Assembly: GCA_051008975.1 (NCBI GenBank)
Contig: JBPCXA010000217.1
Location: forward strand, 1-40,926
Length of the DNA stretch: 40,926 nt
Direction of reading: 5' to 3'
Source of the DNA: Gammaproteobacteria bacterium
GTDB lineage: Bacteria > Pseudomonadota > Gammaproteobacteria > Tethybacterales > Persebacteraceae
Every line of letters begins with the position of its first letter. Within the stretch, counting starts at the first letter, position 1. Under the pieces are notes generated by a model. That model searched no databases, was not told where the DNA came from, and worked only from the letters and a program-made list of their open reading frames with translations. Below are positions 1 through 40,926 of the stretch, piece after piece. Both the position numbers and the translations under genes were made by a program.

Positions 1-127
1 ACTTGCAGATGTTGTGGGCTCGCACCCCGAAACGACGTAGCCGTTAATTGCATCAGACCACCAAGCGCCTCGCTCCCTCGCCTCTGAGCCAAGGCTGTGC
101 GTATTAGCGCCTAATGCAACCGATGCG
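1..127. repeat. Terminal direct repeat, left copy (circular-contig overlap)
   Basis: 1-127 is identical to 40800-40926, and a reading frame continues uninterrupted across the join. Confidence 0.95.
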
Positions 128-180
128 CTAACGAATATGCTGAATACGGCTAAAATGCAGCTGAACATGAATTGTCCCAT
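1..180 (-). CDS. 5' part of the origin-spanning tail spike gene (continues into 40799..38952), with N-terminal signal peptide
   Basis: Manual translation from ATG 180 (or 168): MGQFMFSCILAVFSIFVSASVALGANTHSLGSEARERGAWWSDAING...; open and in frame with ORF 38952..40652. Confidence 0.8.
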   Translation of the reverse strand, partial: MGQFMFSCILAVFSIFVSASVALGANTHSLGSEARERGAWWSDAINGYVVSGCEPTTSAS

Positions 181-610
181 TCCCGTCAAAGTTTCCGCCA
201 TTCTGAGTCAAAAGCACTGTGTAGTTCGCGCTGACGATAGGTTCATCCGCACTCTGAAAGTCGGCGCTACTCGTTTCCGTATTCGCTGTGATGCCTATCC
301 CTTGCCCCCACCGAGCACTGAGTACAGCGTCTCCTACGTCGAAGGACGTGAGCCCATTACTGTTGCCGAGTGTTTCAGGAACGAAGACAGTCACGCCGTG
401 CACCTTGGTTCCACTGGGATTGCCGAACACAGCCTGCAACTGAACTTGACCTGCATCTGCCGTGACCACCTCGGTAAGTGGTATGGCAAGTTGTCCTGAA
501 ATTTGGTTCAATGTATGCAAAGAACCGTCTTGCAATCGTATCTCGCGTGTGCCAACGCCGATGTCCAAATCTTCACGAAGGACTTTGGCATATGTGATTG
601 TCTCTACCAT
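128..610 (-). CDS. Putative virion protein (beta-rich), possibly a tail spike attachment protein
   Basis: 160-aa ORF between the ejection proteins and the tail spike gene in the late operon. Confidence 0.6.
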   Translation of the reverse strand: MVETITYAKVLREDLDIGVGTREIRLQDGSLHTLNQISGQLAIPLTEVVTADAGQVQLQAVFGNPSGTKVHGVTVFVPETLGNSNGLTSFDVGDAVLSARWGQGIGITANTETSSADFQSADEPIVSANYTVLLTQNGGNFDGNGTIHVQLHFSRIQHIR

Positions 611-622
611 AGGAGCACCGCC

Positions 623-724
623 ATGGAATGGGTTGCTGTTATCTTCCTGTCCATCATATTTAGCAGATCATGGGCAGGCTCGCTCATATGTCTAGGATTC
701 TACCTCTGGCTACTCATTGGGTAG
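623..724 (+). CDS. Small hydrophobic membrane peptide (33 aa), antisense to the late operon
   Basis: AGGAG at 611-615, ATG 623, MEWVAVIFLSIIFSRSWAGSLICLGFYLWLLIG; fills the gap between two minus-strand genes. Confidence 0.4.
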   Translation: MEWVAVIFLSIIFSRSWAGSLICLGFYLWLLIG

Positions 725-2279
725 GTGCGCTGATTTGTGGCGCGCTAAATCGTTCCATGAGCTGACGGCCTTGCGGTAGCATTCCCCTAGCCGACGTACC
801 TGCAATCGCCAGCCCGAGCTCAGTTAAATTGATTTGCTGGCGATTTTGGATCATGTTCACCAATGCAAGCCTACCATTTCTGGACATCAGCCCAAGCGTT
901 AACAAATTTTTAGCCACCACTGCACCAGCGGCACCTGGTCCCCCACCAAGTACAAATCCAGTTGCGCCAGCGGAAGCTGTCGGACCAGAACCAAATTGCA
1001 CACCACGTGGCGGTGGCAATGGTTGAAGAGTGTCGGACCAAAAATTGATGACGCTTTGAATCTCATCAAGCTCTTGGCGCGTGAGGGAATCCTCAAACAA
1101 CTCAAACGTCTTGCTTGGCCTTCCTGCAAGCATGTTATCGAATTCCTTCTTTAGCCGGCCGATTGCAATCGGTCTCAGCCCGTCACCTCGTGGATTGCCA
1201 AAAATCTTTTGCTCTAAGAAGTCGCCAAAATCCCTTGCTGCAAACTCCCTGCGTGCAACCTTCACAGCAGTCACGAGTGCAGCAGCTCCTGGTTGTCTGG
1301 TTGCGGCCTCTTCAAGATCATCCATGATTCCACGATATAGTGATCTCAGTGCATTGCGCTCCTCGCCATCTATCGCCATACGTCCAATACGAGCACCAAT
1401 GCGGCGGCGCAACAAGTCAGTGTCTTCAAGCGTCAATGCCTTTCCACCTTGCTGCGTTTGCTCTGATGTCTTTTGCAGGATGCGCTTAATCTGCCCAAAT
1501 TGTAGGCCAAAACGAGTCGCCTTCTTCTCAGTGAGAAGGCCGCGTGCAATCATTTTACGCAAATTAGTTGCTGGAATCGGAACACGTCCTTGCTGCTGTA
1601 GCGCAAAGTCGAACAACGAATCAATCGTTTCATTTCCAAGGATTGCCTGAGTTCCAAACTCTAGAGCTTGAGGCACATTGCGGAGCTCCTCACTTGCAAT
1701 CTCGGTAAAGGCACCGCTGGCGCCAGGTAGGCGTCGCACAGCAGGCGATACATTCACACGAGGGCCTACAGGCAATGCTCGTCCTGCAACTTGAGAAGCC
1801 CCGCCTACGGCCCCAGAGAGGATGATTTGCTCCACATCAAAGGGCGTTATACCAAGCACCTGATTTGCAGCCTCGCCAAGAGCGCCACCAGCAGCAGAGC
1901 CAAGAGGAGATGGCACACCGAACAATGGGCTCACAATTCCACCTACTATGCCACCGCCTACGGGTAGCGCAGATCGCTTGCCAAGTTCACCAGCAGCACG
2001 CGTCATCTTACTCAGCGGACCTTCTTTGAGCATCACACTACCAGCACCCGCGAACTCTCCTTGCAACTTTGTAATGAATTTCTCTACGCGCACTTGTGCC
2101 GCAGGACCAAACGATTCCAACACATCACGGTTCAGTGTCGGTTTTCGTGTCGACCACACAACATCGCCAAGGCCGTCACGCATAACCTGATTACGTGCAG
2201 TCTTTTCATCCGGCGCATCGATCACAAAAACACCTTGCCTGGGCTCATTCGGCTCTGATGTGACAACAAATCTTGCCAT
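714..2279 (-). CDS. Internal virion / DNA ejection protein (positional equivalent of P22 gp16)
   Basis: 521 aa with Gly/Ala-rich hydrophobic segments (GGGIVGGIVSPLFGVPSPLGSAAGGALG) and helical regions; third of three genes after the nozzle and GNAT genes. Confidence 0.65.
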   Translation of the reverse strand: MARFVVTSEPNEPRQGVFVIDAPDEKTARNQVMRDGLGDVVWSTRKPTLNRDVLESFGPAAQVRVEKFITKLQGEFAGAGSVMLKEGPLSKMTRAAGELGKRSALPVGGGIVGGIVSPLFGVPSPLGSAAGGALGEAANQVLGITPFDVEQIILSGAVGGASQVAGRALPVGPRVNVSPAVRRLPGASGAFTEIASEELRNVPQALEFGTQAILGNETIDSLFDFALQQQGRVPIPATNLRKMIARGLLTEKKATRFGLQFGQIKRILQKTSEQTQQGGKALTLEDTDLLRRRIGARIGRMAIDGEERNALRSLYRGIMDDLEEAATRQPGAAALVTAVKVARREFAARDFGDFLEQKIFGNPRGDGLRPIAIGRLKKEFDNMLAGRPSKTFELFEDSLTRQELDEIQSVINFWSDTLQPLPPPRGVQFGSGPTASAGATGFVLGGGPGAAGAVVAKNLLTLGLMSRNGRLALVNMIQNRQQINLTELGLAIAGTSARGMLPQGRQLMERFSAPQISAPTQ

Positions 2280-3439
2280 TATTGATCTGCCCTAAAGGTT
2301 TCGCCAGAACCTGGTATCAACGATGGACGAAACGTGGATGGCTGTGAGGGTCTTTGTGGTTGAGTGCGCTCAGAGGATTGAGCACTTGGTTTGAATTTGA
2401 ATCCTTCTGGAACTATGATCACATCTTCTATTTTAAGGTCTTCTTGTTGCGCAATCGGTTGCCAAATTGGGACAACTTCATCCTGAACGATATCGATGTA
2501 TCTTTGCATGATTCGCTTAGCCGTATCTTGCAGTGCTTTACGTTCACGCCGAGTCAATCGCTCACCAGTTGCGATTCTACTCGCAAACCCTTGTATCCGG
2601 TCACGCATCGCACGCGCTGCTTCTATAGTCGCAAATTCTTCAGGGCGAACGACTGAGCCGGGGTCTAAAAGTCGAGCAAACCCATTGATCATCGCAAGGT
2701 CACCAAAATTACTGTCATCTTCGACACCGCCAGCAATAACGCTGAACGCCTGCTGCGCACCTTGTAGCAGCTTGACCTGGTTCTCCCCACGGATTGACAC
2801 ACGCAATTTCTCACGTCGCTCACCAGGGCGTCGTTCATCGGCAATGAAATCTCGCTGACGTTGTCTTAGGCTGGCAATTTCAGCAGACACGTTATCTAAG
2901 ACGCGATTGCCAGCCTGAGAAGCAGACAGTGGCAATAGTCTCGTACGCATATTGTCGAGCTGCTCAAGCCGTTGCGCAACAACGTCAAACTCCCCGTCAC
3001 CAGTCTGAGGAGTGACTTGGGGTGCCAATTGAGGGGATGCAGGCTGTGGCGCCTTGAGTGAACTGGGTGGTTGCCCTGGCAATGCCACAGGAGGTTGCGC
3101 TAGCCCGGATGTCCCGGGCTGAGGGCCAGCTTGTTGCTGCAAGGAGGGAACGTCAGATGTCGCAGGCGCCGGCGCACCCGTAATCGCCTGTCCTAATTGC
3201 TGCTGATTTCTGAACGATATTAGCGCCTCTTGCAACTTAAGCTGTAGCTCTTGACTTTTGAGTTGGCGATCGGCTTCGATGCCTTTGATGCGAGAACCTT
3301 CGAGCTTCAGCCTTTCTTTTTGTTGCTCAAGCTGCGCATTCTGTGCATCGCGTTGAAGTTTGAGCTGAAAGAACGGGCCGAATGATCGAGCGAACGCAGA
3401 AACACCTGCCGATGGAAATGCACCACCTTGGAGTGGCAT
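2279..3439 (-). CDS. Internal virion / DNA ejection protein (positional equivalent of P22 gp20)
   Basis: 386 aa, Gln/Pro-rich coiled-coil; C-terminal GDLAMINGFARLLDPGSVVR segment of a kind seen in podovirus ejection proteins. Confidence 0.65.
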   Translation of the reverse strand: MPLQGGAFPSAGVSAFARSFGPFFQLKLQRDAQNAQLEQQKERLKLEGSRIKGIEADRQLKSQELQLKLQEALISFRNQQQLGQAITGAPAPATSDVPSLQQQAGPQPGTSGLAQPPVALPGQPPSSLKAPQPASPQLAPQVTPQTGDGEFDVVAQRLEQLDNMRTRLLPLSASQAGNRVLDNVSAEIASLRQRQRDFIADERRPGERREKLRVSIRGENQVKLLQGAQQAFSVIAGGVEDDSNFGDLAMINGFARLLDPGSVVRPEEFATIEAARAMRDRIQGFASRIATGERLTRRERKALQDTAKRIMQRYIDIVQDEVVPIWQPIAQQEDLKIEDVIIVPEGFKFKPSAQSSERTQPQRPSQPSTFRPSLIPGSGETFRADQ

Positions 3440-3453
3440 GCCACGCTCCCTTC

Positions 3454-4101
3454 CTATGCCAACAATATAAATTTGGCAGCAAGAGCAGCAATCTCTCCAA
3501 GTGCTTGCTGCTGCGCTGCCTGCTGTCCGCCAATCTGGTTCGACACGTTCGCAAATCCAGCAGACGCAGCACTTGCAGCAGGCACAGCCTGACTTGGAGC
3601 TCCAGTGCCCACAGACACCGCTTGGTTGAACAACCTTTCTCTGGTGGGAAGTTCAAGCAAGCCGACTCTACCCTGCTCGCCCGCCTCATTAATGCGTTGC
3701 GAGATGAGCGCATCCGTAAGCTGACCGCCCCGGGCTCCCGATCTGCCAATAATATCCTCTCGAACCCTCGAACCTTGAGAAGCAATATCACTACGCACAG
3801 ACCCGAACGGCACCTGTAATGATTCAGGAAGCTCACCTGTTTCCAGGAAGCCCTCAAGTCCTTGGATTGAGGCATCACGGATGCCCTGCGTATCCTGAAA
3901 TAGAGTTTGTGCAATCAGAGCTTGGAGCTCGGCGAGCTCTCTTTGAGATCCCTGCAAAGCCAGCTGGCTTTCGCGTGACGCGCCCTTGCCTTTGACGTCA
4001 AAGCCACCGCCAGTGATACCTCCTAAGGGATCAATACCACCAGCTGGATCAGTGAAGATATTCTCAAACCCGCTGCCTAGGCTGTCAATGGCTCCTGGCA
4101 T
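3454..4101 (-). CDS. Internal virion / DNA ejection protein (positional equivalent of P22 gp7)
   Basis: 215 aa, Gly/Ala/Gln-rich, directly after the GNAT gene. Confidence 0.6.
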   Translation of the reverse strand: MPGAIDSLGSGFENIFTDPAGGIDPLGGITGGGFDVKGKGASRESQLALQGSQRELAELQALIAQTLFQDTQGIRDASIQGLEGFLETGELPESLQVPFGSVRSDIASQGSRVREDIIGRSGARGGQLTDALISQRINEAGEQGRVGLLELPTRERLFNQAVSVGTGAPSQAVPAASAASAGFANVSNQIGGQQAAQQQALGEIAALAAKFILLA

Positions 4102-4640
4102 AGCATGCTCCTATCCTGCATCGCAACATAGATGTCTCTGGGATTACCATTAATCAAGGTCATCTTGGGGACTGTGCACACGTGTTGCCATCCACAAGAG
4201 ACGATGTGGTGCAAAGCGTGTTTATGCGGAGAAAATCCCACTAAGCGGATGTATTTGAACACATCGCACGCATAGTCGCACGCCAATTTTGTCGCCTCAA
4301 TGGATGCCTTCCCGCGATACTCCTTGCGGTAAAACAAGCCAATCGCACCAAGGTATCCAGGCACGATCTCATCAAACCATACCATGCCCATCACGCGACC
4401 ACTTGCTCGGCACTGCATAACCAGCAAATTCCGTTTTACAGAATCAAGCCCAAAGTACCGCACAAACTCTACTAAATCACCTCGCCACGACTCATCAACA
4501 ACATGCTGCGAATAAAATATCTGCCCAGATGACCCTTCTTCTTCTACCATTGCCCACAACTGATAGAGAGAAGCCCTTCCGTATACACCGCGAATATATG
4601 GCAAAATTCGCACTGTATCATTTTCAATTTGAATCGTCAT
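4077..4640 (-). CDS. GNAT-fold acetyltransferase-like protein
   Basis: VMGMVWF...IGLFYRKEYRGK...CGWQHV pattern; position just before the ejection proteins is typical of podoviruses. Confidence 0.65.
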   Translation of the reverse strand: MTIQIENDTVRILPYIRGVYGRASLYQLWAMVEEEGSSGQIFYSQHVVDESWRGDLVEFVRYFGLDSVKRNLLVMQCRASGRVMGMVWFDEIVPGYLGAIGLFYRKEYRGKASIEATKLACDYACDVFKYIRLVGFSPHKHALHHIVSCGWQHVCTVPKMTLINGNPRDIYVAMQDRSMLCQEPLTA

Positions 4641-5227
4641 AGTGAAGTTACCTGTATTACAACCTTGAATTCCACAACGACAGAAGTCAAAATGAGAGAC
4701 TCGTCAACCGAACTACCTTGTGCATGAAGTTGCAACACGGTGTCCGTTGGTAAACTGATCGCGGTGAAATCACCCGTACGCGTGTCCTCGGCATTTCCAT
4801 CCCACAACACTTGCGCAAGAATGGATGTGCCGTCATGAATGGCAACACCTTTACCAGCTCCTGCCTCAGTACCCCATCCGCGCACTATTACTCGCGCCTC
4901 CGGACGGACTAAGCCTTGAAAATCAAACGGCTGACGGTACGAATCGTCAATTTCAGAATAGATTACACCTGGCGTAAAAGCCACGTCGCCAGGCTGTCTG
5001 ATCATGTATAGAAAAATGCGAGACTCTTGCTCCAGCAAGGATTGCAAATCCACGGCGTCCGACTGATCTGCTGGACTGTTAATCCCCAGTCTATCAAAGA
5101 TAAATGCACGACCGCGTAGCCCGCTAAGCTCGTCTATTCGCTCCTGAAGATCACGCAAGGCATAGTTAAGACTCGCGGTATCAATTGACGTGATTTGAAC
5201 CGGACCTTGCGTCCTTCGGACAACCAT
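4637..5227 (-). CDS. Putative tail protein
   Basis: 196 aa with an N-terminal coiled coil (LNYALRDLQERIDEL) and a beta-rich C-terminus; translationally coupled to the nozzle gene. Confidence 0.55.
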   Translation of the reverse strand: MVVRRTQGPVQITSIDTASLNYALRDLQERIDELSGLRGRAFIFDRLGINSPADQSDAVDLQSLLEQESRIFLYMIRQPGDVAFTPGVIYSEIDDSYRQPFDFQGLVRPEARVIVRGWGTEAGAGKGVAIHDGTSILAQVLWDGNAEDTRTGDFTAISLPTDTVLQLHAQGSSVDESLILTSVVVEFKVVIQVTSL

Positions 5228-6981
5228 TACGCAAACCTCAGCGGCATGTATTGCATATGAAGAGCATACACCTCAATGCGCTCACTTCCTGTATACGAGA
5301 CCGTCATGCGCCATTCTGATCCAAGGAGTCTAGACGGAAGTCGTAGGAGGCGACGCGTTCTTGAGCCACTAATACTGTATGTCCGTATCAAGGCGGCGTC
5401 CACATACACTGAAATATCAACCACACTGCCCTTCGCGTCTATGTCAGCCCGAACGTACTGAAATAGTTTGGTAACAAAACGGTCTCGGCCAACCCTCGTC
5501 GCCGGCTCGAAGGTCATCGCGATGCTTGTGCCTGCATCCGATGCCGTGGCTGCATCCTCAATGATATCTACAGTGCCTGACGGACCACCAGCCACGAGAT
5601 CATCAACATCTTCTTCAGTCAGCATGGCGTGATACGCCCGCCCGTAATCGTAGAAATACCATTTTCTCGTGTCTGTGGAAAACACAGCCATACCGCTTCC
5701 ACCACCTACCTCAGGATACGAGAAATAGAATCGGTCTTTGTACTCAGCCATCGCCATTTCATTGGCACGAGACCAATCAATCGGCGCATAATCGTTTACT
5801 GTGATTTCGTAAAACAGTGACTCGATTTCTTGCGCAAGTGGCGTGTCACGCTCAAGAAAGTTAGTCAGAAATATGCCATCTCGGGCCGGAAAGAGAACAC
5901 CATTTGAGGTGACGATTGCTGCCTGAACGGCCGGCGTGCCGCGCTTGCTAAGTGACTCGAGAGGTACAAAGCCGGATGTGTCATTTCCGACCACGCGATA
6001 CTTTGTCTCGCGTGTAAACACACCCAGCAATCCAGATAGCGATAGTGCGCCGAGCAAAGGATCGCTGGGATGTCCTATCTCGACAAAATTGCTTGAAGGA
6101 ACCTCTTCCCTGAAGCGCTTCGACCACCATAGATAGTGCGGATTTAGAGCATCTCGGCACATAAAAAGGTGACCTTGAAACTCACGGACCCACGACATAT
6201 TGTTGGGTACTTCATTGTCGTTCTCAGCAGCAATCCCGAGCGTTCCATCTGCGGCAGCATCGTTGAACACATCCACGGTATTGCTTCTCTGTTGTAGAAA
6301 GAGATGGGTGCCGCCGTTCCCCGCCGTTCGGTACACGTTGATATTTGTCACCTGAGGATCAGTACTCGCCTCCAGAATGGAGGCAAATACAAAGAATGAC
6401 GGTGTCAACGCCAGCGTATTTGACACTGGTGACGGGTCAGACTCTGTGGCAACGGCTCCATTTTTCACCCTGACAAACGTATAGACGTACGAATAATCAC
6501 CCAGCATCGGTTGACCTGCACTTGGAACCAGTGATACGGTCATGGCCGTCGTGGGTGGGGCAATGCCCCAATTTCTCACTGTGGCACCGTCGTAAGCACG
6601 CATCAGATTGTCGTCAGCTATGTAGGTCCATTCAGTATCATCACCCAGGGTGCGAAAGGGTTGTAATGTCGTGAATAAGTTACCACTCAGACCTGAAAGG
6701 AAACTTGTCTGATTTTCGTATATCGACGTGCCTGCAATTTGAAACCGGTTCCCGTTGTGCTTGGCTAGACGACGTATAGTAGCACCAAGGGACGTACTAA
6801 ATTGAGCTGAGCGACCCAACCTGAGAATGGCTGTGCCTGGCTTTTGGTGGAAGTCAACATTGATGGCACGCGCGACATCGCTGTCTTCCAAGCTGAGGCG
6901 ATCGCGGCGAAGATTCACGCCGAGAAAGCCTCCAAGAGCCTCTCTCTGGCTCTGCTTTTGTTGCGTCGGGATTGGCATCAA
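5227..6981 (-). CDS. Tail nozzle / DNA stabilisation protein (P22 gp10 / T7 gp12-like)
   Basis: 584 aa; N-terminal GGFLGVNLR...A.NVDF, beta-propeller-like repeats (LWWSK, YKDRFYFSYP); follows the adaptor genes. Confidence 0.75.
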   Translation of the reverse strand: MMPIPTQQKQSQREALGGFLGVNLRRDRLSLEDSDVARAINVDFHQKPGTAILRLGRSAQFSTSLGATIRRLAKHNGNRFQIAGTSIYENQTSFLSGLSGNLFTTLQPFRTLGDDTEWTYIADDNLMRAYDGATVRNWGIAPPTTAMTVSLVPSAGQPMLGDYSYVYTFVRVKNGAVATESDPSPVSNTLALTPSFFVFASILEASTDPQVTNINVYRTAGNGGTHLFLQQRSNTVDVFNDAAADGTLGIAAENDNEVPNNMSWVREFQGHLFMCRDALNPHYLWWSKRFREEVPSSNFVEIGHPSDPLLGALSLSGLLGVFTRETKYRVVGNDTSGFVPLESLSKRGTPAVQAAIVTSNGVLFPARDGIFLTNFLERDTPLAQEIESLFYEITVNDYAPIDWSRANEMAMAEYKDRFYFSYPEVGGGSGMAVFSTDTRKWYFYDYGRAYHAMLTEEDVDDLVAGGPSGTVDIIEDAATASDAGTSIAMTFEPATRVGRDRFVTKLFQYVRADIDAKGSVVDISVYVDAALIRTYSISGSRTRRLLRLPSRLLGSEWRMTVSYTGSERIEVYALHMQYMPLRFA

Positions 6982-7232
6982 GAGCCCTCGTCATGATAAA
7001 TTTCTTGCACGAAGCAGACAGAAGCAGAATCAAATTTGGTTTCAACCCACTCTACTATCTCTTTCACATCACCTTCTAATTCTGAGATGCGCCCACGCCT
7101 GTCTAAAAGCTTATATAGTTTGCCTCCAGTCCTAAAGTTGTGTATATCTTCGGGATCATATTCAAGCAACTCTTTTTTTGAGAGCTGTATACGTATCGTA
7201 AGGTACGGCTTTTGGTCATAGAATGTGCTCAT
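6978..7232 (-). CDS. Hypothetical protein
   Basis: 84-aa ORF with 4-nt overlaps at both ends. Confidence 0.6.
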   Translation of the reverse strand: MSTFYDQKPYLTIRIQLSKKELLEYDPEDIHNFRTGGKLYKLLDRRGRISELEGDVKEIVEWVETKFDSASVCFVQEIYHDEGS

Positions 7233-8473
7233 TGTCTTATCACCACAGGGTAATTGCTCGGCAACCGCACACGGGGTGGCCGACGCTTGCGTGCTGTCAC
7301 TGGTGCACGCACATCAAGCCGGTCCTTCCGTGCAAGTTGATGTAGGCGCCTAAGGAACGCGATTCCACGCTGATACCGCTGCTCAAAGAACAGTGCCATC
7401 AGCCCATCGTAACCCTCCCCCTGGCGGTTGAATGCACGAAACAATGTATAGTACCGCAAATACTTAGCCATCTGTGGAGGGAGTAAGACGGCCTCATCCT
7501 GCTCCGTCAATGTCGTGGCGTCGGGTATGCGGGCTTCAAGCACGAGCAAACTATCGGACGAACTAGCTAGCCACGTGGCACGCCCCAGTGGTTCATCAAG
7601 AGGTTCTAACGTGCGCGGGTAATACTGTCGATCAGGCGAGCTGATACGGCGCGGAATGCCGTAAGGTATCGTATCGCCGCTGTCTGATGCCCAGCCATAG
7701 ACGCGGTCGCCAGAAAATCGCCGCGCGGAGCCATGCAACGGGTTCCCGTCATTGGTGACCGCGTCTATGTGTCGGTAATTCGCCACGTAAGCCGTGTTGA
7801 TCGCATAGACCTCAAATGTTCGGTTCGGACCTATCCCGAGTTGCCAGGTGACAGGCAAGCCTTGAAGGCTCATCCATGTCGTGAAGGTATCGTCAAGCGA
7901 GCGCGTGCTAATCGGAAGGAGCAATCTGTGATTGTGCCATATCTTCACCACGCGCTCCGTATCACGTGGTACGGCGAACTGGAAGTGTTGGTGGATTGAC
8001 CTATTGAATGCACGCTCCCATGGGTGAGTCACCACGCCACCAGAGCTTAGTGTGCTCACCTGGCTACTGACGCCGGCAACAACACTATCTTCGGTCACAA
8101 AATCGCCTGTATCAAAGTCTTCTGAGAACTGCCCTATCGTCACCTCTACGGATGCGACGTCCTCTAGAACTTCAATCTCCCAAAGCGACGACACCGCCCA
8201 CCCACCGGCCGTAAGAGTACTCCACTGCCAAGCAGGCGCGTCACGTACATAGTCGCGCTCCCATGGCTGAGACACGGAACACGGAAAGCGTGGAGGCACA
8301 TCCAATACCGTGAAGCGGCGCGTCGGGGATACCTCGGCCACCATGTGGCGGTAACCGTCTTCGAAGTAAGCGAGCAGCTCAGCACGAGACCAGAACATGC
8401 CATCAGTTCCAATGGTGCGAGCATCCTGCAAGATGAGCTGGCAGCGGTCAAGATGTGTACGGATAGTGGGCAT
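7229..8473 (-). CDS. Head-tail adaptor-like protein
   Basis: Likely start MPTIRTHL at 8473; FWSRAELLAYFEDG resembles the adaptor motif of the neighbouring gene; C-terminal YLRYYTLFRAF helix. Confidence 0.6.
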   Translation of the reverse strand: MPTIRTHLDRCQLILQDARTIGTDGMFWSRAELLAYFEDGYRHMVAEVSPTRRFTVLDVPPRFPCSVSQPWERDYVRDAPAWQWSTLTAGGWAVSSLWEIEVLEDVASVEVTIGQFSEDFDTGDFVTEDSVVAGVSSQVSTLSSGGVVTHPWERAFNRSIHQHFQFAVPRDTERVVKIWHNHRLLLPISTRSLDDTFTTWMSLQGLPVTWQLGIGPNRTFEVYAINTAYVANYRHIDAVTNDGNPLHGSARRFSGDRVYGWASDSGDTIPYGIPRRISSPDRQYYPRTLEPLDEPLGRATWLASSSDSLLVLEARIPDATTLTEQDEAVLLPPQMAKYLRYYTLFRAFNRQGEGYDGLMALFFEQRYQRGIAFLRRLHQLARKDRLDVRAPVTARKRRPPRVRLPSNYPVVIRQ

Positions 8474-8627
8474 CTTCCAACTCTTTGTCGTTTCCGAACT
8501 CACGTCGCTCTAGTGTTATCTTGTCGGTAAGCGATGCAGCATACACCATGTAGTCGATGAGGCTCTGTGACGTATGCCAAAACCCAATGTAACCATCATC
8601 GCAAACCAACCGATATGCCTCAATCAC
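8448..8627 (-). CDS. Hypothetical protein (59 aa, below the ORF-track cutoff)
   Basis: GTG start, MIEAYRLVCDDGYIGFWHTSQ...; fills the gap in the operon. Confidence 0.5.
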   Translation of the reverse strand: MIEAYRLVCDDGYIGFWHTSQSLIDYMVYAASLTDKITLERREFGNDKELEDAHYPYTS

Positions 8628-9273
8628 TTTGTTCTTGCCTCGCTCTTTCGCGAACGTGGAACGCCGACTGCATCTGTTTCACGCTAGCCCGCGTCCCCGC
8701 CTTTCCCCACCTTGCCGACCAGCCCCGAGCTAGGTCTACTGCCCGGGCCACGTCATGCTGCTTTAGGTAGCCCTCCATCTCACCGAAGAACACAAGTGAC
8801 TCATGGTCGGCTGGCTGAAACTCAGGACGGTCGGCATCTCTTAGTAGAGGGGTTGGCCACACATAGCAATCCACTTCCATCCACCCACCTGGCGATGCTG
8901 GGGTTGGCCACACACCGAATTGTTGCCAGTCAATCGGCCACCACACCCATGGGGATCCCGTGGTTTGCAACCATGTCTCTTGCCGAGCGTCTAGATCGGT
9001 GATACTCCACGACTGAAGCCGACGCTTGTGATCGGGTAGCCAAATACGATACGGCACCATAATGTCTTGCCCGATGCCGGCTAGGTGGTACACCTGCACT
9101 CCCGCACGCCGCATCACGACAAACGTTCGCTTCAGCGCTTCCGACTCCTCCGCAAGCATTTCCATACCATCTTGAATGACATCGTCAATCTCGCCCCGAG
9201 ACCAGTAGACTGGATTGTCAGCATCATCATTCAGTGCTCGCAGAATTCGCTGCCGTATCTCTTTCTTGGTCAC
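8620..9273 (-). CDS. Head-tail adaptor protein
   Basis: MTKKEIRQRILRALNDD...YWSRGEIDDVIQDG...GVWPTP, a typical podovirus adaptor pattern, downstream of the capsid genes. Confidence 0.7.
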   Translation of the reverse strand: MTKKEIRQRILRALNDDADNPVYWSRGEIDDVIQDGMEMLAEESEALKRTFVVMRRAGVQVYHLAGIGQDIMVPYRIWLPDHKRRLQSWSITDLDARQETWLQTTGSPWVWWPIDWQQFGVWPTPASPGGWMEVDCYVWPTPLLRDADRPEFQPADHESLVFFGEMEGYLKQHDVARAVDLARGWSARWGKAGTRASVKQMQSAFHVRERARQEQSD

Positions 9274-10022
9274 CGCTTAGCTTCCTTCTCAGGCATGCCG
9301 ATAATGTAGCCTGAGCCTCCGAATTCCGGGTCTTCTGCCATTCGGTCGTAGTAATCCTCAACGCTGAACACATTGTAGTCGATCTGTCCACACATCACAC
9401 CTGGGTGAATCCAAACCTCTGCGCCGGCATCACAGGCGTGCTTATAGAAATACATGTCGCTACCGTGCTTGCCCTCGGATATCTCGCACCACGGCGGTGT
9501 CATCGCCTCAAGCACTTCTCGCTTGATTAGGACACAACCGAAGCCTGGCACTCCGGATGACTTAGAATCACCCAACTTGAACGGCTCATCTTGCGGAAAG
9601 ATAGTGACCGGCGTGTGACTGTAGAGCTGCCACTCAGCCTCTTTTTCCCTGCGCCGCTTACGCATCTTAACGACTTGCTTATAGAGACAGGGTTGTCCCC
9701 AGCCATCGCGTAAGAAGTACACACCGCTCGCAATGGGCTTGTCAATCTCCAAAAGCTTCAGAATCGCATCATCAGGCAAGATCATATCTGATTCAGTCCA
9801 GAAGAGATGCGTGGCGTTTTGCTGCGCCAGGAAGCCGGCGATCTGCTGATTCTCGCTGCTCGAGGTGTAGCAGCGATCGCTAATTCCGGTACCGCTGATG
9901 CAGCCCCTGCCCTGCTCAACAAGATCACGCGTGGTACGGCTAATGCATCTTAGCCATGACTCAACAGCCGGTGCCCAAATAGGACCATAGTTAGTGCACG
10001 CGAACACAATTTTGGCTGTCAT
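9270..10022 (-). CDS. Glycosyltransferase (GT-A fold, GT2-like)
   Basis: THLFWTESD (DxD-equivalent), IASGVYF, GFGCVLIKREVL, GSDMYF, WIHPGVMCG. Confidence 0.8.
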   Translation of the reverse strand: MTAKIVFACTNYGPIWAPAVESWLRCISRTTRDLVEQGRGCISGTGISDRCYTSSSENQQIAGFLAQQNATHLFWTESDMILPDDAILKLLEIDKPIASGVYFLRDGWGQPCLYKQVVKMRKRRREKEAEWQLYSHTPVTIFPQDEPFKLGDSKSSGVPGFGCVLIKREVLEAMTPPWCEISEGKHGSDMYFYKHACDAGAEVWIHPGVMCGQIDYNVFSVEDYYDRMAEDPEFGGSGYIIGMPEKEAKR

Positions 10023-10255
10023 CTAACCACCCACCATGGAAAGAGTATCAGCGCAGCGATCCGCCACCTACTGAGTGATGGAGGGCCTGTCGGCATCAAC
10101 TTGTTCGATTCGCCGCACGTACAGCCACCCTTTCGAATTGCCTTCCACGAGACCAACCGCTTACAGCCCTGACACCGGTAATAAGCCCATTGATCCGGCT
10201 CGCCGCGACCATGCCAGTGGGTGAGCCAACGATTCAGCAGCTCATCGACAATCAT
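10019..10255 (-). CDS. Small Cys-containing protein with C-terminal hydrophobic tail
   Basis: CxxC...CxC plus a hydrophobic C-terminus; coupled to its neighbours. Confidence 0.6.
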   Translation of the reverse strand: MIVDELLNRWLTHWHGRGEPDQWAYYRCQGCKRLVSWKAIRKGGCTCGESNKLMPTGPPSLSRWRIAALILFPWWVVR

Positions 10256-10449
10256 TCGATTTCCTTACCAACGCGCTTTTCTTCCTCTTCCAATCTTTTT
10301 GTCGCGGCAACTGCAACATCGAACAAATGCCGACTCATTTCTTTTTTTGCCTCTGGCGTCATATGGTCATTGTCGCAACACCATGGATAAGTTACATCAT
10401 GTGATTTTTCATACATAAATATCCTCCTTTTATGCGTAATCATCGGCAT
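10252..10449 (-). CDS. Hypothetical protein
   Basis: Likely start MPMITHK at 10449, after the cement gene stop. Confidence 0.5.
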   Translation of the reverse strand: MPMITHKRRIFMYEKSHDVTYPWCCDNDHMTPEAKKEMSRHLFDVAVAATKRLEEEEKRVGKEIE

Positions 10450-10469
10450 GCGCACCCCGCCGTGGGCTT

Positions 10470-10901
10470 CTACAGCGCCCGGATGAAAATCTTGGGCGTA
10501 CTCGAGCCAGTACCGGAAGTGGAGCTCTCTGCCGCCACTGCCCACACAGCAGCCAGAGCCGTCGCAGCAGCAGTACCGACTTGTGCAAAGTGATGCACAC
10601 CCGTCACTGGTGCCAATACCATTCCCGCCGACAAGTTCGTGTTGGTACGAACCACGTTCGAACTAGAACGGTACCCGTACACCTGCACGAGGCCGAAATC
10701 ACCGTCTGCCAGGTTCGCGTCAACAACGCCGAGAAAGGCGTATTGCTCATGTTGATCCACATCGCGTGCCTTGACACCGTCAACATCAGTGGTCAAGTCA
10801 AGCTGGCATGTAGAATCTTTGTCCATCTGAGCGCCTTCATTGTTTTCCACGACAATGAAGACACGCTCCGGCTCGTCTCGGTTGAGTCGCTTTAACAGCA
10901 T
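10470..10901 (-). CDS. Capsid cement / decoration protein
   Basis: 143 aa directly after the major capsid gene; FLGVVDANLADGDFGLVQVYG; strong AGGAGG RBS. Confidence 0.7.
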   Translation of the reverse strand: MLLKRLNRDEPERVFIVVENNEGAQMDKDSTCQLDLTTDVDGVKARDVDQHEQYAFLGVVDANLADGDFGLVQVYGYRSSSNVVRTNTNLSAGMVLAPVTGVHHFAQVGTAAATALAAVWAVAAESSTSGTGSSTPKIFIRAL

Positions 10902-10912
10902 GTCATGCCTCC

Positions 10913-12013
10913 TTAACTCGTAATGCTCTGGGAGATGCCCATAAGCACGCCATTTTTCCTACGGTTTCCAGTCCCAAGTGCACCCATCCACAGTATCTGC
11001 GAGGTACGCGCATCCTGGTCAGTAGGCCGTACAAATGGCGTATTCACGAAGTTAGTCTGGCTGTCGGTGATGAACTCCATTGCCTGCGAGTTGATGAAGT
11101 TGATTGTCGAGAGCGCCGCTGTGCCAACGCCATCCACCACGTCCGCATTGGTCTTGACATCCGGAACCACTTCATCCCAAACAAAAGCGGCTTGGCGAAA
11201 GGCAAGGGCCTCCGAGCCGCCCAACACATCAACGACGCGTGGAGCGGTGATGATATAGCGCTCCTGGTTCTCTAGTGCAGCCCAATACTGCCTCCAAGAC
11301 GTCTCATCGCCTAGCAAGAGATCAGGACGCCCACCCACACCGCGTGAGCATTGCAGGTAGATATCCATCATATCTTGCTTGTACCCAGCAAATGTAGTCG
11401 CAGCGCTGTCCTTCGCTTTATTGGCCCAAAAAGCGTGCGTATTCGGGTTGATGTTCCCCATGTCCGTGCGACTGCGCGTCGGTGTTGCATCAATAATCGC
11501 GCTCAAAGGAAGAGGCCCTGACGCACCGCTATCCAACCGACCTACACGAGCTGAGAACTCGCCTAAATCGGCCGATGCGCCAGAGGTAATGCGGCCAGAG
11601 ACCATACAGTTGTTAAGCAGTTCCTCGATCGAGGCTTGTGACTGCATGGTCTTGGATTGAAGGAGGTTCAGGAGGCGGTGCCGCCCACTATTCTGCCGCT
11701 CCTCCTTTCTCGAAATCGTCACAGAGACCGATAGTTGCGCCCATTCGAAGAAGGCTGACGTGATGCCATCTTGCGCCGTGGTGTCCAATTGGCCGTATCC
11801 AGAATAGATATCAGCCGTCGAGTTGAGTGCATGCATGAGCGGAATCTGCACCCGCTCACCGCCATCCTGCATGTTCATCCGCCCATTGGACTTAAGCCAT
11901 GCAAGGAGCTTGTTTGAGCGAGTGATATTATCCCGCAAACGTGGTAAGAAATTGCGCAGCGTCGTAGTGAGTAGCGCATCATATTGATCAGTGAGTGTGC
12001 TCGGGACAGCCAT
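10913..12013 (-). CDS. Major capsid protein (HK97 fold)
   Basis: 366 aa after the scaffold gene; LLTTTLRN...DNI, GGERVQIPL, YSGYGQL...W.Q..VSVTIS..EE..NSG. Confidence 0.9.
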   Translation of the reverse strand: MAVPSTLTDQYDALLTTTLRNFLPRLRDNITRSNKLLAWLKSNGRMNMQDGGERVQIPLMHALNSTADIYSGYGQLDTTAQDGITSAFFEWAQLSVSVTISRKEERQNSGRHRLLNLLQSKTMQSQASIEELLNNCMVSGRITSGASADLGEFSARVGRLDSGASGPLPLSAIIDATPTRSRTDMGNINPNTHAFWANKAKDSAATTFAGYKQDMMDIYLQCSRGVGGRPDLLLGDETSWRQYWAALENQERYIITAPRVVDVLGGSEALAFRQAAFVWDEVVPDVKTNADVVDGVGTAALSTINFINSQAMEFITDSQTNFVNTPFVRPTDQDARTSQILWMGALGTGNRRKNGVLMGISQSITS

Positions 12014-12036
12014 AATCTATCCTCTATGGCTTGGCC

Positions 12037-12951
12037 CTACGAAACCTCCTCTGCTGCTGCGCGAGCTGCTATCTGAAATGCCTCGGCATCAGAGAGGTCG
12101 GCCTTGCGGACCTGGTCTACGATATTTGGGGCCGAGCTCCTACCAGACCGACTGATACCACTACGCCTTTTCGCTGCATTTCTCATATCTTTTGCAGCCT
12201 CAAGACGCCCAGCATCCGGTTGGAGTAGTCGATACAGAAGCTCATATTTATTCCCGAACGTCGGATGCTGCAAGGCATCGCTCGCCAAGAAATCATCGAG
12301 ATCCCGCATCTTCGCCCCATAGCTTTCTTCCCAGCCCTCGTACTTCGTATCCATATCTGACAGCAACGCCTGCTCCTGTGTCTTTCTCGCGGACTCTACT
12401 TGCTCTGTGGTCTTCTGCTCGAGGGGAGCAACGCGGTCTTTGACTTGTTGATCAATGACACGTTCCAACACAGGGCCTAGAGCTTTCGCGAGAAACCCAT
12501 AGTCTCCAAGGTTCTGTTCCAGCTCGGACGTCAGTCCATTGGGCGTTGTGGTTGGCTGGGAGCCTGATGCCTGTCCACCACCACGTATCTGTGCGGCAAG
12601 TTCGGGAAAGCGCTGCGCCAGCACCTGCTTGGCATAAGCGTCATCTTGATAAAACTGAGACAACACCTTTTGGTACTGGCCGTGCTCTCCTTCAATCTTA
12701 CCTAAGCGAGTACGGTCTGCCTGCCGTGCTCGTGTAAATGCGGCTTGCCAGTGCTTACGGATAGCCTCAGGATCAGTGGGCAGATCACCCTCTGCCGTTA
12801 GCTGCTCCTCTTCTTCCGCACCCGCATCGCCTTCCTCGGGACCCTCATCACCAGTGTCAACGTCATCATCTGGAGCTCCACCGAACGGGTCTTCCAGAGT
12901 GCCGCCATCATCTGGGATGATCGGTTGTCCGAAGATGTCTTCTTCTGCCAT
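12037..12951 (-). CDS. Capsid scaffolding protein
   Basis: Acidic disordered N-terminus and helical/coiled-coil body; immediately upstream of the major capsid gene. Confidence 0.75.
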   Translation of the reverse strand: MAEEDIFGQPIIPDDGGTLEDPFGGAPDDDVDTGDEGPEEGDAGAEEEEQLTAEGDLPTDPEAIRKHWQAAFTRARQADRTRLGKIEGEHGQYQKVLSQFYQDDAYAKQVLAQRFPELAAQIRGGGQASGSQPTTTPNGLTSELEQNLGDYGFLAKALGPVLERVIDQQVKDRVAPLEQKTTEQVESARKTQEQALLSDMDTKYEGWEESYGAKMRDLDDFLASDALQHPTFGNKYELLYRLLQPDAGRLEAAKDMRNAAKRRSGISRSGRSSAPNIVDQVRKADLSDAEAFQIAARAAAEEVS

Positions 12952-12963
12952 GATCTACCCTTT

Positions 12964-13158
12964 TCACGGAATAGAATAGTTTCGAGCAAGAGATCGTTCC
13001 CATGAAGACTGGATTACATACAAATCCGACTCATTATGGCAAGGATGACAGCGGTCAATATTGTCTGTGCAAAACCACCTCCCATTGCCAATCAAATATT
13101 CCAAGGTTAGCACTCTGCCAGACGCCTTGGTCATAACGATGTCTCCACTTCGCATCAT
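12964..13158 (-). CDS. Hypothetical protein
   Basis: 64-aa ORF coupled to the upstream gene. Confidence 0.45.
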   Translation of the reverse strand: MMRSGDIVMTKASGRVLTLEYLIGNGRWFCTDNIDRCHPCHNESDLYVIQSSWERSLARNYSIP

Positions 13159-13382
13159 GCTCTCCGCAACGGTAACCGACGCCTTTCTTTTTTGCGCTTT
13201 CCGAAAACAACACCGGAATTATTACGCAACGTCGAATTTCCACCTAAATCTAATAATACCTGGACGGGAAAAGGCTTCCCAGAAGGCCCAACGCGAAAAC
13301 GTACCCTATCGCCTTTATTCTTTCCGCGTTCGATTGTTTTTGTGAACTCTTTTCCGGGCGTTGTCGGGTTCTTTTTTGCCAT
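13155..13382 (-). CDS. Small basic hypothetical protein
   Basis: 75 aa, Lys/Arg-rich. Confidence 0.6.
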   Translation of the reverse strand: MAKKNPTTPGKEFTKTIERGKNKGDRVRFRVGPSGKPFPVQVLLDLGGNSTLRNNSGVVFGKRKKERRRLPLRRA

Positions 13383-13394
13383 AAATGAACTGCC

Positions 13395-14186
13395 TTATTT
13401 TGCACAAATAATGCATGGCCTCGAATCATAACGTTCCCTTAGATCAAATTCATAATCAGGGAACATTTGTACTTGTCGCTCATAATCATCCAGCATTCTC
13501 TGAAGCGGTTTTCGGCTCAGTGACCATGTCGTTCCGTGGCCATCCTTGCTCGTTTCTTCTGCCTTCTTCTCTTCTGCCAGTGCTTGCGCGAATAACTCAG
13601 GCTCATGGCGCGAAAGCCCTAGCCATTCCGATTCCCTTTGCCAAGGACACATCCAACACCCACCTGTAGTCCGCCACGCATAAAATTTCGGAAGTTTGAT
13701 CTGCGATTCAGACAGAATATTCATCACCCCATTTAAATCAATGCAAGCTTCTCGCAAGGGGTAGGCATAATCAATGCCCTTTGAGATACCATAATTTCCC
13801 TCACGCTCTGGTTCATCAGCGCGTAGTCCAATATAAACTGTACAAGGCAAACCCTGTTTGCAATATCGCTCAATGGGCCTCAATTTCAAATGCTTTGTGC
13901 ACCATCTACTCTGCTTCCCTGGTAAAAACCATCCCCAGTGCTCTAGGTAAAAATCAAAGGTCCGACCATAATCCGTAAGACGAGAAATAGGAGACTCTAA
14001 GACATCTTCTAAATCATCCAGAAATCTGTAAAGGTCTGGAAATTCTCTGCCCGTGTCACAAAAAACATACTCTATCTGAATCTCTGGAAATGCCTGGCGC
14101 ATATACAAAGCCAGCGCTGTGCTGTCCTTTCCGCCAGATAGTGAAATAATGTGACGCATTGTGTTAGACTTGGCTGACATGCTCAT
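13395..14186 (-). CDS. Phosphoadenosine phosphosulfate (PAPS) reductase family protein (CysH/DndC-like)
   Basis: PP-loop SGGKDS, FCDTGREF, RWCT.HLK, GLRADE, GCWMCP, C-terminal CIIC. Confidence 0.85.
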   Translation of the reverse strand: MSMSAKSNTMRHIISLSGGKDSTALALYMRQAFPEIQIEYVFCDTGREFPDLYRFLDDLEDVLESPISRLTDYGRTFDFYLEHWGWFLPGKQSRWCTKHLKLRPIERYCKQGLPCTVYIGLRADEPEREGNYGISKGIDYAYPLREACIDLNGVMNILSESQIKLPKFYAWRTTGGCWMCPWQRESEWLGLSRHEPELFAQALAEEKKAEETSKDGHGTTWSLSRKPLQRMLDDYERQVQMFPDYEFDLRERYDSRPCIICAK

Positions 14187-14197
14187 GCTCCTATCAT

Positions 14198-14255
14198 GAG
14201 TGTGTTTGAGGATGTGTGAGAGGTCTCAGCTCTCACACATCCTATTCTCTCACTC
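14198..14255. other. Long intergenic hairpin
   Basis: AGGATGTGTGAGAG (14209-14222) / CTCTCACACATCCT (14230-14243) perfect 14-bp stem, with outer GAGTG/CACTC pairing. Confidence 0.8.
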
Positions 14256-14260
14256 TATTG

Positions 14261-14425
14261 CTACCACGACGAAACGCCAATCGTACCCGCTTCCCTGATT
14301 TTGTAGTCGTTGTGCGAAACCTGGTCCCTTTGGGAAGCGGCATCGTAAAGTCCTTTCAGGAAATCCTCTCTCTCTTGCCTGCGCCCAGATGATAGATATA
14401 CCATCTCTTCAAGTAATGCAATCAT
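14261..14425 (-). CDS. Hypothetical protein (54 aa)
   Basis: ATG at 14425 overlaps the upstream stop (ATGA). Confidence 0.5.
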   Translation of the reverse strand: MIALLEEMVYLSSGRRQEREDFLKGLYDAASQRDQVSHNDYKIREAGTIGVSSW

Positions 14426-14709
14426 TCGCCAGGCTTGACTGTGGCAGGTTGGGCACGCTGCTTGTCCGTTGCTGTCATCTGATCCTGCTTCTGCTGCAAA
14501 GCGAATAGCTGGCGCCTCGTCGCTTCGATCTCTTCGTAGCGGAGGACGGCCGCGACGTCTACCACCTTCTGGCAACTCAGGCATTGATGTCCCCTTGGAG
14601 GATAGACCGTTCCTCCTCCCGTATTGAACCTGATGGCTACCACGGCGATGAATAAAGTCCCTTGGCACTCAGGGCACGCCAGGTCTTTCTGCTCACGGAG
14701 TTCAGCCAT
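14422..14709 (-). CDS. Zinc-ribbon protein
   Basis: CPEC...CLSC. Confidence 0.6.
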   Translation of the reverse strand: MAELREQKDLACPECQGTLFIAVVAIRFNTGGGTVYPPRGHQCLSCQKVVDVAAVLRYEEIEATRRQLFALQQKQDQMTATDKQRAQPATVKPGE

Positions 14710-15703
14710 GTGCCATCTCCACTAAGTCGTGCTCATGCCAGTCTTGATGATTCGCCGTCCACAGTACAGTCTCTTGAAATCCCTCATCAAATGACATCAT
14801 TGGGCGCCAGTCCAACCCTTGCAGCTTGCTGTTATCCATCATGTATCGCTTGTCATGACCTGGGCGCCCAGGAGTGAGAATGTAATCACAAGATTTAATG
14901 AGTCGTCCATCCCGTTGTAATTCATACTCTATTTGCATGAATATTCTTTGATCCGTATGCTCTTCATCTGCTCCAAGATTGTAACTTTCACCGGGTTTTC
15001 CACGCTGCAACAAACACTCAACAGCACGGGCATGATCGCTCACATGCAGCCAATCTCTCGCGCCCTGACCATCATTGTACACGGTTACAGATTCGCCACG
15101 CAGCATCTGACCGACAAACTTGGGGATCACCTTCTCAGGATGCTGCCCCGGGCCGTAGGTATTGCATGGGCGCACGATCACAATCGGCATGTCGTGGGTC
15201 ACATAAAAGCTGTTAGCCACAGCTTCGACTCCGACCTTGCTGGCACTATAGGCATTGCTCGGGTTGAACGGCGTGTATTCGTCGAACTTTTCGCCATAGG
15301 GGGTAGAGCCAAACACCTCATCAGTCGAGTAAACGAGAATCTTTTTTGGCATGCCGCCACTATGATCCCACCAAGATTGATATATCGCCTGCAATAGCCG
15401 CGTCGTACCCAGCACGTTACTTACGATAAATTGATCTGGTGCGCTGACGGCACGGTCCACATGGGTCTCTGCCGCCATATGTACTACCCAATCGGGGTTC
15501 CACGCTGCACAACGTGCTGCCAAATCTCCAGTACTCAGATCGCCTATGAGGATATGAACTTTGTCTAAAACATCAGCAAGATTGCGACCTTTGCCGGCGT
15601 ACGTGAAGCGATCCGCCACGCACACCTCATGTCCCTGCGCCACCATATGCTTGGTGACGTACGAGCCGATAAAGCCTGCACCACCAGTAACCAATACTCT
15701 CAT
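14702..15703 (-). CDS. rmlB: dTDP-glucose 4,6-dehydratase (NDP-sugar dehydratase)
   Basis: VLVTGGAGFIGS, D.FTYAG, HMAAETHVDR, STDEVFG, YSASK, NTYGPGQHPEK.IP, RDWLHV.DH, RPGHD.RY. Confidence 0.92.
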   Translation of the reverse strand: MRVLVTGGAGFIGSYVTKHMVAQGHEVCVADRFTYAGKGRNLADVLDKVHILIGDLSTGDLAARCAAWNPDWVVHMAAETHVDRAVSAPDQFIVSNVLGTTRLLQAIYQSWWDHSGGMPKKILVYSTDEVFGSTPYGEKFDEYTPFNPSNAYSASKVGVEAVANSFYVTHDMPIVIVRPCNTYGPGQHPEKVIPKFVGQMLRGESVTVYNDGQGARDWLHVSDHARAVECLLQRGKPGESYNLGADEEHTDQRIFMQIEYELQRDGRLIKSCDYILTPGRPGHDKRYMMDNSKLQGLDWRPMMSFDEGFQETVLWTANHQDWHEHDLVEMAHG

Positions 15704-16035
15704 ACTATTCCTTTAACAGGATGTGGTTTCTGAACCTTTGGTACCAGCCCGTCACTACGACTCTTACTCGTGTGCCAATCCGTTGCCGGCTCTACGCCGC
15801 GTTCCTTCATCACCCGTGTGTGCTCACCATGGCTTGCTATCGTTGCGTCGAGATTGTCGATGTACTGCTTACGATTCTCACGAAAATATAGGAGTGGCGT
15901 CCCGAAACTGGGTACTTGTGCCATCGTGTGCCCGCACCAGTCACATACCTTGGCCGTGCACGATGCATCGTTCCATGTACGTAGGTATTGCACGTCGGTA
16001 TGACCGTTAAGACACTGCACTTCTATCGTTGGCAT
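15700..16035 (-). CDS. FmdB-like zinc-ribbon protein
   Basis: MPT.EVQC.NGH...CDWCG; such genes commonly follow the portal gene in podoviruses. Confidence 0.6.
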   Translation of the reverse strand: MPTIEVQCLNGHTDVQYLRTWNDASCTAKVCDWCGHTMAQVPSFGTPLLYFRENRKQYIDNLDATIASHGEHTRVMKERGVEPATDWHTSKSRSDGLVPKVQKPHPVKGIV

Positions 16036-16087
16036 TGTGAATCCATCGCTTCACTGTGGCAGTCAATTAAAAATGAATTGAGCGTTG

Positions 16088-16387
16088 CTACATTATCTTC
16101 TTTAAATTCTTTCCAGGTTCAGCATGAATCTCTGGTATTTGCTCAGATTCCACTCCGCTTTCTTTTGCCAATATCTGGAATTCGACATCTCGTGACCTTC
16201 TCTCTCTAATAGGGAAAACAAGCGATTTCTCCCAACCATCTCTTGGCTCCGGCAATTCGTTTGCCATGCAAAAATCATCGACCATCTCTGCCCAGATAGC
16301 AGCATCATGAATCTTGCTTGCTATGACAGGCGTTTCCCTAGAAGTCAGCCAACCAACGAATCCATAGAGCGCCTCAGATGATGTCAT
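16088..16387 (-). CDS. Hypothetical phage protein
   Basis: 99 aa with a GAGG RBS. Confidence 0.6.
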   Translation of the reverse strand: MTSSEALYGFVGWLTSRETPVIASKIHDAAIWAEMVDDFCMANELPEPRDGWEKSLVFPIRERRSRDVEFQILAKESGVESEQIPEIHAEPGKNLKKIM

Positions 16388-16399
16388 GCCATTCCTCTT

Positions 16400-16579
16400 T
16401 CATAACTTCAAAATATCTATTTTCTGAGCACCTTTTCGATATCGCAACCCTACGCGTACAAGCGGCGTCCATCCAAACCAAAATATGCTATACCACGGCT
16501 TCCAATGCCAGTAAATTCGCTCACGCTTAAACCACCGACCATATGCGCCACTCCAACGGCCAAAGGCAATCCAGATCAC
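16400..16579 (-). CDS. Small Trp-rich cationic protein (59 aa)
   Basis: GTG start overlapping the portal stop (GTGA); MIWIAFGRWSGAYGRWFKRERIYWHWKPWYSIFWFGW... Confidence 0.45.
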   Translation of the reverse strand: MIWIAFGRWSGAYGRWFKRERIYWHWKPWYSIFWFGWTPLVRVGLRYRKGAQKIDILKL

Positions 16580-18519
16580 AATCTTGCACCCCCTCCTACT
16601 GTCCCAAGTGGCCCGCGCCGTGTTAACTGACTTGCCCCATTCCTCTGCGCAGCACCAGACAGAGGACTGCCTCCACCTTGGTCACCTTGCTGCTGACCCT
16701 GCTGGAACTGACGCACCGTCATCATCAGCTCTTCTGCAATCCGGTCTCCCTGCGGGAGATCAAAACTTGCAAGCAGTTCCTCAAGAAAGGTTGGCGATGT
16801 AAACACCAACGGTCCCATCACCGACGCAAGACGTAGCAACTGCGCCTGCTGAAGCGGGCGCGCCGTACTGGGTTTCACCTCGACGTCAGCCTCAAACTGA
16901 AGCTGTGAGCGTGACACCTGTAGCGGCTTCATGTCGGCGAATCGCTCTCGGAAGCGCTGCTGCAAGCGCGGGTTTACCTCAAGCGCTGCGATGATCGCCG
17001 GCACATTCTGCTGCCCAAATTGCAATGCCAACATCGTTGCCACAGCAGGGCGCTGCAAGAATTCACGAAACTCGTCATCACTAAAGCCACGTAGCTCAAC
17101 CCAGATTGACAGCGTCAGCGTCTGCTTCACGAGCTGCAACATCTTCTTTCCGGCTGATGCAACCCACTTATCAACCTGCATCCGTGACTCACTGTCTCGC
17201 AGGCTAGAGGACTGCTCGATGAGGACCGCCTCAGTAGCAGTCTGCGCATCCGGATCGCCGAGGCGAGTTCCGGATGCACCAGTGACCACCCTCCAATCAT
17301 TCATGAGAAATGGGATATTTCGAGCCACATCTGGGTTCTGGCTCGACTCACCAAACATGATTGGAGGGCGATTCGCATCCGTAATCGTGACACCCTGCAT
17401 ATCCGCATTGGACGTGAATTTGTCAATCTCCTCCTCATCTGGAAATGTCGATTCCTCATACAGGAATTTGCGAGCTGCACGCTTGGCTGAGTTAACTTGA
17501 GACTCACGCAGGATATTGTACTGCTCCTGCATGGGCATCCAATCGTACGTCATCGGCTTAGGCCAAGGCATCGGCTTAGGGCCAGTGATCAGGAGAAACC
17601 GCAAGATGCTATACGGATCATCCTCTATGCCCTCTTGGAAGTCGTCGTCAATCAGGAAGTCGTCAAAGTCCTGACCAGTGGCAAACGCGACAAACTTCTT
17701 GTTCTCTATGTCGTACATCTCAGTGTACGTGAACAGATCTATCTCGTCATCCTCGCCAATCTCAGCGAGGGGCACTTCAGAATCCTGTTCATCCTCCGGC
17801 TTCGTATTGGCAACCAACTGACTACGGTGACGAAAGCGCTCATCTTTCTTCGCCTCAGAAAGTGTCACCGTAATTTCCTCACCAATCCACGGCCACTTCC
17901 TACGATTAGGACCAGCATCTGGGAGTAGCATGCGTGCTGCGTCCACCCATTCAAACCTGTAGATTTCGTCACTGACTACTTCGTCTGGTTCCACGTTGTC
18001 GTTGTCGCCACCCTCAACCGGCTCCACATCGTCTTGCCTGCCGGCATCATCCAACTCTTCATCAAGTAATCGCTCATCACGCAACGGCTCACCCGCCCGA
18101 GGATTGTCCTCCATCACCGGATCATACACCACCTTGAGAACACCCATCCGGAAGAACGCCTGGGCCAGTGCCAGAGATGCGTCGTTAAATAAGTTGTCGT
18201 CCTGCTCGCCTATTGACTTGAGCACACCTTCCATCGTTTGGGACTCAAGAGTTCCGAATGGTTGCCGGCGACCACTTTTGGGCTTGACGACAAACGATGT
18301 CGAGCGAGATAGCAACGATGGCCTTAGGGTCTGCACGGTGGCAAAGAAATGGTTCAACCAAAACTGCTGTTGGTCATCCCTGTCGATCTCTTGCTTGCCC
18401 AACCACATACGCTCGAGCTCACGCACATGGTAGTCAGTCTCCCAGCTTTTACGAAGCTTACGCGCCGTGTCAGCTCGGGACTGCCAACGCTTTAATCGGT
18501 CAAGCTTGGTCTCTGCCAT
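16576..18519 (-). CDS. Portal protein (P22-type)
   Basis: 647 aa right after TerL; GVLKVVYDP, Q..YN..R, TATEA.L motifs. Confidence 0.88.
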   Translation of the reverse strand: MAETKLDRLKRWQSRADTARKLRKSWETDYHVRELERMWLGKQEIDRDDQQQFWLNHFFATVQTLRPSLLSRSTSFVVKPKSGRRQPFGTLESQTMEGVLKSIGEQDDNLFNDASLALAQAFFRMGVLKVVYDPVMEDNPRAGEPLRDERLLDEELDDAGRQDDVEPVEGGDNDNVEPDEVVSDEIYRFEWVDAARMLLPDAGPNRRKWPWIGEEITVTLSEAKKDERFRHRSQLVANTKPEDEQDSEVPLAEIGEDDEIDLFTYTEMYDIENKKFVAFATGQDFDDFLIDDDFQEGIEDDPYSILRFLLITGPKPMPWPKPMTYDWMPMQEQYNILRESQVNSAKRAARKFLYEESTFPDEEEIDKFTSNADMQGVTITDANRPPIMFGESSQNPDVARNIPFLMNDWRVVTGASGTRLGDPDAQTATEAVLIEQSSSLRDSESRMQVDKWVASAGKKMLQLVKQTLTLSIWVELRGFSDDEFREFLQRPAVATMLALQFGQQNVPAIIAALEVNPRLQQRFRERFADMKPLQVSRSQLQFEADVEVKPSTARPLQQAQLLRLASVMGPLVFTSPTFLEELLASFDLPQGDRIAEELMMTVRQFQQGQQQGDQGGGSPLSGAAQRNGASQLTRRGPLGTVGGGARL

Positions 18520-20000
18520 CAGCTATACACCTTGAATGTCGCCCGCTTAATGGGCTTGCCCTTTTTAGCTGCGATCGCCACCTTGCGCATGTGCTCAAAG
18601 CTGCCGTCCTTTGGCTTATCCTTGAGAGGCTCGCGTGGCGGCATCAATCCTATCGCTGCGTGCCGGAGTGAGTCAGCGCCATTGTTTGACCAGTCCTTGT
18701 GCTCGTGATCTTCGAACCGTTGTGACTTCTCGTTGAACTCCCGCCGATAGGACCGAGCCGCATCAATGCCGTCCTGGCAATTGGTCTCATCGAACACAGC
18801 TCTGGCCAAGAGCCGTCGTGTGGCCGCGATTCCGTCACTGAAGGTTTTAGCTGTTCCTGAGGGGACGACAGTGAATCGCAGCCCATGTTGCAGTGCGATT
18901 CCGTAGACGGTTTTCCCCGTGGCGTATATTCTGTTTTCCAGATCATGCGGGCCATAATGCACCTCATGCTTGGCCGTGGTTAGAGGTGGCGTCACTCGGC
19001 TGTGATCGTAATTGTAGGGCTTCTCCCGGACCCGCTTGATCCATCCCTTGCGATCATCATCACCCTCATAAACCAAGGCGACACTGCTGTCCTCCAGGTA
19101 ATCAATGAATCGCACCTCAGTAGCCGTCACTTGGAAGAACCAGATGGCGTTAGTGTCGTTGATCCCGATGTCCCACGACGTGTACACAGGCAAGCTCGGA
19201 TCGTAGGGCACATGACGTATGCGGCTCTCTTGGTCAATGCGCCTGAATTCCTCGCCATAATAGGCGCCAGGCATCGGCGTGTCCCACTCCAGGTAGTACT
19301 CTTGCGCTGCCTCTTCAACGCTGAGCCCTGCCTCAATATCTTCCTGCACATCCTGCTCAGTGACCAGTGACTCACCCTCATGGTCAACCGTATCCTTGAT
19401 GGTCAAGAAGCTGGTGTGCCACAGCAGGTTGTTGCGCACCCTGTGGAACAGCCTATAGGCATGGTTCCGGCCACGAGGCGTACATACAATAGCCTCCCAC
19501 CCATTGTTGCGTCGCAAGATAGGCAGGACCAGAGTGCGCATACGAGGATTGATCTCGGGATACTCCGACCAGATGACAGCCACCGGGTTAGCTCCGACCA
19601 GAAGGTAGACGTCTCGGTCAGAGCCCATGCAGCGATAGATGCTGCCCTCCTTGTTCCAGTCGTCCGGGTGGCGGAGCGAAATCATCATCTCTTGCTCAAG
19701 TGGACCGCGATAGATCAGATCAGGAGGAAAGTGGTCAATGTACCGCTTGCCATCCGAGTCAATGCCCTCCCAAACGATCAACTTCGCGCGTTTCCGCTGT
19801 GGGAAAACGTGAACATAGTTGCCCACGCGTTGTGTCATCTGATCAATCATCAGGTTGAGGAACGCCTTATCCTTGCCCCCACGTCGGTGTACCACCTCAA
19901 AGAAGCGTCGGATGCCGTGGTCGTAGAAGGCAAGGAACCATTCTTCTTGGTGTGGCCATGGGTCGAAGTTGTATGGCAGACTAATGATCTGCTCTTCCAT
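18519..20000 (-). CDS. terL: Terminase large subunit
   Basis: Walker A HRRGGKD, Walker B VIWSE, CTPRG.N, nuclease WDIG..D and NGADSLR; probable start ATG 20000 with GGAG RBS. Confidence 0.95.
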   Translation of the reverse strand: MEEQIISLPYNFDPWPHQEEWFLAFYDHGIRRFFEVVHRRGGKDKAFLNLMIDQMTQRVGNYVHVFPQRKRAKLIVWEGIDSDGKRYIDHFPPDLIYRGPLEQEMMISLRHPDDWNKEGSIYRCMGSDRDVYLLVGANPVAVIWSEYPEINPRMRTLVLPILRRNNGWEAIVCTPRGRNHAYRLFHRVRNNLLWHTSFLTIKDTVDHEGESLVTEQDVQEDIEAGLSVEEAAQEYYLEWDTPMPGAYYGEEFRRIDQESRIRHVPYDPSLPVYTSWDIGINDTNAIWFFQVTATEVRFIDYLEDSSVALVYEGDDDRKGWIKRVREKPYNYDHSRVTPPLTTAKHEVHYGPHDLENRIYATGKTVYGIALQHGLRFTVVPSGTAKTFSDGIAATRRLLARAVFDETNCQDGIDAARSYRREFNEKSQRFEDHEHKDWSNNGADSLRHAAIGLMPPREPLKDKPKDGSFEHMRKVAIAAKKGKPIKRATFKVYS

Positions 20001-20475
20001 ACCGGTGCTCCAAGATACGCCTAGTGTCTTCATCAAGCCCGTGCTTGTCGACGAACATCGCGTGGTACTTCCCGATCAACTCAAGCGCCTTGATCTTGTC
20101 GTAGAGCTTAAACTTAATGGAACCGCCATCCTTTGTTCTGGTCTCCGTCACCTCCGCGACAGCACGAGTAAGAGCTTCACCGAGCTCACTTGATTCACGA
20201 AGCTCTACTCCATTAGGCCCCCACGTAGAATAGTTATCCTGATCCTGAAAAGCAATTATCGCTAGTTCTCTAATAACTCTCTGTGGGCTAACATCAAGAT
20301 CATCGCTAAGTTCCTTTGATCGATCGGCTAGCGCAGCCTGCACGTCAGGTTTTGTCAAGAGCTCCTGCCCTATGCTTCTAGCCGTTCTCTCACTGTAGCC
20401 AGAACGCCTTGCGGCCGCAGCAGCATTGAAGTCGACCAAATATTCTTCTACGAATTTTGCTTGCTTTGGATTCAA
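19981..20475 (-). CDS. terS: Terminase small subunit
   Basis: KQAKFVEEYLVDFNAAAAARRSGYS..TA.SIG.ELL.KP...KIKALELIGK. Confidence 0.95.
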   Translation of the reverse strand: MNPKQAKFVEEYLVDFNAAAAARRSGYSERTARSIGQELLTKPDVQAALADRSKELSDDLDVSPQRVIRELAIIAFQDQDNYSTWGPNGVELRESSELGEALTRAVAEVTETRTKDGGSIKFKLYDKIKALELIGKYHAMFVDKHGLDEDTRRILEHRYGRADH

Positions 20476-20484
20476 CTCAACACC

Positions 20485-21021
20485 TTAAATATCAGAATTC
20501 ATCTTGCCACTTTCAACAATCTTAACGGTAGCCTCACTTGCAAGAGCTCGCTTTAGCATTCGCACCTCAAGATTGTGCTTGGGATTAAACTCTCGCTCAT
20601 GGATAAGCCATGGCTTGGGTAGATAAATGCCATAAAGTGGGTAGTCTGGATCGAAATATTCCAGTGTCGACTCATTCCACGGGTTGCAGTGTGTCGGATC
20701 CTGGTAATACCCATGACTCCCAGCATAGGGGACGATAATGTAGAGCTGTCCCTCAGGCTTCATAATTCGCCACAATTCGTTCATGATGTCCAGTGAGAGC
20801 CACGGCTTGATGTGCTCTAGTATGTGCGAAGCGAGGATGATATGAGCACATTCATCTGGAAGCGGATAGGGAAAGACCTCAAGATCGTGAATGATGTCGA
20901 CGCCACTGAGTGGGCGCTTGTCAATGCCTATCCAACCTTCATTCTTTGAGCCACCGCAACCGATATCGAGCATGATACCGTTGCCATCGTCAACAACTTT
21001 TTTGGCTTTGAACCATCTCAT
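20485..21021 (-). CDS. Class I SAM-dependent methyltransferase
   Basis: LDIGCGG motif I, SHILEH, ELWRIMKPEG, DPTH. Confidence 0.85.
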   Translation of the reverse strand: MRWFKAKKVVDDGNGIMLDIGCGGSKNEGWIGIDKRPLSGVDIIHDLEVFPYPLPDECAHIILASHILEHIKPWLSLDIMNELWRIMKPEGQLYIIVPYAGSHGYYQDPTHCNPWNESTLEYFDPDYPLYGIYLPKPWLIHEREFNPKHNLEVRMLKRALASEATVKIVESGKMNSDI

Positions 21022-22814
21022 CTCAGTGTTCCACCCGACAGGCTTACCCCGCTCATTGCGCTTCCTACAGCAACAGCCTCTTGTCTCAGCGGATGAGGGT
21101 ACGCAATTTCAGTATATCCGGATAGAAACGTTGAGACCCACGGACAGGTGTCATCTGCGCAGTGTGTCCAATCCCTATCCTGCTGAAAATAAGGCCCTAT
21201 TTCGGTGTCAATGCAAAAATCACCGGTTGGTTGGAGTGTACCACCGCAATCTGCCTCTGTCGCATCTGTGTTATTCCACCACCGCATCGGGGTTACAGCC
21301 TGAGGGCGCCGGTTGTCATCCCCAATGCCTGGACTTGATGAGGCGAATCCATGGCCATCAATACACGGGTAGCCATTGGAGATTTTATACCCCTCGCTTG
21401 CATCGAATGCGCCATTACCAGAGCAAGAGGGGCCAAGGGCCGCGAAGGTCAACGTGGTCGCCGTGTTACTCGTGACCTGCGATATACAGTCGACTGAGCC
21501 AGTCCCTTCAGCGTCTTCCTCACTGGTGTTGTGGACATAGTCGTCTACCCACTCATTGGTCGTCCATGACTTAGAGGTATCAGCCAGGGTGGTTGAGGAG
21601 CCGCTTGTCGCAGTCCCTGAGGCTGTCGCATCAATTGCACCATTTCCGTCAACGAAGCTGTTCCCGATGCACCCGTTCCATAACCCACCCTCTGCTGGAT
21701 CACCTGGGCGAAACCCCCATACACGAGCAGCTGCTCGATGACGATTCCCCGCTGTCGCGCCCACATTGAATGAGTTATTCCATACCCAATAGGAGCCGCC
21801 CCTGAATGAGGTAATATTGCGAGAGAAATCACCACGTGAGACAACATTATCATGGATGATCATAGCACGTCCAGAGCGAGACTCAGAGCCTCTAGCCCCG
21901 TGCATGCTCCATCCACCTACTTCGATGTGGTTGTGCCTCCAAATACCCTTGCCACCCTTGCGGACATCTACAAGGAATGCATTCCCAAGGCAACTCGTCT
22001 CGCCTTCGTCGTAGTCAAATGTGTTGTCCTCAAAGACTACCCAAGTATTTGCTACACCGCCTAGATCAAGCGGGTCTGCCCAGCTAATGTCACCGGACCA
22101 GCCACCACCCGGTGAAGTGAAGAAGTCATTGCATTTTTGCACTTGAGCCATGAATGCGTTGTCTCCATCTCCTACGCATTCCAGACTATGAAACCAATTG
22201 TTATCAAAGACTCCTGACGCATTGTCGTGATTTGCGTCGGCCATAACAAAGCCTGAGGTATTCACAGCGATATCGTCGTAGTAGTTATTGTTGTCTATGC
22301 GAAACTGAGCGAAGTTCTGGAATGCCGTAAGTGTATGTACCGCAGGGCCGCCCTCGTCATCTGGTCCACAGTTGTAGTTTTGCTCAGTGAATCCGGTGAA
22401 TCGTATGCCAGTTATGCGGGCATGCCCAACCGGAGTTGGAGAGCTCGGGACTTTGATAACCAAGCTTGGCTCAGTAGCTGTATTCTCCTTGTTGAGGGTT
22501 GTAGGCCAAGTACCGGTGGGCGCTCCATTGTCACCGCAATCCGTGCAGTTACCACCACCACTAATCGTAATTGTTTTGGTGATCACGGCAGCCGTGTTGA
22601 ATGTATGCGTGCCTGTCGCGATCGTGATCGTATCACCAGCGACGGTGCCGGCGTCGTCAATGAGTGTTTGCAGACCGGCTGGGGTGCAGGAATCGTTCAC
22701 TCCATTTGTTCCGCACGTTGAGTCGGCCGAGAAAGCCCAATCGACCGAAAACAAAAGCATGGCAAGGGCGAATATCCACCAAACAATAGCACTAAATATC
22801 GATATCGCTTTCAT
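21018..22814 (-). CDS. Secreted beta-helix-like (pectin-lyase-fold) adhesin/depolymerase
   Basis: Likely start MKAISIFSAIVWWIFALAMLLFSVDWAFSA (signal peptide); AGDTITIATGTH, repeated IDNN/FDNN/FEDNTF/WNNSF rungs, paired Cys, C-terminal YPHPL. Confidence 0.7.
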   Translation of the reverse strand: MKAISIFSAIVWWIFALAMLLFSVDWAFSADSTCGTNGVNDSCTPAGLQTLIDDAGTVAGDTITIATGTHTFNTAAVITKTITISGGGNCTDCGDNGAPTGTWPTTLNKENTATEPSLVIKVPSSPTPVGHARITGIRFTGFTEQNYNCGPDDEGGPAVHTLTAFQNFAQFRIDNNNYYDDIAVNTSGFVMADANHDNASGVFDNNWFHSLECVGDGDNAFMAQVQKCNDFFTSPGGGWSGDISWADPLDLGGVANTWVVFEDNTFDYDEGETSCLGNAFLVDVRKGGKGIWRHNHIEVGGWSMHGARGSESRSGRAMIIHDNVVSRGDFSRNITSFRGGSYWVWNNSFNVGATAGNRHRAAARVWGFRPGDPAEGGLWNGCIGNSFVDGNGAIDATASGTATSGSSTTLADTSKSWTTNEWVDDYVHNTSEEDAEGTGSVDCISQVTSNTATTLTFAALGPSCSGNGAFDASEGYKISNGYPCIDGHGFASSSPGIGDDNRRPQAVTPMRWWNNTDATEADCGGTLQPTGDFCIDTEIGPYFQQDRDWTHCADDTCPWVSTFLSGYTEIAYPHPLRQEAVAVGSAMSGVSLSGGTLR

Positions 22815-22815
22815 C

Positions 22816-23550
22816 TCATTGCACCATGATGACTCTACGTGCTGCCGGAGCCGCGCCCGCTTCAAATAATTGAACTGCAATATGCCCGATATCGATTGCT
22901 GCACTAGCAGTCCATGACATCGTTGTCGTGCCGGCAGCTCCCACTTCATCACTACCTTTTTGCGAATCATCAGAGCCGCCATTATTCAGATGAATACGTT
23001 CCGTCTGACCTGCTCCAGGCGTCAAAGTAGTTGTGCCATCATGGAAATAATGGATGACGTCGACTGCCCAGTCGCCTAATGATGTTGTCACATCGATAGA
23101 CGTAGACGTTCCTGCATCTACAGAATTCGTTCCTGATGCTCCACATGGATCAGTCTGATTTGCACCTGTGTATGACATCGCTACTGAGAATAGCGAATTT
23201 GAGCTTGTAGAGGATACGACAACATCACTGGCACCTGTTGACGGATTGGCTAGACAGAAGAGCGTGAGGCGAGTAGCGAATCCATCAGCATCCCATGTTA
23301 GAGTTGCCTCTTGTGTCATGCTGACTGCGTCATAAGTGACGGTGGGCACATCTGGGAAAGTCGCACCGGAAATATATCCGCCAACACCGACAATTAGTGC
23401 TCGATCAGTACCTGTTGTCGTATGAGAATATGTTAGCGATGTAACGGCTGAACCATCAAAATCTGATGAGGCTGCATCGAACGCAATAACTGCAAAGGCA
23501 TGAGGAGAAGCCAGGCATATAAAAACGACCGCAATCAGCAATCTACGCAT
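22816..23550 (-). CDS. Secreted Ser/Thr-rich beta-sandwich, virion-appendage-like protein
   Basis: Signal peptide MRRLLIAVVFICLASPHAFA; IAFDAAS...SLTYSHT...RALIVGV...VTYDAVSMT; C-terminal RRVIMVQ. Confidence 0.7.
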   Translation of the reverse strand: MRRLLIAVVFICLASPHAFAVIAFDAASSDFDGSAVTSLTYSHTTTGTDRALIVGVGGYISGATFPDVPTVTYDAVSMTQEATLTWDADGFATRLTLFCLANPSTGASDVVVSSTSSNSLFSVAMSYTGANQTDPCGASGTNSVDAGTSTSIDVTTSLGDWAVDVIHYFHDGTTTLTPGAGQTERIHLNNGGSDDSQKGSDEVGAAGTTTMSWTASAAIDIGHIAVQLFEAGAAPAARRVIMVQ

Positions 23551-23552
23551 GG

Positions 23553-26500
23553 CTACTGCCTATCCACTGTGAAAGTGAAGCAGATCGTGTACTCATCCGT
23601 TTCAGGCGAAACCGCGTTATCCACATCGAACCGGAGCCCCTCACCAGCCACTAAGGAATTCGCAGCCGTCACAGCCTGATACGTGCTATTTCCAGTGCCG
23701 GTACTACACGTCGGCGCTGTATGGGTCATCGCATTTCCAGCGCGATCCTCAAGAGACAAAGAGGCTCCTGTCGTGCAAGTCCCTCGGCAGTGGCATCCAA
23801 TACCAGTGATCGTGATCGGATCGTTGGCCATGAAGATTTCGAAGTCATCGTCGGCGGCAGCCAGGTCCTCGATCACTGCGCACTTCTGACGCTCATATGC
23901 CAAGACTCGTGGCGTTGCTCCATAGATGAGTTGATCATCGGTAGTGTCTTGTGAAATTTCGCCGGCTGCATCTACTGTAGGAGCTGCTCCATTAGGAATC
24001 TCAAGACTACCGGCTGCACCGAAGTCGTGTGCTCCCGTATAAGCATCCCCGTCAGCCTCTGCCAGATCAGTGACGTCAGTAAGCTGCGCCTCAACCTCTG
24101 CTTTTGTATCAACCTCACTAGTAGCGCCGCCACTTATTGCTATCAGTCCTGTAAAAGCGCTTACATCTGCCTCAAGACCGCCATTCTCATGAAGTAGGAC
24201 TGGCGACCCACCCGTGGTAAAGATTGTTGACGCCACTGCTTGATTGGATGTGTTGCCGAGGAAGACAGCTCCATCGTCAAGATTCGGAGTGGCATTGTTG
24301 CGACCTGCACCTACCACTGCCAATTGCCCCGTTGCAGCATTCACTCGGATCACGGTGGCGACTCGCTGAAGAAGACCTGCCTCTCCAGTGGGAATAACAT
24401 TTGTCATGTTCTCGCCGCAGTCCGCTGAAGCACTTGTCCCGGACGTGTTGATATAGATGCCATCACCAACAGTCCATGATTCTGTCGTTGCCGTATCAAC
24501 AGAATCCACGATGCCACCCGTGATAACCAATCCAGATGCGCCATTAGCAATAGACGCCTGAGTAATACCAATCGCTGGCATTGCTCCAGAGTTATCGGCG
24601 TCAGCAATAGAAACCTCAGGAAGATCACTCGGGATATCGAATCCCGAGATATAGACCGCTGTACACTCCTCGATCGTTACCCCTGAATCGTTGAATACCG
24701 ATTCCAGGGTTGTTGTCGATTCGCTCACTCCATCGACAGCAACAGAAAGTGAATCTCCAGATTCAATCGTGATGGCATTGCAGTCACCAGTGGCACAGTC
24801 AAACACGTCTGTAATATCACCTGAAGTTGCTGCAATTGCAGAGGGAGCTCCACTATTAACGTTGCAAAATTCGAATTGGTTGTCAGTCGTATCGTACCAC
24901 CACAGACCCTGATCGCCAACGCAGGAATCATCGTCAACCAAAATAGTGTTTCTCGTAACTTGCCCACTGATGATGGGAGACGTGAGCGTCTTGTTTGTGA
25001 GTGTCTGAGTATTCGTCGTGCCAACGACGGCACCAGTTGCGCCATGCTCGGTAGTACCTGCAATGTGAGAATCGATCTGAGCATGAGTATTGGTGCCGAT
25101 ATCAGTGAGGTCGGTATGGCTACGGTTGGTGATCTGCGTGAGGTTGGTCAGCGTGATCGTATCCGGTATGTCTCCGTCTACAAGCGTAACCATGCACGAC
25201 TGTGGGATGAGTGACCCTGCCGTGATTGTACAGAGCACCTGTGCATCACCAGTCAAGCCACCTACGTCTGCAATCTTGAATCCCCAGGTGGCCGTGCCAT
25301 CATCTGCGCCTTCGCTCAAAAGGAGAGAGCCACCATTCGTAGCATTCGCAGTTGATCCAATCGTACCAGTGGCATTAACCGTCCCATCCGCATCGACTGA
25401 AAATACCTCAGTGTCTGCGTCGTCTTGTACGATCAAAATGGAGTCTGTTTGGGTCGAGAATCCCTCAATTACAAGTTGCGGCTGGTCAGCGTCACCACCA
25501 ATTTCCATCTTTCCAGCAAGCGTCCCTGCGCCATCACCCACATGCACATCCTTGGTAATGGTATTCTGCACGATAGGATCACCGGCATCAGAAAATGCAC
25601 CAGAGCCAGCGCCTGTATCATCTGTGCCGTCAGCAAACCCTCCCGGGACACCAACAAGTTGCGACCATTCCACCTTGCCATCGGCAGCATTTGGGCCACT
25701 GCCATTCACATCATCTAATTCAGAGACGGCCGAATCAAGATCAGTGGCGACGAAATTAGAATCTGGATCATCAAAACTCACTAAGTCGCCATCTTTGGTC
25801 TCTGAATCACGATGGATAGTGGCATCTATCCTCGCATCCTCAAGCGCCCCCATTATAAAGAAAGCAGTCGCAGAATCACCAGTCAATGCAGCACCCGCCT
25901 CAGCATCCCCAGCCGCGTAGTTTCCCGTGGTATCTGTCGTGAGTGCAACCGAATCAGTGACCACCGTATTGGCTTGAATTGTGCCCCCGCCAGCCCCTGA
26001 AATAGCACCAGCCTCCGTAATCTGTAAATGGGCACCAGAAGTGTTTCCAACGAGCGTTACCGTGTTCCCCGCCCCATCAGTCTCGAATCGCAAGAAGTCG
26101 GCTTCAGGGTCTGATCCGGAATCAAGCGCTATGGCGCCAGTGCAGTCATTTACGGTTCCACAATTGACCCGCATTGACATTTCTACTGCGCCAGTATCGT
26201 CAGTATCGTCTAGGGCGAGAGTGGGAGCTGTGGAAGAGACCGTCACGCTGGGAGAGTTGATTGTAATGCTATCCGGCACCTGAGCATCCGTGACAGCACC
26301 TTGCAGGTCTTGGAGGTCAATCACGGCCTCTAGCACTGACTCTGCCCCTGCTGCCACAAAGTCGACCGTAATGGTGTCAGTACCTGCATCCCCAGTCACC
26401 GTCACTGCTGCACTTGGAGCTAACCAGCTGAGTGTATCAGCGGCATTATCAGCCACTGGGCTTGTGCCAGCAGGAGTTGATTGAGTCTCGAAGCTATTCG

Positions 26501-27041
26501 CGGAGCCGCCCCCGGGAATATCACAATCTGTTGCATCATTCCCAGCATCGTCCGTACAGGTTACGCCTACGCCAGTGAAGTTTAAGTTCGTACGAGCTGT
26601 TAGCCCAACCCCCTCATCCTGGATCGTATGACCACCCACCCCACCCGTTTGGTCAGTGATACAAGCGAATATCGTTCCGTCAAAGTCAAGCTTTTCTGTT
26701 GTGTCATCGCAATTAGGGACGGTGATGCCGACAGCATCACCTGTAAGCGTGATGGGCGACGTAGTAGAGAGGTTGGTGTCGTCAGAAATGTCTATGCCGG
26801 ATAGGGATGTCCCAGTGTGGCTGTGGGAATCGTTGACAACAGTGCATGCTGGAAATGTACCTCCTAGGTCTCCTGAGCAAGCCTCGCCATCCAAGACGGC
26901 TTCACCCCATCCAGCATTCCAATCTGCACCCGTAATTTTGCCACCCGCACCTGAACAACTAGGCCAAGTGCATGGCTGGGCATGAGCATTTGCAGACATC
27001 AGAAACACGACAAATGCGCCGAAGGCGGCATATCGAATCAT
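23553..27041 (-). CDS. Large secreted tail-fibre-like protein (1162 aa)
   Basis: Signal peptide [21 protein letters not shown]; fibre motifs ([24 protein letters not shown]); cement-like domain (VYISG...ADADN..MPAIG); many short Cys pairs. Confidence 0.75.
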
Positions 27042-27043
27042 CG

Positions 27044-27310
27044 CTAGTCCCGCTCATTGAGAAGGTTACGCATGTCTTTTAGTTGCCCGTCAATCCGTGC
27101 CAGAGCCCTCTCCATACGGTACTGAGCATTCGCAACACCTACCCGAAAGTAGGCAAGAGCCCCCGCACCAAGTATCTCTGCCAATGCCTGAGTATTGCCA
27201 GCATCAAATGATCCCTCACCGGGAGCAAACTCAAAAAGATCAAGCAGCCCATGAAGCATACCCAATCCACAGAGAATATATGTCCGTTTTCCTCTAATTT
27301 TCACGGGCAT
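27044..27310 (-). CDS. Holin-like membrane protein
   Basis: Two hydrophobic segments; GKRTYIL...LAYFR.GV pattern; charged C-terminus. Confidence 0.55.
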
Positions 27311-27332
27311 TCCTTCGTGATCGAATCATTGG

Positions 27333-27491
27333 CTAAACGTTTTCCTTGGTGCCGAAGTAGTACCCCAAAATGATCAGAGTCAGCTCCTTGACATCCTGGG
27401 GCGCTTGACCACCAGAGTAGACCTGCCAACCAAAATAACCAACAACAGCTACAGCAATCAGTCGCCTAGTCCACAAACCAAAATCGCTCAT
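27333..27491 (-). CDS. Small 2-TM holin-like protein (52 aa)
   Basis: MSDFGLWTRRLIAVAVVGYFGW...LTLIILGYYFGTKENV; not in the ORF track. Confidence 0.55.
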   Translation of the reverse strand: MSDFGLWTRRLIAVAVVGYFGWQVYSGGQAPQDVKELTLIILGYYFGTKENV

Positions 27492-27691
27492 CATGGCACT
27501 GGGGGCGGCTGAGCAGGCGGTGGGGCAACCGCATTTTCGAGCTCGTCAAGTGCCTTGCGATGTTCAGACCCAAGGTTCTCGATCTCGACCGGATCATCCA
27601 TGTTGTCAACGGCATCCTGGACTTGGTCTAAAGCCGCACGAATCAGCCTCAATGTCTTGCTAAGGTCAGCCATTTTCTTTTCTCCTGCCAC
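27491..27691 (-). CDS. Small helical protein with Pro-rich tail
   Basis: 66-aa ORF in the membrane-gene cluster. Confidence 0.55.
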   Translation of the reverse strand: MAGEKKMADLSKTLRLIRAALDQVQDAVDNMDDPVEIENLGSEHRKALDELENAVAPPPAQPPPVP

Positions 27692-27703
27692 TCCTGCAGT
27701 GGC

Positions 27704-28096
27704 CTATTTGGTATGCCTGAGGACGAACCCTTGAGCAACACTCACAGCGTGAGAAAGCTCCTGAATGGCCACTTGGTATGCCGTATTGCTCGGATCATCT
27801 TGCCGCTTAATAGCCCGGACAAGCGCATCTCGTGCGGCGTCCAATGCAGCCTGCACATCTGGCCCAATGACGTTCTGATACTCCTCCTTGACAGACACAG
27901 AGATATCACCAGCCTCAAAGCCTACTTTGATGAAGCGCACCAAGACGGCCGCAGAATTGTCGAAAGTGTCAATCACCTGAGCAGCCGTGGCAAGCCCAGG
28001 ATCAGAGATGGCAACGCCTTGATGAGTCACAGGAGCCTTGCAAGCAGCGAGCATTAAAAAGGCGACGACGATAGACACATTTCTAACTTTTTTCAT
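27704..28096 (-). CDS. Lipoprotein (possible spanin component)
   Basis: MKK + hydrophobic stretch + lipobox LAAC; GGAAGGA RBS. Confidence 0.75.
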   Translation of the reverse strand: MKKVRNVSIVVAFLMLAACKAPVTHQGVAISDPGLATAAQVIDTFDNSAAVLVRFIKVGFEAGDISVSVKEEYQNVIGPDVQAALDAARDALVRAIKRQDDPSNTAYQVAIQELSHAVSVAQGFVLRHTK

Positions 28097-28106
28097 GATT
28101 CCTTCC

Positions 28107-28400
28107 TTATTTGCCGCTGGAATGAGATGTTGGTGTGCCTCTTGACTGTTCTCTACGCGATGACATCTGCACTAGCAACCGTTGCAACTCGTCGATTTTG
28201 GCATCTAGGCGATCGATGTGCCGCTCTAGGCGATCAACGTGCTTGCTCCAATTTTCCCGCAGCATGGCTCCAGGGTGTGGCTGCGCGGAATGCTGGCGGA
28301 GCGTGAATGCACCGACAGCACCACTTAGTAAGACAATGGCCATCATAGTGCCAAAAAACGATTTGTATGTGAGATAAGTGGAATCTGTTGTTGATTTCAT
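28107..28400 (-). CDS. Single-TM coiled-coil protein, first gene of the late operon
   Basis: Likely start MKST at 28400; TM segment then (DRLERHI)-type heptads. Confidence 0.6.
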   Translation of the reverse strand: MKSTTDSTYLTYKSFFGTMMAIVLLSGAVGAFTLRQHSAQPHPGAMLRENWSKHVDRLERHIDRLDAKIDELQRLLVQMSSRREQSRGTPTSHSSGK

Positions 28401-28411
28401 TTCACGCTCAC

Positions 28412-28500
28412 ACCGGGGATAGTCAGTAACTATCCCCGGTATACAGGGAGCTCGGCTAGGTTCGCCGCGTATCCGGGTCAAATCGAGTACGCCCTAGCCT
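28412..28500 (-). promoter_or_regulatory. Structured 5' leader of the late operon
   Basis: GGCTAGG/CCTAGCC stem enclosing GCGTA/TACGC, followed by the perfect 12-bp hairpin ACCGGGGATAGT/ACTATCCCCGGT (28412-28440). Confidence 0.6.
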
Positions 28501-28506
28501 AACTAG

Positions 28507-28535
28507 ATCGTACAAGCACGAGAGGTATTTGTCAA
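28507..28535 (-). promoter_or_regulatory. Sigma70-type leftward promoter of the late operon
   Basis: TTGACA-17 nt-TACGAT. Confidence 0.75.
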
Positions 28536-28595
28536 TTCTGTATCTCCATGAAATCAGCGACATACGAGATATTTGCATTCCCCATCAAATACCCC

Positions 28596-28624
28596 TTGAC
28601 ATTCTACCGCTATAGTAGTATATT
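28596..28624 (+). promoter_or_regulatory. Sigma70-type rightward promoter
   Basis: TTGACA-17 nt-TATATT. Confidence 0.8.
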
Positions 28625-28630
28625 TATATT

Positions 28631-28773
28631 AGAAGGTAGGACGGAGCAAGGGAAGCGGGGCTCCTGAGAAAAACAGACCCGAATGACTACCCGAAACCGA
28701 GCCGGCAAGCGCAAAGCCAGGCAGGGGAGAGAAAAGGCAAAGGGCCACGGGGCTTATGAAAAACCAAGATGTC
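28631..28773 (+). ncRNA. Candidate ~140-nt structured RNA released by hammerhead cleavage
   Basis: Lies between the predicted TSS and the GUC cleavage site; GGTAG/CTACC and GGAGC/GCTCC stems; no T between 28689 and 28753. Confidence 0.45.
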
Positions 28774-28819
28774 GCCGGGGATGGTACCCCGGACCTGAGG
28801 AGAGACCATACGAAACATC
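28768..28819 (+). ncRNA. Hammerhead ribozyme, type III, with loop I-loop II pseudoknot
   Basis: Stem III GAUGU/ACAUC; GUC site (C28773); stem I GCCGGGG/CCCCGG(A)C; core CUGAGGA (28795-28801); G28802-C28811 stem II; GAAA (28812-28815); loop I AUGGU complementary to loop II ACCAU. Confidence 0.88.
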
Positions 28820-28832
28820 AAGGGGAAGCGTG

Positions 28833-29036
28833 ATGAAACTGTACGAAATCAGAATCGCCAACGTAAAAAAAACCCACCTAGATATCGCCATCGACCGCTT
28901 CGGTTGGCATGACGCAAATATCGATTGGTGGAATTACAACGCAGGATGCACACTCACAGTGAAATCCAACACAAACGAGATCGATCGCTTTGACAAGATG
29001 CTGAATAAACCCAGCAGAGTCAAAGAAATTAGCTAA
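28833..29036 (+). CDS. Small hypothetical protein (67 aa) downstream of the hammerhead
   Basis: AAGGGGAAG RBS then GTG/ATG; MKLYEIRIANVKKTHLDIAIDRFGW... Confidence 0.7.
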   Translation: MKLYEIRIANVKKTHLDIAIDRFGWHDANIDWWNYNAGCTLTVKSNTNEIDRFDKMLNKPSRVKEIS

Positions 29037-29042
29037 TACACT

Positions 29043-29062
29043 ATGGCCCCTTCGGGGGCCAT
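29043..29062 (+). other. C(UUCG)G tetraloop hairpin between cassette genes
   Basis: ATGGCCCC-TTCG-GGGGCCAT, no U-tract. Confidence 0.75.
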
Positions 29063-29080
29063 GCACCAAGGAGAAGCAAG

Positions 29081-29356
29081 ATGGAACGGACAATCAAACA
29101 AATCACGACGCGCCACACCTTTGCCTCTCGCCTAAGAGAGGTTCTTCCACCCGGACGCAGCGCATCGGCTACGTGTAAAGCGATGCGCGATGAGGGCTAC
29201 AAAATCAGCCAGCAAATGATGTCAGACATGCTATGCGGAGCCAAAAAACCATCGCTAAGGATGGCGACTCAGATCGCCGATTACTTTGAGATCGATTTGA
29301 ACTGGTTAGCTGGCAGGGAGTGGCCACCGAATGAAGAAAAAAAGGCAAGCGAGTGA
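29081..29356 (+). CDS. XRE-family HTH regulator
   Basis: FASRLRE...ISQQMMSDMLCGAKKPSL..ATQIADYFEIDLNWLAG; AAGGAG RBS. Confidence 0.85.
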   Translation: MERTIKQITTRHTFASRLREVLPPGRSASATCKAMRDEGYKISQQMMSDMLCGAKKPSLRMATQIADYFEIDLNWLAGREWPPNEEKKASE

Positions 29357-29386
29357 AAACTCCATTAACTATCACAGATAAGCATG

Positions 29387-29424
29387 TAACGAAGGAGCGC
29401 CACAGAAATGGCGCTCCTTCGTTA
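29387..29424. terminator. Probable bidirectional terminator hairpin
   Basis: 16-bp perfect stem TAACGAAGGAGCGCCA/TGGCGCTCCTTCGTTA between convergent transcription units; U-tracts are weak. Confidence 0.7.
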
Positions 29425-29685
29425 AGCTGTGAATCTGTATTTCCCACCATTCGTTCCCTGACAATGCTTGCACAAGATTCCGTTAATCGTCCCTGTATGA
29501 TCCTCCTCGCAATACTCGGATGTGCACTTGTACATACCCTTCTTGTGCAGCAGTAAAGAGCACAGCGCACAAGCAGGATGCCCCTTCAGAGGCTCATTGC
29601 AAAAAACACAAGCCGTCTTCCTATCCTTCTTTTCAGTTGGCCCGGGATGGATTGCCGGGGTCAGTAATTTACGTGGCATGATCAT
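29422..29685 (-). CDS. Cys-rich zinc-finger-like protein
   Basis: CVFC, CALC, CTSEYC, CKHC. Confidence 0.6.
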   Translation of the reverse strand: MIMPRKLLTPAIHPGPTEKKDRKTACVFCNEPLKGHPACALCSLLLHKKGMYKCTSEYCEEDHTGTINGILCKHCQGTNGGKYRFTA

Positions 29686-30046
29686 CCCTTAATGGCTTTT
29701 TGACATACCCGCATGTTGAAACATGCCCCTTTTCACCGCCATGTATACATTCACACTCTACCTCAGGGTCGAATTCAAATCCGAGCTTTTCGTAAAAAAG
29801 GTGCACGTCAGACAGCCAATCCTCTTCACTGGAATTACGACACGCCCTCATTGCAGCAAGGACAGCCCTGCCTGGCACTCTCTGGTAATTGTCTCGCTGC
29901 ATCTTGTTTCTCGCGTCAATTGCCTCCTTCGCGAGTTGAGCGACAGCTGCCGCAAGCGTCAACTTGCCCTCCTGATCGCATATTTCCTGCAAGCGCTTGG
30001 CGAAATCCTCGTTGACACAAACACTGATCTCTCTAAGCCTGTTCAT
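29669..30046 (-). CDS. Hypothetical protein, possible ribbon-helix-helix N-terminus
   Basis: EISVCVNEDFAKRLQEIC...LAAAVAQLAKEA. Confidence 0.55.
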   Translation of the reverse strand: MNRLREISVCVNEDFAKRLQEICDQEGKLTLAAAVAQLAKEAIDARNKMQRDNYQRVPGRAVLAAMRACRNSSEEDWLSDVHLFYEKLGFEFDPEVECECIHGGEKGHVSTCGYVKKPLRDDHAT

Positions 30047-30058
30047 TAGCCTACCCCT

Positions 30059-30403
30059 CTATCTTCTTTTTGAACCGTCTGTTGTCTTAGTCTTGAGGCA
30101 CTCAGTATCACCTTGCCCAGCTCCGCAACCGTAACAATGGTTGGACCGTCGTTCGCTGTATTCGAGAGTCGCACTGCATTGCCAACAAATCGGGTCTTCC
30201 CATCTAATCGTCGTTCTGCCACCGTGGCAGTGAACTGTCTCAACAGAACCGATATTCTCGTGCACGGTTGTTGTCCTGGTGTTGCCAAGCCAACGCACGA
30301 TGACAATGCCATCGTGAAACAGAACGCCTTGAGCTACACAACCAGTACCACTAACGCCTGTTGGGTCTTCGTGTCGAATCAGCCTAAATCTACGCACAAG
30401 CAC
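30059..30403 (-). CDS. Hypothetical phage protein
   Basis: RRFRLIRHEDPTGVSGTG.VA.GV.F.DG...VRWL resembles a widespread phage family; C-terminal CxxC pairs. Confidence 0.7.
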   Translation of the reverse strand: MLVRRFRLIRHEDPTGVSGTGCVAQGVLFHDGIVIVRWLGNTRTTTVHENIGSVETVHCHGGRTTIRWEDPICWQCSATLEYSERRSNHCYGCGAGQGDTECLKTKTTDGSKRR

Positions 30404-30406
30404 ACC

Positions 30407-30721
30407 TTATCTTTCACGATGAAATTTCTGATAATCTCGCCACCCAGACGTGACTAGATCACTGCTTTTTAGCTTGCGCTTAAATATTTCTCTAAACGAT
30501 TCGCAAGTAATTTCATCGCAAAAACAATAACATGCATCGTTAAAAGCCACCCAATCATCACCCACGGCAATACACCACGGCACGACTTGCCCACCCTTAG
30601 GAATGCAGGCCACACGATGATCGTCAACAAGCAAAACCTCAATACTTTCAGCAGAGTGTCGAAGCCCTTGACCCGGCGTTAGTGATAAAACACTCGCTAA
30701 CATGATCGCTGCGTATATCAT
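30407..30721 (-). CDS. Small Cys-containing protein with hydrophobic N-terminus (possible signal peptide)
   Basis: MIYAAIMLASVLSL; AGGAG RBS. Confidence 0.55.
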   Translation of the reverse strand: MIYAAIMLASVLSLTPGQGLRHSAESIEVLLVDDHRVACIPKGGQVVPWCIAVGDDWVAFNDACYCFCDEITCESFREIFKRKLKSSDLVTSGWRDYQKFHRER

Positions 30722-30858
30722 TTCTTTCTCCTACTCCGGCAGTTCAGGCAACGCTCTTTGCGTATCGTCACCTTTCCGCGCCGACCAAAGTTTAGCTTCT
30801 CAATCTTGCAAGTGTCATTGCAATAACGACACTTAGGAGACACGGATGTGTTAGGCAT
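30718..30858 (-). CDS. Small zinc-finger peptide (46 aa)
   Basis: CRYC...CLNC; GGAG RBS; ATGA overlap with the next gene. Confidence 0.5.
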   Translation of the reverse strand: MPNTSVSPKCRYCNDTCKIEKLNFGRRGKVTIRKERCLNCRSRRKK

Positions 30859-30861
30859 TGA

Positions 30862-31245
30862 CTATCTCCCAATAGCCACTTCATTAACTGCGTGCCGATA
30901 GCCAGAGCACAAATCTTTGAACACCCTGTCAGTCGTCATCCGTAGAGTTTTGCGCCCAAATACCTTGCCGTCAGGATCACGCCATTGCCGAAGATAGAAA
31001 ACTCGATTCCAATATCTGCCCGGAAGCTGCGCGGTAGCTATTTGCGTGATAATCATCTTCCCCATGCCATGGCAGAGCTTGATCGGGAAGAAATGCCCAT
31101 GCCCTGCATCCTCGCGCTGCTCTTCTTTCAACACCCCAGGACGCCAAGACATGATCTTGTAATCGCCCTCTTCGTCAATCATAGTTACCTCCTCATAAAC
31201 GAATGGATACTCAACCTCGATGGGCTCTTTCACTTCACTATGCAT
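30862..31245 (-). CDS. Hypothetical phage protein
   Basis: 127 aa, GAGGAG RBS; RVFYLRQWRDPDGKVFG. Confidence 0.7.
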   Translation of the reverse strand: MHSEVKEPIEVEYPFVYEEVTMIDEEGDYKIMSWRPGVLKEEQREDAGHGHFFPIKLCHGMGKMIITQIATAQLPGRYWNRVFYLRQWRDPDGKVFGRKTLRMTTDRVFKDLCSGYRHAVNEVAIGR

Positions 31246-31654
31246 GTCTCATCTCCTCGCCACGCATCCCAAACTCATTCAGAAGTGCCATGATCTGTGC
31301 CATAACGCTTTTGCGTAACTGGTCATCGGTCATCCTTGGATCATTTTGCTCCCAAAACTCCTCCCTTATCTTGGCAGCAGACCTCTCATCAGTCACGGTG
31401 CAATGCTCCCGTCTTGCTTTGATCTGTGCGTCCATCCAGGCCTCTCTGACTGAGAGTGGAGCACCAGTAATTGGCGAGGCACAACTTCGGTAAGAATCCT
31501 GGATCGTATGCCACCAATCCAGGATGCCGCCATACTTGATCGACCCATATCCTTGCTGCTCAAAGTGATCCCTAAGTTTTTGGGCAGACTCGAATTCAAT
31601 CCAATGAACGTAGCGACTACCCGGTATAGCTTGGCACAATGGACAGTACGTCAT
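31238..31654 (-). CDS. Hypothetical protein
   Basis: Likely start MTYCPLC overlapping the replication gene stop (ATGA). Confidence 0.6.
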   Translation of the reverse strand: MTYCPLCQAIPGSRYVHWIEFESAQKLRDHFEQQGYGSIKYGGILDWWHTIQDSYRSCASPITGAPLSVREAWMDAQIKARREHCTVTDERSAAKIREEFWEQNDPRMTDDQLRKSVMAQIMALLNEFGMRGEEMRHA

Positions 31655-33249
31655 GGCGTGGACTCCCCATGCTGTTCGTACCAAAGGGCAATCTTGCCCT
31701 CGGCCTCTGGATCAAGTCGGTCGGGACCAAGTACGATCCGGCATTTCGAGCACCACACCTCTCGATTCTCGTTGTAGTCAAGAGGGTGTGAATAATGCTC
31801 ATCAACGACTGGGGGACGAAGATTCAGAATCGACCATCCGTCCGGATCAGTCAATATTCTCGCCCCCTTGTGAATGACGAGGTCCTTGGTCTCTTCCAGT
31901 GCGCTAGCGGCCGGGTCTCCATTCTGAATGGCCGTCTCAATCGTGGCCATGGTCTCCTCTGGCCTCGAGAACATCAGCGGGATGCCCCAGTCCTTGAATC
32001 TTCGATTCTGTTTCCACCATGTCGCCAACTTCTTCACTCTTTCCGGGTAGGGTTCGTCATAGGCGTTGTCGTGGATAAACTGGTGCAAATTAGGATGGGA
32101 TTTAAGACGGAGCGAGGCGCCGGGCCACACTACGCTTTTTACAATCGCTAACGCCTCCCTCTCGTGTTCGCAAGGGAATCCCATGTGGTAAATAGAGCAG
32201 GCATCGGGGAGTTGGTCCGATTCCATGATTGCTTCACAAGAGTCAGCGAAGGCAATGGCATCGTCCACTGAGACAAAAGCTGGGCATTTGGGATTAATAC
32301 AAACGCCACCTATCGTACTATTGTCGCAATGATCACACTGAAGAGGATGTCTACGCCGCTTCGATTCTGTGACGAGTGGTGAGCAACCATGAGCCGAATT
32401 TTCTTCACCGTCGGTAACCTTGTTTTTGTCTTCTGGTGGCCAATCAGAATGCGTAGACGAATGCCATCCATCGTGACCGACTATTCGCTTGCATGGGTAA
32501 CCATGTGAAGGATGACGTTGCTCACACAGCTCTTCTGGCTCCACTCTTGCCTTGATGTCTTCACCATCGCCAACCCTGTTTTTGTCCACTGTTGGGTCGT
32601 AGTCTAAGCACTCGCCATCGCATGCGCACCATTGGTGACGATTGGAGTCGCAATCGCTATGGTTGCCCCGTATGCAGGCGTGGCATAGATCCTCCGATAT
32701 GAATTCCCTAACTCCGCCGTCCTTTTCTACCACTCCACATTGATCACCATTCAGTTTTGACAAAACGTAATCGATCCTCTTCTGATCCCGATTGTCTGAA
32801 ATCGGGTTTTCTCGCGCGCGCGAAGAGGTGTTTGCGTTTAAAGTCTCTTCTGAGTGTAGAGTTTCTTCTGAGTCTAAGATAGACAAGGCGGGTTTCCGAC
32901 GACCGGATTTACCGGAGACCAGGTTTTCCGCCTCCCGGGTTATATCCTCATTGTAGCTAGGGTAGTCTGAGATTTCGTACCGTGATCCAGGTATCTGTCC
33001 ACTCTTTGCATCTCTATATCGAATAAGCTTTGCATAGCCAGCCCTGACGAGTTCTTTTAGCGCAGATTGGACCGATGTTTCTCCATCGTGATGTGAAGAA
33101 TTTATTAGTTGGCGCTTGCGAATCTCCCAACCATCCGGCTTAACCAAAATGAAAGCGAGCAAACCTCTGGCCTTCCAGGAGAGTAAGTCATCCTCCATGG
33201 CTGCAACAGGTATCGCTTCCCAACGTTCTTTTTTGACTCGTCTGATCAT
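31651..33249 (-). CDS. Putative replication initiator (N-terminal winged HTH) with Cys/His-rich inserts
   Basis: LSWKARGLLAFILVKPDGW...SALKELVRAGY, typical of phage replisome organisers; AGGGAG RBS before ATG 33249; iteron-like repeats inside the gene. Confidence 0.75.
   Translation of the reverse strand: MIRRVKKERWEAIPVAAMEDDLLSWKARGLLAFILVKPDGWEIRKRQLINSSHHDGETSVQSALKELVRAGYAKLIRYRDAKSGQIPGSRYEISDYPSYNEDITREAENLVSGKSGRRKPALSILDSEETLHSEETLNANTSSRARENPISDNRDQKRIDYVLSKLNGDQCGVVEKDGGVREFISEDLCHACIRGNHSDCDSNRHQWCACDGECLDYDPTVDKNRVGDGEDIKARVEPEELCEQRHPSHGYPCKRIVGHDGWHSSTHSDWPPEDKNKVTDGEENSAHGCSPLVTESKRRRHPLQCDHCDNSTIGGVCINPKCPAFVSVDDAIAFADSCEAIMESDQLPDACSIYHMGFPCEHEREALAIVKSVVWPGASLRLKSHPNLHQFIHDNAYDEPYPERVKKLATWWKQNRRFKDWGIPLMFSRPEETMATIETAIQNGDPAASALEETKDLVIHKGARILTDPDGWSILNLRPPVVDEHYSHPLDYNENREVWCSKCRIVLGPDRLDPEAEGKIALWYEQHGESTP
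32803..32940. repeat. Putative replication origin (iteron-like repeats) within the initiator gene
   Basis: Degenerate GG(T/A)TTT(T/A)CCG-like repeats at 16-nt spacing (ending 32898, 32914, 32930); TCTTCTGAGT twice; palindrome TCGCGCGCGCGA (32812-32823). Confidence 0.5.
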
Positions 33250-33317
33250 TATTTGCTCCCTGAGGGAGCAGAGGCAAGGCATCATGCATCCCCCAAGCAA
33301 GGGCAAGCATGGATTGG

Positions 33318-33371
33318 ATGGGGCCAACGGGTGCTTGAAGTCCGCTTTCGGCTGGCCTGCCTAGGCCCCAT
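33318..33371 (-). ncRNA. Structured leader / antisense-type RNA upstream of the initiator gene (c4-like architecture)
   Basis: ATGGGGCC/GGCCCCAT closing stem with two inner hairpins; loop CAAGCA complementary to two downstream TGCTTG sites. Confidence 0.55.
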
Positions 33372-33392
33372 TTAGAGGAGATCGACACAGGG

Positions 33393-33401
33393 ATTATATC
33401 A
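33393..33401 (-). promoter_or_regulatory. Extended -10 promoter element
   Basis: TGA-TATAAT on the minus strand just upstream of the structured RNA. Confidence 0.6.
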
Positions 33402-33506
33402 AATGCGCCTAAAGACTTCCATCAAATTTCTCTCCCATTGCTTGATCATCTCGCCAAGTGCTGAATCGCCTTTAAGTTCAACGACGATGTGCATCTCTGC
33501 GGCGCG

Positions 33507-33683
33507 CTACCTCCTTTTCTCGACATGATTATCGTGCATACGCAAGATTATCTCACGCTGTTTCTCTGATAAATTTGGCCTCCTTTCTAAGACGTCTTCG
33601 ACAAATGATATCTCCCAATCCGATAGCCCTGAGGCCATGGCGTCAACGATCTCTAGTAACTCTAGATAATCGTCATTATTCAT
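33507..33683 (-). CDS. Hypothetical protein (58 aa)
   Basis: AAGGAG RBS; LSDWEISFVEDV...LSEKQ. Confidence 0.6.
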   Translation of the reverse strand: MNNDDYLELLEIVDAMASGLSDWEISFVEDVLERRPNLSEKQREIILRMHDNHVEKRR

Positions 33684-33723
33684 GCTATACTCTCCTTATT
33701 AGAATTCTCCTGTGATCGGGCCA

Positions 33724-34026
33724 CTACCCAACCGGCCCCTTTCTATTGGCTTCAAGTCTGCATATAACTTCCGCAATACCAGTCAACTCTTTGCAAGAAA
33801 ACTTGTTGACATAAGGCGATGGCATGAACCTCCATTCCTGCCCATCGTCAACTATATAGCCGATGCCTAGATGGCGGTGGTTAGACGTATCAACACGCCA
33901 GCACGGCTGCATTGCATGGTTCCATTCAGTATCAAGCCATTGAATAAATAAAGCAGAATTCGATTCAATTCTGGACATGGTTTGCTGCCCTCCTTGAGCA
34001 TCGAACGGAAAGTGCTCATTGATCAT
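33724..34026 (-). CDS. Hypothetical protein
   Basis: ORF in the leftward early operon. Confidence 0.55.
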   Translation of the reverse strand: MINEHFPFDAQGGQQTMSRIESNSALFIQWLDTEWNHAMQPCWRVDTSNHRHLGIGYIVDDGQEWRFMPSPYVNKFSCKELTGIAEVICRLEANRKGPVG

Positions 34027-34231
34027 CCCATTCTCCTTTCATCAAAAAAAACGACGTCTGTTCTTTTCGCCGCTTCTCGAGCAAATGTTGACCACACCAT
34101 GCGTGATGATTGATAAACTGAGGTTCACGCCCCGACCTAGATGCGCACCAATCACACTCATACGTTGGGGTAGCGTAATGCTGCCCTCCACAACGCCCTG
34201 ATTTATATGTGATAGTCCTTGATTTCTTCAT
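34016..34231 (-). CDS. Hypothetical protein (CxxC)
   Basis: ORF in the leftward early operon. Confidence 0.5.
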   Translation of the reverse strand: MKKSRTITYKSGRCGGQHYATPTYECDWCASRSGREPQFINHHAWCGQHLLEKRRKEQTSFFLMKGEWDDQ

Positions 34232-34266
34232 TTCTTCACCGCTTTCGACATGGTTGCCACCTCAAA

Positions 34267-34626
34267 TTAATCCTCGCTGGCCGGACTAGAGCATTGTGGC
34301 AATCGATCGAGATGAAGGATTCTTACAAAGTAATTGCCAGGCACATCGAACGCTGCGACCATGCTTTCACCTACTCTCTTCAGCAAGTCTTCATCGTCCT
34401 GCACATCTCTGATAGTTATTATGGCCCAGGAGACGCCTCCCTTGCGCGACACCTCGACACGGTAGGTTCCTCGGTGCAATCTTATGGAACGCCTCTTCCT
34501 ATGTCCTTGCAATATAAGAGAGGCATCAACCCTGATTCTTAGCTCTTGCGGATTCTCGACATCGTGAACGACCTTTTCAAGGATAATCACTTCACTCATC
34601 TCGTTTACCTCCGCACTGCTATCCAT
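34267..34626 (-). CDS. Hypothetical protein
   Basis: ORF in the leftward early operon; start may be the internal MSEVII. Confidence 0.5.
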   Translation of the reverse strand: MDSSAEVNEMSEVIILEKVVHDVENPQELRIRVDASLILQGHRKRRSIRLHRGTYRVEVSRKGGVSWAIITIRDVQDDEDLLKRVGESMVAAFDVPGNYFVRILHLDRLPQCSSPASED

Positions 34627-34634
34627 ATTTCCTC

Positions 34635-34829
34635 CTAGTCTGAAGTCGTAAGCTTCAGTATTTTCCTCAGACTCATTTCCTGGTACTGTGCCTGATTATT
34701 CTCACTGTCAATCCATTCGCAAAACGCCTTCCAGCATTCATCACTGGCGTCCTGCCAATAGCTAAATCTGTGTGGCGTCGTCGAAAATTTATACGGATTC
34801 TGCGGCCACCAATCAGGTTTATCCGTCAT
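34635..34829 (-). CDS. Hypothetical protein, WWPQNPY family, copy 1
   Basis: MTDKPDWWPQNPY...ASDECWKAFCEWID; paralog of 37831..38025. Confidence 0.7.
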   Translation of the reverse strand: MTDKPDWWPQNPYKFSTTPHRFSYWQDASDECWKAFCEWIDSENNQAQYQEMSLRKILKLTTSD

Positions 34830-35121
34830 CGTCACTTTCCTTCGAATGTTCTGATAATTCTTCACTTCCGAGATTCAATACATCTCGATCTGTATGAATC
34901 TCGATCCGCCTCTCATATGCCATTTTTGCCGCACGAAGGTAGAAACCATCGTAAAGCTTTCTCACGCCCATCCAAACGCTATATCTCCCGTTCAAAAACG
35001 CATAAAAACTAAGCCTTTCTTTAACTCCTGTGGATCCCATAACTGATTCTGACGAATAAAGGACGCTTGTAGCACTAGCCCAGGCTTGGAACTCGCCAAG
35101 ATCGATCGATTGCTGCGACAT
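34819..35121 (-). CDS. Hypothetical protein
   Basis: GGAGGTGA RBS, 100 aa. Confidence 0.65.
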   Translation of the reverse strand: MSQQSIDLGEFQAWASATSVLYSSESVMGSTGVKERLSFYAFLNGRYSVWMGVRKLYDGFYLRAAKMAYERRIEIHTDRDVLNLGSEELSEHSKESDDDG

Positions 35122-35164
35122 TTCATCACCTCCCTCGGCTTATAAAATCACCCGTTTTTTAGTA

Positions 35165-35365
35165 TCATCTGTTTTTCTTACGGTACACGGTTTCACGAAC
35201 ATAGCCCAAATGGTCGATTAACTTAGGCCCAATCCGTCGTTTTCTGGTCATAACTTCCGATAAATATTGATAACTAACGCCACACAACTTCGCGAATTTG
35301 TTCTGCGATCCAGCCTTCGCGACCCCTTTGACAAGCGCTTGAAATACGTCTTCTTCGCTGGGCAT
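35165..35365 (-). CDS. Cro-like HTH regulator
   Basis: GSQNKFAKLCGVSYQYLSEVMTRKR; AGGAG RBS; first gene after the leftward early promoter. Confidence 0.8.
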   Translation of the reverse strand: MPSEEDVFQALVKGVAKAGSQNKFAKLCGVSYQYLSEVMTRKRRIGPKLIDHLGYVRETVYRKKNR

Positions 35366-35400
35366 AACAACTCCTATCTTTCAATTCCTCATGCGAATGA

Positions 35401-35429
35401 TTGACATTTTCAAATATACGGAGTATAGT
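35401..35429 (+). promoter_or_regulatory. Sigma70-type rightward early promoter
   Basis: TTGACA-17 nt-TATAGT. Confidence 0.8.
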
Positions 35430-35441
35430 GTGGATTGTCAA
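35413..35441 (-). promoter_or_regulatory. Sigma70-type leftward early promoter (overlaps the rightward one)
   Basis: TTGACA-17 nt-TATATT on the minus strand. Confidence 0.8.
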
Positions 35442-35470
35442 GGCTTGATGCATGAAAGGAGGTGATTATC

Positions 35471-35503
35471 ATGCGCCGCCCCTGTAATCGGGGCATAACA
35501 TAG
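35471..35503 (+). CDS. Putative leader peptide MRRPCNRGIT
   Basis: Near-perfect Shine-Dalgarno AAAGGAGGTGAT at 35455-35466. Confidence 0.45.
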   Translation: MRRPCNRGIT

Positions 35504-35523
35504 GTGGGAACAACTCAACACTG

Positions 35524-35553
35524 CCGACGCGGTACGAGATCGTACCGCGTCGG
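35524..35553. other. Perfect GC-rich hairpin upstream of recT
   Basis: CCGACGCGGTACG-AGAT-CGTACCGCGTCGG, 13-bp stem. Confidence 0.8.
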
Positions 35554-35573
35554 AGCCAGGAGGAGGGCATACG

Positions 35574-37010
35574 ATGGAACAGCACGCACAGAGCATACAG
35601 CCCACGACCAACAATGACGATGTCCGGCATAACGCAGATTCGTTGATCGATGAAATCGTCCATGCAACGTTCGAGCACTGGACGCAGCCACACGAGGTTG
35701 CGTTACGTGGCGCGTATGATGCACTGGCTGAAATATTGCCTGGGGAGTCTGAGCGATTTATCAAAGCCGTGTGGCTGCATTTTCAGCGGAATCCGACCTT
35801 GCAACAATGCGCACCCGAGAGTATCCGGGAAGCCGCCGTTGATCTCGCGCTGTCCGGCTTGGATATTACACAGAAAGGTGAGGCCTGGCTCATACCTCAT
35901 GACGTAAAGCGTAGGGTCGGTAAGGATAGATGGGAGACAACAAAGCAGTGTGTCGTATGGGATGGCTATATTGGCCGTCTGAAGCTCGTGCGGCAATCTC
36001 CTGACGTCGTTGACGCTTGGCCCATGATTGTGCGTGCTGGCGATTCGTATCGTTTCTGTGGCCCTGCTGCGTTGCCAGAGCACAAGTTTCCTGAGGGATT
36101 CGGCGACCGGGGCAGCATCGTCGGAGCTTACTGCGTCATCCAGTTCACTGATGGGCGTATCAAAGCGCTGCAAATGTCCAAAGAAGAAATCATTGCTCAC
36201 CGTGATCAGTATGCCAAAGCCAAGGACGCCGACATCTGGCAAGAGTTCAAAACGGAATGGAAGAACAGTCAGAGGAAAAAGAGCGATAAAGAGAACCTCG
36301 GTTTTCAGCATATGTGCTCAAAGGTTGTCGTGAACCAGCTTTGCCACCCACGAAACGTGACGTTTAATCGTTCGTCCCAAAATATCATTGGCCGCCAAGA
36401 GCGCGTCCTTGAGGATGCACGACCGCTTACGGCCGCCGACACTCAGCCTGTGGAGCCATCGGCTACGACGTTTAATTCGATCGATGAACTCTATGGAGAA
36501 GATACATCGCCAGACAAAACGGCCTTCATTGATCGGATTCGCAACGACTATCAGACTGTCATATCCCCGCTGGTCCCAGAGGTGGGGCGTGCGTTCTTCG
36601 CAAAGTACTTTTTCCGGTGCAAGACGTGGGAGGACATGCCGCGCTTCACACTGAAGCAGTTATCGCAGCGGAATGAGGAGTGGATACAGACCATCGACCG
36701 GCTTGCGACTAATGGGCTCCCCGACTCCTGCGAGCAGTGGACAGAAGAACAGTGGATGACTTGGGTCAAAAACCCGTGGGCCAACGGTGACCAGAAGGAT
36801 CGTACCGGGCTGATTGAGGATTTGACATTTTTGATCCATCAATCCCAGGTGCAGACTGTAGACCTCTATGACTGGCTACGTTCGCAGTTCAATAAGGCCC
36901 AGGAGTCGGAGCTAAGCGATGTTGAGCTAAAGCAGTGTATCGCCCATTTCGGCACATACGGCAACGACGGAGTCACGCGTGATCTGTCTATCGAGGAAGG
37001 GGCGAACTGA
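35574..37010 (+). CDS. recT: RecT-family single-strand annealing protein with long C-terminal extension
   Basis: NPTLQQCAPESI..A....A..GL......GEAWLIP, GYIG.L.L..QS, IVGAYCVI....G.....MSKEEI..HR, M..KVV. Confidence 0.85.
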   Translation: MEQHAQSIQPTTNNDDVRHNADSLIDEIVHATFEHWTQPHEVALRGAYDALAEILPGESERFIKAVWLHFQRNPTLQQCAPESIREAAVDLALSGLDITQKGEAWLIPHDVKRRVGKDRWETTKQCVVWDGYIGRLKLVRQSPDVVDAWPMIVRAGDSYRFCGPAALPEHKFPEGFGDRGSIVGAYCVIQFTDGRIKALQMSKEEIIAHRDQYAKAKDADIWQEFKTEWKNSQRKKSDKENLGFQHMCSKVVVNQLCHPRNVTFNRSSQNIIGRQERVLEDARPLTAADTQPVEPSATTFNSIDELYGEDTSPDKTAFIDRIRNDYQTVISPLVPEVGRAFFAKYFFRCKTWEDMPRFTLKQLSQRNEEWIQTIDRLATNGLPDSCEQWTEEQWMTWVKNPWANGDQKDRTGLIEDLTFLIHQSQVQTVDLYDWLRSQFNKAQESELSDVELKQCIAHFGTYGNDGVTRDLSIEEGAN

Positions 37011-37195
37011 TGGCATACCTGCGCGACCTTCAGCGCCAATGCCAGTCATTCAGTTGCAAGTCCCGCGCATCAGTTGAGTTGATGGATCGCTCCAATTTCG
37101 GGCACGGCTACTACTGCAAGAAGCACGGAAAAGGGCTGCTCGAGCGATTGCAGCGGGTCGAGCAGTCTTGGAAGCGAGCAGAGGGGAAAAATTGA
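37010..37195 (+). CDS. Small zinc-binding protein
   Basis: CQSFSC...YCKKH; coupled to recT. Confidence 0.65.
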   Translation: MAYLRDLQRQCQSFSCKSRASVELMDRSNFGHGYYCKKHGKGLLERLQRVEQSWKRAEGKN

Positions 37196-37815
37196 TGGGA
37201 AATTGGAAAGACGCAATGAATATCGAAGATTTTTCCGATAGGCACGCAAACGAGAACAATCCGCCGCCGGGGACGATGCGCACTGAGACCCAAGGCAGCG
37301 TATCACAGTGGGCAACCGAAACGTTTGGCCCTGAAAGCTCGCTTCTACGCGTCGCCGTGCGTGCGAATGAGGAGCTTGCGGAATTGCTCCGGTGCCTGGC
37401 GGGTGATGCGCCCCCAGAGAAGGTCGTAGAGGAAATCGCGGATGTGGTGATTGTACTGTATCGTCTGGCAGAAAGGATTGGCATTGGACTTGATACGGTG
37501 GTCACTCAAACGGATGTCCATGACAGCCCTGGGTTAACGACTTTGCGCATGGCACTCATGATACACGCAGAAATAGGAATTGTTTTAGAGTCTCTTGAGA
37601 GCATGGAAATGTTAGCCGGCGTTGACGATGAATTAGTCAGCCGTATCGATCACAACATGAAGTCGTCTATTATGCAAATTGGCATGACGGCCACAGAGTT
37701 GGCTGCCGGCTTTGGCGCTTTACTTCCTCGAGAGATAGACAAGAAGATGGTCATCAATCGCCGGCGCAAGTGGAAACTCGACGATACCGGCCGTGGTCAA
37801 CACATCCAAGAATAA
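37195..37815 (+). CDS. MazG-like all-alpha NTP pyrophosphatase (DUF550-type dATP/dGTP diphosphohydrolase-like)
   Basis: QWATETFGP, EELAEL, EEIADVVI.L, EIDKKM.INRRRKW. Confidence 0.8.
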   Translation: MGNWKDAMNIEDFSDRHANENNPPPGTMRTETQGSVSQWATETFGPESSLLRVAVRANEELAELLRCLAGDAPPEKVVEEIADVVIVLYRLAERIGIGLDTVVTQTDVHDSPGLTTLRMALMIHAEIGIVLESLESMEMLAGVDDELVSRIDHNMKSSIMQIGMTATELAAGFGALLPREIDKKMVINRRRKWKLDDTGRGQHIQE

Positions 37816-37830
37816 GGGGAGGATTAAGCA

Positions 37831-38025
37831 ATGGAGAAGCCATCGTGGTGGCCGCAGAATCCGTACAATTATGATTCTTATAGCCACAGCGAAGATTGTC
37901 GACACTTAGGATTTAAGTGCGCTAGCGATGCTTGCTGGGAAGCGTTCTGTGATTGGCTAGATGGCGTAGATGAGTTTCAATTTCTCAAGCTCAAAGCCGC
38001 CGTCGAGAAAGAGCTCTACCCTTAG
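37831..38025 (+). CDS. Hypothetical protein, WWPQNPY family, copy 2
   Basis: GGAGG RBS; MEKPSWWPQNPY...ASDACWEAFCDWLD. Confidence 0.75.
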   Translation: MEKPSWWPQNPYNYDSYSHSEDCRHLGFKCASDACWEAFCDWLDGVDEFQFLKLKAAVEKELYP

Positions 38026-38050
38026 TGTGACAGCACAGAGAATATATCTA

Positions 38051-38158
38051 ATGAATATTCGTAGCGCCCTAAGCCGCATCTTTTTCTGGGTTATCTCCGG
38101 CCCTGTGCTGCTGATTTATGGCGCCGTCCTCATCTACCATCAAATGAAAAGGAGATGA
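38051..38158 (+). CDS. Small single-TM peptide
   Basis: MNIRSALSRIFFWVISGPVLLIYGAVLIYHQMKRR. Confidence 0.45.
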   Translation: MNIRSALSRIFFWVISGPVLLIYGAVLIYHQMKRR

Positions 38159-38159
38159 C

Positions 38160-38261
38160 ATGGGCACTTCCCTGCCTGCGCAGCTCGCCCAGCACAAGGC
38201 CATTGTCACGACGCTGTTACGGCTCGTGGAGCAGGAAGTACCACAGCAACGATTATTTTGA
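38160..38261 (+). CDS. Small hypothetical peptide (33 aa)
   Basis: AAGGAG RBS; MGTSLPAQLAQHKAIV... Confidence 0.4.
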   Translation: MGTSLPAQLAQHKAIVTTLLRLVEQEVPQQRLF

Positions 38262-38294
38262 GTGCAGGAGGTTGCCTTGAGTGCAGGAGGTTGC
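38258..38294 (+). repeat. Tandem 18-bp duplication containing a stop codon and RBS
   Basis: TTGAGTGCAGGAGGTTGC at 38258-38275 and 38277-38294. Confidence 0.9.
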
Positions 38295-38295
38295 A

Positions 38296-38472
38296 ATGCC
38301 TTTACCAACTAAGTTATTCGAAGAACCCGAAGAAACCGCCGTTGTCGGCGATGTCGATGCATTTATTCAATACGTTGAGAATGGCCAAGCCGAGCAGGAT
38401 TGGTATATGCTTATAGAGCTCTATCGTCAAGAGCTTGATGAGATGGGTCGGCTGTGCGAGGAATTGACATAA
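38296..38472 (+). CDS. Small acidic protein
   Basis: AGGAGG RBS; MPLPTKLFEEPEE... Confidence 0.65.
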   Translation: MPLPTKLFEEPEETAVVGDVDAFIQYVENGQAEQDWYMLIELYRQELDEMGRLCEELT

Positions 38473-38477
38473 GAGTG

Positions 38478-38618
38478 ATGATATACGATGAAGAAGATGA
38501 ATGGGGATGCGTCTTTCCAGGTGAGTGTTGCATGGCGTACACAGACCATATGAAAGGCGAGTGCTATACACCAGAGATGTACGAGGACTATGTGCGTGAG
38601 GAAGAGGATGACGACTGA
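38478..38618 (+). CDS. Small highly acidic Cys-containing protein (46 aa)
   Basis: MIYDEEDEWGCVFPGECCMAYTDHMKGECYTPEMYEDYVREEEDDD; stop overlaps the next ATG. Confidence 0.55.
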   Translation: MIYDEEDEWGCVFPGECCMAYTDHMKGECYTPEMYEDYVREEEDDD

Positions 38619-38992
38619 TGCGCATGACTGAGAAACAGTACGCCGCGCACCTCAAGCAGCAACGACAACCGCGACAGAATGAGGGCAAGACGAGAACAAG
38701 TCGGGAGGATATATTAGATGCGCTCGGGAAGCGGCTACAGACCGAGTATGGCGATGCGTTTGAAAGGGTAGGATACCGTTTCTGGAACGATGAAGCTTGT
38801 GTTTACATCACAATTGACGACTGGCTATGTTGGAGCAATAATGACGAGGATGGTCACATATATACGCCATGGCGAAGAATCCCATTTACCAGTGATGGGC
38901 TCCAGAACAAAGGGGCCATTGATAAGGCCATGGCAAGAATCATATCCACGATCACTGCGGCAACATCTCCAAAAAATAAGCCCGGCTTCTAA
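38618..38992 (+). CDS. Hypothetical protein, last gene of the rightward early operon
   Basis: 124 aa; 3' end overlaps the convergent tail spike gene by 41 nt. Confidence 0.6.
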   Translation: MRMTEKQYAAHLKQQRQPRQNEGKTRTSREDILDALGKRLQTEYGDAFERVGYRFWNDEACVYITIDDWLCWSNNDEDGHIYTPWRRIPFTSDGLQNKGAIDKAMARIISTITAATSPKNKPGF

Positions 38993-40926
38993 GCGATATC
39001 GTCGCAGCAGCGGTGTTGTGTTGTACTGTCACCGTAATATCGCCAGAAGTAGTTGTGGTAGCTACGCCTATGGAGCCTACTCCTGCAAGCCTTGTTACGG
39101 CTGAGGCTAAACCGCCCAAGCCGCCTGGGCCAGACATTTCAAACGTGCCAAATGTCGTGACGGTGGTTTGATTGTTTGGATCGCCGGAAACACGCATCGA
39201 TAATATCCAGCTGCGTTGGGTCGGGCTCGTCGTGATTGATGCAAAAGGGAAATTCCCAATAGTCGTTCCCTTATACCTCACTCGCAACGTAACAGTCTCA
39301 TTTATACCGCTGTTGTTTGTATACTCTCCTGCGACTTCTAATTTTACGCCACTCGGGCCATCAATAGCATTCCCTGGAATCGTTGTGGTAATGATAGTTG
39401 TTTCTACTGCTGTGTTAGAAACAATAGCACTGGGGATGACACTATGATCTGCAAGTTGAACAGAAGTATCTCCAGTACGAGTGATCGTTACTCCTGCTCC
39501 AGGCCTTCCAGCATAATCAGTTGTTGTGAATAAGATATTGTTTGGGCCAAGCTGAGTATCAGAAACTGCTCCAGATGTGAAATCCACAGCGGTTGCATAG
39601 CCAGAAATCGCATTGGAATGGACTGAATTACCCACCAGCCCATTAGACAGTTTGACAGCAATATTTGTCCCACTTCCACCGAAAGAATTTCCAACAATAG
39701 AAACTCCTCCACCGAGCCCAGGAGTCACACTATCCAAGTCGATTGTCGCGGGTGATGAATCCTCAAAGTAATTTCCGCCTATAAACCATCCAATGGGAGT
39801 TCTGCCTCGAATAGAGCCAAGCGCGTTTCCTTCAATATCGCTACCAGTAATCGATACAGCGCGAGTTTGTGCCGTAGCATTAATTCCCCATCCGAGATTA
39901 CCCTGAATGCGTGATTGATCAATGGACACTTGGTTTAAGTTCTGACTTAAACCATCCATTTTTATGCCATCACCCACGTTTGCCTGCACATAGAGATTCG
40001 AAAATCTCAGAACAAGAGAGATGCCTCCAGTCGCCAAATCGTCAATCAGTATACCTGCTGTCGTATGTCCGGTTGCACCTACCCCGCCCGTCGCTCTCCC
40101 CGCAACTCGGACATTCTGCACATCGATATCTGCTGCACCAAAGATGTGCAGACCTGTGGCGCCAGTTGTTGAACGAATCGCGAGATTACGGATGGTTACC
40201 GTAAAATTGAAATCGCCTGGCGACGTGCCGCCATCAATTAAAACCCCATCGCCTGAACCTGTGTAACGAAGGATCGTGCCGGCAGTTTCGATGACTACAG
40301 AACCATGACTGCATCCTTCAAGAATTTGGCCTCTGTTTAGCGAGAGTGTTGTTGCAAACCTGATCACACCGCAAGGAAGAGTAATGTGTTCCGTGGAATC
40401 TAATGCAAGCTGAAGAGCGGCCGAATTGTCAGTCAAGTCGTCGGCTACAACGCCGAATTCAGCAGCAAAACGGCCTGAGGCAACCGTGTTAGAAGGAATG
40501 CTTCTTACTGGTGCTATAAGCGATACCGCTGTAATTGCCCCGCCACTTACCGTAACTTCAGAAAAGACAAGCCCCCCAGAAGGGTTGGCCGGCTGTGTAA
40601 CGTTCATCTGCCAAAGATAATGAGTGGCCCCGTGCCTAGTCCATCCAGACACGGCAGATACTCGCTCTCTATGCAGGGCCAGCCAGTAGGTGCCATCTCC
40701 GCCACTAAGAGGGCCAACAACGCTTGACGGTTGAATCGTATAGATGATTTCGCCTGAATCTTCTAGATACCCCTCACAAGCAAAAGCAGTGACCGTTGTA
40801 CTTGCAGATGTTGTGGGCTCGCACCCCGAAACGACGTAGCCGTTAATTGCATCAGACCACCAAGCGCCTCGCTCCCTCGCCTCTGAGCCAAGGCTGTGCG
40901 TATTAGCGCCTAATGCAACCGATGCG
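38952..40926 (-). CDS. Tail spike / depolymerase with pectate-lyase-like beta-helix (true start at 168/180 across the contig join; ~671-675 aa)
   Basis: AAEFGVVADDLTDNSAALQLALD...LPCG (pectate lyase superfamily N-terminal motif) and beta-helix rungs (IEGN, IGGNYFE, IVGNSF); frame is open from 40652 to the contig end. Confidence 0.8.
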   Translation of the reverse strand, partial: ASVALGANTHSLGSEARERGAWWSDAINGYVVSGCEPTTSASTTVTAFACEGYLEDSGEIIYTIQPSSVVGPLSGGDGTYWLALHRERVSAVSGWTRHGATHYLWQMNVTQPANPSGGLVFSEVTVSGGAITAVSLIAPVRSIPSNTVASGRFAAEFGVVADDLTDNSAALQLALDSTEHITLPCGVIRFATTLSLNRGQILEGCSHGSVVIETAGTILRYTGSGDGVLIDGGTSPGDFNFTVTIRNLAIRSTTGATGLHIFGAADIDVQNVRVAGRATGGVGATGHTTAGILIDDLATGGISLVLRFSNLYVQANVGDGIKMDGLSQNLNQVSIDQSRIQGNLGWGINATAQTRAVSITGSDIEGNALGSIRGRTPIGWFIGGNYFEDSSPATIDLDSVTPGLGGGVSIVGNSFGGSGTNIAVKLSNGLVGNSVHSNAISGYATAVDFTSGAVSDTQLGPNNILFTTTDYAGRPGAGVTITRTGDTSVQLADHSVIPSAIVSNTAVETTIITTTIPGNAIDGPSGVKLEVAGEYTNNSGINETVTLRVRYKGTTIGNFPFASITTSPTQRSWILSMRVSGDPNNQTTVTTFGTFEMSGPGGLGGLASAVTRLAGVGSIGVATTTTSGDITVTVQHNTAAATISLRSRAYFLEMLPQ
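40800..40926. repeat. Terminal direct repeat, right copy
   Basis: Identical to 1-127. Confidence 0.95.

Follow-up and report, generated by a model that had tools for sequence, protein, structure and literature searches.

Predicted signal peptides on the fibre- and spike-type proteins of a P22-like podophage

Phages make a variety of signal-bearing proteins that are targeted to the host envelope, including Lom and Bor of lambda, spanins, SAR endolysins, and the coat proteins of filamentous phages, and some of these are expressed from late operons. Filamentous phages build their particles from exported coat proteins, but these particles are extruded through the envelope and the viruses are of a different kind. 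To our knowledge, the Sec-exported proteins of tailed phages are lysis or lysogenic-conversion proteins, not members of fibre or spike families.

Exported proteins that resemble phage fibres and spikes have been described in bacteria. The MAT fibres of Bdellovibrio bacteriovorus are described as signal-bearing, mosaic, trimeric adhesins that resemble tail fibres, carry diverse tips, and are exported by a diderm bacterium; 21 of 21 MATs have a beta-rich domain of ~130 aa after the signal, and 13 of the 21 end in an S74 chaperone-protease (PMC10769870). Pantoea stewartii WceF is presented as a tailspike-like trimeric beta-helix that is exported in a Tat-dependent manner and cuts the exopolysaccharide of its own producer (PMC7949094).

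Gene layout and the late operon

The window (the whole stretch of DNA analysed, 40,926 nucleotides) is a complete circular contig of ~40.8 kb from a P22-like podophage, which probably was mis-binned in the MAG. Its 127-nt terminal repeat allows the tailspike gene (TS) to be read contiguously over the junction. All four fibre/spike-type genes of the phage (P1, P2, P3, and TS) are signal-bearing, and no fibre- or spike-like protein lacking a signal was recognised elsewhere in the phage genome. The relevant features are as follows.

23553..27041, minus strand: P1, ORF of 1162 aa
22816..23550, minus strand: P2, ORF of 244 aa
21018..22814, minus strand: P3, ORF of 598 aa with ATG 22814 as start
38952..40926, minus strand: main body of TS, a 671-aa tailspike gene that continues over the circular junction
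1..168, minus strand: N-terminus of TS, by translation through the terminal repeat
20485..21021, minus strand: methyltransferase gene (PF08241, 8.1e-5; phrog_6636, 2.7e-8)
27044..27310, minus strand: small protein of 88 aa with two weakly hydrophobic segments, immediately upstream of P1
27704..28096, minus strand: predicted lipoprotein of 130 aa, which begins MKKVRNVSIVVAFLMLAAC with lipobox LAAC, read by judgement
28107..28481, minus strand: opening gene of the operon, for a small protein that has a single hydrophobic helix and ends in a coiled coil
28507..28535, minus strand: sigma-70-like promoter candidate for the operon, with a divergent partner at 28596-28624 (plus strand)

An initial annotation of this DNA had described three consecutive signal-bearing ORFs between 21018 and 27041, and P1, P2, and P3 are present there on the minus strand as stated. 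The signal cluster extends further than was proposed, because the fourth such gene, TS, lies outside that interval. The trio also was placed at the head of the late operon, where in fact four small genes come before it. P1-P3 are located outside the tail module, between small envelope-protein genes and the terminase genes. Neither the predicted lipoprotein nor the 88-aa protein has a family match in Pfam or PHROG. The matches of the 28107..28481 protein in these collections are weak (E of at least 0.004), and this protein is possibly spanin- or holin-like. From the lipoprotein gene, we infer that the host has a diderm envelope.

Around P1-P3, stop-to-start gaps are 2, 2, and 1 nt, and the ATG of the methyltransferase gene overlaps the P3 stop codon (ATGA); genes for TerS and then TerL lie downstream. 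The two sigma-70-like candidates match the consensus at 10/12 (28507..28535) and 11/12 (28596-28624) positions and fall within the sole sizeable intergenic gap, although such sites are not more frequent in this region than expected by chance (7 versus 9.4 in shuffled sequence). A search for a strong promoter or terminator bracketing P1-P3 found none. An independently expressed ‘moron’ cassette was considered and rejected on the basis of the 1-2 nt gaps, the ATGA overlap, the phage-like GC content (0.51-0.53 for the P1-P3 genes; phage mean 0.513), and the absence of a bracketing promoter or terminator.

Predicted signal peptides and their graft points

P1, P2, and P3 each start with a signal peptide of n-h-c organisation.

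26979..27041, minus strand: P1 signal peptide, residues 1-21, with n-region MIR, a 12-residue core, and SANAHA, then QPC
23491..23550, minus strand: P2 signal peptide, residues 1-20, composed of MRR, LLIAVVFICLA, and SPHAFA, then VIAFDA
22728..22814, minus strand: P3 signal peptide, residues 1-29, with the family motif ADSTCGTNGVNDSC next

The N-terminus of P2 reads MRRLLIAVVFICLASPHAFA, followed after predicted cleavage by VIAFDA. That of P3 reads MKAISIFSAIVWWIFALAMLLFSVDWAFS, then ADSTCGT after cleavage, and that of TS reads MFSCILAVFSIFVSASVALGA, then NTHSLGS. The n-regions are MIR in P1, MRR in P2, MK in P3, and MFS in TS; the last is without positive charge, which makes TS the weaker fit to a signal. 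Hydrophobic cores are 12 residues long in P1, 11 in P2, ~15 in TS, and 22 in P3, compared with a typical length of about 7-15. The P3 h-region is thus unusually long, and is sufficient for a membrane anchor. All predicted cleavage sites (AHA/Q, AFA/V, AFS/A, and LGA/N for P1, P2, P3, and TS, respectively) have small residues at -1 and -3, and in P3 comparison with its family favours cleavage after AFS over cleavage after FSA. P2 has an RR pair (MRRLLI) and might thus carry a Tat signal, of the type with a twin-arginine motif, a long n-region, and a weakly hydrophobic core; however, its whole signal is only 20 residues long and its core is very hydrophobic (Kyte-Doolittle mean 3.6 in a 10-residue stretch). 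P1, P3, and TS have no RR pair.

Signal calls were made with a crude home-made rule that also catches membrane proteins. P1-P3 are positive by this rule. When ORFs of 200 aa or more were screened in the same way, a single one of 47 was positive in seven control phage loci, and none of 13 was in the sister contig C145. Among the bacterial contigs of the MAG, 175 of 1109 ORFs pass, as expected given that membrane proteins pass too. By reading, no hydrophobic N-terminus is present among the proteins of the structural and packaging module (128-20475).

The start codons that yield these signals were examined individually. P1 begins with an ATG 2 nt past the preceding stop and has an SD-like GGGAC 5 nt upstream; the other in-frame starts, at residues 12 (GTG) and 15 (ATG), have no SD-like motif. 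A start of P1 at M15, which would leave it without a signal, is conceivable. The public gene call for P1 (967 aa, from residue 196) is too short, because homologues align from residue 41. Likewise, the public call for P3 (580 aa, from M19) is too short, and a protein started at M19 would keep merely a 5-residue h-region. The stop-to-stop frame of P3 permits 654 aa, but such a start overlaps P2 by 167 nt. As in P1, an SD-like motif accompanies the upstream start of P3 and is absent from the downstream candidate. For P2, initiation is possible only at residue 1 (ATG) or residue 4 (TTG), whereas the conserved domain starts at residue 22. The P2 signal is therefore obligatory, since the stretch that separates the hydrophobic segment from the conserved domain offers no start codon. 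The TS start likewise has GGGAC 5 nt upstream, and no canonical start is found between 40652 and the extended coordinate 40967. Because of this lack of a start after the signal, and because homology to the C145 tailspike spans residues 22-671, the hydrophobic N-terminus of TS must be translated. Its signal overlaps, in another frame, the final 14 codons of the gene at 128-610.

Comparison with homologues indicates where these signals are joined. TS is 57% identical to the C145 tailspike over residues 22-671. The latter has MPNTHGLSS as its N-terminus, at the point where TS has LGA/NTH, and its frame is closed by a stop 13 codons before the start. For P2, 5 of 8 database homologues begin at its cleavage site, as do 63 of 80 relatives on viral contigs, which begin M-A directly at this position (M-A/IAFDA). 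Only 3-4 of these 80 have a signal (3 by the home-made rule), and 14 are embedded or otherwise arranged. Cytoplasmic folding is thus the norm for the P2 and tailspike families, given that 63/80 P2 relatives and the C145 tailspike are signal-less. By sequence comparison, the signals of P2 and TS are grafts onto normally signal-less families, in which signal-less homologues start at the cleavage sites. The initial annotation had counted a general lack of signal peptides among homologues against export. Such a lack is literally seen in the P2 family, but not among P1 relatives (35/50 positive in the crude test) or in the P3 subfamily (20/21). The signal-less P2 family does not refute export, because P2 has no alternative start and its relatives begin at the cleavage site.

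Protein families, models, and cysteine content

P1 homologues (50 database proteins) span residues 41-1162 as shuffled modules. Two portions were delimited.

24249..24812, minus strand: P1 residues 744-931, a tail-fibre/fibritin module identified by tblastn
23556..24071, minus strand: P1 C-terminal tip, residues ~991-1162, with six Cys, delimited by database alignment

Searches of Pfam, PHROG, and PDB sequences gave no match to P1, and no tail-docking N-terminal domain was recognised with them. A tblastn search with residues 744-931 matched 14 phage records at 29-38% identity (E down to 2e-13), from Synechococcus and Flavobacterium phages and two Caudoviricetes sp.; 12 of the 14 are annotated as tail-fibre-like or fibritin. 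The tip is C-terminal in 12 database proteins (9 of them positive in the crude test). Searches also located it in 7 IMG/VR contigs that are otherwise unrelated and, among 185,579 species genomes, in a single one; the nearest Atlas clusters are viral. Trimer modelling, which the initial annotation had proposed, gave the tip a homotrimer score of 0.93 (best control 0.00), on a scale calibrated with 20/30 solved pairs versus 1/23 single chains that holds only roughly for this tip. The runs agree in at least 94% of contacts, with partner pLDDT of at least 91. The tip is therefore predicted to be trimeric, and the modules of annotated tail fibres together with the trimer model support the identity of P1 as a mosaic tail fibre.

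Where the gene of a tip-bearing fibre is complete, as in viral contigs L009-L014, the N-terminus is signal-like in 6/6 cases. Apart from the fibre tip, these contigs have essentially nothing in common beyond a single match to a head protein and another to a neighbouring gene, and their signal-bearing fibres adjoin head, portal, and tail-fibre genes within structural modules. By the crude rule, 21 of their 62 ORFs of at least 200 aa are signal-like, compared with the 1/47 of the control phage loci.

P2 matches phrog_553 (E 3.9e-13 over residues 22-230). Its AF2 model is all-beta (pLDDT 79.6). In BFVD, 60 entries match it at E<=1e-3 (highest TM 0.78), among them minor tail proteins of Mycobacterium phages. 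Only generic jelly-roll likeness is found against the PDB (best Z 5.6). Both sequence and model support placing P2 in the ‘minor tail protein’ family and fold. Longer relatives carry Laminin_G_3 (3/10) or an SASA esterase domain (1/10).

The AF2 model of P3 is a beta-helix of stacked short strands (pLDDT 82.4, pTM 0.85) with an N-terminal helix at residues 3-23. With HMMER, 228 relatives were found. The family profile matches PL6 alginate lyases (5.4e-12); in the two-domain lyases, the matched stretch (chain residues 436-583) belongs to the C-terminal domain, which is not the catalytic one. Foldseek gave weak matches to PL6 lyases and tailspikes, with E of 2e-4 to 2e-2 and a low TM of ~0.28 for PL6 lyases and chondroitinase B. 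These data support a right-handed beta-helix that is predicted to be glycan-active, in agreement with the beta-helix rungs noted previously. In the P3 subfamily, a signal-like N-terminus and the motif CGTNGVxNSC are kept in 20 of 21 members, and the motif lies 24-59 residues from the N-terminus, behind typical AxA sites. The Atlas relatives of P3 look mainly bacterial (Verrucomicrobiota, Acidobacteriota), which is a weak lead, and one scan of viral contigs revealed none. This distribution is more in line with a secreted enzyme that was acquired than with a component of the virion. No tail-attachment domain was identified in P3.

TS has a Pect-lyase_RHGA_epim domain (3.6e-9; 37.2 bits versus a cut-off of 27). 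It is the last gene of the structural module, and gene order is the same in C145.

Mature Cys counts are even in all four proteins (24 in P1, 2 in P2, 16 in P3, and 4 in TS). Cys makes up 2.1% of P1 and 2.7% of P3, versus 0.78% (55/7035 residues) of other late proteins. The Cys motifs quoted in the initial annotation are present in P1 (CTWPSC 24-29, CGTVNDC 294-300, CATGDC 749-754) and P3 (CTDC 90-93, CADDTC 552-557). Also present are its tail-fibre motif and the two C-terminal strings that it proposed as docking peptides (RRVIMVQ; SGVSLSGGTLR), and both of these tails are of low confidence in the monomer models. P3 pairs are kept jointly: 34/43 in 12/12 aligned rows, 90/93 in 9/12, and 552/557 in 7/10. 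In the P1 tip (13 rows), the pairs occur in 10/10, 10/9, and 7/7 rows. The two mature Cys of P2 are missing from all 8 aligned homologues. The close pair C49/C64 of TS is missing in the signal-less C145 spike, whose C312 and C381 are missing in TS. The fibre/adhesin identity proposed initially is supported by the tail-fibre modules and tip trimer of P1, the minor-tail-protein family and fold of P2, and the beta-helix of P3.

Proposed export and attachment, and other explanations

Export is strongly supported by these sequence comparisons, and it is quite probable that the fibre and spike proteins are actually exported and cleaved. The explanation that we favour, and hold to be evenly poised, is that in this P22-like podophage the receptor-binding-type proteins each gained a cleavable Sec-type signal, are exported, and are attached late. 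P1, P2, P3, and TS would be made from the late operon along with terminase and head genes, translocated over the inner membrane, and cleaved at the four sites given above. They would fold and trimerise in the oxidising periplasm, where paired Cys would become disulfides. Once lysis opens the inner membrane, they would meet DNA-filled, spike-less particles, and attachment would be the last assembly step. Surplus exported protein would be released, free to bind or cut glycans. P22 tailspikes and T4 fibres can join finished particles in vitro, and late attachment is therefore physically plausible.

Post-export attachment to virions is itself slightly on the doubtful side of balance, but joining virions at lysis remains the best reading relative to free enzymes or adhesins. 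The initial annotation had proposed export followed by one of these two fates. Its first part is strongly supported by obligatory signals, graft points, family signals, and paired Cys, and its two fates are not told apart. The literature searched contains no documented case of a tailed phage that builds exported proteins into its virions, and no paper describing signal-bearing fibres of this kind was found.

An unlikely but substantial alternative is that the proteins form an exported non-virion toolkit, in which a beta-helix depolymerase or lyase would be joined by a lectin-like module and a fibre adhesin; the virion would use other attachment proteins, so far unrecognised. The toolkit might act in the periplasm on envelope polysaccharides of the infected cell, removing receptors before release and blocking superinfection, or it might act after lysis on nearby cells and the matrix around them. 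The position of P1-P3 away from the tail genes would fit this idea, as would the absence of a recognised virion-attachment domain in P1 and P3 and the large, signal-bearing, apparently mostly bacterial P3 family with its profile match to PL6 polysaccharide lyases. WceF (PMC7949094) and the MAT fibres (PMC10769870) are bacterial precedents. However, TS also bears a signal; it is homologous to and syntenic with an ordinary tailspike and is the sole recognisable receptor-binding protein of the structural module. Moreover, many cultured phages have proteins of the P2 family and fold that carry the annotation minor tail protein, the signal-bearing fibres of L009-L014 lie within structural modules, and the genes are translationally coupled to packaging genes with no sign of an independent cassette.

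It is improbable that the signals stay uncleaved and hold the fibre and spike proteins at the inner membrane up to lysis, which might, for instance, spare cytoplasmic precursors from depolymerases or concentrate the proteins where particles exit. At 22 residues, the P3 h-region is indeed as long as a membrane helix, and the model shows a single helix there (residues 3-23), TS lacks a charged n-region, and the operon encodes further small membrane-anchored proteins. Nevertheless, all four proteins have small -1/-3 residues and then a polar mature start, signal-less relatives begin exactly at the cleavage sites, the P1 and P2 h-regions of 11-12 residues are below membrane-spanning length, and typical AxA sites precede the conserved P3 subfamily motif.

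Lastly, public calls with later starts for P1 (residue 196) and P3 (M19), together with the in-frame ATG at P1 residue 15, could be taken to mean that the hydrophobic N-termini are artefacts of start choice or chance and that folding is cytoplasmic, but this is very hard to reconcile with homologues that reach P1 residue 41, the lack of other canonical starts in P2 and TS, SD-like motifs at upstream starts and none at downstream candidates, the 4/4 fibre/spike genes with signals versus none in the module at 128-20475, and the recurrence of signal-bearing fibres in unrelated contigs.

The signals on all four fibre- and spike-type proteins suggest that host-recognition proteins of this phage fold outside the cytoplasm, contrary to the accepted assembly of tailed-phage particles. 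We tentatively raise the possibility of a recurrent, undescribed class of tailed phages in which Sec export and disulfide locking in the periplasm precede the attachment of fibres, spikes, and minor tail proteins to particles at lysis. Signal grafting would then be a repeated evolutionary switch, seen in four genes here, at least six unrelated tip-bearing viral contigs, 3-4 of 80 P2-family loci, and a deposited uncultured genome (MW202637).

Each protein can be compared with a known system. P1 resembles the MAT fibres (PMC10769870); these are chromosomal genes of a predatory bacterium, whereas P1 is a phage gene, and no Peptidase_S74 was found in P1, for which Pfam gave no family at all. WceF (PMC7949094) is an exported beta-helix, as P3 would be, with the PL6 lyase match on the P3 side. 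It is encoded by the host within a biosynthesis operon and uses a Tat signal, whereas P3 and TS are products of late genes of the phage, with signals that are Sec-like. The P2 model superposes on many actinobacteriophage minor tail proteins (phrog_553 / phrog_2106; TM 0.63-0.72), and P2 differs as a rare signal-bearing form with two mature Cys. TS matches P22-like tailspikes in its pectate-lyase-like beta-helix, its place at the end of the module, and its identity to the signal-less C145 spike, and P1 matches phage tail fibres in its common modules and its tip modelled as a trimer. Known tailspikes and tail fibres of these kinds are signal-less and cytoplasmic, whereas those of this phage are all signal-bearing and Cys-rich, with paired Cys.

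Gene organization and translation starts

All four fiber- and spike-type proteins of this phage (P1, P2, P3, and TS) carry a signal-like N-terminus, as judged from their sequences. The genes concerned, and the small genes that precede them, are located as follows.

27044–28481, minus strand: four small genes upstream of P1, same direction, head of the operon
23553–27041, minus strand: P1, a mosaic tail fiber of 1162 aa
22816–23550, minus strand: P2, a minor-tail-family protein of 244 aa
21018–22814, minus strand: P3, a beta-helix protein of 598 aa
38952–40926, minus strand: TS, a tailspike of 671 aa whose frame continues across the circular junction into 1–168

P1, P2, and P3 are adjacent minus-strand genes with stop-to-start gaps of 2 nt before P1, 2 nt between P1 and P2, and 1 nt between P2 and P3. 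The ATG of a methyltransferase gene overlaps the P3 stop, and TerS and then TerL lie downstream. The initial annotation had placed this trio at the head of the late operon. The genes are indeed near the operon head, but they are not the first genes because the four small genes precede them. These encode a one-helix coiled-coil protein, a 130-aa lipoprotein predicted from its LAAC lipobox, a 66-aa coiled-coil protein ending in a proline-rich stretch, and an 88-aa protein with two segments. As a group, they may act in lysis as spanin- or holin-like proteins. In the intergenic gap at 28.5–28.6 kb, the best sigma-70-like sites of this region lie back to back; the total site count is not above chance. 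A "moron cassette" consisting of P1–P3 is ruled out by the tight gene coupling and the uniform composition.

The N-terminal strings and cysteine motifs originally quoted for P1–P3 are all present in the sequence. In public gene calls, P1 starts at residue 196 and P3 at M19, and both of these predictions are too short. P1 homologs align from residue 41 onward, and the upstream ATG of P1 is preceded by a Shine–Dalgarno-like GGGAC at a distance of 5 nt, whereas no comparable motif precedes the GTG at residue 196. An ATG at residue 15, a possible but less likely start that would yield a signal-less protein, follows a T-rich stretch and also lacks a Shine–Dalgarno-like motif. Candidate starts for P3 occur at residues 1, 19, 21, and 39, and a conserved family motif begins at approximately residue 30; translation from M19 would leave only a five-residue hydrophobic stub. 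A longer start giving 654 aa is ruled out by a 167-nt overlap with P2. P2 can start only at residue 1 or 4, upstream of a conserved domain whose first residue is 22, and therefore the hydrophobic segment must belong to the protein. When N-termini were read by eye, none of the proteins of the structural and packaging module (128–20475) was found to begin in a signal-like manner.

A 104-aa protein of the early region (30407–30721, minus strand) has six cysteines and a hydrophobic signal-like N-terminus, MIYAAIMLASVLS..., and may be a further exported phage protein.

Phage genome and tailspike gene

The window is an entire contig of a 2.35-Mb metagenome-assembled genome (MAG). An exact 127-nt direct repeat is present at both contig ends (1–127 and 40800–40926), which indicates that the element, of ∼40.8 kb, was assembled as a circle. 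Compared with the MAG, it is lower in GC content (51.3% versus 59.6%), and its tetranucleotide profile correlates with that of the remaining MAG sequence at 0.22. For comparison, 27 further contigs reach 20 kb: The five lowest correlations (C145, C39, C77, C25, and C144) are 0.30–0.72, and the remaining contigs range from 0.92 to 0.998 among the values listed. Family searches reveal a podophage layout with TerS, TerL, major head, scaffold-sized, and internal virion proteins, a sub-threshold match to a P22-like portal, and RecT-like, replication-initiation, and repressor-like regulator proteins. The same searches recognized no integrase, and neither an endolysin nor a tRNA was found anywhere in the genome. 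Given the end repeat, the divergent composition, and the podophage layout, the contig is probably a complete phage genome that was binned into the MAG by accident, and it is treated as such here.

A host link between the phage and the MAG is rejected on the GC and tetranucleotide values, and no spacer-like short exact matches were found between the two. The rest of the MAG holds no other copy of P3 and a single weak match to P1 (53 aa, on contig C34). Relatives of TerL are distant (33–38% identity in IMG/VR, 37–38% in species genomes), and the two IMG/VR loci inspected (L002 and L003) lack P1–P3-type genes upstream of the terminase. The DNA of 21018–27041 has no match among 50,697 phage records.

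Several other features of these contigs were observed. The five contigs with the lowest correlations are compositional outliers of the MAG, and C77 and C144, like the phage contig, bear 127-nt terminal repeats. C39 (26.6 kb) has 27 ORFs, of which 16 are signal-like; among its 17 ORFs of 200 aa or more, 12 are signal-like. The head module of the phage contains a PAPS-reductase-like gene (13395–14186, minus strand; phrog_424, 1.4e-50) and a nucleotide-sugar epimerase gene (14702–15703, minus strand; phrog_540, 1.5e-85), both between the portal and scaffold genes, that may be DNA- or glycan-modification genes.

TS is the last gene of the structural module and is open at the contig end. Its product has a pectate-lyase-like tailspike domain (3.6e-9; 37.2 bits versus a cut-off of 27). 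Reading the frame round the circle, no canonical start is encountered from 40652 to the ATG at 166–168. Because of the terminal repeat, positions 1–168 (minus strand) encode the N-terminus in one piece, MFSCILAVFSIFVSASVALGA, followed by NTHSLGS. The start context (GGGAC, 5 nt, ATG) has the same arrangement as that of P1. There are two caveats: No positive charge precedes the hydrophobic core, and the signal coding overlaps the last 14 codons of the gene at 128–610. No match to TS was obtained by tblastn among the 50,697 phage records, and no relative was obtained when the single protein was compared with IMG/VR.

A homolog of TS resides on C145, a sister phage contig with the same gene order at the tail end. 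The C145 tailspike is 57% identical to TS over residues 22–671 and starts, with the sequence MPNTHGLSS, exactly at the predicted cleavage site of TS. The C145 start has a Shine–Dalgarno-like motif, and an in-frame stop is located 13 codons upstream. By a crude signal-peptide rule of our own, applied unchanged throughout, 0 of 13 C145 ORFs of at least 200 aa are signal-like.

Signal-bearing and signal-less homologs

P2 matches phrog_553, annotated "minor tail protein" (3.9e-13), and yields no match with Pfam or by tblastn against the 50,697 phage records. AF2 models P2 as a sandwich made up entirely of beta strands (pLDDT 79.6), with low confidence for the signal and the last eight residues. 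When this model was compared with predicted viral structures, 60 matched at E ≤ 1e-3 (TM up to 0.78), and many of these are minor tail proteins from Mycobacterium phages. Foldseek found nothing in the PDB at E ≤ 1e-3, and the best VIA-align match (Z 5.6) is a generic jelly-roll that was not used for naming a family.

Among eight aligned database homologs of P2, five start with M-(A/S)-(I/L) at P2 residue 21 or 22, another two carry a signal themselves, and the last is preceded by a long extension. A family profile scan of IMG/VR recovered 115 relatives. In the best 80 of these 115, which were classified by the rule, 63 start directly at the domain, although seven of the 63, in which more than 40 codons are open upstream, may be embedded. 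Three of the 80 carry a signal by the rule, with L053 a fourth by eye; L024 and L035 are identical in sequence. A further 14 are embedded or otherwise arranged. Of ten longer proteins examined that are headed by the P2 domain, three include a lectin-like Laminin_G_3 domain and one a SASA carbohydrate esterase; the P2 domain is thus found at the head of glycan-directed phage proteins. On these comparisons, P2 is a rare case within an ordinary phage tail family: It bears a signal, and this predicted signal is placed precisely before the domain.

Members of the P2 family often terminate in a short basic-then-hydrophobic strand (RRVIMVQ, NFLMFM, QPIIFP), which in P2 is encoded at 22819–22839. The C-terminal tails of both P2 and P3, which were initially suggested to be possible docking peptides, are modeled with low confidence.

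P1 has no match in Pfam, PHROG, or PDB sequences (nothing at E ≤ 1), and no relative in IMG/VR when searched as a single protein. It is a patchwork of modules with 40–88% identity to 50 large proteins, of which 35 pass the signal rule. Residues 744–931 match annotated tail-fiber-like and fibritin proteins of cyanophages and Flavobacterium phages. This similarity to annotated tail-fiber or fibritin proteins is all that was found for the "cement-like domain" proposed initially, which has no family match. The cultured Flavobacterium phage fiber shares this module but has no signal, and thus it does not provide a culture model for signal-bearing fibers.

The last ∼170 residues of P1 form a tip that is C-terminal in 12 database proteins, of which nine are signal-like by the rule. 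A trimer is predicted for the tip: The homotrimer score is 0.93 versus 0.00 for the best of three controls, on a calibration (20/30 solved pairs versus 1/23 single chains) that holds only roughly for this tip. The trimer runs agree in at least 94% of contacts, with partner pLDDT of at least 91. The nearest Atlas clusters of the tip are viral, which we regard as a lead only.

Searches for the tip located it in seven contigs of IMG/VR, and 185,579 species genomes yielded a single contig. These viral contigs are otherwise nearly unrelated to the window and to one another (one head-protein match and one neighboring-gene match). A signal-like N-terminus is present in all six of the complete tip-bearing fiber genes (L009–L014). 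The fibers adjoin further signal-like genes within structural modules that include portal, head, tail-fiber, and virion-protein genes. In these six loci, 30 of 111 ORFs are signal-like (21/62 of those at least 200 aa long), compared with 7/124 (1/47) in seven control phage loci fetched via TerL. Similarly, the deposited complete genome of an uncultured phage, MW202637.1 (L103, 32751–43083), encodes five small proteins in a row that resemble signal-bearing proteins or lipoproteins. All are annotated as hypothetical, and one couples a signal to the P1 module HTIQDEG...RTNLNF.

For P3, 228 relatives were retrieved in a full HMMER scan (44 at E ≤ 1e-10, seven at E ≤ 1e-30). One subfamily is marked by the motif CGTNGV(D/N)NSC immediately behind the N-terminus, and 20 of its 21 members are signal-like by the rule. 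The sole exception, P0081, starts inside the hydrophobic core and looks like a gene-calling problem of the type seen with P1 and P3. Alignment of ADSTCGT in P3 with the family A-T-Y-T-C-G-T places cleavage after AFS. A match of the family profile to PL6 alginate lyases (5.4e-12) falls within the C-terminal beta-helix domain of those enzymes. The AF2 model is a beta-helix (pLDDT 82.4, pTM 0.85) with an N-terminal helix at residues 3–23, and Foldseek retrieves PL6 lyases, chondroitinase B, and tailspikes, all weakly. With Pfam, only a sub-threshold YDG match was obtained. The Atlas neighbors of P3 are bacterial (Verrucomicrobiota and Acidobacteriota), although this lead is weak, and the subfamily alignment found no relative in IMG/VR by a single peptide pattern of low sensitivity. 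Together with the lack of another copy in the MAG, these results suggest that P3 may be a secreted bacterial-type enzyme captured by the phage.

Residues ∼395–470 of P3 (∼21405–21630) contain a ∼60-residue repeat, GTATSGSSTTLADTSKSWTTNEW...VTSNTATTLTF, that is common to many proteins of 550–950 aa, which have three to seven tandem copies and no signal peptide. One mostly viral cluster, in which 36% of members have Kelch_1, is listed by the Atlas structure search. P-x-x-N-L-R-(V/I) is the C-terminal sequence of many P3-family matches and, in our reading, resembles either a truncated fibronectin-type-III domain or the first part of one; the P3 C-terminus is encoded at 21021–21053.

The mature proteins have even numbers of cysteines (24 in P1, two in P2, 16 in P3, and four in TS). 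The other late proteins combined have 55 cysteines per 7035 residues, and the large virion proteins have zero to two each. In P3, cysteines 34 and 43 are kept as partners in 12 of 12 rows, 90 and 93 each in nine of 12, and 552 and 557 each in seven of 10, while 382 is kept in 10 of 11 and 484 in nine of 10. The six cysteines of the P1 tip fall by conservation into classes of 10/10, 10/9, and 7/7 among 13 rows. Relative to the signal-less C145 protein, TS has gained the close pair C49/C64, and the isolated cysteines at C145 positions 312 and 381 are absent. The two mature cysteines of P2 occur in none of the eight aligned homologs. This pattern is suggestive of proteins that fold in an oxidizing compartment.

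Probable export, possible fates, and implications

The original observation holds and proves stronger than initially proposed. Comparative sequence evidence gives good support to the earlier proposal that P1–P3 are exported by signal peptides, and export, which we consider quite probable, is the best reading of these data. Subsequent attachment to virions is plausible. TS is a syntenic homolog of an ordinary tailspike and the sole recognizable receptor-binding protein of the tail module, P2 derives from a tail-protein family, and the signal-bearing fibers of unrelated contigs occupy tail-fiber positions. Tailspikes and fibers are the last parts added to a particle, and in classical work they were added to finished particles in vitro. 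Attachment after breach of the inner membrane is therefore possible, and exported spikes and fibers could join the particle at this stage.

A free secreted role, which is compatible with virion attachment, could also explain the signals. P1–P3 are located ahead of the terminase genes, the kin of P3 are bacterial secreted proteins, and a docking domain was not found. Bacteria themselves export tailspike-like enzymes (WceF, PMC7949094) and fiber adhesins (MAT, PMC10769870). A third possibility, that the hydrophobic N-termini are uncleaved anchors, fits the long hydrophobic core of P3 but disagrees with the AxA-type sites and the graft points.

There is a reasonable chance that the probable routing of these phage receptor-binding proteins through Sec reflects a new assembly route. 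Among the matches listed by full-text search in a collection with few subscription journals, none describes Sec signals on tailed-phage fibers or spikes; in papers on phiCbK and Atu_ph07, signal peptides come up solely under methods or references.

Pipelines and gene callers that trim or ignore such N-termini mis-annotate genes, as with the truncated P1 and P3 in the public collection. If export is confirmed, very stable glycan-binding proteins and enzymes could be drawn from disulfide-stabilized fibers and depolymerases. Such proteins would need periplasmic expression for folding, which matters when receptor-binding proteins from metagenomes are expressed. Before burst, an infected cell might also rid itself of its receptors by shedding or destroying them.

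The exact graft points, at which signal-less homologs start at the cleavage site, offer a natural experiment on adapting a cytoplasmic family to an oxidizing compartment. For TS, this adaptation would comprise the gain of one close cysteine pair and the loss of two lone cysteines. Tailed-phage particles are taken to be built wholly in the cytoplasm. If receptor-binding proteins instead travel via Sec, the last assembly step would occur in the periplasm or the lysate and would represent a new branch of the pathway.

What the first reader, a model, noticed from the sequence alone, without database searches (positions are those of the whole stretch)
28596..29424. Self-contained cassette: promoter, ncRNA, hammerhead, small ORF, UUCG hairpin, HTH gene, terminator (candidate ribozyme-processed anti-defence or immunity system)
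Seen: this is a short plus-strand island between two minus-strand operons. It has a near-consensus promoter, a ~140-nt structured leader, the hammerhead, a 67-aa unknown ORF, a C(UUCG)G hairpin, an XRE HTH gene and a 16-bp terminal stem. Established: strong promoter + small unknown gene + small HTH is the architecture of acr-aca and other anti-defence operons, and also of immunity loci. Inference: self-cleavage would split one transcript into a free small RNA and a protein-coding message, both possibly autoregulated by the HTH protein. This would be an RNA + protein module matured without host nucleases. I do not recognise it as a described system.
Basis: partly seen in the sequence, partly recalled or inferred. 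Interest (0 to 1): 0.85.

Follow-up and report, generated by a model that had tools for sequence, protein, structure and literature searches.

The report
Hammerhead ribozyme heading a phage operon
A genuine self-cleaving hammerhead ribozyme sits just in front of the first gene of a small early operon in a complete 40.8-kb phage genome, a layout already known from other phages, and the claimed new anti-defence cassette is not supported.

Summary
Nearly all the listed parts are present at the stated coordinates. The hammerhead (28768-28819, cut after C28773) is real. A covariance model built from 17 other phage hammerheads, without the window, scores it 50.9 bits (E 1.7e-12). Across 38 distinct relatives, stems I and III and a loop I/loop II pseudoknot covary. 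The "structured" leader is not supported: it is 7% U and 70% purine, and it folds no better than shuffles.

The cassette is not a conserved unit. The 67-aa protein (confident ferredoxin-like fold) and the 91-aa XRE-like HTH have no homologues anywhere. Genes downstream of related hammerheads vary, and HTH genes are rare beside them.

The recurring feature is a hammerhead abutting a ribosome-binding site: 32 of 37 contexts, against 7.8% of random positions. Some follow a strong promoter and a U-poor leader. Others sit between cistrons, with type II hammerheads or twister ribozymes further along the operon.

Perreault et al. 2011 described this arrangement in general terms. My best reading is a natural leader-trimming, RiboJ-like element heading an early phage operon. 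The roles of its proteins are unknown, and anti-defence remains possible but untested. I rate it a new member of a known kind, of moderate interest.

The parts
28596..28624 (+). Near-consensus sigma-70-type promoter (TTGACA, 17 nt, TATATT). The inferred transcription start is about 28631.
   Evidence: One search gives 11 of 12. One search shows it is one of three 11/12 promoters in 27-41 kb. The -35 hexamer and its upstream CCC context are shared with the promoter ahead of the homologous hammerhead in G011 (alignment) and are seen in L056.
28631..28773 (+). Untranslated leader of about 143 nt, the 5' cleavage product. It is U-poor (7% U) and purine-rich (70%), and it is not predicted to be structured.
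   Evidence: The start is inferred from the promoter. The end is the hammerhead cleavage site.
28699..28758 (+). Leader block conserved with one otherwise unrelated phage (G011).
   Evidence: blastn gives 77% identity over 61 nt, E 8e-6, within the loci held. See also the alignment. The two-sequence consensus fold has 18 pairs, 5 of them compensatory, which is weak evidence.
28768..28819 (+). Hammerhead ribozyme with type III topology (stem III open). Stem III is 28768-28772 with 28815-28819. The cut is between C28773 and G28774. Stem I is 28774-28794. The core CUGAGGA is 28795-28801. Stem II is reduced to G28802:C28811, closing an 8-nt loop. GAAA is 28812-28815. The pseudoknot pairs AUGGU (28781-28785) with ACCAU (28805-28809).
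   Evidence: 50.9 bits with the leave-one-out model; family covariation.
28820..28828 (+). Shine-Dalgarno region of the first gene. It starts at the first nucleotide after stem III.
   Evidence: distance from stem III end to SD start is 0 in the window; family median is -1.
28833..29036 (+). 67-aa orphan protein with a beta-alpha-beta-beta-alpha-beta (ferredoxin/ACT-like) fold.
   Evidence: Only itself was found in 5.8 billion and in 1.8 billion proteins. AlphaFold2 on the single sequence gives pLDDT 91.8 and pTM 0.77. The Atlas model has pTM 0.76. Fold neighbours are generic ferredoxin-like proteins.
29042..29063 (+). Intercistronic 9-bp hairpin capped by a UUCG tetraloop.
   Evidence: -17.3 kcal/mol, z -4.27, 0 of 200 shuffles fold as well.
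29081..29356 (+). 91-aa XRE-like helix-turn-helix protein, also an orphan. Its SD is at about 29068-29076.
   Evidence: PHROG repressor families reach E 1e-5. Pfam HTH_3 scores 13.6 bits, below its cut-off of 23. The five-helix model has pLDDT 77. Its nearest solved folds are all XRE-type HTH domains, but with E >= 7e-3. No homologue was found.
29387..29424 (.). 16-bp perfect hairpin between the island and the convergent minus-strand gene (29422-29685). It is a likely two-way transcript end and has no U-tract.
   Evidence: I2.: -29.6 kcal/mol on the plus strand and -31.5 kcal/mol on the minus strand.

Best explanation
This is an immediate-early transcription unit of a complete, circularly assembled phage genome of about 40.8 kb. 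A strong host-type promoter drives a U-poor leader of about 143 nt, followed by a hammerhead ribozyme and then two small genes.

The hammerhead belongs to a well-populated phage subclass. It has type III topology. Stem II is cut down to the G:C closing pair. A 5-bp loop I/loop II pseudoknot supplies the tertiary contact.

Shown: the RNA has every feature of an active hammerhead and belongs to a covarying family. The family is tightly tied to translation start sites.

Inferred:
- The ribozyme cuts co-transcriptionally after C28773. This removes the leader as an RNA with a 2',3'-cyclic phosphate end.
- The remaining message has a 5'-hydroxyl and begins with the stem I hairpin.
- Loss of the 5-nt 5' strand of stem III leaves the Shine-Dalgarno sequence, which starts right after stem III, single-stranded.
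- The net effect resembles the engineered insulator RiboJ. It gives a defined, protected 5' end and an exposed ribosome-binding site, independent of the upstream sequence.

The cargo is a 67-aa ferredoxin-like protein of unknown role. An early host-directed or anti-defence function is possible. It is followed by a UUCG hairpin and a small XRE-type regulator that may shut the promoter off. These protein roles are guesses from position only.
For: Hammerhead identity:
- All core residues are present and the stems are in register.
- The descriptor hits this site alone in 2.35 Mb. The expectation is 0.018 per window for the loose descriptor, and 0 of 20 Mb at this site's stem lengths.
- The model built without the window scores 50.9 bits, E 1.7e-12.
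- On 38 distinct family members, 90.1% of cells pair, against 66.9% in shuffles (0 of 500 shuffles reach it). With slid partners, 31-41% pair.
- All 7 of 7 stem I pairs, 4 of 6 stem III pairs and 3 of 5 pseudoknot pairs show double changes. The pseudoknot was not part of the model.
- UGG occurs in loop I of 18 of 18 first-round members, although neither the pattern nor the descriptor asked for it.

Coupling to translation:
- 32 of 37 testable contexts have an SD plus the start of an ORF of at least 40 aa within 30 nt (median 8 nt). At 7400 random same-strand positions the figure is 7.8%.
- The SD begins inside stem III in 18 of 32 contexts, 0-3 nt after it in 10 of 32, and further away in 4 of 32.

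Leader and promoter layout:
- The promoter, the 3' part of the leader and the hammerhead are homologous in G011.
- By eye, promoter-like sites lie about 100-170 nt upstream in several other loci. The strict scan also lists one at -122 in L153.

Precedent:
- Perreault 2011.
- RiboJ raises protein 2- to 10-fold and transcript about 2-fold (abstract of PMC6206723).
Against: - No RNA data exist. All four runs that hold the sequence are DNA, so cleavage in vivo is not shown.
- Stem II has a single Watson-Crick pair. Perreault 2011 report that changes around the pseudoknot strongly alter the rate, so activity cannot be read from the sequence alone.
- Rfam's own hammerhead models do not reach threshold.
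- The stabilising and translation-activating effect is an analogy, not a measurement.
- In the window the SD abuts stem III but does not lie inside it.
- 5 of 37 family contexts lack an adjacent start.
- The family alignment was fitted to the model's stems, which favours them.
- Part of the family was retrieved with a pattern that fixes the core and the CCA of loop II.
- The leader's partial conservation in G011, and in a second contig from the same cave study, is not explained by a pure 'discarded leader' model.
Confidence: 0.7

Rival explanations
1. The operon is an acr-aca-type anti-defence operon. The 67-aa protein would inhibit a host defence system, and the HTH (Aca-like) would repress the strong promoter after the early burst. 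The hammerhead would be an accessory that boosts early expression. This concerns the cargo and is compatible with the best explanation of the RNA.
For: - The order is strong promoter, small orphan gene, then small HTH in one operon.
- The island is one of three near-consensus promoters and so is probably early.
- Perreault 2011 found the anti-restriction gene ardA directly downstream of hammerheads in several genomes, beside a marR regulator in one.
- One ArdC-N domain protein occurs among the ORFs near related hammerheads.
- The small protein folds confidently, so it is probably real.
Against: - PADLOC, NCBIfam, Pfam and PHROGs give no hit for the 67-aa protein.
- Its fold neighbours are generic ferredoxin-like proteins and uncharacterised phage proteins.
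- No inverted-repeat operator overlaps the promoter. The only candidate is a pair of 8-nt arms 54 nt apart.
- The HTH reaches no curated cut-off.
- No anti-CRISPR or Aca library was available, so membership could not be tested.
- This architecture is common to many early phage genes.
Confidence: 0.2
2. The island is the phage's immunity or lysis-lysogeny control locus. The HTH would be a CI- or Cro-like repressor acting on the back-to-back promoters at 28.5-28.6 kb (late operon leftward, island rightward) or at the 35.4-kb switch. The 67-aa protein would be a co-factor.
For: - The HTH's best family hits are phage repressor PHROGs and the RstR phage repressor, weakly.
- The island promoter is divergent from a 10/12 promoter of the leftward structural and lysis operon, about 60 bp away.
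- In G011 an XRE gene lies divergent from the ribozyme operon.
Against: - No integrase was found among the 20 larger ORFs scanned. Not every ORF was scanned.
- A separate small Cro-like HTH ORF sits at the 35.4-kb switch itself (read by eye).
- The 91-aa protein has no C-terminal dimerisation or peptidase domain of CI type.
- Binding cannot be tested here.
Confidence: 0.12
3. The released leader is the functional product. The hammerhead would act as a terminator-free 3'-end maker for a U-poor, purine-rich RNA of about 143 nt that acts in trans, for example as a decoy or sponge for a host RNA-binding protein or nuclease.
For: - The 3' 61 nt of the leader are 77% identical in G011, although the two phages share only about 5 proteins and the downstream ORFs are unrelated.
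- A further contig in the same cave study matches 28655-28705 with 6 differences.
- U-poor sequence upstream of the hammerhead recurs. The mean is 17% U against a 24% background, and 12 of 37 loci fall at or below the 5th percentile of their own locus.
- The window's leader lies at the 0.1 percentile of its genome.
Against: - No Rfam family matches.
- The fold is no more stable than shuffles.
- Structural support comes from two sequences only.
- GGA motifs occur 4 times in the 178 nt upstream. By my own arithmetic from the composition, about 6 would be expected in the 143-nt leader.
- Many family members are intercistronic, with no leader at all.
- Only one database relative of the leader was found.
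Confidence: 0.12
4. The motif is a chance or decayed hammerhead-like sequence with no catalytic activity.
For: Rfam scores 16.5 bits, at noise level. Stem II has one canonical pair. The MFE fold of the isolated element is only z -1.56.
Against: The leave-one-out model gives E 1.7e-12. All invariant core residues are present. The pseudoknot is kept by a compensating register (AUGGU with ACCAU). The same short stem II occurs throughout a covarying family of 38 distinct sequences.
Confidence: 0.04

Closest known systems
Prophage and phage hammerhead ribozymes flanking single genes or short gene blocks (Perreault et al. 2011, PLoS Comput Biol, PMC3088659; passages read)
   Same: - The ribozyme lies in a phage genome, in a non-coding stretch directly ahead of a small gene.
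- A pseudoknot between stems I and II serves as the tertiary contact. The paper reports this for all three topologies.
- The cargo genes vary and are mostly unknown. Sometimes they are anti-restriction genes (ardA) next to a regulator.
- The halovirus HF1/HF2 hammerhead lies 13 nt upstream of the first start codon of an early polycistronic transcript. Here also, 13 nt separate stem III from the AUG.
   Different: - The window has a single ribozyme rather than a tandem array.
- This subclass has stem II reduced to one G:C pair. It is not picked up by any Rfam 15 hammerhead model at gathering score: 0 of 16 anchor loci.
- I could not see the paper's supplementary alignments, so the subclass may already be in them.
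Rfam RF02276 Hammerhead_II (type II hammerhead with a loop I / 3'-tail pseudoknot)
   Same: From the GUC onward, the stem I sequence, its UGG loop, the core and a following CCA-containing pseudoknot partner look very similar (alignment). Genuine type II copies follow the type III copy in the same operons: 5 in L052 and 3 in L059.
   Different: The element is circularly permuted. Here stem II is closed and stem III is open. Read in type II register, the window has A in place of the essential G12, so only the type III reading has an intact core. The score is 16.5 bits against a gathering score of 37.
RiboJ, the engineered hammerhead insulator placed between promoter and RBS (abstract of PMC6206723; the original design paper is recalled, not read)
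   Same: In both, the order is promoter, arbitrary leader, self-cleaving hammerhead, then RBS. Cleavage removes the leader and leaves a hairpin at a 5'-OH end. RiboJ raises transcript and protein levels.
   Different: RiboJ is a designed part derived from a plant satellite RNA ribozyme plus an added hairpin. The phage element is natural, belongs to another subclass, and its effect on expression has not been measured.
acr-aca anti-CRISPR operons
   Same: A strong early promoter, a small unknown first gene and a small HTH gene lie in one operon.
   Different: There is no homology to any known Acr or Aca. No operator repeat was found in the promoter. As far as I recall, a ribozyme is not part of described acr-aca operons. 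My search for hammerhead + ribozyme + phage + anti-defense returned 2 papers. In the one I opened, PMC10651486, the ribozyme is an engineered tool. The other I judged from its title and abstract only.

Membership tests
Hammerhead ribozyme | Conserved catalytic core: C3 U4 G5 A6 N7 G8 A9, G12 A13 A14, the A15.1:U16.1 pair, and H17 at the cleavage site | tested here: met
   CUGAGGA is at 28795-28801, GAAA at 28812-28815, and GUC at 28771-28773 with C17 at 28773. The core numbering is recalled from standard usage.
Hammerhead ribozyme | Three helices around the core, supported by covariation | tested here: met
   Stem I shows double changes at 7 of 7 pairs and stem III at 4 of 6. Overall 90.1% of cells pair, against 66.9% in shuffles. 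Stem II is only the invariant G:C pair, so it carries no covariation.
Hammerhead ribozyme | [quoted passage not shown] | tested here: met
   In the window, AUGGU (28781-85) pairs with ACCAU (28805-09). In the family, 81% of pseudoknot cells pair and 3 of 5 pairs show double changes, although the pseudoknot was not in the model.
Hammerhead ribozyme | Site-specific self-cleavage giving 2',3'-cyclic phosphate and 5'-OH ends | not testable with these tools
   No RNA run holds the sequence. This needs in vitro transcription or 5'-end mapping.
Rfam hammerhead families (clan CL00010) | Score at or above the curated gathering score | tested here: not met
   There is no hit at gathering. The best hit is Hammerhead_II at 16.5 bits against 37. 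The same holds for all 16 related anchor hammerheads.
XRE / Cro-CI type HTH regulators | Match to an HTH_3-type profile above cut-off | tested here: not met
   Pfam HTH_3 scores 13.6 bits against a cut-off of 23. PHROG repressor families reach E 1e-5.
XRE / Cro-CI type HTH regulators | Five-helix lambda-repressor-like fold | tested here: inconclusive
   The single-sequence model has five helices and pLDDT 77. All top solved neighbours are XRE-type domains with TM about 0.6, but Foldseek E >= 7e-3.
acr-aca operon | First gene is a known or demonstrated defence inhibitor | not testable with these tools
   No family or fold match was found. No anti-defence library is on hand.
acr-aca operon | Aca operator (inverted repeat) overlapping the operon promoter | tested here: not met
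   The repeat search of 28380-29480 finds no short-spaced inverted repeat in 28590-28630. It finds only 8-nt arms 54 nt apart.
   The ORF and the HTH have no homologues in any of the hammerhead loci or in the protein databases. HTH_3 was hit by 1 of 135 ORFs from 37 loci. G011 has an XRE gene, but it is divergent and not in the operon.
Intrinsic (Rho-independent) terminator | GC-rich stem followed by a U-tract | tested here: not met
   The stem is present. No T-run follows on either strand, and the terminator scan does not list it.

The most novel reading that the evidence does not exclude
The hammerhead would be a two-product device that phages swap as a unit with its promoter.

1. Cleavage would gate translation. 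It sheds the 5' strand of stem III, which abuts or covers the Shine-Dalgarno sequence (28 of 32 family members lie within 3 nt or overlap). The first gene would then be translated only from processed RNA.
2. Cleavage would also release a U-poor, purine-rich leader with a cyclic-phosphate end. This leader would act in trans on a host RNA-binding protein or nuclease early in infection.

The partial conservation of the leader across otherwise unrelated phages, while the downstream genes are replaced exactly at the ribozyme/SD junction, would reflect selection on that RNA.
Probability: 0.12. Interest if true: 0.75.

Novelty: new member of a known kind. Interest (0 to 1): 0.4.

Why it matters
The biological role of the thousands of hammerheads in bacteria and phages is still called elusive. 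A 2019 review says this (PMC6765202), and the introduction of a 2026 paper repeats it (PMC13725137).

This locus is a minimal, fully delimited example in a complete phage genome: one promoter, one ribozyme, two small genes and one terminal hairpin. The survey around it gives three testable regularities for one hammerhead subclass:
- It is missed by Rfam's thresholds.
- It sits directly against the ribosome-binding site (32 of 37 contexts).
- It often follows a U-poor leader behind a strong promoter, while type II hammerheads or twisters separate the later cistrons.

These regularities favour a role in shaping 5' ends and translation of early phage messages, as the engineered insulator RiboJ does. 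They do not favour a dedicated anti-defence system. The practical gain is better annotation of phage genomes and a natural set of ribozyme insulators. The host is an uncultured bacterium from a cave metagenome, so tests would have to be done in a surrogate.

Tried and rejected
Steps that led nowhere or were set aside:
- **Rfam.** At gathering score the whole window gave nothing. At E <= 10 the region gave only noise-level hits: snoZ178, L2 leader, ylbH and sR55.
- **DNA similarity of 28500-29450 to 50,697 phage records.** No match.
- **Relatives of the 67-aa protein, the HTH and the neighbouring phrog_7499 protein in viral contigs.** None.
- **DNA of the island in 10 other genomes of the host's family.** None.
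- **Model R2 in 150 other genomes of the host's class.** Not found in those searched.
- **Strict 6-nt-loop pattern in metagenome contigs.** 0.
- **Looser pattern in genome contigs.** 0.
- **Leader pattern in viral contigs.** Only G011 again.
- **Sequencing runs.** No RNA holder is listed. Four DNA runs of one cave-metagenome study hold the stretch, and two of them may be its source. Laying their contigs showed no variants in the region, so no test of synonymous versus non-synonymous change was possible.
- **CsrA-sponge idea for the leader.** GGA count is not above my rough composition estimate (one search count; composition).
- **A second hammerhead in the leader or elsewhere in the window.** None with filters off.
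- **A 117-aa ORF (28683-29036) spanning the hammerhead.** Rejected. It has no SD and no family hit. Its N-terminal part simply translates the purine-rich leader. The gene callers behind the protein collection report the 67-aa form.
- **A 25-codon uORF across the ribozyme (28756-28833).** Noted but not adopted, because the stems covary as RNA.
- **Supplements of Perreault 2011.** I could not open them. They may already list this subclass.

Rows dropped before counts:
- From the 23 unique descriptor hits, I left out L042, L061 and L108 (weak stems, no UGG loop).
- I also left out L014:194-250 and L116, which are hammerheads with an ordinary stem II.
- That left 18 sequences for alignment A1 and 17 for A2.
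- Identical rows or identical contexts were counted once.
- Two contexts with under 160 nt downstream were excluded.
- The ORFs are mechanical, chosen greedily by length, and include wrong-frame ORFs. The counts are therefore lower bounds. G011's divergent XRE gene lay outside locus L009 and is not among them.
Full report
**What is there**

The window is one whole contig of a 2.35-Mb metagenome-assembled genome. Its ends share a 127-nt direct repeat. A contig from a public run wraps around it. It is therefore a complete, circularly assembled phage genome of about 40.8 kb.

The gene layout is as follows:
- Minus-strand genes from 28481 down to 128 encode lysis-like, tail, terminase and head proteins.
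- Minus-strand genes from 35121 down to 29422 include a replication initiator.

The promoter at 28596-28624 matches 11 of 12 consensus positions. It is one of only three such promoters in the right third of the genome. The other two form a face-to-face pair at 35.4 kb. The island is therefore probably transcribed early by the host polymerase. This is an inference.

**The hammerhead is real**

Read in type III topology, the sequence has every invariant core residue. It has a 5-bp stem III, a 7-bp stem I with one bulged A, GUC at the cleavage site, and G:C at positions 10.1/11.1.

Rfam does not call it. Its best score is 16.5 bits for the type II model, at noise level. That model expects the permuted order, and read that way an essential G is missing.

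A simple descriptor finds this one site in the whole 2.35-Mb genome. In 20 Mb of Markov sequence with the window's dinucleotide content, it finds 9 sites, or 0.018 per window. It finds none with stems as long as here.

The decisive evidence is family membership:
- A pattern taken from the core and loop II found one viral contig.
- Of the 23 unique descriptor hits, 18 including the window share the same build.
- A covariance model made from the other 17 scores the window at 50.9 bits, E 1.7e-12. Nothing else in the window scores above 10.3 bits.
- With 28 further metagenome loci, 45 matches gave 38 distinct sequences.
- On these, 90.1% of pair cells are standard pairs, against 66.9% in column shuffles (0 of 500 shuffles reach it) and 31-41% with slid partners.
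- All 7 stem I pairs, 4 of 6 stem III pairs and 3 of 5 pseudoknot pairs carry double changes.

The alignment was fitted to the stems. The pseudoknot was not in the model. The UGG of loop I was not asked for by any pattern, yet it is present in 18 of 18 first-round members.

In this subclass stem II is only the closing G:C pair. The 8-nt loop pairs with loop I. In the window, AUGGU (28781-85) pairs with ACCAU (28805-09).

None of the 16 anchor hammerheads I scanned reaches any Rfam hammerhead threshold.

**What goes with it**

The closest relative is G011, a 39,270-nt viral contig with terminal repeats. It shares only about five proteins with the window phage. Its local layout still matches closely:
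- It has a matching promoter (same -35 and upstream context).
- It has a homologous 3' leader block (77% over 61 nt).
- It has a hammerhead with compensatory changes in stems I and III.
- An SD and start codon follow.

Its downstream genes are unrelated to the window's. They are separated by two twister-P5 ribozymes, scoring 37.7 and 28.8 bits against a gathering score of 37.6. An XRE gene lies divergent from its promoter rather than inside the operon.

In other loci, the type III hammerhead is followed along the same strand by five (L052) or three (L059) Rfam-grade type II hammerheads.

Across the family:
- 32 of 37 testable contexts have an SD and the start of an ORF of at least 40 aa within 30 nt of the ribozyme's end (median 8 nt). 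At 7400 random positions of the same strands the figure is 7.8%.
- The SD begins inside the 3' strand of stem III in 18 of 32, within 0-3 nt after it in 10, and further away in 4. In the window it starts at the first nucleotide after stem III.
- Some members sit about 100-170 nt behind promoter-like sites with no intervening gene. Others sit within 25 nt of an upstream ORF's end.
- The 100 nt upstream are U-poor on average: 17% against 24%. Twelve of 37 loci lie at or below the 5th percentile of their own locus. The window is the extreme case, at 6%.

**The cargo**

The first genes after these hammerheads are diverse and mostly of unknown function. Hits include DUF7303, an AAA_5 ATPase, an AAA_33/zeta-type kinase and phrog_3754 twice.

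I took 135 mechanically called ORFs around 37 loci. Pfam HTH_3 hit one and HTH_17 one. An ArdC-N domain, a CsrA homologue, small terminases (4) and Pam3 gp34-like proteins (4) also appear. HTH genes are therefore not regularly linked to this ribozyme.

The window's two proteins have no relatives at all. Only the query itself was found among 5.8 billion clustered proteins. The same holds for the 67-aa protein in an exhaustive phmmer search of 1.84 billion representatives.

The 67-aa protein is nevertheless very likely real:
- AlphaFold2 without an alignment gives pLDDT 91.8 and pTM 0.77, with a beta-alpha-beta-beta-alpha-beta fold.
- The ESM Atlas holds a model with pTM 0.76, nearest to ACT domains.
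- Foldseek finds only generic ferredoxin-like folds and uncharacterised small phage proteins. The best E-values are 6.7e-3 in PDB and 2.4e-3 in BFVD.

The 91-aa protein is XRE-like but below thresholds:
- PHROG repressor families reach E 1e-5.
- HTH_3 scores 13.6 bits against a cut-off of 23.
- The model has five helices at pLDDT 77.
- All nearest solved folds are XRE-type domains, with weak E-values.
- PADLOC and NCBIfam add nothing.

**The other parts**

The UUCG hairpin (29042-29063; -17.3 kcal/mol; z -4.3) and the 16-bp terminal stem (29387-29424; about -30 kcal/mol on either strand) are real. Neither has a U-tract.

The UUCG hairpin occupies the intercistronic place that ribozymes hold in G011. 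It may protect the 3' end of the first cistron or damp read-through into the regulator gene. This is an inference.

The leader is not structured. Its fold z-score is +0.54 and it is 70% purine and 7% U. A two-sequence consensus fold of its conserved 3' part has 18 pairs, 5 of them compensatory. This is too little to build on.

**How it most likely works**

Shown: the element is a bona fide member of a covarying hammerhead family that is positioned against ribosome-binding sites.

Inferred:
- Co-transcriptional cleavage after C28773 removes the leader.
- The message then starts with a 5'-hydroxyl and the stem I hairpin.
- The short 5' strand of stem III leaves with the leader, so the SD next to it is freed.

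This is what the engineered insulator RiboJ does. RiboJ raises protein 2- to 10-fold and transcript about 2-fold in E. coli (abstract of PMC6206723). That 5'-OH ends and 5' hairpins slow 5'-end-dependent decay is established knowledge that I recall rather than tested.

**Comparison with what is known**

Perreault et al. 2011 (PMC3088659; passages read) reported:
- hammerheads flanking single genes or short blocks in prophages, with variable gene identities;
- processing of polycistronic phage RNAs as the suggested role;
- ardA directly downstream of hammerheads in several genomes, with a marR regulator in the same Agrobacterium locus;
- pseudoknots between stems I and II in all three topologies;
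- a halovirus hammerhead 13 nt upstream of the first start codon of an early operon, with the mapped 5' end within 3 nt of the cleavage site.

A 2019 review still calls the function open (PMC6765202, passages read). My searches for hammerhead with phage anti-defence or early genes turned up no natural anti-defence ribozyme cassette in the papers opened. One search returned 2 papers. In the one I opened the ribozyme is an engineered tool. The other was judged from its title and abstract. One search returned 105 papers, of which 12 were listed and one was opened.

The finding is thus a new member of a known kind. The claim of an undescribed self-contained system is not supported.

**Verdict**

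- Confidence that this is a functional, leader-trimming hammerhead heading an early phage operon is about 0.7.
- An anti-defence role for the 67-aa protein has a probability of about 0.2, and an immunity-repressor role for the island of about 0.12.
- Interest is 0.4.
- The boldest reading still open has a probability of about 0.12. In it, cleavage gates translation and releases a trans-acting U-poor leader RNA that travels with its promoter and ribozyme as a module.

Noticed in passing
window 1-127 and 40800-40926: The two ends of the window are an identical 127-nt direct repeat. A 40,829-nt contig of a public run wraps around. The window is therefore a complete circularly assembled phage genome of about 40.8 kb, binned into a bacterial MAG.
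   Followed up: partly
window 35165-35575: This looks like a second control region. Two 11/12 promoters overlap face to face (35401-35429 plus, 35441-35413 minus). A Cro-like HTH ORF of about 67 aa lies on the minus strand at about 35165-35366 (read by eye; it is below the 80-aa ORF list). A perfect 14-bp hairpin at 35524-35553 lies in the 5' UTR of the RecT-like gene. No hammerhead is present here.
   Followed up: partly
window 28409-28443: A 16-bp hairpin (-26 kcal/mol, z -7.9) lies in the 5' untranslated part of the leftward late operon. One arm matches 10 of 11 nt of the hammerhead's stem I / loop I sequence, and the other arm is complementary to it (D7 and I7). This may be chance, or an RNA-RNA or shared protein site.
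   Followed up: no
window 28756-28833: A 25-codon upstream ORF starts at an AUG preceded by GGGG and runs through the whole hammerhead. It stops at a UGA that overlaps the AUG of the 67-aa gene (UGAUG). In G011 the matching AUG is in frame with the first gene (read by eye). Translation through the ribozyme would compete with its folding. Other family members lack this AUG.
   Followed up: partly
window 28631-28773 and the 100 nt upstream of related hammerheads: The leader is 7% U. U-poor sequence upstream of the hammerhead recurs in the family. The mean is 17% against a 24% background, and 12 of 37 loci are at or below the 5th percentile of their own locus. This is unexplained.
   Followed up: partly
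L052 5323-8111; L059 408-3563 (minus); L009 11735-12504 (minus): These are ribozyme-punctuated operons. A type III pseudoknot hammerhead comes first. Five (L052) or three (L059) Rfam-grade type II hammerheads, or two twister-P5 ribozymes (L009/G011), then follow between small genes.
   Followed up: partly
L010 230-634 (minus), in viral record G011: A pentapeptide-repeat protein (A-N/S/D-L-Q/R-G/W/E units, encoded by a 15-nt tandem DNA repeat) lies just downstream of the ribozyme operon, after a hairpin. Proteins of this kind can mimic DNA. That statement is recalled, not tested.
   Followed up: no
coded runs X1 and X3, contigs laid on window 28655-28705: Another contig in the same cave-metagenome study (2,342 nt in X1, 8,278 nt in X3) matches 51 nt of the leader with 6 differences. 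Its flanks also resemble the window's leader (tables 7 and 8). It is a second relative of the leader that I could not fetch.
   Followed up: no
L037 2170-2227 (minus); L059 13482-13528 (plus): Rfam Mu-gpT-DE RNA matches above gathering score (51.7 and 57.6 bits) occur in two of the hammerhead-bearing viral contigs.
   Followed up: no
window 28507-28624: The island promoter and a 10/12 promoter for the leftward late operon stand back to back, with their -35 hexamers about 60 bp apart. The same 8-mer, CAAATACC, occurs next to both -35 hexamers on their own strands (I1). A similar A-rich-then-CCC context precedes the -35 in G011, L056 and L025.
   Followed up: partly

What the first reader, a model, noticed from the sequence alone, without database searches (positions are those of the whole stretch)
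28768..28819. Pseudoknotted type III hammerhead ribozyme in a phage transcript leader
Seen: all conserved hammerhead elements are present in order on the + strand: GAUGU-C (GUC site, C28773), stem I GCCGGGG/CCCCGG-A-C, CUGAGGA, one G-C pair for stem II, GAAA, and CAUC closing stem III. Loop I (AUGGUA) can form 5 Watson-Crick pairs with loop II (AGACCAUA). Established: loop I-loop II contacts, including pseudoknots, are what make natural hammerheads active at physiological Mg2+. Hammerheads have been reported in phage intergenic regions, but their roles there are largely unknown. Inference: cleavage would leave a 5'-OH mRNA starting about 60 nt before ATG 28833, and an upstream RNA with a 2',3'-cyclic phosphate.
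Basis: partly seen in the sequence, partly recalled or inferred. Interest (0 to 1): 0.85.

Follow-up and report, generated by a model that had tools for sequence, protein, structure and literature searches.

The report
Phage hammerhead ribozyme ahead of gene
A small self-cutting RNA (a hammerhead ribozyme) sits just in front of a gene start in a cave phage; the kind is well known, but this compact version belongs to a recurring phage group that the standard RNA family library does not pick up.

Summary
Window 28768-28819 (+) carries a complete type III hammerhead: stem III GAUGU/ACAUC, cleavage after C28773, a 7-bp stem I with one bulged A, CUGAGGA, a single G-C stem II pair closing an 8-nt loop, GAAA, and a 4-5 bp loop I/loop II pseudoknot. 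Chance is excluded: it is the only descriptor hit in the 2.35 Mb assembly. In 400 Mb of random sequence there was 1 weaker hit and none as good.

It is not a one-off. Pattern scans that left the stems unspecified found the same architecture in viral contigs, giving 18 distinct sequences including this one. Stem I, stem III and the pseudoknot all covary. A covariance model built without the window sequence scores it 54.4 bits, E 4.8e-14.

Rfam 15 reports neither this ribozyme nor 16 of 16 relatives' loci searched as a hammerhead at its thresholds.

All 18 members have a Shine-Dalgarno sequence and start codon 12-32 nt after the ribozyme. The genes that follow are unrelated.

Best reading: constitutive self-cleavage removes about 143 nt of leader. 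It leaves a 5'-OH mRNA capped by the folded ribozyme next to the ribosome binding site. Cleavage and transcription are inferred, not shown. This is a known kind of element, in a compact subclass I did not find described.

The parts
28596..28624 (+). Promoter-like site TTGACA-17 nt-TATATT. The presumed transcription start is near 28631.
   Evidence: Consensus scan, 11 of 12 matches. This is a prediction only: 3 sites were found in the region against 1.7 expected from shuffles.
28631..28773 (+). Presumed 5' leader fragment (about 143 nt, 71% purine). It would be released with a 2',3'-cyclic phosphate after cleavage.
   Evidence: Inferred from the promoter and the cleavage site. Composition. No significant fold (z = 0.94). 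No Rfam match.
28768..28772 (+). Stem III 5' strand GAUGU (U28772 = U16.1).
   Evidence: Pairs with ACAUC 28815-28819. Stem III pairs 1-5 are standard pairs in 18, 18, 18, 17 and 15 of 18 class members, and pairs 2-5 show changes on both sides.
28773..28773 (+). C17. The predicted scissile bond lies between C28773 and G28774.
   Evidence: GUC triplet in the canonical position. 16 of 18 class members have GUC, one GUU, one CUC.
28774..28794 (+). Stem I hairpin: GCCGGGG / AUGGUA loop / CCCCGG(A)C, 7 bp with A28793 bulged.
   Evidence: All 7 pairs show changes on both sides across the class, and 99% of cells are paired against 63% in shuffles. The combination of a 6-nt loop and a bulge recurs in L209, L292, L278 and L336.
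28795..28801 (+). Catalytic core strand CUGAGGA (C3 U4 G5 A6 G7 G8 A9).
   Evidence: C, U, G, A, G, A are invariant in the class alignment.
28802..28811 (+). Stem II reduced to the single pair G10.1-C11.1, closing the 8-nt loop AGACCAUA.
   Evidence: All 18 class members have the same 8-nt loop closed by G-C. The loop length was fixed by the scan patterns.
28781..28785 (+). Pseudoknot (kissing) strand in loop I, AUGGU. It pairs with ACCAU at 28805-28809.
   Evidence: In the class register loopI[-i]:loopII[i+1], pairs i=2-5 are standard in 18, 18, 18 and 17 of 18, each with changes on both sides.
28805..28809 (+). Pseudoknot strand in loop II, ACCAU.
   Evidence: As for 28781-28785.
28812..28819 (+). 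G12 A13 A14, then the stem III 3' strand A15.1-CAUC.
   Evidence: CGAAAC is invariant in the class alignment. That part of it was imposed by the pattern.
28820..28835 (+). Shine-Dalgarno-like AAGGGGAAG, then GTG 28830 / ATG 28833.
   Evidence: Read. The start lies 14 nt (GTG) or 17 nt (ATG) after A15.1, within the class range of 12-32 nt.
28833..29036 (+). First gene of the small + strand operon: a 67-aa protein with no relatives found.
   Evidence: only itself found, recorded as 67 aa; no family; no viral relatives.
29081..29556 (+). Two further + strand ORFs. One of 91 aa has weak HTH/repressor-like hits. One of 67 aa has no hits.
   Evidence: phrog_4 at 1.1e-05 and phrog_2328 at 2.6e-05, both 'transcriptional repressor'; HTH_3 below cut-off.

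Best explanation
This is a genuine type III hammerhead ribozyme of a compact phage subclass. The subclass has a 7-bp stem I, a single G-C pair as stem II, and a 4-5 bp kissing pseudoknot between loop I and the 8-nt loop II. The pseudoknot takes over the job of holding stems I and II parallel. The ribozyme is transcribed as part of the leader of a small + strand operon. It cuts itself between C28773 and G28774. The 5-bp stem III then falls apart and releases an upstream fragment of about 143 nt with a 2',3'-cyclic phosphate. The mRNA now begins with a 5'-OH G followed at once by the folded stem I/pseudoknot body. The Shine-Dalgarno sequence starts directly after the former stem III strand, and the start codon follows 14-17 nt after A15.1. 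The likely effect is a fixed, structured, context-independent 5' end for the downstream gene, in the manner of an insulator or stabiliser cassette. Shown here: the anatomy, the statistical non-randomness, membership of a covarying class, and the fixed position in front of a ribosome binding site. Inferred: transcription, catalysis, release of the 5' fragment, and the effect on mRNA fate.
For: The complete core and the three helices are present, with canonical pairs next to the core. It is the only descriptor hit in 2.35 Mb. In 400 Mb of random sequence, 0 hits were as good. Seventeen other distinct sequences with the same architecture were found in viral contigs, using patterns that did not specify stem I, its loop or stem III beyond its first two pairs. 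One search also left loop II free; one search fixed CCA within it. Of the 15 rows with a 1-bp stem II, 14 had a pseudoknot of >=4 bp although none was asked for. One of those, L239, I later judged to be type II. Covariation over the 18 sequences: stem I cells paired 99% (shuffles 63%), with all 7 pairs changed on both sides. Stem III pairs 2-5 changed on both sides. Pseudoknot pairs 2-5 were paired in 18, 18, 18 and 17 of 18, all with both-side changes. No shuffle of 500 reached the observed values. The window sequence forms a standard pair at every one of these positions. The leave-one-out covariance model R2 (16 sequences, window excluded) scores the site 54.4 bits, E 4.8e-14. The next best hit in the window is 9.0 bits. 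Stem I, core and pseudoknot geometry also match the common type II pseudoknotted phage hammerheads. L181 has the same GCCGGGG..CCCCGG-A-C stem with a compensated pseudoknot, UGGG/CCCA. Context: 18 of 18 class members have an SD plus start 12-32 nt after A15.1. Among type II relatives, 59 of 69 have an SD plus start within 80 nt, against 376 of 1380 random same-strand positions. In print (PMC3088659, passages read): a 1-bp stem II with a pseudoknot cleaves at >1.2 per min in 0.5 mM Mg2+. A halovirus hammerhead lies 13 nt before a start codon, and the mapped mRNA 5' end is within 3 nt of the cleavage site. In PMC10187678 (passages), type I hammerheads with a 2-bp stem II whose loop forms the pseudoknot are active.
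Against: There is no experimental or RNA-level evidence. Rfam 15 does not report the site at gathering thresholds. The class alignment was assembled by my own filters (stem I >=5, stem III >=3), so pairing in those two stems is partly selected for. The structural parse, including bulge placement, is mine and not a curated alignment. Position 7 is G here, whereas the 17 relatives have U, A or C. It is the variable core position, but its effect on rate was not tested. If the A28781-U28809 pair forms, no unpaired nucleotide is left between stem I and the pseudoknot, so the helix may be only 4 bp. In PMC3088659, shortening a 6-bp pseudoknot to 4 bp cost about 20-fold in rate. The proposed benefit to the mRNA is not supported by any calculation. 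Predicted accessibility of the ribosome binding site is no higher after cleavage: mean 0.51 before and 0.54 after, up in 9 of 18, and down in the window itself from 0.50 to 0.41 (the model ignores the pseudoknot). No close relative of this phage was found, so the site's conservation in its own lineage is unknown.
Confidence: 0.82

Rival explanations
1. Regulated rather than constitutive device. Cleavage, or its outcome, is coupled to translation. One route is unmasking of the ribosome binding site when the 5' strand of stem III (and the flanking CC 28764-28765 / GG 28822-28823 pairs) leaves. Another is competition between ribozyme folding and ribosomes translating the 25-codon uORF 28756-28830, which spans the whole ribozyme and whose TGA stop overlaps ATG 28833.
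For: The SD begins 0-4 nt after stem III in most class members. The stem III 3' strand is predicted to be more open after cleavage in 15 of 18, mean 0.51 to 0.70. The uORF exists and its stop overlaps the start as TGATG. In fungal and plant RNA viruses, 5'-UTR hammerhead self-cleavage is reported as essential for translation initiation (PMC13725137, abstract only). PMC3088659 raises regulated cleavage for phage hammerheads.
Against: Predicted accessibility of the SD/start window does not rise systematically: up in 9 of 18, mean 0.51 to 0.54, and it falls in the window. A 25-codon open frame in purine-rich sequence is not unlikely by chance. I did not test whether a uORF recurs in the relatives. 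No ligand-binding or switch element is evident, and the leader has no significant fold.
Confidence: 0.15
2. A hammerhead-shaped sequence that no longer works, or never did. It would be a decayed or rearranged copy derived from the common type II pseudoknotted form, or a chance match with no role.
For: It is a single copy with no relatives of this phage to show conservation. It is below Rfam thresholds. It has an unusual G at position 7 and a bulge next to the core-proximal pair of stem I. PMC3088659 notes that some phage hammerheads may not be functional.
Against: No core position departs from the consensus, and all pairs next to the core are canonical. Chance expectation is below about 2e-4 per window. 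It matches an independently built class model at E 4.8e-14. The same bulge and loop-length combination recurs in four other class members. It sits at the class-typical distance from an SD and start.
Confidence: 0.08
3. The stretch is coding. The ORF starts at ATG 28683 (117 aa), and the hammerhead motif lies inside the N-terminal part of a protein.
For: ATG 28683 is in frame with ATG 28833 and the frame is open.
Against: There is no SD before 28683, whereas AAGGGGAAG precedes 28830/28833. The public protein collection holds only the 67-aa form. The extra 50 residues would be low-complexity and basic, and have no family match. In all 17 relatives the gene starts after the ribozyme. A coding role would also not exclude cleavage.
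Confidence: 0.04

Closest known systems
Type II pseudoknotted hammerhead ribozymes of bacteria and phages (Rfam RF02276; Perreault et al. 2011, PMC3088659)
   Same: Same core. Near-identical stem I and loop: Rfam consensus ..CCggGcgUGGugGCccGGcaCUGAUGAG.AGCCa, and L181 GCCGGGG-AUGGGA-CCCCGGAC. Same 2-nt linker from G10.1 to the pseudoknot strand. Very short stem II, with 1 bp validated in that paper. Same position directly ahead of an SD and start.
   Different: The topology is circularly permuted. Here stem III is open and stem II is closed by the loop that carries the pseudoknot strand. There is no CGAAAC-hairpin upstream, and the Rfam alignment of that part is spurious. As a result the upstream product ends in single-stranded RNA rather than in a stem III hairpin.
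Type III hammerhead ribozymes (Rfam RF00008), including the common phage form with a 2-4 bp stem II seen in the same scans
   Same: Same topology and core. Phage type III examples such as ..GUC CGCCGG UAAAAGU CCGGCG CUGAUGAG CAAGAG CGAAA.. are abundant.
   Different: Stem II is a single pair, and an 8-nt loop forms Watson-Crick pairs with loop I. RF00008 scores a class member only 28.3 bits against a cut-off of 48.5. It reports none of the 16 relatives' loci searched.
Halovirus HF1/HF2 'HHphage' hammerhead (PMC3088659, discussion passages)
   Same: A phage hammerhead 13 nt upstream of the start codon of the first gene of an early polycistronic transcript. The mapped 5' end lies within 3 nt of the cleavage site. 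Here the ribozyme ends 13 nt before ATG 28833.
   Different: HHphage is a high-salt variant with a divergent structure from an archaeal virus. It has no known kissing pseudoknot of this form.
Type I hammerheads with a 2-bp stem II whose loop pseudoknots with stem I (mouse gut metagenome, Yarrowia; PMC10187678, passages)
   Same: A closed, very short stem II whose loop supplies the pseudoknot strand. Shown to be active.
   Different: Type I topology and 2 bp rather than 1.
RiboJ-type synthetic ribozyme insulators (recalled from memory, not from a call)
   Same: A self-cleaving hammerhead-derived element placed between promoter and ribosome binding site. It removes a variable leader and leaves a hairpin-capped 5'-OH mRNA.
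   Different: It is engineered and derived from a plant satellite RNA ribozyme with a conventional stem II. The natural role here is unproven.

Membership tests
Hammerhead ribozyme (any type) | Conserved core C3 U4 G5 A6 N7 G8 A9, G12 A13 A14, A15.1-U16.1, H17 (not G). | tested here: met
   CUGAGGA 28795-28801, GAA 28812-28814, A28815-U28772, C28773. Descriptor hit.
Hammerhead ribozyme (any type) | Three helices around the core, with canonical pairs adjacent to it (1.1-2.1, 10.1-11.1, 15.1-16.1). This is the acceptance rule of PMC3088659 methods. | tested here: met
   G28774-C28794, G28802-C28811, A28815-U28772. One single-nucleotide bulge in a 7-bp stem I.
Hammerhead ribozyme (any type) | Tertiary contact between stems or loops I and II. 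| tested here: met
   A 4-5 bp Watson-Crick loop-loop helix. It covaries in the class.
Hammerhead ribozyme (any type) | Site-specific self-cleavage giving 2',3'-cyclic phosphate and 5'-OH ends. | not testable with these tools
   No RNA run is listed for this DNA. This needs a bench assay.
Rfam hammerhead models (RF00008, RF02276, clan CL00010) | Score at or above the curated gathering threshold. | tested here: not met
   0 matches at gathering. The best hit is RF02276 at 16.5 bits against 37. The same failure holds for all 16 relatives' loci searched, so it reflects the models' coverage.
Type III topology | 5' and 3' ends in stem III, with stems I and II closed by loops. | tested here: met
   Order of elements. 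RF00008 aligns a class member end to end.
Type II pseudoknotted hammerhead (RF02276) | Stem III closed as a hairpin between C-GAAA and H17, stem II open, and a 3' tail that pairs with loop I. | tested here: not met
   Upstream GAAAAACCAAGAUGU cannot form stem III. Non-canonical pairs are flagged in the Rfam alignment. Only the stem I/core/pseudoknot half matches.
Compact type III subclass defined here (7-bp stem I, 1-bp stem II with 8-nt loop, kissing pseudoknot) | A significant score against a model built from other members only. | tested here: met
   R2 (16 sequences without the window): 54.4 bits, E 4.8e-14, next best 9.0 bits.
Compact type III subclass defined here | Pseudoknot in the class register loopI[-i]:loopII[i+1], i=2-5. 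| tested here: met
   The window forms U-A, G-C, G-C, U-A at i=2-5 and A-U at i=6.
Compact type III subclass defined here | SD and start codon within about 12-32 nt after A15.1. | tested here: met
   GTG at +14 and ATG at +17. 18 of 18 members comply.

The most novel reading that the evidence does not exclude
The window's ribozyme belongs to a hammerhead subclass not yet described and invisible to Rfam. In this subclass stem II has shrunk to one base pair, and a covarying loop-loop helix does all the work of docking stems I and II. The ribozyme is fused at a fixed distance to a ribosome binding site. This makes a portable 'ribozyme-RBS cassette' that phages place in front of fast-changing small genes. 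It is the type III (leader) counterpart of the type II (intercistronic) cassette, differing only by circular permutation. The permutation decides which cleavage product keeps a protective hairpin. If so, self-cleavage here is a general phage way of giving each cargo gene a defined, structured 5'-OH end, and possibly of licensing its translation.
Probability: 0.3. Interest if true: 0.55.

Novelty: new variant of a known kind. Interest (0 to 1): 0.42.

Why it matters
Hammerheads in phages have been known since 2011, and their role is still open. This site adds three things.

First, it shows a blind spot. Rfam 15 reports neither this ribozyme nor the 16 relatives' loci I searched, so routine annotation misses a recurring phage ribozyme form. 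The model made here could be used to count it across viromes.

Second, the subclass is close to the smallest natural hammerhead layout: 52 nt, one stem II pair, and a 4-6 bp kissing helix. That makes it a useful natural data set for how a pseudoknot can replace a helix, and a compact part for RNA engineering.

Third, there is a strict position rule. The SD and start follow within 12-32 nt in 18 of 18 members, and the cargo genes are unrelated. Alongside the type II relatives, this gives a concrete and testable hypothesis for what phage hammerheads do: they define the 5' end right at the ribosome binding site. It also suggests why the two permutations exist.

None of this would surprise a ribozyme specialist in kind. 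The value is incremental and practical.

Tried and rejected
Searches for close relatives of this locus found none:
- blastn of 28400-29400 against 50,697 phage records: no match.
- DNA search of 10 other genomes of the same family: 0 of 10.
- Own assembly: no second copy.
- Protein-based locus searches in viral contigs, with the 67-aa ORF and the 1162-aa neighbour: no relatives.
- Protein search of 5.8 billion sequences with the 117-aa reading: only the window's own 67-aa protein.

Scans that fixed this site's stem I found type II hammerheads but no type III relative:
- CCGGGG..CCCCGG..: 67 loci.
- CCCGG..N7-9..CGAAA: 19 loci.
- The single metagenome scan (7 loci) and the single genome scan (2 loci).
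Relatives appeared only when the stems were left unspecified.

Rows dropped:
- L118, L192 and L239 were dropped from the type III set because an upstream CGAAAC-hairpin shows they are type II.
- L293, L249 and L209:192-251 were dropped from the covariation count because they have a conventional stem II.
- L233, L235, L284 and L329 are identical copies and were counted once.

Methods that did not work as hoped:
- MAFFT and the CM-fitted alignment A3 misplace the stem I bulge and the 6/7/8-nt loop register for 5 of 18 rows. I therefore did not run the count of structure pairs and used my own parse instead.
- My first pseudoknot script over-extended stem I and was replaced. In the type II set the cognate versus non-cognate contrast was modest: mean 4.05 against 3.21 bp, and >=5 bp in 19 of 57 against 10%.

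Ideas rejected or unsupported:
- The type II reading of the site (Rfam's alignment) was rejected because no stem III hairpin can form.
- RBS unmasking by cleavage has no support from predicted accessibility.
- Other ribozymes in the window: none. All 27 CTGANGA sites were inspected, and the whole-window Rfam search at E<=5 gave 0.
- The leader 28631-28773 has no Rfam match, no significant fold, and no match for a leader-derived pattern in viral contigs.

RNA evidence: no RNA holder was listed. The four DNA runs, all from one study, showed no sequence variants across the site.

Literature: five full-text searches turned up no description of a type III class with a 1-bp stem II, and no tested function for SD-adjacent phage hammerheads. 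The supplementary alignments of PMC3088659 may contain such sequences, but I could not see them because supplements are closed.

Full report
What is there. Reading window 28768-28819 on the + strand gives GAUGU-C | GCCGGGG-AUGGUA-CCCCGG(A)C - CUGAGGA - G-AGACCAUA-C - GAAA - CAUC. In hammerhead numbering:
- U28772 is U16.1 and C28773 is C17.
- Stem I is 7 bp with A28793 bulged.
- CUGAGGA (28795-28801) is C3-A9.
- G28802-C28811 is the 10.1-11.1 pair and the only pair of stem II.
- GAA (28812-28814) is G12-A14.
- A28815 pairs with U28772.
- CAUC completes a 5-bp stem III.
- AUGGU in loop I (28781-28785) is the exact complement of ACCAU in loop II (28805-28809).

Is it chance? No. The bare core pattern occurs once in the window and in none of 100 shuffles. 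A descriptor that asks for the core, U16.1-H17, a stem III of at least 4 bp and a stem I of at least 5 bp finds exactly one site on both strands of the whole 2.35 Mb assembly, and it is this one. In 400 Mb of random sequence of the same composition there were 160 core matches, one descriptor match and none as good as this site (stem III >=5, stem I >=7). That count is before the pseudoknot is considered. None of the other 26 CTGANGA sites in the window has hammerhead surroundings.

Why the databases are silent. Rfam 15 reports nothing in the window at gathering thresholds or at E<=5 over the whole window. In a 251-nt search the best hit is the type II model, at 16.5 bits against a cut-off of 37. 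That alignment is informative. Stem I, its loop, the core and the strand after G10.1 fit the type II consensus well. The 5' half (CGAAAC plus a stem III hairpin) is forced onto sequence that cannot pair. So the site looks like the familiar type II pseudoknotted phage hammerhead, but with the strands connected differently.

Relatives.
- No close relative of this phage or its flanking genes turned up.
- Scans that fixed this site's stem I returned many type II pseudoknotted hammerheads. One of them, L181, has the same GCCGGGG...CCCCGG-A-C stem, a one-pair stem II and a compensated pseudoknot, UGGG/CCCA instead of UGGU/ACCA. None of these scans returned a type III relative.
- A scan that specified only GUC, CUGANGAG, an 8-nt stem II insert and CGAAAC gave 99 pattern matches in 98 loci, and 23 of them had stems I and III.
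- Fifteen of those 23 rows had a one-pair stem II. Fourteen of the 15 had a pseudoknot of at least 4 bp although none had been asked for. One of them, L239, I later judged to be type II.
- A second scan (CTGANGAG NNNCCANN CGAAA, 74 loci) and a covariance-model search of the held loci added L309/L329 and L336.
- After dropping type II look-alikes, members with a conventional stem II, and identical copies (all listed under Tried and rejected), 18 distinct sequences remain, including the window.

Structure support from the class. I parsed each sequence into stem I (7 bp, with an optional single bulge in the 3' strand), loop I, loop II and stem III. I then counted the pairs.
- Stem I: 99% of cells are standard pairs, against 63% in shuffles. 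All seven pairs show changes on both sides.
- Stem III: pairs 1-5 are paired in 18, 18, 18, 17 and 15 of 18, and pairs 2-5 have both-side changes. Pairs 6-7 are not conserved.
- Pseudoknot: the helix has one register throughout. Counting loop I from its 3' end and loop II from its 5' end, nucleotide -i pairs with nucleotide i+1.
- Pseudoknot pairs i=2-5 are standard in 18, 18, 18 and 17 of 18, each with both-side changes. Examples are UGGU/ACCA, UGGC/GCCA, UGACG/CGUCA and UUGGCG/CGCCAA.
- No shuffle of 500 reached the observed pairing or covariation in any of the three helices.
- The window forms a standard pair at every one of these positions.
- Its combination of a 6-nt loop I with a bulged nucleotide in stem I recurs in L209, L292, L278 and L336. 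This keeps the stem-loop at 21-22 nt.
Caveats: stems I and III were partly selected for by my filters, the 8-nt loop II was fixed by the scan patterns, and the parse is mine.

A model built without the window (R2, 16 sequences) finds the site at 54.4 bits, E 4.8e-14. Nothing else in the window scores above 9 bits.

Rfam does not report a hammerhead in any of the 16 relatives' loci searched. RF00008 gives 28.3 bits against 48.5 on L231. The blind spot therefore concerns the subclass, not only this copy.

Surroundings.
- The window is a whole contig of a metagenome-assembled genome.
- It has a 127-nt terminal repeat. An independent assembly closes on itself at the same size, so the replicon is circular at about 40.8 kb.
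- It encodes a major head protein, large terminase, internal virion protein, replication initiator and RecT-like protein, so it is a phage.
- Almost all genes run on the - strand. The exception near the site is a three-ORF + strand island (28833-29036, 29081-29356, 29353-29556). It diverges from the leftward genes at 28481 and converges with those from 29669.
- The first and third ORFs are orphans. The second has weak repressor/HTH-like hits.
- A near-consensus promoter-like site (TTGACA-17-TATATT, 28596-28624) lies 150 nt upstream of the cleavage site.
- The 143-nt stretch between them is 71% purine, has no significant fold and has no Rfam match.

Position rule.
- In all 18 class members an SD-like motif starts 0-4 nt after stem III in most cases. 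A start codon opening an ORF of at least 30 codons follows 12-32 nt after A15.1, usually 14-19 nt. The window has GTG at +14 and ATG at +17.
- The downstream proteins are unrelated to each other. Seven of 17 have any PHROG hit, and only three have a named function.
- The type II relatives obey the same rule. Fifty-nine of 69 have an SD plus start within 80 nt of the core, mostly 20-27 nt, against 376 of 1380 random same-strand positions.
- In L231, L292 and L209 a second hammerhead follows the small cargo gene.
- This matches the published picture of phage hammerheads flanking single genes of changing identity. It also matches the halovirus case, where the ribozyme lies 13 nt before a start codon and the mRNA 5' end maps to the cleavage site (PMC3088659, passages read).

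How it most likely works.
- Shown: the anatomy, the class and the context.
- Established elsewhere: a loop I-loop II helix can supply the tertiary contact that makes hammerheads fast at physiological Mg2+. A natural one-pair stem II with such a helix cleaves at >1.2 per min in 0.5 mM Mg2+. Lengthening that stem II, or shortening the helix, hurts (PMC3088659). Closed two-pair stem II loops that pseudoknot with stem I are also active (PMC10187678).
- Inferred: the RNA made from the 28596-28624 promoter folds, cuts after C28773, and the 5-bp stem III dissociates. The purine-rich 143-nt piece leaves with a cyclic phosphate and no protective hairpin. The mRNA starts with a 5'-OH and the compact stem I/pseudoknot fold, directly followed by its ribosome binding site.
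- From memory, not from a call: 5'-OH ends escape 5'-monophosphate-dependent RNase E attack in some bacteria, but are targeted by RNase J1 in others (the glmS case). So the sign of the stability effect depends on the host.
- A tidy corollary of the permutation, again inferred: the type II form leaves a stem III hairpin on the upstream product, which suits intercistronic sites. The type III form does not, which suits a disposable leader.

What did not hold up. I tested whether cleavage would expose the ribosome binding site, using predicted unpaired probabilities before and after cleavage in all 18 members.
- The SD/start window does not change systematically: mean 0.51 to 0.54, up in 9 of 18, and down in the window.
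- Only the former stem III strand opens, in 15 of 18.
- The model ignores the pseudoknot and tertiary fold, so this is weak evidence. It still gives no support to an unmasking switch.
- A 25-codon uORF (28756-28830) spans the ribozyme, and its stop overlaps ATG 28833. I could not test whether that matters.

Comparison and novelty. In kind this is a hammerhead ribozyme in a phage, of type III, with a pseudoknot. All of that is in print. Two things I did not find in print: a recurring type III form in which stem II is a single pair closing the pseudoknot loop, and the strict fusion to a ribosome binding site. The five searches were made, and supplementary alignments could not be read. PMC3088659 mentions a single-pair stem II 'in one case', a type II. 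PMC10085705 (passages) reviews the known circular permutations and adds non-circular ones, but not this form. I therefore file it as a new variant of a known kind, with moderate interest. It is a correct and useful catch that standard annotation misses, and a lead on phage ribozyme function, but not a surprise in principle.

Verdict. Confidence that this is a genuine, active hammerhead that trims the leader is about 0.8. Its effect on the mRNA is open.

Noticed in passing
window 1-127 and 40800-40926: The window has a 127-nt exact terminal direct repeat. An independent 40,829-nt contig of run X1 closes on itself. The phage genome is therefore circular or circularly permuted, about 40.8 kb, and complete in the window.
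   Followed up: yes
window 28655-28705: A 51-nt stretch of the leader upstream of the ribozyme matches other contigs of the same study (2,342 and 8,278 nt) with 6 differences. The flanks of those contigs share further short motifs (GGACGGAGC, CGAAACCGAGC). It may be a conserved leader or operator element of related phages. It has no Rfam match. A motif scan of viral contigs found nothing.
   Followed up: partly
window 28756-28833: A 25-codon uORF (MKNQDVAGDGTPDLRRDHTKHQGEA) spans the whole ribozyme. It ends in a TGA that overlaps ATG 28833 (TGATG), an arrangement typical of translational coupling. I did not test whether it is used or recurs in relatives.
   Followed up: no
window 28596-29556: The ribozyme heads a three-ORF + strand island set against the - strand orientation of nearly all other genes. 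A second promoter-like site faces the other way at 28535-28507. The middle ORF (29081-29356) has weak repressor-like hits. This may be the phage's regulatory or immunity module.
   Followed up: partly
window 13395-15703: The phage carries a PAPS-reductase-like gene (phrog_424, 1.4e-50) and a nucleotide-sugar epimerase-like gene (phrog_540, 1.5e-85) among its structural genes.
   Followed up: no
L278:12149-12219 (-) and L278:12445-12505 (-): A type-P5 twister ribozyme (37.7 bits, just over Rfam's cut-off) lies about 230 nt downstream of the class hammerhead on the same strand. The two bracket the 72-aa cargo ORF.
   Followed up: no
L217:2170-2227 (-): A Mu-gpT-DE RNA (RF03012, 51.7 bits) is present in a contig that also carries a class hammerhead. 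This points to a Mu-like phage.
   Followed up: no
L231:10724-10805, L292:7531-7590, L209:192-251: Second, weaker hammerhead-model hits (24.6-32.5 bits) lie just downstream of the small gene that follows the class hammerhead. Single genes are thus flanked by two ribozymes.
   Followed up: partly
L174:3577-4684, L064:7803-9271, L192:9647-11573, L088:3166-7134: Several viral contigs carry three or four type II pseudoknotted hammerheads within 1-4 kb, each ahead of an SD and start.
   Followed up: partly
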